Source: the human T2T-CHM13v2.0 reference genome, Homo sapiens. Taken from it: a stretch of DNA of 64,000 nt. The position numbers were made by a program, and so were the translations under genes. Below the pieces are notes generated by a model that was not told the origin of the DNA, made no database searches, and saw nothing but the letters and a program-made list of their open reading frames with translations. The stretch covers positions 21,056,001 through 21,120,000 of the forward strand of contig CP068257.2 of NCBI GenBank assembly GCA_009914755.4, written 5' to 3'. This document shows positions 1-64,000 of the stretch, one piece after another. Each line of letters starts with the position of its first letter. Position 1 is the stretch's first letter.

Positions 1-1512
1 ATTAATATTAGAATTATAATAATATTTAATAGTGGTTTATATGAGCTAATATGAATATTCAAAAAATGGACTGACTCATGCTACACACTCACTAATTGCT
101 AGATCTGGACTTATTTTTTTGCTGTTGCTGTTTTATGCTGCTGTTGTTTTATCACTATTTTATTGTTGTAGTCGTTGCTGTAAAACAAAGTAATACATAA
201 AAATAAGATGAACGTGACCTTAGATCCAGCTTAACATTTAATTATCTGACCTAAACAAATTGCTCAACTTTTGTAGGAATCAATTTCTGTCATGTATGAT
301 ACAAAAAACCTGGAGTATATAACTTGTAACAAAATATCCTATGATAAATAACTGTATTTCCCATAGGTCATTATTTTAAAGAGTTTACTTGACAATATTT
401 TGAAAGTTGAGTATATACCTCATGAGGTACAGGTACATATAACCTCAAATACAAAGAAAAAATACTACAAAAATAAACATTAAATAAAACATTTACTAAA
501 AATAAAAATTACTAAATGCTGTGACAAAATTTCATCGGTGAGTATTTTCACTTGTTTGAAAATTATAGCTTCTGAATTGCATAGTTTGGTAGCCATGTTG
601 GACAACAAAAGAATAAGCCTATTTTAGATTATCATTTTGTAACATGTTTTAATGAGACTGCCTCTCATATTTGGAAAAAAATGTAGAAAATATTTCTGGT
701 CAATAATGTTACACTTTAATTCCTTGGAGCATACTTTGCTATTAGGTCTATATATTTACAACAGGACACAATTACAATGCCAGTTAATGCTATTACTATT
801 TTCAAATAATATACCATTCTTCATCCATAAAATCTATTTGTGTTTTTTAGCTTTATTGAAGTATAATAATATATTAAAAAATTTCACCCATTTAACTTAT
901 TCATGTTGATGTTTGGACATGTTTTCTGTTTTTTTTAGGTTTGGCAAAAAAACGTATTACTTTACTGAGGTATAATTTATATCCAAAAACCTTTACATTT
1001 TTAATTTATACAATTTAAATATGAATCTGAAGTTACGTATGTTCTGTATTTAAATATTACTAATTATTTGAAAACAAAAAAAGTCACAAACTTTACATAG
1101 CAAAGTTCAGCTGAACAATTTTCTTAAGAAGAAATATATATGAGTAAAAAAATCAGACAAAAAACTGCTTCTAACAATTCACATGTAGTGTATGGTGGAA
1201 AGCTCTATAGATTGTCTTCACATAAAATGCTTTAAAATTATAAAAGCCAAAATAATGTCCCTTCATTACATCACAGACTTGTATATTTCTACGTATTCCT
1301 GTATTTACTTTTCACCACCTGAATGTGCTGAAGTGTCAATATGTCATCATTATGTTTTACAAGCAAATTGGCCCTTTCAAAATCATTGGTCTCTGTGTAC
1401 TAATGACAATTATAAGTTCTTATTTTGTTTATATATCTATTTACATGTTAATAATGAGCTATGATAATATTTCTCTTTTCCCCTGTTGTATAGTAAAATA
1501 TAAACTATTTAG

Positions 1513-1800
1513 GGCCTGGTGAAGTAGCTCATGCCTGAAATCCCAGCAATTTGGGAGATCAATGAGTGGGGATTCCTTGAGCTCACGAGTTTGAGATCAG
1601 CTGGGGCAACATGGTGAAACTCCATCTTTACGAGAAAAAAAGCAAAAATTAGCTTGGTGTGGTGGTGCACACCTGTAGTCCCAGCTGCTCCAGAAGCAGA
1701 AGTGGAAGAATCCTTTGTGCCAGGGAGGAAGAGATTGTAGTGAGCCAAGATGCCTGGGTGACAGAGTGAGACCCTGTCTCAGAAAAACAAACAAACAAAA
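1513..1800 (+). mobile_element. Alu SINE (older, diverged; AluJ/S-like) with A/CAAA-rich tail
   Basis: ggcctggtgaagtagctcatgcctg...cccagcaatttgggag...tgagccaagatgcctgggtgacagagtgagaccctgtctc; dimeric Alu structure ending in a (CAAA)n tail. Confidence 0.85.
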
Positions 1801-1835
1801 CCTAGTTAGGATTGTTTACTTTTTCCCAAGCAAAA

Positions 1836-1873
1836 TTATTTATTTATTATTTATTTATTTATTTATTTTTATA
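1836..1873. repeat. (TTTA)n microsatellite downstream of Alu
   Basis: ttatttatttattatttatttatttatttatttttat. Confidence 0.8.
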
Positions 1874-2795
1874 AATTTAGGGAATATAATTGCAGTTTTG
1901 TTACATAAATTTATTGTGCAGTGTTGAAGTCTGGGCTCTTAATCATCACCTGAATAGTGTACATTTTACCAATTGGGTAATTTCTCATCCCTCACCTCCT
2001 CCTACCCTTCCACCTTTCTGAGTCTCCAATGTGTATTATTCTACTCTCTGTATCCACATGTACATAGTAATTGGTTTATTTGAGATTATTGCTTTCTTTG
2101 CTATTACCCATGCACATTCTACATTTACCTCTTCACATCAGATAATCTCCTATTTCTATTTTATAAAAATACTGAATGTATGAAGAAATACAGGACTTTT
2201 ATCTTAGTCCAGTATTTCTCCCAAAACTGTAAACATTAAGTATACAGTCTGAATATTAAAATTAAGTAAATGGACACAGAAAGATTCTTAAAAGTTCAAT
2301 AAAGATCACATATTCAAGTAATTAACAAAGAAAAATGATTGCATACACATAAAAGCAAGTAGAATATATGTTTTAAATTTTTTGAGTTTTACTTACTCAG
2401 TTTTATATATGCTGACAGTGAAACACATAATTCCTAGTTTTCAGTAGAAAAAATAAAGAAAGAAAGGCATGTGGGAGTATGATTATTATTAGAAATTAAT
2501 ATAGCAGCTGCCATGCATACCAAGGCATTCCTCAATAATATTGTCCTCAGGTCAAGACTTGCTCTTTGTCATATGACAATACTTATTTCTTCTAGAAACA
2601 GGGGAAATATTATTGTCTTATTAGGTCATAATAGGGGTAGCAAGGCTTGTTTCAAGAAATAATATATCTAAATAACATCTTAGGAGGGAACAAATATATA
2701 AATTATTATCTTCATTGTTTACATTCTACTCTAAAGCAAGATAATTCTTTCCATTGTTTTGCAATTAGAAAAACAAAATTATTGTCAATACTTAC

Positions 2796-3095
2796 TTTTT
2801 TTTTTTTTTTTTTTGAGAGGAGTCTCACTCTCTCACCCAGGCTGGAGTGCAATGGCACAACTTTGGCTTACTGCAACCTCCGTCTCCCAGGTTCAAGCTA
2901 TTCTCCTGCCTCAGCCTTCTGAGTAGCTGGGACTACAAGCGTGCACCACTATGCCCGGCTAATTTTTCCATATTTAGTAGAGACGGGGTTTCACCATCTT
3001 GACCAGGCTGATCTCAAACTCCTGACCTCAAGCAATCTGCCCACCTCAGCCTCCCAAAGTGCTGGGATTACAGGTGTGAGCCATGGCGCCTGGCC
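2796..3095 (-). mobile_element. Alu SINE (AluS-like), minus orientation, poly-T at left end; about 11-bp TSD tcaatactt(a/c)
   Basis: tttttttgagaggagtctcactctctcacccaggctggagtgcaatggc...gggattacaggtgtgagccatggcgcctggcc; flanks gtcaatacttac / atcaatacttct. Confidence 0.9.
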
Positions 3096-3639
3096 ATCAA
3101 TACTTCTTAATGGGAAGAATCTATAATCAAATTGTATCAATAAAGCTTGAACCTGAATAGCTGAAACATTTTTCCTGTTTCTTTGTTACAAAACTGAATA
3201 ATGCATGAAATCAAAAGGGATCTTTTGAGTTGTTTTGAAATAATTTTGAAATACTTGTGGGTAGTATATGACAATTATTATTAGATTTAGAAGAAAACTA
3301 AAGAATGTTGAATAAACAATTAATATTTTCCTTTAAAATTTTTGAGCATTGAAATCTTTGCCATAAAAATGGAATCAAGAAACAAATTAAGATCTTAGCA
3401 AACAACCAGCACTTTCCCCTGAGATTTGGTCAAGGCTTCTCTTAAAACGCAATAATAATCAAGTGAGTAACTAGGGCAATATTTTGATTACAATTCAAAA
3501 TAAATTGTAATCATGGAAATAGACTGTTTCCTGACAGAAAATTGTTCAGAGCAGTACAGACTATAATCATTACAGTTCTCTAGACAAAACAAAAAGAGAT
3601 AGATAGATATTGGAGAGAGACAGAGAGAGAAAGGGAGTT

Positions 3640-4085
3640 TATTATGGGAATTGACTCACACCATTATGGAGGCTGAGAAATTCCATGATATGTCACCTGC
3701 AAACTGTAGAGCCAGGAAAGTTGGTAGTATAATTTATCTGAGTCTAAAGGCCTGGTAACCTAGAAGGCTGCTGATTTAAGCCCCAGAGTCCAAGACCAGA
3801 AAACCAGGAGTTCTGATGTCTAAGGGAGGAAGAATACAAATAGCTCCAGAAGAGAGAAAAAATTCACCCTTCCCCTGCTTTTTTGTTTGATCCAGTCCCT
3901 CAGTGGACTAGGTCATGCTCCTCCACACTGATAAGGGTAGATCCTTCTTACTCAGTCCATGATTCAAATGTTAATCTCTTGTGGAAATGCCCTCACTGGG
4001 ATACCCAGAAATAATTTTTTATCAGCTGTCTGGATATCCCTTAACCCGGTTAAGTTGACATTTAAAATTAACCACTACAGGGATG
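3640..4085. mobile_element. Ancient LTR-class interspersed repeat (ERVL/MaLR-like LTR; exact family name uncertain)
   Basis: Motifs gggaattgactcacaccattatggaggctgagaaattcc...ctgcaaactgtagagccaggaaag...ttactcagtccatgattcaaatgttaatctc...cccagaaataatttttt...gttaagttgacatttaaaattaaccactacagg match a very common mammalian LTR consensus I recognise but cannot name confidently. Confidence 0.5.
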
Positions 4086-4293
4086 TCAGCTAAAGAACCG
4101 TATCATCTTGCCAAAAGTCCTCAAATATTAAAGCCATGGCTCTGGAATTTTCTAAGGATCTAAGGATTCAAATTTTAAAAGTATGTTTTACATATATAAA
4201 TGCTATTTACTGTAGCCAGTTTACCAAGTGAGGTCCAATGTATGATACCTTAAAATTGCATGTTTACATAGCCATAGGTATATTTCAAGGTGT

Positions 4294-4648
4294 ATGATAT
4301 AGTGTGGCTCTGTGTTCCCACCTAAATCTCATCTCAAATTGTAATCCCCAGGTGTCAAAGGAGGGGCCTAGTGGGAGGTGATTGAATCATGGGACAGTTT
4401 CCCCCATGCTGTTCTCATGTTAGTAACTGAGTTCTCACAAGACCTGGTGCTTGGCAGTTCCCCACCAACCCCACCCTCCTGCTGCCATGTAAGACATGCC
4501 TCACTTCCCCTTCACCTTCTGCCATAATTGTAAGTTCTCTGAGGCCTCCCCAGCATTGTGGAACTGTGAGTCAATTAAACCTCTTTTCTTCATAAATTAC
4601 CCAGTCTCGGGTAGTTGTTTATAGCATTACGAAAATGGACTAATACAG
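4294..4648 (+). mobile_element. MaLR LTR, THE1/MST family (5' LTR of a partial element)
   Basis: tgatatagtgtggctctgtgttcccacctaaatctcatctcaaattgtaatcccc...ggaggtgattgaatcatggg...gccataattgtaagttctctgaggcctccccagcattgtggaactgtgagtcaattaaacctcttttcttcataaattacccagtctcgggta...ggactaatacag. Confidence 0.85.
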
Positions 4649-5390
4649 AAAATTGGTACCAGGAAAGTGGGGCACTGCCAAAAAGATAACTGAAAATGTA
4701 AAAGTGACTTTGGAACCGGGTAAGAGGCAGAAGTTGGAACAATTTAGAGGGCTCAGAAGAAGACAGGAAAATGTGGGAAAGTCTGGAACTTCCTAGAGAA
4801 TCGGAGGGCTCAGAAAACAGGAAGATGTGGGAAGGTTTGAAACTTCCTAGAGACTTACTACATGGCTTTGACCAAGATGCTGACAGTGATATGGACAATG
4901 CAGTCCAGGCTGAGGTGGTCTCAGATGAAAATGAGGAACTTACTGGGAACTGGAGCAAAGGTCACTCTTAACTATGTTTACACTTTGTCCCTGCCCTAGA
5001 GATCTGTGGAACTTTGAACACGAGAGAGATGATTTAGGGTATCTGGGAGAAAAAATTTTGAAGCTGCAAAGCATTCATTCAAGAAGTTCCCTGACTGTTC
5101 CTAGCAGTGTACAGTCAAATGCATTCACAAGGATGGTCTGAAATTGGAACATGTTTAAAAGGGATGCAGAGCATAAAAGTTTGGAAAGTTTGCAGCTTGA
5201 CCATGTGGTAGAAAAGAAAACCCCATTTTCTGGGGAGAAATTCAAGTTGACTGCAGAAATTTGCAGAAGTAAAGAGAAGCAGAATACAAAGACAATGGGG
5301 AAAATGCCTCCAAGGCATGACGCAGACCTGCACAGCAGCCCCTCCCATCACAGACCCACATTTTCTGTGTTATTAATACCCTATTCAAAG
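4649..5390 (+). mobile_element. MaLR (THE1/MST) internal region following its LTR; contains an about 48-bp tandem duplication (4755-4850)
   Basis: aattggtaccaggaaagtggggcactgcc...aaaatgtaaaagtgactttggaaccgggtaagaggcagaagttggaac...gaaaatgaggaacttactgggaactggagcaaaggtcac, which is the typical MaLR-internal start right after the LTR. Confidence 0.7.
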
Positions 5391-6068
5391 TTCATAAAAG
5401 CTAACTAAATCTTCTTTAATCGTCCACTTAATTCTGAAATATAATTTAGAAATAGTTGAGAGTTAGCTGTACATCTGTATACCAATCCTATATATACTTT
5501 GTATGCACTAATATATAAAGTATATGACTGTCTGTAGAGATAGATAGAATATGTAATCATTACTTGATGTTCTACTACCTGCCAGCTGGCATGACTAGCA
5601 AGAGATAGTTTTATATTACTTTTACATTTTTTATTCCAATGAGAACTTGATAATAAAGACAACCAAATAGTCATTACATAGATGCAAACAAGCATAATAA
5701 CTTCTCTAGTAATCTTTCTTTATTTTGGTGTTACAGTTTATTTTATGTACCTTCCCATAATTGTAGTCTGTTTTATATTTAATTTTTCTTCTATGCCTCT
5801 TAATTACACGAGTCTCTTGGAATACAATTTTAGTCCTATAAAAATTCTCTTCAAATTATTACCTAATAAAAGGAGGTTTGAAGTGTGTGCAGTCAGAAGA
5901 ATGTGAAGCCATAAGCAGAAGAAGGAAGTCCTATTTTTAAGTTAAAAAAGTCTATGTATTTTTGACAAATATTTCAAATTAGTTTCATCCTTGGTAATTT
6001 GGGATGTATTTATAATATCCATGGAAATATTCGTAAGTATATCACTTAAGTTACATTTTATTTTATTT

Positions 6069-6477
6069 TAGATTGGAACTAATACAATATTACCATAATC
6101 TGTTTAAGATTCCTATAAATAAATTATATTCCTATAATTTATAGGAATACTTATGGAATATAATTAATTCCTATAAATAAATTATATTCCTATAATTTAT
6201 AGGAATACTTATGGGAATATAATTTATTCCTATAAATAAATACAATAATTATTTATAGATTATTATAAATAAATTATATTTTATGTAATTTATTAAAATT
6301 ATAGAAATGTCCTATAAATAAATACAATAACATAGATTCCTATAAATAAATTATATTATATATAATTTATTAAATTCATAAGAATTTCCTATAAATAAAT
6401 ACAATAATTATTGTATTGTATTAGATTGGAACTAATACAATATTACCATAATCTGTTTAAGATTCCTATAAATAAAT
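6069..6477. repeat. AT-rich palindromic minisatellite: about 57-bp units (core cctataaataaat) in about 7 degenerate copies, bounded by a 56-bp direct repeat at 6069-6124 and 6421-6477
   Basis: The string agattggaactaatacaatattaccataatctgtttaagattcctataaataaat occurs twice about 352 bp apart; the internal units contain inverted repeats attcctataa/ttataggaat. Confidence 0.8.
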
Positions 6478-7762
6478 AGTATGTGACTGATAAGTGATAT
6501 TAACTCGTTATCATATGCAACCCATAAATGTACGGATGTCTAATTAACATATTTACAGTCATAATCTTCTCTGTATTAGATAAAAATTAAAAAATCTAAT
6601 TTTTGATTGTCAAGGTAACAACCAGAAAAGTAACAGAAATAATGCATAAATACATTGCCAATAACATATTCTTTGTATTTTACTTTGTATTTGTGCTTAC
6701 ATGAAAATTAAAATAAACATGTTATATTAATAGTTATAAATTACATTTTTGTTGTAACTGAAGTATTGATTTCTTTTATCTCTTAAAATTAAAAAAAAAG
6801 ACAGTTTAATGCCTCCATACATGTCTTTCATTCACAGATATTGGTATAACTTCTCAAAAATGTAAACATGCAGACAGAGGAGAGGAAACTGTAAAACATA
6901 CTCATCACAAGTAATCACTACTCATTATCTAAGCATTTTCTTTTTCTCAGAAATATCTTTAATCCAGCTTTATAAAAATGACATTGATTATATTATAAAA
7001 TGATATTGATAGTGATTTTATTTGTTAAACTCTAATAGCTAAAATAGAGTTTAAAAATTGTAAAAATCAGTACTAAGCAAATTGTTTAATTAAGGTAATT
7101 TGTTCTGAAAATACATTCTTTGTGATGATTATTTTTCTAATTATTGCCTAGATCTATGTTGTTTAATAGAACCTTTTTTTTACTATATAAATACAAATTT
7201 ATACTTAGAATAGCTAAATAGTAAGAACTCTAAAGTCATGGCCTTCAAATATACTTAATACATTTTGCCATGCATATTAAAAATACTAAAACATACTGTA
7301 AAATATTTTGTATTTTATTTTAGTGGATAGTTATATAACCCAAAAGGAATAAGGTAAGCTATAATGGATTTGTCTGTAAGTGCTGGAAGGATTTTTATCT
7401 GAAGCTGCTGGTATTATAAGAAAAGAACTTTTATGTGTGTTATCTCATGAAGTTTATATAAAAGAATAAAACATAGATTGAAGTAAATACCACTGTAAAC
7501 AAAAGAGGATCCTTTCAACTTAGAATTCTTATCAAAATATATGAGTACACTAAGGAAACTAAAAAGTAAAAACTACATGTATTTATGAAGGTTCAAGTTC
7601 TTTAAATTTTGAATTTTTGAATGGTATACTATAGATACAAACCAAAGAACAAAAACTAAAATTACCATTTGAACCATCAATTTCATTTCTGCGTATATAT
7701 CCGAAGGAAAAGAAATTTAAAAATTAATTAGAAATTAATTAGAAAAAATTAATCTACCAAAG

Positions 7763-7789
7763 GAAAACAAAACAAAACAAAACAAAACA
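7763..7789. repeat. (AAAAC)n microsatellite
   Basis: ggaaaacaaaacaaaacaaaacaaaacac. Confidence 0.8.
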
Positions 7790-8275
7790 CTTGCATTCAT
7801 ATGTTTACTTCAGCACTATTCACAATAGCAAAGACATGGAATCAACATAGGTATTCATCAACGGTTGATTGGATAAAGAAAATGTGGTACATACACACCA
7901 TAGAATACTACACAGCCATAAAAAAGGACAAGATCATATTCTTTGCAGCAACATGGATCAACTTGAGGCTATTATCCTAAGTGAATTAACTCAGAAATAA
8001 AAAGTTAAAGACTTCATGTTCTCACTTAGATGTGGAAGCTAAGCATTGGGTAGACATGAACATAAGGATAGAAACAATGAACACTGGGGACTCCAAAAGG
8101 AGGGGGAGATGGCAGAGGGCAAGAGTTGAAAAACTACCTCTTGGGCACTATGTTCATCATTTAGGTGACAGGTTCAGTGGAAGCCCAAACCTCAGCTTCA
8201 CACAACATATCCATGTAACAAACCTGCACAAGTACCCTCTGAAATCAATATTTTAAAAATCAACAATTTTTAAAA
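7790..8275 (+). mobile_element. L1 (LINE-1) 3' end fragment: ORF2 C-terminus plus 3'UTR, older primate L1
   Basis: tattcacaatagcaaagacatggaatcaacat...gataaagaaaatgtggtacatacacaccatagaatactacacagccataaaaaaggacaagatcat...ggagggggagatggcagagggcaagag...catgtaacaaacctgcacaagtaccctc. Confidence 0.85.
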
Positions 8276-9307
8276 AGTAGATTCTTACATAAATGACATA
8301 CAGAAAATACCTACTACAAGTATTGATTAATAAGTGATTAAAATGGTCTAATGGTAAGTGTGAAATTGTGGATGGGATTAGATAGGCATAGCAGAGGAAA
8401 GTAAGAAAAGAAGAGAAGCTATAATAAAGCTTAAAATAATTAATTAGTTATTGGTTAATTAGATACAGTGGATAAAGAGGAAGAATAAGTCAAAATATAA
8501 CTATGTATTTTATAGGGGAGGCAATTTTGAGAAGCATATTGTCATGCTTTAGTTTAAGGAGATTATGAAGAGGCTCTAGATTAAAGCATAAGGTGATCAG
8601 GTCATTTGCATCCATATTAAACTCCGGTTAATAACAGAAAGTGAGCATAAAAACAATCAGTGGGAAAATGAAAAAATGAAGAAAAAGCCTACTTGTTGTG
8701 GGGGCAATGGGACCATTAATAAAAATATCAAGATAAATGCCAATAAAATGAGAAATACTCATGTGAGAGCAAGACTTGAAGAACGCAGAAACAGAAGGAT
8801 CATGTTTTATTGCTCCCAATGCTTCTGACATGAATGAAAGGAAATCAAAACACAAAGATCCAACACATTAAGTAACACATTATAAGCTAGAAATAGAATA
8901 AGGGAAAGTTATATACTTACTGTTAGACTAAAAATGTTCATTTTGAAATTAGCACTAATTGCTTGTTAAAAATGCCAACTCATAAAATGTGACATAATGT
9001 AAAATATCAGTTTCTTAAAAAATCTGAGAAATAACTATGCATTATATTTGCATTGCATGTTGGGAAAACCTGCTCATTCTATTCTGATTTTCAATTTTCT
9101 TTGATTTTTATTATTTTTTAAAGAGACACACAAAATTAGATTGTGAATAGACTCCTATATACATGCTAGAACTTGGTAACTACCAACATTTTGCAGAACA
9201 TGTTTCATCTTAGCCTCAGTCCTCTTTTATTTTTCTGAATATTTTAATGATACTACATTATTTCATGTCTACATATTTTGTAATGGATTTTAAAAATACA
9301 ATTTCTT

Positions 9308-9631
<324 letters not shown>

Positions 9632-10010
9632 TTATAAAACCTTAGTAACTCTATAGCATGTAACAAAATTAGCAATGATTTATCATCATACCTAGTACAT
9701 ATCCAAACTATTAAAATTATTTGTAATATTTTCTCTTGTTAATATTTAAATTTCTTTTCATATGCAAATTTCTAGACATGTTATTATGGCAGAGCATAAT
9801 AAGCCATAGTGTGTCCCATAACTATAACAATTTCATGCCACAAATTATTTAATTTCTCCTCTCTCAGCCTCTTGAACTTCAAATTATTTTTTTAAAAAAA
9901 TCACAGATATCTAGTTTACATCTCTAAATATTTCTGCATACATAACTAAAAATAACAACTCCTGTCACATAAGCAAAATGTGATTATTATGCTTTTTAAA
10001 ATCCAGGTAA

Positions 10011-10727
10011 TTGACATCACTAATCATCAGAGAAATGCAATCCAAAACCACAATAAGATACCATCTCACACCAGTCAGAATGGCTATTATTAGAAAGTCA
10101 AAAAATAACAAATGCTGCCAAGGTTGCAAAGAAAAGGGAACACTTACATACACTGCTGATGGAAGTGTAAATTAATTCGGCCACCATGGGAAGCATTTGC
10201 CCCAACAATCTCATTATTGGGTATATACTCAAAATACAAATGGTTCTACCATTAAGATATTTGCACATGTATGTTCATCACCGCATTATTCACAATAACT
10301 AGGACATAGAATTAACCTAGATGCTGATCAATGGTAGACTGGATAAAGAACATGTAATACATATACACCATGGAATACTATGCAGTCATAAAAATGAATG
10401 AGATCATGTCCTTTGCAGCAACGAGCTGCAGACCATTATCCTAAGCAAACTAACATTGAAACAGAAAACCAAATACCTCATGGTCTCACTTATAAGTGAG
10501 AGCTAAACACTGAGTCCATATGGAGAGAAAGAAAGGATCAATAGATATTAAGGATCTGCTTGAGAGTGAAGAGTGGGAGGAGGGTGGGTACTGACAAACT
10601 ACCTATTGGGTACCATGCTTATTACCTGGGTGACTAAATAATCTGTACACTAAACCCCCACAACACATAATTTACCTACTTCTCAAATCTACACATGCTT
10701 CTGTGAAACTAAAAGTTAAAAAAAATT
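10011..10727 (+). mobile_element. L1 3' end fragment (ORF2 C-terminal region plus 3'UTR), old L1P/L1M-type
   Basis: catcactaatcatcagagaaatgcaatccaaaaccacaataagataccatctcacaccagtcagaatggctattattagaaagtc...tattcacaataactaggacatag...ggataaagaacatgtaatacatatacaccatggaatactatgcagtcataaaaatgaatgagatcatgtcctttgcagcaac...ctcacttataagtgagagctaaacac. Confidence 0.85.
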
Positions 10728-13700
10728 GTAAAATATCCAGCTAACATTTTGTTAATTACTTCATAACTGTCACACGTGCATATGCACACACACACACACC
10801 TTTATATATGGCTAGTGTTTCTATAATGCTTCAAATAAAGCACACATGTTGAAATAGGTTGATTTGTCTTTTAAGTTGCTATTTAGGTATCAATTCTTTC
10901 TCCGGTCTTTTTTTTTTCTCACCTGCAAATTATTTGTTTAGAAATCTGTATGCACAGGAAAGAGTTAATTCAGCAAGTCTGGTTTGCTTCAACCCCACAC
11001 ATTCCCAAGAAAGGCCAATCTTTGCAATTGGCCCTTACCTGGGTTCTGGGAGATGAGCTCTAAAGCTCTTGAAATATTCTGCCTCATAACAGTGTTTTTG
11101 CTGACACCTTTGGGCACAGAACACTAGTTTTATGAGATAGTTTATTAACAATGTGATCTATAATAAATTGCTGTTTTTGCTCTTTGTGACTGAAGTCTGA
11201 GTGTCTGAGGTCAGGCACATAGGTGCTACATACATAGGTAAATGACTCTAAATAAAACACTTGGATCACCCAGCTCAGGTGTGCTTTCCTGGTTGGGAGG
11301 ACTTGTCACACATTGGCACACAGCCTTACTGGGAGAATTAAGCCCACCGGGTAAGTTCATAGGGAGAAGACACGTGGGAGCTTGTGCCTGCTTTCTACTA
11401 CACTTTGGCCCACATGGCTTTTCCCTTTGCTTATTTTTAATCTTAATAATTTTACTATAATAATACTATATTTACGCCACAGTATAACAAATTTTGTGAG
11501 TCCTTCTAATTAATTATTGGCTCTAAGAATAGTCTTGGGGAATCCTAACATACTGTATCATTTATTCTTTGTTTCTCTGAGTCCGGACTTTGCTAACCAA
11601 CTGATGTAGGAGGTCAGACACTATGTCTTGGCTATGTGACTAGAGAGATATAAAAGCCCCCGCAGGAAACATCTGCTTCCTTGAGTGCTCTCCAAGTCTA
11701 GATTTATCACAAAAATCTTGTTGGTTCAATTTCAAGAAGATTAGAGTCCTTGTGGGAATATGAAAGATCCTGGGGAATTGTCGAGGAAGTCTTCTATGTC
11801 TTCTCAAATGTACATGAACTCTTCTTTTCTTACTGTTTTACATTACTAGCCTTTGTTAAATCCTTACTATATTACATTACTAGCCTTTGTCAAATCCTTA
11901 GGTGAATACGCTCTGTGAAATTGTACTAATTCTTTCAAATATATAAACCTGAGTAACCTTTATACCTATATTATTGAATGAACAATTAAACCTATTATTA
12001 AAACAACACTTGAAATAATGGCTTCAAGTGTTTGTGATCTAATATTGATCATGTCAATAACTAAACTAAAGAACTTTCAGAGATATAATCAGATGCTTAC
12101 AAGTCAACATGCAGTCAATTCTGTTGTTATTACCCATGATTTTATTTTTAAGGAAGAAAAATTCTAATTAACCTGTGTCTGTAACCATTGACACTGGGAA
12201 TGGACCAGAATACCCAGAAAATATCACAGCATTTATATCATTGGAAGAAATTGAAAATTTTATCATCATAGTCTTAAATTACTTGTATAAAATGAAAAGC
12301 CTAAAATATTACCAAACTAAAAGGAGTTGATACAAAAGCTTGAATAATTTCATTCTGACTAGTATTTTACTGAACCATATTTTCAAAAATGGTAAAGTGT
12401 GTAAGAAAGAATCTAGATTTAAAAAAAAATTAATTAAAATTTGTTTTCTAAGATTACCCAAAGCAGCTCTATGTGAAATGGAAAGTAATTAAGGGATTTC
12501 TTACTACTCCTGCCCATAGGAGATGAAAGCATCAAAAAATTAATTGAATAATAAATATCACAGCAGGGAAACAACATTATTTGAATATCACCATCTTTTT
12601 GGCTGGGATCCCAGAAGAACAGGAACTCATGGTTTGTCAAGACAGAAAAACAAGTCATAGGTTCTCTTTCAATTCTGCTGTAACAAAAATATATTTTTTC
12701 CTACAATAGCAGTATTAAAATTTAGCATAACCTGAAGCCTTATATAATAAATAATGTGAAAGAAAAAATAGCATAGTTTGTATTTATATAGCATTGTTTA
12801 AGACAAGAATGTATAAGATTTTTGGAATAATGGTTATATAGGCCAAAAATAATGCATATTTCACACATCGTCATAAAACCACATTATGTCATTTGTTTCT
12901 ATTACTTTGTCATCTTAAGACCACTATTATTTTAGCTTGTCTGAGGAATGAGAATGTTCTATAGATCTTATTAAAGGCATACCGTTGTTCACCATTTTTA
13001 TTAGTGAAATGATGGAATAGCATGCTTTTTTAAAATAAAGACTTGAAATATCTGCTGAAAGTATGGACTAGAAATCAATAAGAACTGAAAAGGCAAGTAC
13101 TGAGACCTAAATTGTCAGCATTAAATCAGAAAGAATCCATTTTTGGCACACAATAACAGGACACTGAGACGATATAGTGGCTTTCCCCATTTACAAAAAA
13201 AAAAAAAAAAAAAGCCTTTAATTACTTCAAAAAACAAGAAACCACAGATCCAGCTCATCAAATTCTACATGATCAAGGTCCTGCTCATCTCTATAAGCCT
13301 AATCTTTAGCCATTCCTTGTAATCCTATAGACACCTCTACAAGGCTCATTGTTTAGTTACGTGGAATGTTTCCATTTTTGCAAAGGGCTTTTATGGCCAC
13401 TTGCTTTGTCAGTACTATATGATATTCATTCAGCCTAAGTGATTTCAAGCAGTATCCCCAGCCTCATGGACTTTCTGTTTAACATGAACTTTAGATCACT
13501 GCTCGTTATTAGTATTCTGAAACATATTTAGATTTTTTTAACCTTCCCATGATTGGGTTTGATGTCCTTATCCGGTGTTCTTGTAGCACACTCTAATTAA
13601 TATTTGCAATCAGAGCATACACCAAGCTTTGTTTAACTTGTTTTTCTCTCTCCAAAGATTTAATGCTTCCTGTGAGGAATGGACAAGTCAGCTTATTAGA

Positions 13701-13946
13701 ATAGGCAGATAGCTGGAAATGAGCAGGAAGGGGAGCCCCTGGAAAAGAAATCCTTAGAGGCGCTGCCCACCGATAGTCAGTGCTGCCCACTGACAGCCAA
13801 AAACAATGGCTACAATAGTAACATCTGGCCTTGTGGACTGGGCTCATCCAACCCTGATAGGGATTTATTAGGCCCTAGTCAGAGATAACCATGATAGGAA
13901 CTCTCCCCACTGACGAGTGTGCACACTCCTTTAAAAACTCACCCTA

Positions 13947-14242
13947 GGCCAGGTGCGGTGGCTCATACCTGTAATCCCAGCACTTTGGGAGGCCAAGGCA
14001 GGAGGATCACTTGAGGTCGGAGTTTGAGACCAGCCTGACCAACTTAGAGAAACCCCATCTCTACTAAAAATACAAAATTAGCCGGGTGTGGTGGTGCATG
14101 CCTGTAATCCCAGCTACTCAGGAGAATCACTTGAATCCAGGAGGCAGAGGCTGCAGTGAGCCGAGATCACACCACTGAACTTCAGCCTGGGCAACAAGAG
14201 GGAAACTCCGTCTCAAATAAAACAAAAAACAAAACAAAACAA
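13947..14242 (+). mobile_element. Alu SINE with about 15-bp TSD aaaaa(c)ctcaccctag
   Basis: ggccaggtgcggtggctcatacctgtaatcccagcactttgggaggccaaggcagg...; flanks aaaaactcaccctag (13933-13947) and aaaaacctcaccctag (14243-14258). Confidence 0.9.
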
Positions 14243-28402: not shown

Positions 28403-28671
28403 TTAATTTCATGTAATTAATTTTGTTTTGCTCTAATCAAAACTGCTATTTTGATTAGCAGTTCCATGAAAAGCAATTTTGGACCACAGCTGATTGCATA
28501 TGTTTCCAGAGAATTTAAAACAATAACTGTGGATGACAATAAAACAGAACAACCATAGTAAAAAAATCTAATAAAAATTTACAATTGACAGGAAAATTTA
28601 GGTATATCTGTGGATACAAACATTTTTAATCATAATCATAATAATTGAATATAATAATCATAATCTGATAA

Positions 28672-28940
<269 letters not shown>

Positions 28941-29459
28941 TATTTTTAATGTGAAATCTCAATATTTACAGGCTGTTATAATTTCTATTAATTATTGCCA
29001 ACTAAGTCATACAGCAAATTTCTTTCACAAATTCTCTTTCACAATCCTTATCATGACTTACACAGATCATTTATGGCGTGCTTTGACTTTCTGCTTTGTA
29101 CTATATGTGTTTTTTGAAGAGCCAATCATTTTACTCCAGGACAGAAATTTACCACACAAGATTTTTTCTCATATAAAATTATTATCTTCTATTCTTAACC
29201 TTTCTTACCAAAAACACATCTTTACATCCATGTGTTACCCCAAACCAGTTTTTCATTACTGTTTGCCGGCAAATATTTACAGCTATTCCCATCAAATCGA
29301 CAACATTAGACTAGTCCCATTCACCAAAACATTTATAACTTATGTGAACTTGAAAAGCAGTTGGCTTATTTGCTTAGTGTATAAATACCCATTTATTTAT
29401 AAGCCACTTTGGTACCAGAGACAATACACAAACAGATATGTATATAGACAGGCACAATA

Positions 29460-30500
29460 AAGTTTTTATCCTTGTGGGAAATATCAGTGGAGCTAATGAA
29501 ATATGGAGGAACCCCCAGGTCGCATCATTCCTAGTCACTATCTGCAAACTGACATTTGGTGGGGGTGATTGGCAGGGTTCCTTCTCTACCTGTAGGGTAT
29601 AGTTAGAACATTTCTACTTCCAAAGGCCCTCTTGTTTACAATATGCACGTTATTGTAGCCCAAAGGCTGGGTAGCTTTTTACCTGGGCAGTTGAGCCCCA
29701 GGGATCTTACATATGGCCATTTGTTTTCTTCAGCAAACAGCTTTTTGTGTCCTGGCAGGGACTCGTCATGACCAAGAGCTATGAAGAGGAGCATAGTTTA
29801 TTGTCTCACGTCACATTATTTTTGCCTTTCCTGGATTTGGTTATGGCTGTTATTTAAATATTTTAAAGGCAATCTCAATCTATCGAGACACTGGGATCCC
29901 CAATTCCCCTTCTACTCTTTGCAGTATGTTTTTTTCTTATATCAAAGGTACTCTGACTGATAAAAGTTATATTAAGCAGTCTCATGTTACCTGAGTATTC
30001 ACAGTCAATGCCAGTATATTGCCTTAGACTTCAAAGACTCTCTCAAGAAAGCCAGAGGGATTTTCTTTTGGCCCCTGTTATACTTGTATGACTAGTGCCA
30101 CTACAGTCCTGCTAAAATTAATGTTCCCCATTTTGTGCAGAGCTGGAGCAAGACCCTGCACTAGAGAGGTGTTTTGGGTCTGTGGTGTGGTGTTCATGGG
30201 AATTCCTTCCCAGAGAATCACCAATGGGCCACATATCTCCTCTTATGCATCTCAGAGGGTCCCTAACATCAGGTGGTGTTGGGTTGCTTAAGATGCCGGG
30301 GTGACTGGTCATCGTATGTGCACCTTCCTGATAAGCAGTTAAAGTTCTGTCTGACTCAGGAATGGGGTATGTGCTGGTGGGATTTCCTAAAGGACCACTT
30401 CATGTCACAGGCCATAAAACCTCAACATGTTACTAGTGGAAGGTATCCCCATTACTGGCAGTGAATCCGTATATATCTGCAGCAACTTCAATTCTTGCCT
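29460..30500 (-). mobile_element. Class I (gamma-like) ERV internal fragment with reverse-transcriptase remnant (motifs B'/C) on the minus strand
   Basis: GC-richer block. Hand translation of the minus strand about 30470-30300 gives SLPVMGIPSTSNM...LLI(RK)/TYDDQSP...LVILWEGIPMNTTPQTQNTSLVQGL. Compare MLV RT RLPQGFKNSPTLF...LLQYVDDLLLA...[28 protein letters not shown]; reading frames are broken. Confidence 0.5.
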
Positions 30501-31230
30501 CCTCAGAAGAAAGAATTTGACTGAGGGGCATAAGGATGAAGTAAGACCAAGGCAAGTTTCAGCACAGGAGTGAAAGTTTATTAAAAAGACTTTAGAACAG
30601 GAAAAAAGGAAGATTCACTTGGAAGGGACCCAAGTGGGCACCTGAAGGTCAAGGGCATTTAACCTTGATCCTAGGACTTTATAGACTCACCTCTTTCCCA
30701 TGATTATTTCCTTAGAGTGGGCTTCCTGCATGCATAGAGTCTCTTCCTGCCCTTGGGTAGTGAGCACGTGCAGTGTGTTGAGGAAGATGTATGCATGGCC
30801 ATCTGAGGCTTTCTTCCCTTTTCTGGTGGAGTATCCCCAGAAGGTCATACTTTGCCATTTTGTCTCTTAGTGCACATGCCCAGGAAGCTGCTTCCCCGTG
30901 GCATCTGCGTTCAATTAACACATTAATGTTAACATCTGTGGATCATCAGGAGATTGTCTCTCCCTGGCACCCAGGCCCCAGTGCCCGCTGCTGAATTACC
31001 GGTGTTAGGCAGGCAGTGTGATAATTGTTGAACCATCACCTGACATTTCTAGTGGGTGGGAAATAAGAGCCCTCTGCTGCCATGCCCATGCCTATCTAAC
31101 TGCCTGTAATAAACACTTTGCTGGGCTCCTAGTCACCTAGGAACAGCCTAAAAGGGCCCAGGGGAGCAGAGCAATGTCTCTCGGGAGTCTAAGGACCCTC
31201 ATCTAGATAATTTTTTAATTAGGCCGCTAC
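30500..31230 (-). mobile_element. Possible LTR-like segment (TATA box and poly-A signal readable on the minus strand) adjoining the RT remnant; identity uncertain
   Basis: Minus-strand reading gives ...tctataaagtcctaggatcaaggttaaatgcc...tttttaataaactttcactcctgtgctgaaacttgccttggtcttacttcatcc...; inferred from motifs only. Confidence 0.25.
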
Positions 31231-31659
31231 TATGAACACCAAGGTTTTAACCATTGTTAAGTCAAATATAGTTACACACACTAAAGACACAAACACAGAC
31301 AAGCAGAAGTCAAAATTAAACCAACCTGAGTACCTCAGTGATTACAGCATTTTATTATCACTCTTATTCTTTGGGAATCTAACCTCAAACAGATTCAGGA
31401 TGCTAATCAGACCAGGATCCCAATAGGGTGGGACTAGAACCCAAAATTCCTATGATGAAACCTTTGACAATTTATGATATAGGCACATATTAGTGAAGTA
31501 CTCATCCCCAAGACATCTAAGCCAGAAGCACTTTCTTTTTCCCAAATAAGAAAGTAGTACTGCTGAGCCTGAACTGTCGCAGCAGAGAATCAGTGATGTC
31601 TCAGTCAATCCCCTAGATAAAACTGTTCTAGGTGGCCATTCTGTCAGTGAAGGGGGCCT

Positions 31660-32700
31660 ACAACACTTCAAGAGGCTACATTGCCACAGGCAGATTTTTG
31701 TACCATTTGGGTTGCAAAAAATGTTACCAAGAATGGGCTTGCTGCCTAATACTTGGAAGCCCATACTATGGTGTTGGCTTTTAAGAAAAGAAAAAAGCTT
31801 TATTGTGGAGTCAACTGGCAACAAGACAGGAGGCAATGCTCATATCACTATCCTTCAGCTGGGATCTAGGGGCAAATTTATAGATAGTAACAATGGAAGA
31901 GATAGAAAAATGCAATGAGGCATGATCTATTAGAATATGCAAAGAGGCATATTCTAATATGCCTTGGCTCCTAAGTACCTCCTGCAACAAAACAGGGTAC
32001 ACCTTGGTTTTTAACTTTGGTCCCCTTTCCTCAATCCAAGATCTTAGGTTCCACCTGTGCTTAACTTTTTTGTTCTAGCTGCCCCTGGGGTCAAAATTGG
32101 GCATGTTTGGTTCATCTGGGCATGCTCAGGTAACTTGATCTGCAACCTGGGGATCCATTGCACTGAATAAAACTCATCATTCTGGCTAGGTGCGGTGGCT
32201 CACGCCTGTAATCCTAGCACTTTGGGAGGCCCAGGTGGGAGGATTGCCTGAGCTCAGGAGATCAAGACCAGCCTAGGCAACACAGTGAAACCCTGTCTCT
32301 ACTAAAATACAAACAATTAGCTGGGTGTGGCAGTGTACACCTGTAGTACCGGCTACTCAGGAGGCTGAGGCAGGAGAATACCTTGAATCTGGGATGCGGA
32401 GATTGCAGTGAGCTGAGATCGCACCACCGCACTCTAGCCTGGGCGACAGAGCGAGACTCCGTCTCCAAACAAACAAACAAACAAACAAAAACCACTCATC
32501 ATTCTGTTACTTTCGTTATTGACAAAGTTGAACTAAATTGAGTTGATTCTGGCATTAAAACAATATAGTGTAATATTTAAGAGAAGTTCAGATCATATCT
32601 TGGTTGAGCCATCAGAATAATTATAGAGATAAAAAATGTGCTCTAAGGAAGACAGAGAAATGCTAACAGAGTGTTTACAGCAAGGGAATCATTTTCCATC
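31660..32700. mobile_element. Unclassified long interspersed repeat, copy 2 (homologous to 26770-27500), interrupted by the Alu at 32185-32490
   Basis: ...ggaagcccatactatggtgttggcttttaagaaaagaaaaaagc...gtcaactggcaacaagacaggaggc...gatagaaaaatgcaatgaggcatgatct...aacttttttgttctagctgcccctggggtcaaaattgggcatgtttggttcatctgggcatgctcagg...actcatcattctg, then resuming after the Alu TSD. Confidence 0.45.
32185..32490 (+). mobile_element. Alu SINE with (CAAA)n tail and about 15-bp TSD aaa(a)c(ca)ctcatcattctg, inserted into repeat copy 2
   Basis: ggctaggtgcggtggctcacgcctgtaatcctagcactttgggaggcccaggtgggaggattgcctgagctcaggagatcaagaccagcctaggcaacacagtgaaaccctgtctctactaaaatacaaacaattagctgggtgtgg...gactccgtctccaaacaaacaaacaaacaaacaaaaacc. 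Confidence 0.9.
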
Positions 32701-33238
32701 ACTTGTGTTTTGCTAAGATTCCAAAGCAGGCAGGGTGTGGGAACATTTTACAGTGAGGAAAAGGGAAGGTTTTAGGTGTGCTCTGATTGGAATTTTTAGC
32801 GGTTGTGGAAAAAAAGACCACAAAAATAAGAACAAAGTCTGTCTATATATTCAGAGGTTGCTATAACAAGGGAGTTAGTCACCATCACTTCCCTTTATCA
32901 GAGAGTCAACATCAGGCAAGAGAGTAGAAAAACTTTATAGTGAAAAGAAAGGGAAGGCTTCAGGAATTATCTCATGAGAGAACGCAGGCACAGAGAAACA
33001 ACGTGGGCTAAGCAGAAGTGGTCATTTTATGTGTTTGGTTTGGGGAGCATATTTGACTTTCTCTTCTTGGTCTAGGGATGAAAGTGGGAGGAAAACAAAC
33101 AAATGAAAAACAGAGATGGCAGTCATTAAAACATTAAAATCATAGCAGCTGTCTCTCTAGGCCAACAGCTGCACAGGTTGTGATTTGGTTTCCTGAACTT
33201 GTTGCTGCAGAGGTTGGGAAATAGAATTTAATTGTCAG

Positions 33239-33593
<355 letters not shown>

Positions 33594-34173
33594 TCATTGT
33601 GATATACCATCTTACTATTTATTTATATTCAGCCTCTCACTTGTGCTGCATTACACTGCCTAAATCCTCCCTCCAAAACTGCAGAAACTAACCCCTGAGC
33701 TTCTGGGATTGTCCTCTATCAGACCTAAATTCATGTCTCATTTCTGAAAAGCAGCTTTCATCCAATTACTGGTGGATATGTAGTTTTAAAAGCCCAAATG
33801 AATCTCTCTGACAAACAAAATATATGAAGGGATATCCCAGCTCCTGAGTACTCCTATGGTTTTACAAAGGTCTTGCTATAATTAAAATGTAGCACTACTT
33901 TTCTTCTGCCCAGTTATACTTCTGTTATTTTCTCTCACAAATATTGATCATAAGGTCATTCCCTAGTAAATTTCCTTCAAACTTATGTTTCCAGGGAACC
34001 TGATCTGCAACATTAAATAATAATATTTGTATGTATGAAGGCTGTACATCTGAGCTAGAGATATGATGGTCTCTGTGGCCATGCCTGCAAAAACTAACAT
34101 TTACTATTACAAAGGTTATTTTAAAATATGGTTCATAATTTTAATTATATTTAAATCATATGATATATCTAGG

Positions 34174-34237
34174 TAGACAGATACATAGAGATAGATAGAT
34201 AGATAGATAGATAGACAGATAGATAGATAGACAGATA
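34174..34237. repeat. (GATA)n / (TAGA)n tetranucleotide microsatellite with GACA interruptions
   Basis: gtagacagatacatagagatagatagatagatagatagatagacagatagatagatagacagatac. Confidence 0.9.
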
Positions 34238-36811
34238 CTTTTTAATCTAGACCAAATAACTGTAGTTTAGAAGATACTGAATTCTGTTAAGCAGGTGTTG
34301 ATGAATCTTCCTTATGAGGTTCTAAACTTCTAGGACAATGTGATCAGTTATCCTGTGCTTCTTCTCCCCTATTTATGTTTTTTTTTCAAGCTGTGATACC
34401 CAAACTTTGTTAATTTCTCAGTTTCTATCTCATGTTATACCTTTCAATTGTGATGCATTGATATCTGCTTTTATTTTTCTTTTAATGAAGTTGTGCTACA
34501 ACTTCAATATGCCATCTTTCCTGTTCTAGTAATTCATATTTATTTTTATTCTAACCAATAGATTCTATGCACTAAAGGCAGTAAGCATTCAATGTTTATT
34601 AAAATAAGTGTCTATATATGTGTAAAATCTGTTTGCAGAAATTTTCCTGAAATGTTCATAGAATTGATGCTTACATTTATACAACTTTGAATCAACAGAA
34701 ATGGGACACCATGCCCAAGGAAATAAAAAATATCTTAAAGTTGTAGAGCTCATTGGAAGCAAGATTAAAAGTGATATTAGAATATATAAATAACTACAAT
34801 AGAATACCTAATCAACTCATTTTTTCTCACATATGAATTATTTGCTTATTATGAAATATACTTCCTGATAATAGAAAAGGCTTAAGATAAAATAATGGCT
34901 TTTATTTTTTGTATTTAAACTGAGCTTGTTTCCTACCATTTATGGGCATAAGATACCATTTGTCAAATACTTCACGAACAGAACTTCATTTACATAAACT
35001 ACTTTGAGCATCAGGCACATATCATTTTATACTTTTGCAAATGCAGTAACCAAGAAGCAGAGATTCACCTAGCTGTCATGAAATCACCTAGGGATTAAAA
35101 CAAGAGCTCTCTATTGGCAAAGCCTATGCTCTTTATCATTTCTACTACATTGCTTCTCAACGTATTATTGGAAAGTTTTACATATTGGCCACATTTTTGT
35201 CCTACTATTCTTTTACTACTCAAATAAAAATCTAGAAATGAATGACATTTATAAGGATGCATTATTTTTTACTGTACTGAGGAGTGTGTCTCTAAGATTC
35301 TCACAGCCACTTTTCACGCATTTCACTGATGCCAGGCAATGAATTTCACTTGAGTTCTTTTGAATTGGTTTCAAAATGTAGTAGCTTTTAATTAATCTCT
35401 TCTTTACTAGTTTTTCTTTACTTTAAAATCCACATTAACTTTAAATAACGTGTCCCGGGCCATCAACTTTTATGCTTTTGTTTTAAGAATTTGAATAAAT
35501 TTAATTACTGAGTGATTTCCTAAGGGTTTACAACTTTGATGGATACATTTTCCTTAATTTTTTTATCACAAGTCATAAAATCATATTGAAGACCGTAATT
35601 TTTAAGATATTAACCATATTGTTATGCTAGCACCCATGCGATGTGTAAAAACATGACACTCTTCCCAGCAAGTAGAAACAGTATAAACATAAAAGTATTA
35701 ACATAGTTAGCATTCACAGTAACAAACACAGTTTCATTCATTTTGTTCATGTATAAGCTTACTTATATGCATATGTTCTGCTAAACTTGCAGTTTATCAG
35801 AAATAATGAAAGCTTCATTATTTTACAAACATATAAATATTTTAATTATTTTACTTAAATACATAAAGAAAAATGAAAATAAAATTTTAAAAGGGAGAGG
35901 AAAAAAGAGATACAAATAAACAGTAGATGTTGGTCCTATTCACAACAGTAATTCATGATAATTTGCAAAGCCACAAATCTGAACCGAACTTACATTCAAA
36001 ACTTACATTTCAAAAGCCGTTGTTTAAAGAACAGCTTTTTAATTTGCACACACTTATGAAAGCCTACCCACAGAAAACTTACACTTTTGAAATAGAAATC
36101 AAATATAGGTGAAAGAAAACTTTCTGAGTATTCTGAGCACCTAGAAACAGAGCCAATATCATGAATGATATAACTTATAAAATAGTACATTGAGATATCC
36201 ATTTCTCTGACCACAATCCTCTACAATTTAATTATTTAATTTTTATTCTCTCACTATAATTATGCTTTGACAACACAAAGATGTCCAGTCCTTGAACATG
36301 TCATTCACTCTCCCTCATGCCTATTTTTAAATTCTTCTCTATTAAGCTAACATTCCACATGGGTGATCGAAACTCTTCACAAACAAAAAATGTGTAATAT
36401 ATTTGCCTCATTGGTCTTTATTACATCTGCCTGTAAAACACAAATCTTATGCAGTCCAAAATTTAACTTAGTATTTGCAACAACAACAACAAAAAACTTA
36501 GACTGCAAGGAAAAGGACACAAACTTTCCAAGCATTACTTTTTCTAAGTTTATGGCCTCAAAGCATCACTAAGTTGCTAAGAATACAAATAAATACTTTT
36601 CTTCTTCCAAGTCAGTTCTTTTTCAAATCATTACCCTACTGCATTCATTGAAATGCTAGTTAGATTTGTTTCAATTCACTTTTCACGAGTGTAAATGAAG
36701 CTATAAGAAGGAAACGAATTATCAAATATCAAAAGTTACTCTCTGCATCAGATATTATTCTTACTTTTTCTTACACTTACAATGACTGAGATGCCACTCA
36801 TTTCTAAATGA

Positions 36812-37189
<378 letters not shown>

Positions 37190-37559
37190 CCCTTCATTAA
37201 ATTGTATATTCTTTCAATTTTATAACACCATGATATCTTGATTTGGGGTTGTTCCTTTGGCCATTCCTAGAAACAACTGCCTTCCTTCCTTAATATTTTA
37301 TAAAGTTCTCTCAAAGGTTGTTGTTTTGTTTTGTTTTCTCTATACCTTAACTCTAAGCGAAGACCCACATTTTTATTGTCTCCATTGCTGATACAGTTTC
37401 ACATCATTCAAATTAATATTTTCAGGCTAGATGTATCTAATTTGCATATGTTTAATTCCAATTACAAGTAACTCAATAGATGAATAGACAGATAAAAGCT
37501 TATTTTTGCCCATTCTGTAGGATATCTTTTTACTTTCTTAATGTTCTTTAATGCACAGC

Positions 37560-38015
37560 AGTTTTTAATTTTGGTGAAATCAAAATTTGTCTATTTTTTC
37601 CCCTGTTGCTCATGCATTTGGTGTCATAGCTACTGGCAAATCCAAAGTCATGAGAATGTACCCCTAGGTTTTCTCCTAAGAGTTTTATAGATTTAGCCCA
37701 TTGGTTGATTTTGAGTTAATTTTTGTAGTTAGCATGATGTGGGAGTTCATGCATATCCATTTGTCTCAACATCATTTGTTGAAGAGATGATTCCCTCTCC
37801 AGGGAATAGCCTTAGAAACCTTGTTAAAAATCAATTGGTTATAGATGTATGAACTCATTTCTGGGCTCCTGATTCTGTTCCATTTGTCTATGTGTCTGGC
37901 ATTGTGCTAGTGCCATGCTGTTTTGATTACTGTAGTTTTGTGGTAAGTTTAGAAATTGGAAATGTGAGTCCTCTTGCTTTGTTCTTTTACAATATAATTT
38001 TGGAAATTAAAAAAA
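37560..38015 (-). mobile_element. Old L1 (L1M/L1P) ORF2-region fragment, minus orientation
   Basis: gcatttggtgtcatagctactggcaaatccaaagtcatgagaatgtacccctaggttttctcctaagagttttatag...catttgttgaagagatgattccctctcc...ctgattctgttccatttgtctatgtgtctggcattgtgctagtgccatgctgttttgattactgtagttttgtggtaagtttagaaattggaaatgtgagtcctcttgctttgttcttttac matches the reverse complement of a conserved L1 ORF2 segment. Confidence 0.75.
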
Positions 38016-38519
38016 AGCTAACTAGCTAACAAATAATTCACCATTACCACTTCCGCCAAACATGTAACTGGGTGTCACTTTAATTCAACTCTACTTTTCA
38101 AGTCAAATTCTAGAGAATTATTCTTGAATCTTACTCTTTCCCATGAGGACATCCAAAGAAGTTACCAAATTCTATATACCATATAATCTATTTTTGTTTA
38201 TTATTTGTGCAACTTTTCTTCTCCAAGACACCATTATCTTTCTATTTAATTGTGCTAATTGTTTCTTAAATTTTCTCTTCACCTCCAGGTTTTCTACCCT
38301 GCAATCCTATTTCACCCTAATCAATTTTGCTCATTGCAGCTATTATTATCTTTTTATGTCATTTTGTATCTTATAAGTCATAAAACATTTTCAATTTTAG
38401 AATAACATCCAAAGTTTTTTTTCAATTTTATTTATTTTGGTAACATCCAAAGTTTTCTAACCCACATTACTTCTCAAGAGATATATCACATTTTTATGGT
38501 TAATTTTATCTCCTAAAAA

Positions 38520-38915
38520 TTCATATGTTAAAGTTCTAACCCCCGGTTTCCTGAAATATGATCTTATTTGGAAATAGGGTCCTTGTAGATGTCATTAAAT
38601 TAAAATGAGGTCATATTGGAATAGATGAGTACCTAATAGAATATGTCTGGTGTTCTTTTGTAAAGTAGAAATATAGAGACAGACACACACAGAGGGACAA
38701 CAACATATTAAGATGAAGGCAGATATTGGAATGATGCAACAGAAACAAAGGAACACTGATAATTATCAACAAACCACCAATACATAGAAGAGAAGTGTGA
38801 AACACATTTCTCTTTCACAGCCATTAAAAGGAATCAATCCTTCCAAAACCCTCATCAATTTCTGTTGTTCTAAGCCATGCACTTTGTGGTACTTTGTTAC
38901 AGCAGTCCTAGCAAA
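38520..38915 (+). mobile_element. MLT1-family MaLR LTR (diverged)
   Basis: tcatatgttaaagttctaacccccggtttcctgaaatatgatcttatttggaaatagggtccttgtagatgtcattaaattaaaatgaggtcatattggaatagatgagtacc...caatttctgttgttctaagccatgcactttgtggtactttgttacagcagtcctagcaaa. Compare the MLT1 consensus tcatatgttgaagccctaacccccaa...tgtgagaaataaatgtttgttgtttaagccacccagtctatggtattttgttatagcagcc. Confidence 0.7.
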
Positions 38916-40379
38916 GAAATATGTAGGTCATACATGCCCTAAAACTGAAGCTGCAACCTTGCTTAATTATTATCGTTTTCTTAACTATTACATGCTGTCT
39001 TATCTCCATTCCAATTTAACTGTCTACTAGTTATCTTCATCATTCAGCTATTTCTTATACTGTGTCAAATATATCAATAATGTTGGTCTCAATGTAAATG
39101 TTTTACTCTGGAATGTCTTTCAAAATGTTTCTTGTGGGATTGGGGGTGGAAAATCATGACTACAAAGTTCTAAGGGCAGATAATGCCCTCCTATGGAGTT
39201 TCAGATCTGAGGAGCTGATTAAGCCAATATCAATTAGATTAGAAACCTGAGAGGTTTCTGTCCCAGGAACACAAGGGTGAAATGAATCTTATTAGGTTGT
39301 TTCCTAGACCCACCTAGAACACTTTCTAATTAGTTAGATATTGTCAGCTTCTCATCCTATACACCTAACCAGAAAAAAAGAAAATATTTTCCCATAGAAT
39401 ATAATGTTATTTACAGTCTTAATGGGCTCTTTCTAAAATGTCCCATAAAATGATTACTACGTATAGAAAGATGAATGAAAATATGACTGATAATCCTAGG
39501 AAAAGAAACCTTACTCACGGTTGATCCAGATACTATAGTTGAACAAGGAATCTTTAAAATTCCATGCTTAATATGACAAACAATATAGACTAAGTGTTAA
39601 AAAATAAAGATGGAACATTTTCGTTACAGAGAATTGTTATCTGCAAAGTAATGGAAAACAAAGGAGAACTTTATTTTCTGGAAATAAACAAATAAATGAA
39701 ATCTGTAGATCTGGGAAACGCAGGCTCTGATGTAAATTAAAGTGTGCTCTACGAAACAAAGAGTGAGACTGGCTTAAAGAAAGTTCCTGCCTCAGTCTTC
39801 AATCAGGTCCATATATGCAAATGAGGAATTCAAATTTCTTCAGTCCTGATTGGTTGGAAATAGCTGGGTATAATTAAGCAATTTCCAAGCCCAAACCAGA
39901 AGTTTCTGTTGGATGGCCCTCTCAGGTGGCTGACCACAGTGTCTCAGCTTAGGTTACAAGAACCATCCTAGCTCAGAGGCATGTGCAGCATGCTTGTCTG
40001 GAGCCTTCCTTGTATGGAACAAAGAGGGCATCATTGCCCTTTTCTCATTCACCATGGCCTCTGGGTAAGTTTCATTTCACAAGTGGAAGACACAGCACTA
40101 GAAGTCACCTAAAGTAAAGCACAGCAGGAAAAATGAAATAAAATACATGGGATAGTCTCAAAAGATCTAGTAAACAGACAATTGGAGTGCCACAGGAGGA
40201 GAGTGGTTATGTTTTAGAAGATAATAGCTGAGAATTTTCCAAACCCCTTGCAAATTAACTCATAGAATTAAGACTGTCAACCAATTCTAAGTTTAAACAC
40301 TCTTGCTTACCTCCTCTGCCAACTCACCCTCATGCACTTACATAAACTCAGGCACATCACAATTATACTACTGAAAAGC

Positions 40380-40900
40380 AAACTATCAGAATAATAAAAG
40401 CAGTTAACTTTGGAGAAAAACTGCTACCCTCAAAGGGCACAATGGTAGGGTAAAAACTAACATTTTAAGAGAAATAATAGAAACCAGAGTGGACGAAAAG
40501 ATATTCCAAAGATTGACAAAATAATAGGCATATTGGATTCTACAGCCAACTGAAACATTCTTCAAAAATGGAAGTGAAATAAATGTTTCAATCATAAAAG
40601 AGGGAAAGTAATTGTCCATCTGCCTATCCTAAAAGAAAACATGAAATTTAATAAAAAAATTGAATATTATTCATAGCAATGTTTAACCAAAACCATGTAC
40701 AAGAACACACAGCACCATTATTTCCAAGATCCCCACACTGGAAAACTAACCAAAAGTATATCAGCACAAAATAGATATATTAATTTTATTACATTTATAC
40801 AATAGATTACTATACAGCAATTAGGATACATAAAATAATTTTACATGCAAAAATGTAGATGAATCTACAGATATAAGGTAGAATAAAAAAACTAGTTATA
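40380..40900. mobile_element. AT-rich block with weak resemblance to an ancient LINE (L1M-like) fragment; uncertain
   Basis: Short stretches such as attattcatagcaatg...aagaacacacagcaccattatttccaagat resemble the L1 ORF2 C-terminal region (ttcatagcagcattattcacaatagcc) at low identity. Confidence 0.2.
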
Positions 40901-42165
40901 CAAGGGTTCATATTGTATGATCATGTTTATTGTAAGTTTCCCTCAGGAATATGTACTAACAGGTAATAGTACTCAGGATATTGGTTACACTTGAGGGTAG
41001 TGGTTTGCAGAGGGCAAAGTCAGAATTCTGAAGAATTGGAACATTCTGTTTCTTGACTAGGAGTCATGTCATATACTTTTATTTGATTTGTGAAATTAAA
41101 AACAATTGCATACTTATACTATGTTTATATAAATAATATAACAAATATTAAAACAAATGCCAAAATGAGAGTTAATGTAAGTTTCACTGTAGGCTGTAAT
41201 GACTAAATGAATAGAACTTGACATAATTCAGAAGAGTAAAATGATTTATAAACTTAAATCAATTTTTGTTAATTCGATAAAATATTAACAAGGATTCACA
41301 GAGCTGAGTTTTGCCTTGTGGGTTTATTGTAAAGAAATGTTTCCAAGAGTATTGAAAAATATTTTCTCTAGCTTTAAACTTCAAGATAATTAAAGTTGGG
41401 GACTTTATTAGAATACATTTTCTTAAAAAACTTCAAATAAAGCTTTTAAAATCTGACCTTCATGAATGTAAATGTCTGGTTTGTTAATTTTGTGAAGATC
41501 TGGGGCACACAATAGAGAAATGAATAGTTATCCTCAAGAGCAGCTGAAATAGGAATACAAAAAATGTCTTTTTGACCTGTGATGGGAGAGATAGAATCAT
41601 CGTAATAAGGCAATGACAGCACAGATTAGTTTCTATGAGAACTGGAAAAAAATTCCCTTTTGTTAGATAGGATTAAAATTTTTAAAAAGTACCTCCTCTT
41701 GTGGGACCAAGAAAAAAGGTGCCCTTCTTCTGAGGAGACACTGCCCAGTGTCTGGGAACCCAGTTGTGAAGGCAGAGGGCTAGCTGGTTTTAGTTTTCTC
41801 TTGTGTCATTTCTTTTATGCTCTATTTTAACAGACATAAGGGTTCCTTTTGAGGATAGCAGAACAAGAGAGAAGGAAACACGGTTCCTCACACAATGACA
41901 CCACCCTGTCTTCTAGGACTGCTAAATATTAGATTGCTAAGAAATAGAGAAAAAATATATATAATTAATTTAGTTTGCTATTTATGTTTTGATTTGATAT
42001 TTATATTTGATACTGCAGCCAAGCCTATATCCTAAAAATAAAAAGAAAGAAAAACAAAGAAAAACAAATAAACAGTAGCTGAAGATAAACTCTCAATAAA
42101 AATTATAAAATAAGAAGAAATGTACGCTAGGGAGATCGGGTTCCCTGTCGCCTATGGAGTTAGTC

Positions 42166-42476
42166 TGTGTTTTGGTTTTGGTTTGGTTTTGGTTTTGATA
42201 GGGTCTCTCACTTTCTCCCAAGCTGGAGTGCATTGGAGCTATCATAGTTCACTACAGGCTCAAACTCCTGGGCTCAAGTGATCCTCTTGCCTCAGCCTCC
42301 CAAGTAGTTAGGACTACAGACATGCACCACGCCTCACTAATTTTTTGTTTTTTTATTTTTGGTACAGACAAGGTTTGGCTCTGTTGTCCAGATTAGCCTC
42401 AAAGTTCTGGCCTCAAGCAGTCCTTCCATTTGGGCCTCCCAAAGTGCTGGGATTACAGGCCTGAGCCCAGCCATTG
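42166..42476 (-). mobile_element. Old Alu (AluJ-like, diverged), minus orientation, preceded by a (GTTTTG)n tail
   Basis: gttttggttttggtttggttttggttttgatagggtctctcactttctcccaagctggagtgcattggagctatcatagttcactacaggctcaaactcctgggctcaagtgatcctcttgcctcagcctcccaagtagttaggactacagacatgcaccacgcctcactaattttttg...ctcccaaagtgctgggattacaggcctgagcc. Confidence 0.85.
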
Positions 42477-42815
42477 GTTCTTTTTCGAAAGAATATTTCT
42501 AAAGATGTTCTCTCTGGTTAGGCTTAGCGAGTTGAACATCTCTCTGACAATCTCAAAGCAAAACAAACAATGTATCTGAATGTACAGATAAGAAGACCAG
42601 CTGGACTTTAATTATGACCACTTTGACACATAATAATATGGTGAAATTTTCATATTTAGAGATTAAAAGTCAACATTATTATTTTTTTAAAGAATGGATG
42701 ATCCCTATTTATGGAGATGATAATGATTGTTGAACAGTAGAAGGGTAAAATAAGTATGTAAGTAAAGAATCTTCATTAAAAATAACATAAAATGTAGGTG
42801 GACATTAACTAGTTA

Positions 42816-43100
<285 letters not shown>

Positions 43101-44519
43101 TTATGAGACTGTCACATTATCCTTCCAAGGTCATGACAAGGCTTGCCAGGTACCTCATCAGCATTTCTGAAACAAGCTGAAAATTCACTAATGATAACAT
43201 TATTGCCTAATCTTATTGTGAAGGCGAGTTACCAATTTACTACCTGCCAAAAGGCGAGCTTTAAAAAACAGATGAAAAATTATTTAGGGATTCACATAAT
43301 TACCTTATAAGGATTTAAGAAATAAAAACAGTAGATCAGAACAAAAAAAGGAAAGGAACTTAAAAATGGAAAATAATCCATCAACCACAGCAGATTATTT
43401 ACTTAAAACATTAGATTTAGGTTCTGACTTACATTCACAAAGCTTTTGCTAATTTGTTTCAGGTTTAATGAGTTTTCTAATTACGCTCTCCTCCACTTGT
43501 ACTTCCTTGAAAGGCTTGAGATCTGCCATAACTGTATCAAGTTTAATTAATTTTTAATTAATTATATATTACCAACAAATGGTATTGTTTATGCTCTTGT
43601 AAACTTCAGGTGCCAGCCTGGACACCTGAATTGCTTTCTGTAGAAACAGTGAACTGGTGATTTTTAAATAAATTTAATATATTAGTTGTACTTTGAGGCC
43701 CTTATATTCTGCACTGCTCTGTTCTTTTTCATAAGAAATAATAGTGTGCATATCCCACAGAGCAAGAGCTGTAAACCTAATTAGACAGATTTGGGATCAA
43801 GAAGACATTTAAGAGATGAATGTGTTTGCTAATTTTTCAATGATGGTATAGAATCTAAAAATTATCTCATTTTAAGTTTCAAATGAAGAATTGTTTTGCC
43901 TCATAAAGACACTCACATGCAGTCTGATTTACTCTTATCTGACTTTTTTTTTTTTTTTTTAAACTCTGCTAATGAGGTTTAGTGGGGAAGAAATGGCTCT
44001 CTGCAGAAACTGATAAAGCTACAGGCAAGAGGGAGAATGCCAGAAGCTTGGCAATACACTAAAAAGCATTTCTGAAATTGTGTCCTGCTTGATTATCTGA
44101 TACTGTAGCAGCATCCAAAGTGGCAACAAAGAAGAGGGACAGATGGCAGGAAGCAAAGGTGGCAGATAACAGTGCTAATAAATTTCAATGTTATCCCTTG
44201 TGATGGGCTTGTTTCCCCTCAAAATTCCTATGTGAAGCCCCTAATGCCCAGTATTTCAGAATATGACCTTTTTTTTGGAGATAGGGTCTTTAAAGAGGTA
44301 AGTAACTTAGAATGAGGTATTTAGGCTGGGCCCTAATCCAAGATGATTGATTCCTTAAAAGAAGAGGACATTAAGACATACAGAGAGAGACACACACACC
44401 AGACAGGCCTCCATGCAGAGTGAAGACCATATGAACACAGCAAGGAGGCACTGAGTGCAAGCCAAATAAAAAGACCTTAGAAGAAACAAAATCTGCTGAC
44501 ACTTTGATCTTGTGCTTAA

Positions 44520-44878
<359 letters not shown>

Positions 44879-45122
44879 TTATGTTATTTAATCCCCCCAG
44901 TCTGTGGAATTTTGTTATGGTAGCCTGAGCAGACTAATTAATGTACCTGTCCCTTTCTGTAGAGGATACAGTCATTCAAGAATCCACTCACCCTGCTTAG
45001 AACAGATGAATGGCAGACTAGAAGGCACTGGATTGGATCAAGAAATTGGAGGGACCAATTCTATCACTGACCAAAAAAGAAAAGAAAAAGTAAGAAGTAA
45101 AAGCAACTCCTTTTGCACATAC

Positions 45123-45515
45123 TGTCTGAATTGGTCCAATTTTACACTGCTACAAAGAACTTCCTGAGAATGGGTAATTTACAAAGGAAAGAGTTTTAAT
45201 TGACTCATTGTTCAGCATGGGTGGGAAGGCCTTAGGAAACTTACAGAATCATGGCAGAAGACTAAGAAGAAGCAAGGCACCTTCTTTACAAGGTGGTGGG
45301 AAGGAGAATGAATGCAGGATGAACTACCAAACACTTATAAAGCCATCAAATCTTGTGAGAACTCCCTCACTTTCACGAGAACCGCATGGGGGAAACTGCC
45401 CCCATGACTCAATTACCTCCACCTGGCCTCTCCCTTGACATGTGGGGATAATTGGCATTACAGGGATTAAAATTCAAAATGAGATTTTGGATGGGGACAC
45501 AGCAAAACCATATCA
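45123..45515 (-). mobile_element. Solo MaLR LTR (MST/THE1-related), minus orientation, with 5-bp TSD ctgtc
   Basis: ...ttttacactgctacaaagaacttcctgagaatgggtaatttacaaaggaaagagttttaattgactcattgttcagcatgggtgggaaggccttaggaaacttacagaatcatggcagaag...cccccatgactcaattacctccacctggcctctcccttgacatgtggggataattggcattacagggattaaaattcaaaatgagattttggatggggacacagcaaaaccatatca; ctgtc at 45122-45126 and 45516-45520. Confidence 0.8.
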
Positions 45516-46339
45516 CTGTCCCAGATATGAATCTTATTATCACTTTATTCACATAATTTCTAATTGTCTTTTTACATCACCTAGTAATTCTCACTTGATG
45601 TTAGCTTTTATTAAAAAAGCAGAAACATGAGAAGAATTTTAGGTATGGCAGCATTGGATTTGAGTCTGAGTGCACTAAGAATCATGTTAACAGCTGTAAA
45701 AACCTGGAATAGCTCTGATCAATACCCTAATAGTCAACTAGTAAATATGGGCGAGGCTATTAGTGGTTATTCTTTGTAGCCACCGGATTAATGTGGTTAT
45801 TTCTCACAATTCATTCTGAGCATTTTATACCTCCAGCAGTGAAATAATCATTGGGTATAAAAATGGCCTGTGTGAAGCTTTCTAATTTTGTCCTCTTCTA
45901 CTTTGACTGGTTTCATATGTGATGATTGCCCACTATAAATAAAGGTTATTCATTCTTTAATGTAAAAATATACAGTACTGTTAGTAAATTGATTTGAAAT
46001 ACATAAGAATTTGAAATTTACCTTGAATTTTTCAAATGCTATATTTTATACATCTTTTATGATTGAATCTAAACTACTTGACAAAACTTGCTCACAAAAA
46101 AGGAAATTATGTTAACAAGATAGCCTATTTACTACAAAAGAATATGCAGAAAGTAGGGGAAATAAACAGAAGAAAATAATCAAGTACATAGTTATCCATA
46201 AATAGAATATAAGTCCACATAATACAATTTGAAAATGTTAGATTGTGCAAGTTTTTGTAAAAGCTAAGACCAATTAAGTGCTCACAAATTAGAATAAGAC
46301 AGTGGGAAGGGGATCTTTTTAAGAATGTATTATTGTTTA

Positions 46340-46603
46340 TGATATATATATCATTGATATATATATCATTGATATATATATCAAAGATATATATATATCA
46401 ATGATATATATATCAAAGATATATATATCATTGATATATATATCAAAGATATATATATCAATGATATATATATCAAAGATATATATATCAATGATATATA
46501 TATATCAAAGATATATATATCAATGATATATATATCAAAGATACATATGTATCAATGATATATATATCATTGATATATATATATATCTCAATGATATATA
46601 TAT
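46340..46603. repeat. AT-rich tandem array of about 30-bp units built from the perfect palindrome tcattgatatatatatcaatga (about 8-9 copies)
   Basis: tgatatatatatcattgatatatatatcattgatatatatatcaaagatatatatatatcaatgatatatatatcaaagatatatatatcattgatatatatatcaaag... Confidence 0.9.
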
Positions 46604-47451
46604 AAAAAGATGCACAAACATTAATCACAGCAACAGCATCCAACTCATATGAGTAACAGTGGCTATGGTAACAGTGTTGATGTTTTTTGCCCACTGCCAC
46701 TGGGCATGCCCACTTGATAAAGCTTAAACTCCCAGAGCTTTCCTTCAGTTTCCTCCAAACTGTGGCTTAATCTTAAATTTTGGTGTTTGTACTCAACATC
46801 CAACTCCTAAGTGTTGGTGCAGTTATGTTGTCTGGTACTCAGAGCAGTTTATGAGATGAGTTTTAACTTCAGCTCTTTATCCTTTTTGGTTCATTTATTT
46901 TGGTTTTCTAAGATTTGATATAAAACTACCCACTGAAGTATTAACCCATTCAATATTCTTATAAAAAATTAGTTTTATGCTTTAATAAGAGAGCATTTTA
47001 TATTGCTTAAAACTAAGATTCTTGCCTAAAAAGTAGCATTGATATTTTGCTATGTGTAAGATTCTATGACGTAGTTGTTTTTATGAAAGTTATGTAATTC
47101 TTTATGAAGAGGTATGTAATTCTTAATCTTAATAACTTTGTGGTTTGGATTGGGAGATCAAATAAAATGGCTTGGACTTTTAATAAAAATCTAACAAAGA
47201 TACAACTAAAAAACATATGTTACATACTTATTCCTAACACGTGGAAAGTATAAACTATACTTGCAGTGAACTCACAAGAGATGTCTTTTCGTTGTGACTG
47301 CATGTGAGAACTTTAATAAAAATAGACTTGAGGCATGTAGGTAGAGAGGGTGTGAGGAGGCCGAGTTCTGTCAGGGAATTGTTAATATCTTATTCATGTT
47401 TTGTGATCAATGTATGTTATATGATGTATTCATATTTAGTAGACATTTGCT

Positions 47452-47485
47452 AAATGAATGAATGGATGAATGAATAGGTAGATGA
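47452..47485. repeat. (AATG)n-like microsatellite
   Basis: aaatgaatgaatggatgaatgaataggtagatgaa. Confidence 0.7.
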
Positions 47486-50400
47486 AATAATGGAGCTGAT
47501 TTACCAATAGTGGAAACATAAAACCACTAAAATGCATTTTATTTTTTCAATAGACAGTAGACTACTCTTTATATATATATTTTTAAATATATGAATACAT
47601 AATAGTTGAAAAAATTTATGAGGCACATGTGATATTTTGATACAAACATACAATGATTAATGATCAAATCAGGGGACTTAGAATATCCATCACCACAAAA
47701 AGTTATCATTTGTTTGTGTTAGGAACATTCTAATTCCAATCTCCTAGTTATTAATATATTGAAATATACAGTAACTTATTTGTAACAAGAGCTGCCCTAT
47801 TGTTCTACTAAACACTAAATCTTATTTCTTCTATCTAATTGTGTCTCAGTACTTGTTAACTGACCCCACTTTATCCCTCCCCTACTACCATTCCCAGCCT
47901 CTAGTAATGATCATTCTACTACCTCCATAAGATTACTTTTTTTAGCTACTACACAGAAGAGAGATCACGTGAATATTTGTCTTTCTGTGCCTGGCTTATT
48001 TTGCTCAACATAATATCCTCCAATTCCATCTCTGTTCTTGCAAATGATAGGACTGTTTATTTATGGCTGAATAATTTTCCATTGTGTACTACAATATGTA
48101 CCACATTTTATTTATTTATTTATCTATCCACACATGGACACATAGGTTAATTCCATATCTTGGCTACTGTGAACAGTGCTTGCAACAAACATAGGGGTTC
48201 AGATATCTTTTTATACAGTGATTTGTTTTCTTTTGGATACATACCCAGCAGTTGGAATGCTGGATCCTATAGTAGTTCTGTTATTAGTTTTTGGAGGGAC
48301 CTCCCTTCATACTGTTTTACATAGTGGCTGTACTAATTTACACTCCCACCAACAGCACACTAATCTGTTTGGATTAAACATTAGTAGATGAATACTGAGT
48401 GCTAACGTCAAAATTGTAAGATGCAGCCATAGGTGGAGGGAAATGAAGAAAATATGTAGGGATTTTTAGCGGTATCAAATGGTCATCAGAGAGTATTTGA
48501 AGGTAGTTAATCTTCTACTTTTGGATATTGAAAATTAGAATTGAATCTGCAAGTAATGGAAGTCAATTGAAATGTTTTTGAATAACCTATTTGTAGTATA
48601 TGATAAATAATCAATTCTTTTGATTACAAACCTATGATTTAAAGTCTTCCTTATCATGTGCTTTTGACACATTCAGAAAATTCACATAATTATTTTCTCA
48701 GATAAATTATTCCTTTCAATAGAGTTTTAAAAGTTTATAAAGTTAGATGAATTTCCAACATTAGGAAGTTAACTAACTTTCAACAGGCATTGATAGCAAC
48801 TAATAATTTACACTAACTCTTCAACCTGACTTAAAATGACTGATGTATTCCAATTACCTTTCCTTTGACTGTCTTAAGCTATATACATTCATATATATAG
48901 ATAGACACACATCACAATAGTCAACATGGTTGATCTCATGCGCACACACATATGCAAATTTTCTTTTTCCTTTTTTGTGGGTTTGTATTTTTCTGATTTG
49001 TTTGTCTTCTCTGTCTTCTTAAAACATGTTTTATATTTTAAAAGCCCTTTACTGTGTTTCCTATTACTATTACAATTTTATTACTTTTTGTTGATGCTAT
49101 GTTGTTATTTTAGTCATATGTTTGATACTTAATATTATTCACATCTAACTATAGATCATTTGAAAACATGGATCATTAATGATGACATGTTTAGTATAAT
49201 TAACTACATTAAGTATATTGATTCCTATACCTCTAATGTTAGTTTTAAAATGCAGAAACATTCTATAGTTGCACCCTAAAACAGAATAAGTAGACTTTAG
49301 GGCTTGAAGTTATATGGTCTTCAGTTTTGTGTAAGTATTTTTTCTTATCACCATTTAAACTCTTTCATGTATTTTGAGTTTCATGATTTTATACTTGACA
49401 GGTACATTCTCCTCCATACATAGGCATGGAAAGGTGTGCCAATCAGAAAGCAGGAATAAATGTATGAAACTGATGATGCCTTTGATGCCATGCATGCAGT
49501 ACTCCACCAGACAAAAATGAAAACACATCAAACACCAGATGACAAGGTAAGTTAACAGAAGTACTTCTCAATGGGAAGGGATTAAGTTTTTCTTCTGAAG
49601 ACCCAGAGTGATGGCTGTTTTGACTCCTGGTATCAAAACGACCAAACTGAATAAAAGGGTCAAAGTATTAAATATGTACTCATTTCATGTTCCCAAAACT
49701 GTTAAGTTCATGCAGGAGAACTTTAGCCATAATTTGAATCTGAAGGACACTATTGCAGTTTAAATATTTCTCAATCCTTCAGTAAATGATAATATTCAAG
49801 TAAGTATGTGCCTACCTTCTCAAAGATAGTGCTTGTACTTTGTAAATGTCCAATAGTATGATTTCCTATGAGATACATGAGATTATTACTATTGACACCA
49901 CCATCATATGTAGGTGCATAGAGCCACACTTTGATGTTTGACCTGAAGGAGAACCAAAAAAAATGAATAAATAAATTTTAGAATGTTTATTTTGTCTTCA
50001 AAATTTATGTAAAGATGTTCTGGTGGGATGTTGTTTGAAGCATCACAGGATCCCTTCTGCTCGAGTTTGCCATTTTCCTACCTCCAACACTCATATTTGC
50101 TTATCCATACAGTGATGTTATTACAAATTTAAGAGTAGCCAAAACACAATGGCAAATATTTGCCAAGGTAACTTGTCTGGTTTTCTCATAAAGGTACATT
50201 ACTATTAAGTCTTTACATTACAACCATACTGCCACTGAATATAGCATTTAAAGCGAAATGTATAAAAAGAGATTACCATTCTAATTTCAGTAAATTTGAT
50301 ATATAACAAATAAATATAATAGAAGCTTTTGAACAAAGCTGAATAAATACAATAGAAGATTTTGAAGAAAGCTGTTTCTGATGTAATAAATATAAAATTA

Positions 50401-52048
50401 ACTATGAAATCATTTCATAAACATATCTCATAATAGCAGCCATGTGGCTTCTTAATTAGAATATAAAACATTAACATATTAATAATTGAAAAAATCATTA
50501 GCTTTCTAATTGAAAAAACTGTAAATAAAGATTGGCACTTTTATGTTTCACATTGTTTTTAAAACGCTGATAAACATATTTTCATAGAAAGGTCTATATA
50601 CAAAATATCTTAAAACATGCAAAGTTTGTATATTGAAATAACTTTTCAGGAAATAAATTTTCTATTTAAATCATGAATGCCTTCTGTGGCCTTAATGTCA
50701 ATATCTTTAAGCATTTCTTGAGTTGATTTACATTTTTAACACAAATTTATTCTGAAACATATATAATACCTGTAAAAAATTTTGAACAACTGACTTGAAA
50801 ACACTCTTGTTGTATCACTTATTTCCTGTTGTTATCAAAATAAGTAATGAACTGGAAATTGCATCTGCCAGTATAATAAATGTATTATACCAAAAAGGTT
50901 AACTTGTTTGAATAAAAAATTACTATTATAAAATATGTTGGTGCACAATTCTGGACCTATTTAAATTTATACATACAAATATTAATAATAGTAATGATTT
51001 TAAGTGCAAAAAGACAAAGCTCATAACAGAAGTTGATGAAGGACATAAGACATTTCAGGTAATGATTTTCATAATAAAGTCTTATTTTTACACTGGTTTA
51101 CTAATTTATCATACAAACTTGGAAAAACCTTATCATGTACTGTGCACATAAGTGTCATTATTTATTGAAAAAGAGTGAATGAATAAACAAATAAAAACTG
51201 ATGAAGAAAATTTAATTAGGGTAATGACATATTGACACCTATTCTAAATTCTCACACATTGATTATTAAATCTTAAAGAAATTCCTGTTTTTAAATTATG
51301 AAATAAAGTGTTTTTTGCTAATATTTGATAATGCTTTATTTTCCTTACTTATTCAATGTTGTGTTTCCTCAGAAGATAATTTAAGAATGTAAAATTCAAC
51401 ACATTGAGTAACAGGGAATTGTTTGGTTTACTCTACACTGTAAGCTGCATGTGTACCAGATAGTTATATAAAATTACAGCTTTTGAGGTGGAGGAATCAA
51501 AATATCTTATTTTTTAATACTTAAAACACATAATTGGTCTCTATATAAGAAACACTAGATCAATAAATAATAAATTAGTGTTTTCTTGTTTTTGGAAAAC
51601 AATAAGGAAATAAGGTTAAACATTTTTAATCATTGCCCAAACATTTTCATTTCATTTGATACATAGTATAGTGTTAAACTCATTTGTTAACACATAATGA
51701 TTTTTTTCCTCTAATTCAAAAATGATTTTTCGTATATATAGAAGTAATGACTGGTTTTAAAATTTATATTACTAAATATAATAATGTAGTGTTGAAATAT
51801 CAGTATATGTAATATACAATGGAATTTCAAAACCTGAGACATATTTCAGTCCTCATATTTTCTTGTCAATTTATAGGACACCTTTTCAGCTATATAATTA
51901 TTAATATAAGATCCATCTAATTATAACATAATAACTTCTTTGCTATAGCTTATACATATATATCAAAGCATATTTATAAGGTAAACAAACTAAAACAAGC
52001 ATATAAATATGTAATAATATTTTATAAAACACTTCAAAGAGAGGTAAA

Positions 52049-52230
52049 GAACATCACACACCGGGGCTTGTTGTGGGGTGGGGAGGTGGGGAGGGATAGC
52101 ATGAGGAGATATACCTAATGTTAAATGACGAGTTAATGGATGCAGCACACCAACATGGCACATGTATACATATGTAACAAACCTGCACGTTGTGCACATG
52201 TACCCTAAAACTTAAAGTATAATTAAAAAA
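52049..52230 (+). mobile_element. L1PA (older primate L1) extreme 3'UTR fragment with short A tail
   Basis: gaacatcacacaccggggcttgttgtggggtggggaggtggggagggatagcatgaggagatatacctaatgttaaatgacgagttaatggatgcagcacaccaacatggcacatgtatacatatgtaacaaacctgcacgttgtgcacatgtaccctaaaacttaaagtataattaaaaaaa. The GAG at the diagnostic 3'UTR triplet and ttaaagtataat indicate a pre-L1HS subfamily. Confidence 0.85.
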
Positions 52231-53157
52231 ACACATAAGATTAATGTGGTGATAAAATATTACACTGATGATAAAGGACTTTTTTGAGAGATCAATAATT
52301 GTCCAATGAGAATCAAGAATTGAAGTATGTCATCAATGTTTTTTTCTAAAAATATACTTTCTGAAAACTTATTTGCCATACATTACGTTAACTGCTAAGC
52401 AGCAACTAAAAAATATATTATCTGCTCCTCAAGAGCATAAAAACAAGGAACTAAGTATTTGCAGGCATACACAAGCATTTTGAAAGGGCCATACTACATA
52501 CCAAAAGCATCATAAATGCATTTTGTTGAAGAATTATGAAAGTAATGCTATTGTGATTGAAAACATAATCTAATGTTTAAACCACAATTTGATTTAGCAA
52601 AAAATAAATAAATAAAATAAAGTAATGGGAGATTCATTATCTAGAAACATGTACAGTATTTTTTCAATAATTTAAGCATATTTTTCATTTTGTTGAAAGG
52701 TAATTTACATAGCATCAATGTATTAAATCAATTTGAAGAAATATTAAACAGAACATTTTATTTTTCTATCATACTAAATTAGAAAATTAGATTTGTAGCT
52801 TATATTTCTAATATTCTTAATTAAATATACCTGGTTTAGATATTAAACATACTGGATTAGAAAAAAGTGTGCAATAAAATACTGCCAAAATTTTACTACA
52901 ATGATTAAAATAGTTCAATGATCTACACATTCCAAATTTTTTTTCAATTTAACTGAGAGAATTGTCTCTTATCCTCTCTGAAGAGGTTTTATTGTAAATT
53001 CCACATTTTTGCTTCTGAAGAAAAAATAATTTCTTCACTGAATAAATGTTTTAGGTTCTGATTTTGAATAAGATGAAGTAACTCACAGCAGATCAAGAAC
53101 AACTGAAAAATGCAGATGAAAATTCAAGAATAGTCTCTCTTTAAAAATAAGATAGCT

Positions 53158-53313
53158 ACATTTTCTTAATCCAGTCTATCATTGTTGGACATTTGGGTTG
53201 GTTCCAAGTCTTTGCTATTGTGAATAGTGCCGCAATAAACATACGTGTGCATGTGTCTTTATAGCAGCATGATTTATACTCATTTGGGTATATACCCAGT
53301 AATGGGATGGCTG
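53158..53313 (-). mobile_element. L1HS-like insertion, inverted 5' segment from a twin-priming event (ORF2 C-terminal sequence on the minus strand)
   Basis: acattttcttaatccagtctatcattgttggacatttgggttggttccaagtctttgctattgtgaatagtgccgcaataaacatacgtgtgcatgtgtctttatagcagcatgatttatactcatttgggtatatacccagtaatgggatggctg is the reverse complement of L1 ...ccattactgggtatatacc...gcaaagacttggaaccaacccaaatgtcc...gattaagaaaatgt. Confidence 0.85.
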
Positions 53314-53693
53314 TGGCACATATACACCATGGAATACTATGCAGCCATAAAAAATGATGAGTTCATATCCTTTGTAGGGACATGGATGAAATTGGAAACC
53401 ATCATTCTCAGTAAACTATCGCAAGAACAAAAAACCAAACACCGCATATTCTCACTCATAGATGGGAATTGAACAATGAGATCACATGGACACAGGAAGG
53501 GGAATATCACACTCTGGGGACTGTGGTGGGGTCGGGGGAGGGGGGAGGGATAGCATTGGGAGATATACCTAATGCTAGATGACACATTAGTAGGTGCAGC
53601 GCACCAGCATGGCACATGTATACATATGTAACTAACCTGCACAATGTGCACATGTACCCTAAAACTTAGAGTATAATAAAAAAAAAAAAAAAA
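53312..53693 (+). mobile_element. L1HS-Ta-like 3' segment (end of ORF2 plus 3'UTR plus about 20-nt poly-A), direct-orientation part of the same twin-primed insertion; 15-bp TSD aaaaataagatagct
   Basis: tgtggcacatatacaccatggaatactatgcagccataaaaaatgatgagttcatatcctttgtagggacatggatgaaattggaaaccatcattctcagtaaactatcgcaagaacaaaaaaccaaacaccgcat...ggggactgtggtggggtcgggggaggggggagggatagcattgggagatatacctaatgctagatgacacattagtaggtgcagcgcaccagcatggcacatgtatacatatgtaactaacctgcacaatgtgcacatgtaccctaaaacttagagtataataaaaa...; ACA at the diagnostic 3'UTR triplet; TSDs at 53143-53157 and 53694-53708. Confidence 0.85.
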
Positions 53694-54344
53694 AAAAATA
53701 AGATAGCTGCCTAGGTAACCAGAGACTGAGGGGCCAAGTTGCTGATGAGTAGGAAGCTTCGGAGTAAAGAATTGATTTTATTGGGCTCATTTTCTCTTGA
53801 ATCTTCTCCAAACTTGGTGGAAAAACCACTGAACATCCACCCAAAGATTGCACACAGGAGGGAGCTGCTTTTACAATATTAAAGAGCTAGAAAGACAAAT
53901 TGAAGATCAGACCTGTAAAGCAACGAGGACTTGAGTAGGCAAGATATTGGAAGAAACAATGAACTGAAAACTTACAAGTGATTGGGACATTGCAGAGCAA
54001 TGGGAAGGTTAACTTCTTTAATGCCAATGCAAATGGGAACTGAAATTGTTAAAATTCAGTATCTGGAACAAATAATTTTAAATAATAAAAATTAACCATT
54101 ATAGCATATAAATTAAATCAATGTATAAGCATCAAAATTGCTTTGTTTAAATATTTCTGCAATTATGCCTGAGGTTTAAAATCCTGTATATAAAATAAAC
54201 AACCAAGAAACATTCATAATTCAGTTTTAAAGACACAATGTGTTTGTATATTTTAATATTATAACAGCATGTTTTTGGACTGTCCTGACTTTTTCTGCTT
54301 GAAATTATTTTAAAAACTTTTAAAGAGTATCGTAACTTGCTATT

Positions 54345-54710
54345 TGATATAGTTTGGCTGTATCCCCACCCAAACATCATCTTTAATTTCAGTTACAATA
54401 GTGTCCACGTGTTGTGGGAGGGACCCAGTGAAAGGGAATTAAATCACGGGGGCAGTTACCCTCATGCTGTTCTTGTGATACTGAATGACTTCTCAAGTGA
54501 ATTGATGGTTTTGTAAGGAGCTTTTCCCCCTTTTCTCAGTACTCATTTTTTCTCCTGCCACCCTGTAAAGAGGTGCCTTCCACCATGATTGTAAGTTTCC
54601 TGAGGCCTCCCCAGCAATGTGGCACTGAGAGTCAATTAAACCTCTCTTCTTTATAAATTACCCAGTCTTAGGTATTTCTTCAAAGCAGCATGAGAATGCA
54701 CTAATACACT
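54345..54710 (+). mobile_element. Solo MaLR LTR (THE1/MST family) with perfect 5-bp TSD ctatt
   Basis: tgatatagtttggctgtatccccacccaaacatcatctttaatttcagttacaatagtgtccacgtgttgtgggagggacccagtgaaagggaattaaatcacgggggcag...ccaccatgattgtaagtttcctgaggcctccccagcaatgtggcactgagagtcaattaaacctctcttctttataaattacccagtcttaggtatttcttcaaagcagcatgagaatgcactaataca; flanks gctatt|tgata and aataca|ctatt|tgcat. Confidence 0.88.
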
Positions 54711-56522
54711 ATTTGCATATATAATAATAATTTTTGTCTTATCATTATTTATTATTTAATAAATAAATAAATATATATGGGCATTCAGACATTTCTGAGC
54801 CTTCACTTTGAAGCTCCTGACTGAGATCTTGGATGAGGAAAGAAATATCTGAAATATACAACCACATTAAATGAAAAAACACTTGCTGAGGCTCCTTCTA
54901 TATGGGGTAATCTTGTAATTTATCAAACAAAACAGGATGAGAGTAAAAGAATGGCTATTTATTACTGTGCCAAGAAATCAGGAAATCAAGCATATACTGG
55001 ACTGTCACAGAAAACATGGATGTATAATAAGCTTTCACATAATCCTCTGTGACAATAGAACATTAAGTTCACAATATATTGGTCCATAAAGATTGATTAA
55101 AGCTGATTCTAAGAGAAAATGAAAAAGCTGATTCTAAAAGAAAATGAAAAAGCTGATGGGGAAACTAAGAGATTCATCTTGAAACTGCAGAAAGCACAAT
55201 TACAAATCTGTAGAAGAAGTGTTTTTATATATGTTGCCTCTGTGGAGACATTTTTATCGGTAAAGTCCTCTTTGTAAATGGAGCGATTAATACTATGTGC
55301 TTTAAAGAATTAGACTCAAATAATATCTTTCAATGAATGTTATCAAATTTTCTCTCTGTTACTTAGTTCATTTTTATGTAAATCTTAATATAAATCAGTA
55401 ACACATCATATAGTGTTAATGGGTCATACATAAAAATTTTATCTCTCCTCATTTTATAAGTGACATACAAAATTGTATGTTTTCTTCAGTAAGTACCCAG
55501 ATTACAATTTTGCTCAAAATATAAAAATTGTGAATATTAAATAGACAATATAGTTAGTATTACAAAATATTTATAAAATAACTTTGGGAAATTTGTCAAA
55601 ATTAGACCTAAAATTCTAAAAGTCCTTTTAAAGAAATCATGAACAATTAAAATACTTGGACACCTTTCACATTTGAGAGACCTGCACCACAATAAGTCAA
55701 GCAAATTTCTAAGTCTCTGCCTGCCTTAAATTCTTCCCCGCTGAGCTGAGGATACCAGAGGTTGACAACTGTAGCCTCATCCTGCAGCATCTGTGCTAAG
55801 TCAGTGGAAGCTCTGCTTGGCAAGACTGAAACACCACCATCTGTAGGAAGGCTGTTACTCTCACTCTGGAATGTCTAGTGGAATTGTAGAATTACATGCT
55901 ATGATGATATAAAACTTCCTCTCATGTGTGGGTTGGCAATGTGAAGAAATTTCAAGGACAATCCCCAAAATCAATTCAATTAAATTGAATGAAATATTTG
56001 ATCTCTTACAAATTTCTCAACTTTGTCGTGACTGGAAAGTACATCACAAAGAACATCAAAAACTTCATTGTGCTTAAAAATAATCATTATTTATTCATGT
56101 GAAAATCATAATTATAATTGTGTGAAAATGAAGAAATTTTTTACCTGTTCTTCCATTTTATGCAAACATACATTATCCTACAGTTTGTGATACACATTAA
56201 TTTTAATGTAGTAATATCCTAGACCTGTTAAATGAATCCTAATTACTCCACATTCTCATGAAATTTACAGGTCATTTAAATAAACATCCTCAATTCTATA
56301 ATAAAGATTGAGAATTAGGGAGGAACTGATGAATTTCATAATCAATTTAAAACTATTCCCTCTCTGATTTATACTCATGAATGTGTTGTTAAATTTTCAA
56401 TGATTAGTCCTCTTGAGGATGAGGGAAAAGCCCTCATTTTGGGGATTTGTTGATTCCTGTGGGGCAATACTTCTGTCATAACTTAATATAAACTATGTAA
56501 AAGTTAAATCATTTCCTCCTTT

Positions 56523-64000: not shown

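What the first reader, a model, noticed from the sequence alone, without database searches (positions are those of the whole stretch)
53143..53708. Young L1HS-Ta-like insertion with a textbook twin-priming inversion and intact 15-bp TSDs
Seen in sequence. A 156-bp L1 ORF2 segment on the minus strand (53158-53313) is joined, through a 2-3-nt microhomology (tg/tgt), to about 380 bp of L1 3' end plus poly-A on the plus strand (53312-53693). In L1 coordinates the inverted piece ends at ...aagaaaatgt, exactly where the direct piece begins (tgtggcacatatacacc...). That is the geometry expected from twin priming during target-primed reverse transcription (established knowledge). The whole insertion is flanked by identical 15-bp TSDs aaaaataagatagct (53143-53157 and 53694-53708) and shows very few differences from the L1HS consensus as I recall it. 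The diagnostic 3'UTR triplet reads ACA (gatgacACAttagt), which I recall as the human-specific Ta-subfamily state. By contrast the nearby older L1 fragment at 52049-52230 has GAG. Inference: this is a recent, human-specific insertion and could be polymorphic in the population.
Basis: partly seen in the sequence, partly recalled or inferred. Interest (0 to 1): 0.6.

Follow-up and report, generated by a model that had tools for sequence, protein, structure and literature searches.

The report
Young human L1 insertion, 5' inverted
This is a short, dead copy of the youngest human LINE-1 subfamily (L1HS Ta-1) whose front end was flipped during insertion by the well-known 'twin priming' process; it is real and cleanly preserved, but about 30% of human-specific L1 insertions look like this.

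Summary
An exact 15-nt direct repeat (53143-53157 and 53694-53708) brackets 536 bp of L1. Bases 53158-53313 are antisense L1 encoding ORF2p residues 1173-1223 (51/51 identical to solved ORF2p). Bases 53312/53314-53677 are sense L1: ORF2p 1224-1275, the stop codon and the whole 3'UTR, followed by a pure A-run. The two pieces are adjacent in L1 coordinates, with 1-3 nt duplicated and nothing deleted, and they join through a 2-nt TG microhomology. The target site reads TTATTTTT/AAAGAG on the bottom strand, a canonical L1 endonuclease site. Only two private G>A changes remain in about 520 nt. This fits twin priming during target-primed reverse transcription and rules out two independent insertions or fold-back synthesis. 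Human specificity follows from the subfamily assignment. Polymorphism could not be tested with these tools. Such elements are common, so interest is low.

The parts
53140..53147 (-). L1 endonuclease first-strand cleavage site. The bottom strand reads 5'-TTATTTTT/AAAGAG-3', with the nick opposite 53142/53143.
   Evidence: Read from the sequence. It matches the 5'-TTTT/A(A) preference quoted in PMC2837659 and PMC2912911. The exact nick position within the A-run is ambiguous.
53143..53157 (.). 5' copy of the target-site duplication, AAAAATAAGATAGCT. Its 3' end (..AGCT-3'OH on the top strand) is the inferred primer for the second, inverted cDNA.
   Evidence: Exact 15/15 repeat. Chance 8e-9 at a fixed register.
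53158..53313 (-). Inverted L1 segment of 156 nt, covering L1 nt about 5505-5660 in the numbering where ACA is 5930-5932. It encodes ORF2p 1173-1223. It carries the Ta-1 diagnostic T (window 53282) and G (window 53279), read on the minus strand.
   Evidence: 51/51 aa identical to PDB ORF2p. Antisense L1 match endpoints against 52 references. Diagnostic states.
53312..53313 (.). Inversion junction: the 2-nt microhomology TG, shared by the end of the antisense piece and the start of the sense piece.
   Evidence: Base-by-base comparison with intact L1 copies. BLAST HSPs overlap at 53312-53321.
53314..53472 (+). Direct L1 segment: the ORF2 C-terminus (aa 1224-1275) and the TGA stop codon. It includes a private G>A at 53462 that gives G1273D.
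   Evidence: 51/52 aa identical to PDB ORF2p. The G>A is absent from all young reference copies.
53473..53677 (+). Complete L1 3'UTR. It has ACA at 53584-53586 and G at 53669 (both Ta states), a private G>A at 53592, and the AATAAA signal at 53675-53680.
   Evidence: A published L1Hs-specific 40-mer probe matches 53546-53585 exactly.
53678..53693 (+). Uninterrupted poly(A) tail. The A-run is 21 nt (53678-53698); 16 A's lie before the TSD and 5 are shared with it.
53694..53708 (.). 3' copy of the target-site duplication, AAAAATAAGATAGCT.

Best explanation
A single L1HS Ta-1 RNA was inserted by endonuclease-dependent target-primed reverse transcription, with twin priming. The steps below marked 'shown' are read from the sequence; the order of events is inferred from the published model.

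1. ORF2p nicked the bottom strand at TTATTTTT/AAAGAG (site shown).
2. The T-run primed on the poly(A) tail. The first cDNA copied the 3'UTR and the end of ORF2 back to L1 nt about 5658-5660 (extent shown).
3. The top strand was nicked 15 nt downstream (shown by the TSD).
4. Its 3' end (..GATAGCT-3') annealed internally to the same RNA just 3' of nt 5660 (inferred).
5. It primed a second cDNA that copied nt 5660 back to 5505 in the opposite orientation (extent shown).
6. After RNA removal, the 3' ends of the two cDNAs paired through TG/CA and were filled in and ligated (inferred).

The product is 156 nt of inverted L1, then 364 nt of direct L1, then A(16-21), flanked by one 15-nt TSD. The element is 5'-truncated, non-coding and immobile. 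It has no mechanism of action beyond being an insertion allele.
For: - One exact 15-nt TSD flanks the composite element. There is no TSD or A/T-run around either piece alone.
- The pieces correspond to ORF2p 1173-1223 (inverted) and 1224-1275 (direct), so they are contiguous on the template.
- At base level, 1-3 nt are duplicated, nothing is deleted, and the junction microhomology is 2 nt.
- The inverted piece is the upstream L1 part and sits at the 5' TSD, as the model requires.
- The cleavage site is canonical, and a pure poly(A) tail directly follows AATAAA with no transduced sequence.
- Both pieces carry states of one subfamily. T and G (Ta-1) are in the inverted piece; ACA and G (Ta) are in the direct piece.
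- The inverted piece has no private differences. The direct piece has only two.
- The TSD length falls in the 14-16 bp peak reported for 5'-inverted L1.
Against: - The 5' junction has no strict microhomology. Window T53157 faces an L1 position that would need C. Only 4.6% of 5'-inverted L1s lack one by strict counting. The terminal GCT could still pair with RNA GGC as two Watson-Crick pairs plus one G:T wobble, but that much pairing is easily got by chance.
- No empty-site allele or orthologous ape sequence could be obtained, so the pre-insertion site is reconstructed, not observed.
- No Ta-1 DNA copy was present among the 160 reference loci. The count of 'private' differences therefore rests on Ta and pre-Ta consensi of only 3 and 4 copies, plus the ORF2p protein sequence.
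Confidence: 0.93

Rival explanations
1. An ordinary 5'-truncated L1HS insertion of about 536 bp, whose first 156 bp were later inverted by an independent genomic rearrangement.
For: The end product would look the same. Nothing in a single allele gives the timing of the inversion.
Against: One breakpoint would have to fall exactly at the L1/TSD boundary. The other would have to leave a 1-3 nt duplication of L1 sequence, whereas a simple inversion duplicates nothing. No inverted repeats flank the 156-bp segment to mediate it. Twin priming yields this architecture in about 30% of human-specific L1 insertions.
Confidence: 0.03
2. Two independent L1 insertions, one minus-oriented fragment and one plus-oriented 3' end, landed next to each other or one within the other.
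For: The window does hold other L1 fragments nearby, for example 52035-52258.
Against: The minus piece lacks an L1 3' end and a poly(T) run, so it cannot be a TPRT insertion on its own. There is only one TSD pair, and it flanks the composite. The pieces abut at ORF2p residues 1223 and 1224. Both pieces carry states of the youngest subfamily and almost no private changes.
Confidence: 0.02
3. Fold-back (snap-back) synthesis or template switching by one reverse transcriptase created the inverted part, without a second target-derived primer.
For: Reverse transcriptases can switch templates. The 5' junction lacks a strict microhomology.
Against: Fold-back on the first cDNA would give an inverted duplicate of the same L1 region. 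Here the inverted piece is the adjacent upstream region, overlapping by only 1-3 nt. The antisense piece is joined directly to the 3' end of the top-strand TSD copy with no extra nucleotides, which is the position of a target primer.
Confidence: 0.02

Closest known systems
Twin-priming (5'-inverted) L1 insertions, Ostertag & Kazazian 2001, as summarised in PMC2837659 and PMC2912911
   Same: It has an inverted upstream L1 segment at the 5' TSD and a direct 3' segment with poly(A). One TSD of 15 nt flanks the whole element. The endonuclease site is TTTT/A-type. The inversion junction has a short microhomology and a small duplication.
   Different: Nothing essential differs. The 5' junction has no strict microhomology, which is a minority state (4.6% in Kojima 2010). 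The element is short, at 520 nt of L1.
L1HS Ta-1 subfamily (Boissinot 2000; Brouha 2003; classification rule in PMC12350158)
   Same: It has ACA at the 3'UTR triplet, G at the second 3'UTR site, and T and G at the two ORF2 sites. The encoded peptide reads ..YPNEYKS.., as in the ORF2p used for structure determination.
   Different: It is 5'-truncated and rearranged, so it cannot be a source element. The 5'UTR sites that split Ta-1d from Ta-1nd are absent. It has two private G>A changes.
Twin-priming variants with a 5' poly(T), and 'dual priming' (Meyer et al. 2010, PMC2837659)
   Same: They use the same TPRT framework with priming from both nicked strands.
   Different: Those loci carry an inverted poly(A) that reads as poly(T) at the 5' end. 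This locus has none: the second primer annealed inside ORF2, not in the tail.

Membership tests
L1HS Ta subfamily | ACA at L1 5930-5932 (5929-5931 or 5927-5929 in other numberings) | tested here: met
   Window 53584-53586 reads ACA. Rule from PMC6354063, PMC12350158 and bioRxiv 2024.11.07.619809. Only 3 of 144 reference copies share it.
L1HS Ta subfamily | G at L1 6015 (6012), read as TAG rather than TAA | tested here: met
   Window 53669 is G. It is A in 124 of 130 reference copies. Rule. The 85-nt spacing from the triplet matches.
L1HS Ta-1 | T and G at L1 5535/5538 (5536/5539); Ta-0 has G and C | tested here: met
   Reconstructed positions 32 and 35 are T and G (window 53282 and 53279, minus strand). 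The 394 and 391 nt spacings to the triplet match the published coordinates. None of about 70 reference copies has both.
L1HS Ta-1 | Insertion absent from the orthologous site in chimpanzee, gorilla and other apes | not testable with these tools
   No primate genome collection is available. Flank scans of the metagenome and genome collections found nothing.
Twin-priming 5'-inverted L1 insertion | Two segments of one L1 in opposite orientation within a single TSD pair, with the inverted segment at the 5' end and derived from upstream L1 sequence | tested here: met
Twin-priming 5'-inverted L1 insertion | Segments adjacent on the L1 template, with only a small deletion or duplication at the inversion point | tested here: met
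   The boundary is ORF2p 1223|1224. 1-3 nt (TGT) are duplicated and nothing is deleted. Both deletions and duplications are described for such events.
Twin-priming 5'-inverted L1 insertion | Microhomology at the inversion junction | tested here: met
   2-nt TG at 53312-53313. This is weak on its own, with a chance of about 1/16.
Twin-priming 5'-inverted L1 insertion | Microhomology or complementarity between the top-strand primer and the L1 RNA at the 5' junction | tested here: inconclusive
   The strict microhomology is 0 nt. Positions -2 and -3 (GC) match, and -1 (T) could form a G:T wobble. This is not distinguishable from chance.
Endonuclease-dependent TPRT insertion | TSD of typical length, a TTTT/A-type cleavage site, and a 3' poly(A) tail | tested here: met
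   The TSD is 15 nt (10-15 allowing for the A-run). The site is TTATTTTT/AAAGAG. The A-run is 21 nt and follows AATAAA.

The most novel reading that the evidence does not exclude
The insertion may still be segregating in humans as a presence/absence polymorphism. Its two private, non-CpG G>A changes on the sense strand might be scars of cytidine deamination of the first-strand cDNA rather than later mutations. Nothing here excludes this, and nothing here supports the editing part. Only one of the two sites (53592, GG context) fits an APOBEC3G-like motif.
Probability: 0.3. Interest if true: 0.2.

Novelty: already known. Interest (0 to 1): 0.1.

Why it matters
It matters little beyond annotation. 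It is a clean worked example of twin priming: every hallmark is intact and the subfamily markers are split across the two orientations. If polymorphic, it could serve as an identity-by-descent marker. Thousands of comparable L1 insertions, including 1,047 polymorphic twin-priming events in one recent cohort, are already catalogued.

Tried and rejected
- Finding the empty or filled site elsewhere: exact scans for the 3' flank in metagenome contigs and genome contigs gave 0 hits.
- Exact look-up of ten ORF products in the 15-billion-protein collection: none is on record. The ten were junction-spanning ORFs, a hypothetical empty-site ORF and flank controls. The look-up of encoding contigs was therefore pointless.
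- Searching the TSD, junction and empty-site strings in the supplements of the 1,019-genome SV paper, and in all held full texts: nothing.
- Placing the locus in a gene so as to reach primate orthologues:
  - no Rfam family in the window;
  - no ORF of 85 aa or more that looks coding;
  - no Pfam match at E<=0.01 in 117 non-repeat stop-free segments of 62 aa or more, concatenated into two queries.
- An L1 pattern scan of viral contigs: 0 hits.
- Reading Boissinot 2004 and Myers 2002 by PMC id: not held.
- A Ta-1 DNA reference could not be obtained. None of the 160 contaminant loci carries T and G at 5536/5539.

Full report
OBSERVATION. The repeat finder reports AAAAATAAGATAGCT at 53143-53157 and again at 53694-53708, 15/15 identical. 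With the window's base composition, the chance of identity at a fixed register is 8e-9. It is 2e-6 if the five leading A's are ignored, since they cannot be told apart from the poly(A) tail. Across the whole window this is the only exact run of 10 nt or more at that offset.

IDENTITY OF THE TWO PIECES. The minus strand of 53159-53311 translates to AIPLLGIYPNEYKSCCYKDTCTRMFIAALFTIAKTWNQPKCPTMIDWIKKM. This is 51/51 identical to residues 1173-1223 of human LINE-1 ORF2p in solved structures (8uw3, 8sxt, 9k6g; E about 6e-32). The plus strand of 53314-53472 translates to residues 1224-1275 followed by the stop codon, 51/52 identical, the one difference being G1273D. The inverted piece therefore ends at M1223 and the direct piece starts at W1224.

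DNA REFERENCES. No repeat library was available, so I took real L1 DNA from human contamination in public collections. There were 116 metagenome contigs matching a young-L1 3'UTR pattern. There were also 44 'bacterial' genome contigs matching the intact breakpoint region. I rebuilt the un-inverted element from the reverse complement of 53158-53313 plus 53315-53693. It aligns end to end with these copies and without gaps to the best ones (best: 98.9% over 531 nt).

JUNCTIONS. I compared both junctions base by base with 52 intact copies.
- Antisense L1 matches the window from 53158 to 53313. The next base would be G but is T.
- Sense L1 matches from 53312. The preceding base would be A but is C.
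- The inversion junction is therefore a 2-nt TG microhomology.
- The L1 trinucleotide TGT is represented in both pieces, giving a duplication of 1-3 nt. Nothing is deleted.
- At the 5' junction the antisense L1 abuts the TSD with no extra nucleotides and no strict microhomology. The last three target bases, GCT, could still pair with the RNA bases GGC as two Watson-Crick pairs and one G:T wobble.

TARGET SITE AND TAIL. The bottom strand at the target reads 5'-TTATTTTT/AAAGAG-3'. This fits the TTTT/A(A) preference of the L1 endonuclease. The 3'UTR ends with AATAAA (53675-53680). A pure 21-nt A-run follows (53678-53698), of which 5 A's are shared with the TSD. There is no 3' transduction.

SUBFAMILY. 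Setting the ACA triplet at L1 5930-5932 gives a single offset of 5504. That offset puts all the variable sites on the published diagnostic positions.
- The window has ACA (53584-53586) and G at 6015 (53669). These are the Ta states.
- It has T at 5536 and G at 5539 (53282 and 53279, minus strand). The 1,019-genome study gives these as the Ta-1 states, against G and C for Ta-0. Another study lists them among the canonical alleles of active L1s.
- The spacings of 394, 391 and 85 nt agree exactly in all three numbering systems.
- None of the roughly 70 reference copies covering those sites has T and G together.
- The Ta-1 markers lie in the inverted piece and the Ta markers in the direct piece, as expected if both were copied from one Ta-1 RNA.
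- A published L1Hs-specific 40-mer probe matches 53546-53585 exactly.

DIVERGENCE. Against the consensus of the ACA copies there are six differences.
- Two are the Ta-1 diagnostics.
- One (5713 A) encodes the Ile found in the solved ORF2p.
- One (5745 C) is a synonymous site split about 50:50 among all copies, and is C in the pre-Ta consensus.
- That leaves two private G>A changes, at 53462 (G1273D) and 53592. Elsewhere they appear only in old, unrelated copies.

Two changes in about 520 nt is 0.4%, with a Poisson 95% range of roughly 0.05-1.4%. That is young, but too imprecise to date the insertion, and either change could have been inherited from the source element.

MECHANISM. The anatomy is what twin priming predicts (model).
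1. The first-strand nick falls at the T-run, which primes on the poly(A) tail.
2. The second-strand nick falls 15 nt downstream.
3. The top-strand 3' end primes internally on the same RNA and makes the inverted cDNA.
4. The first cDNA runs up to the internal priming site.
5. The two cDNA ends join through a short microhomology.

The sequence shows the TSD, the cleavage motif, the tail, the orientation and adjacency of the pieces, and the junction microhomology. The order of events and the use of the top-strand end as primer are inferred.

RIVALS. Each fits worse.
- Two independent insertions would need a 3' end and a T-run for the minus piece, plus separate TSDs. Neither is present.
- Fold-back synthesis would duplicate the same L1 region in inverted form. 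The observed piece is the adjacent upstream region.
- A later inversion would need a breakpoint exactly at the L1/TSD boundary, and it would not duplicate L1 bases.

COMPARISON WITH WHAT IS KNOWN. 5'-inverted L1s make up 30.7% (344/1120) of human-specific L1 insertions. Their TSDs peak at 14-16 bp. A recent long-read survey found 1,047 polymorphic L1 insertions with such inversions, showing deletions or duplications at the internal breakpoint. Ta-1 is described as the youngest subset and is responsible for most new insertions in modern humans, whereas Ta-0 was mostly active more than 1.5 Ma ago. The element is therefore a typical member of two well-described categories. Its only slightly unusual trait is the lack of a strict 5' microhomology, seen in 4.6% of such elements.

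LIMITS. I could not test presence or absence in other humans or apes. Flank scans, exact ORF look-ups, and supplement and full-text searches all came back empty. The window gave no handle on a gene that might have led to primate orthologues. Human specificity therefore rests on the subfamily assignment plus established knowledge of Ta-1 age. Polymorphism remains open.

VERDICT. This is an already-known kind of feature and interest is low.

Noticed in passing
L117-L160 (genome contigs), e.g. L129, L143, L153, L155, L120, L127: 44 contigs filed under bacterial or archaeal species genomes contain an exact 36-nt human L1 ORF2 string. They include several JCM Streptomyces and Actinomadura assemblies, Mycobacterium sp. 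and assorted MAGs. Some are 5-7 kb contigs that align to L1 over their 3' ends. These are human contamination in representative prokaryote assemblies.
   Followed up: partly
window 53462 and 53592: Both private differences of this L1 copy are non-CpG G>A transitions on the sense strand. One is in a GG context and one in a GT context. Two events are too few to tell cDNA editing from ordinary mutation or inheritance from the source element.
   Followed up: partly
window 52035-52258: An older L1 3'-end fragment in plus orientation, with GAG at the diagnostic triplet and a short A-run (taattaaaaaaa). It lies about 0.9 kb upstream of the young insertion. Its own boundaries and TSDs were not examined.
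   Followed up: partly
window 46339-46582: An AT-rich tandem array: the 15-nt unit ATGATATATATATCA repeated about 16 times (higher-order period 62), in a region of 29% GC.
   Followed up: no
window 6109-6412: Two adjoining AT-rich tandem repeats (periods 58 and 77, about 2.3 copies each) with internal palindromic TATAAATTTATA-type motifs. Local GC is 23.5%.
   Followed up: no
window 4747-4853: A 54-nt unit present in 1.9 tandem copies (86% identical), inside a 122-aa stop-free stretch on the minus strand (4590-4958). No Pfam match.
   Followed up: no
window 7757-8092, 10014-10725, 47585-48355 and about 20 intervals of about 300 nt: Further intervals match the contaminant human contigs. The 300-nt ones are Alu-like: Alu 5' consensus hits at 19620-19655 and 44843-44878. 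The longer ones are probably other L1 pieces. This fits an AT-rich, repeat-dense primate region with no evident exon.
   Followed up: partly
window 34170-34237 and 60743-60783: Tetranucleotide microsatellites: (TAGA) about 17 copies, and (AGAT) about 10 copies, the latter perfect.
   Followed up: no
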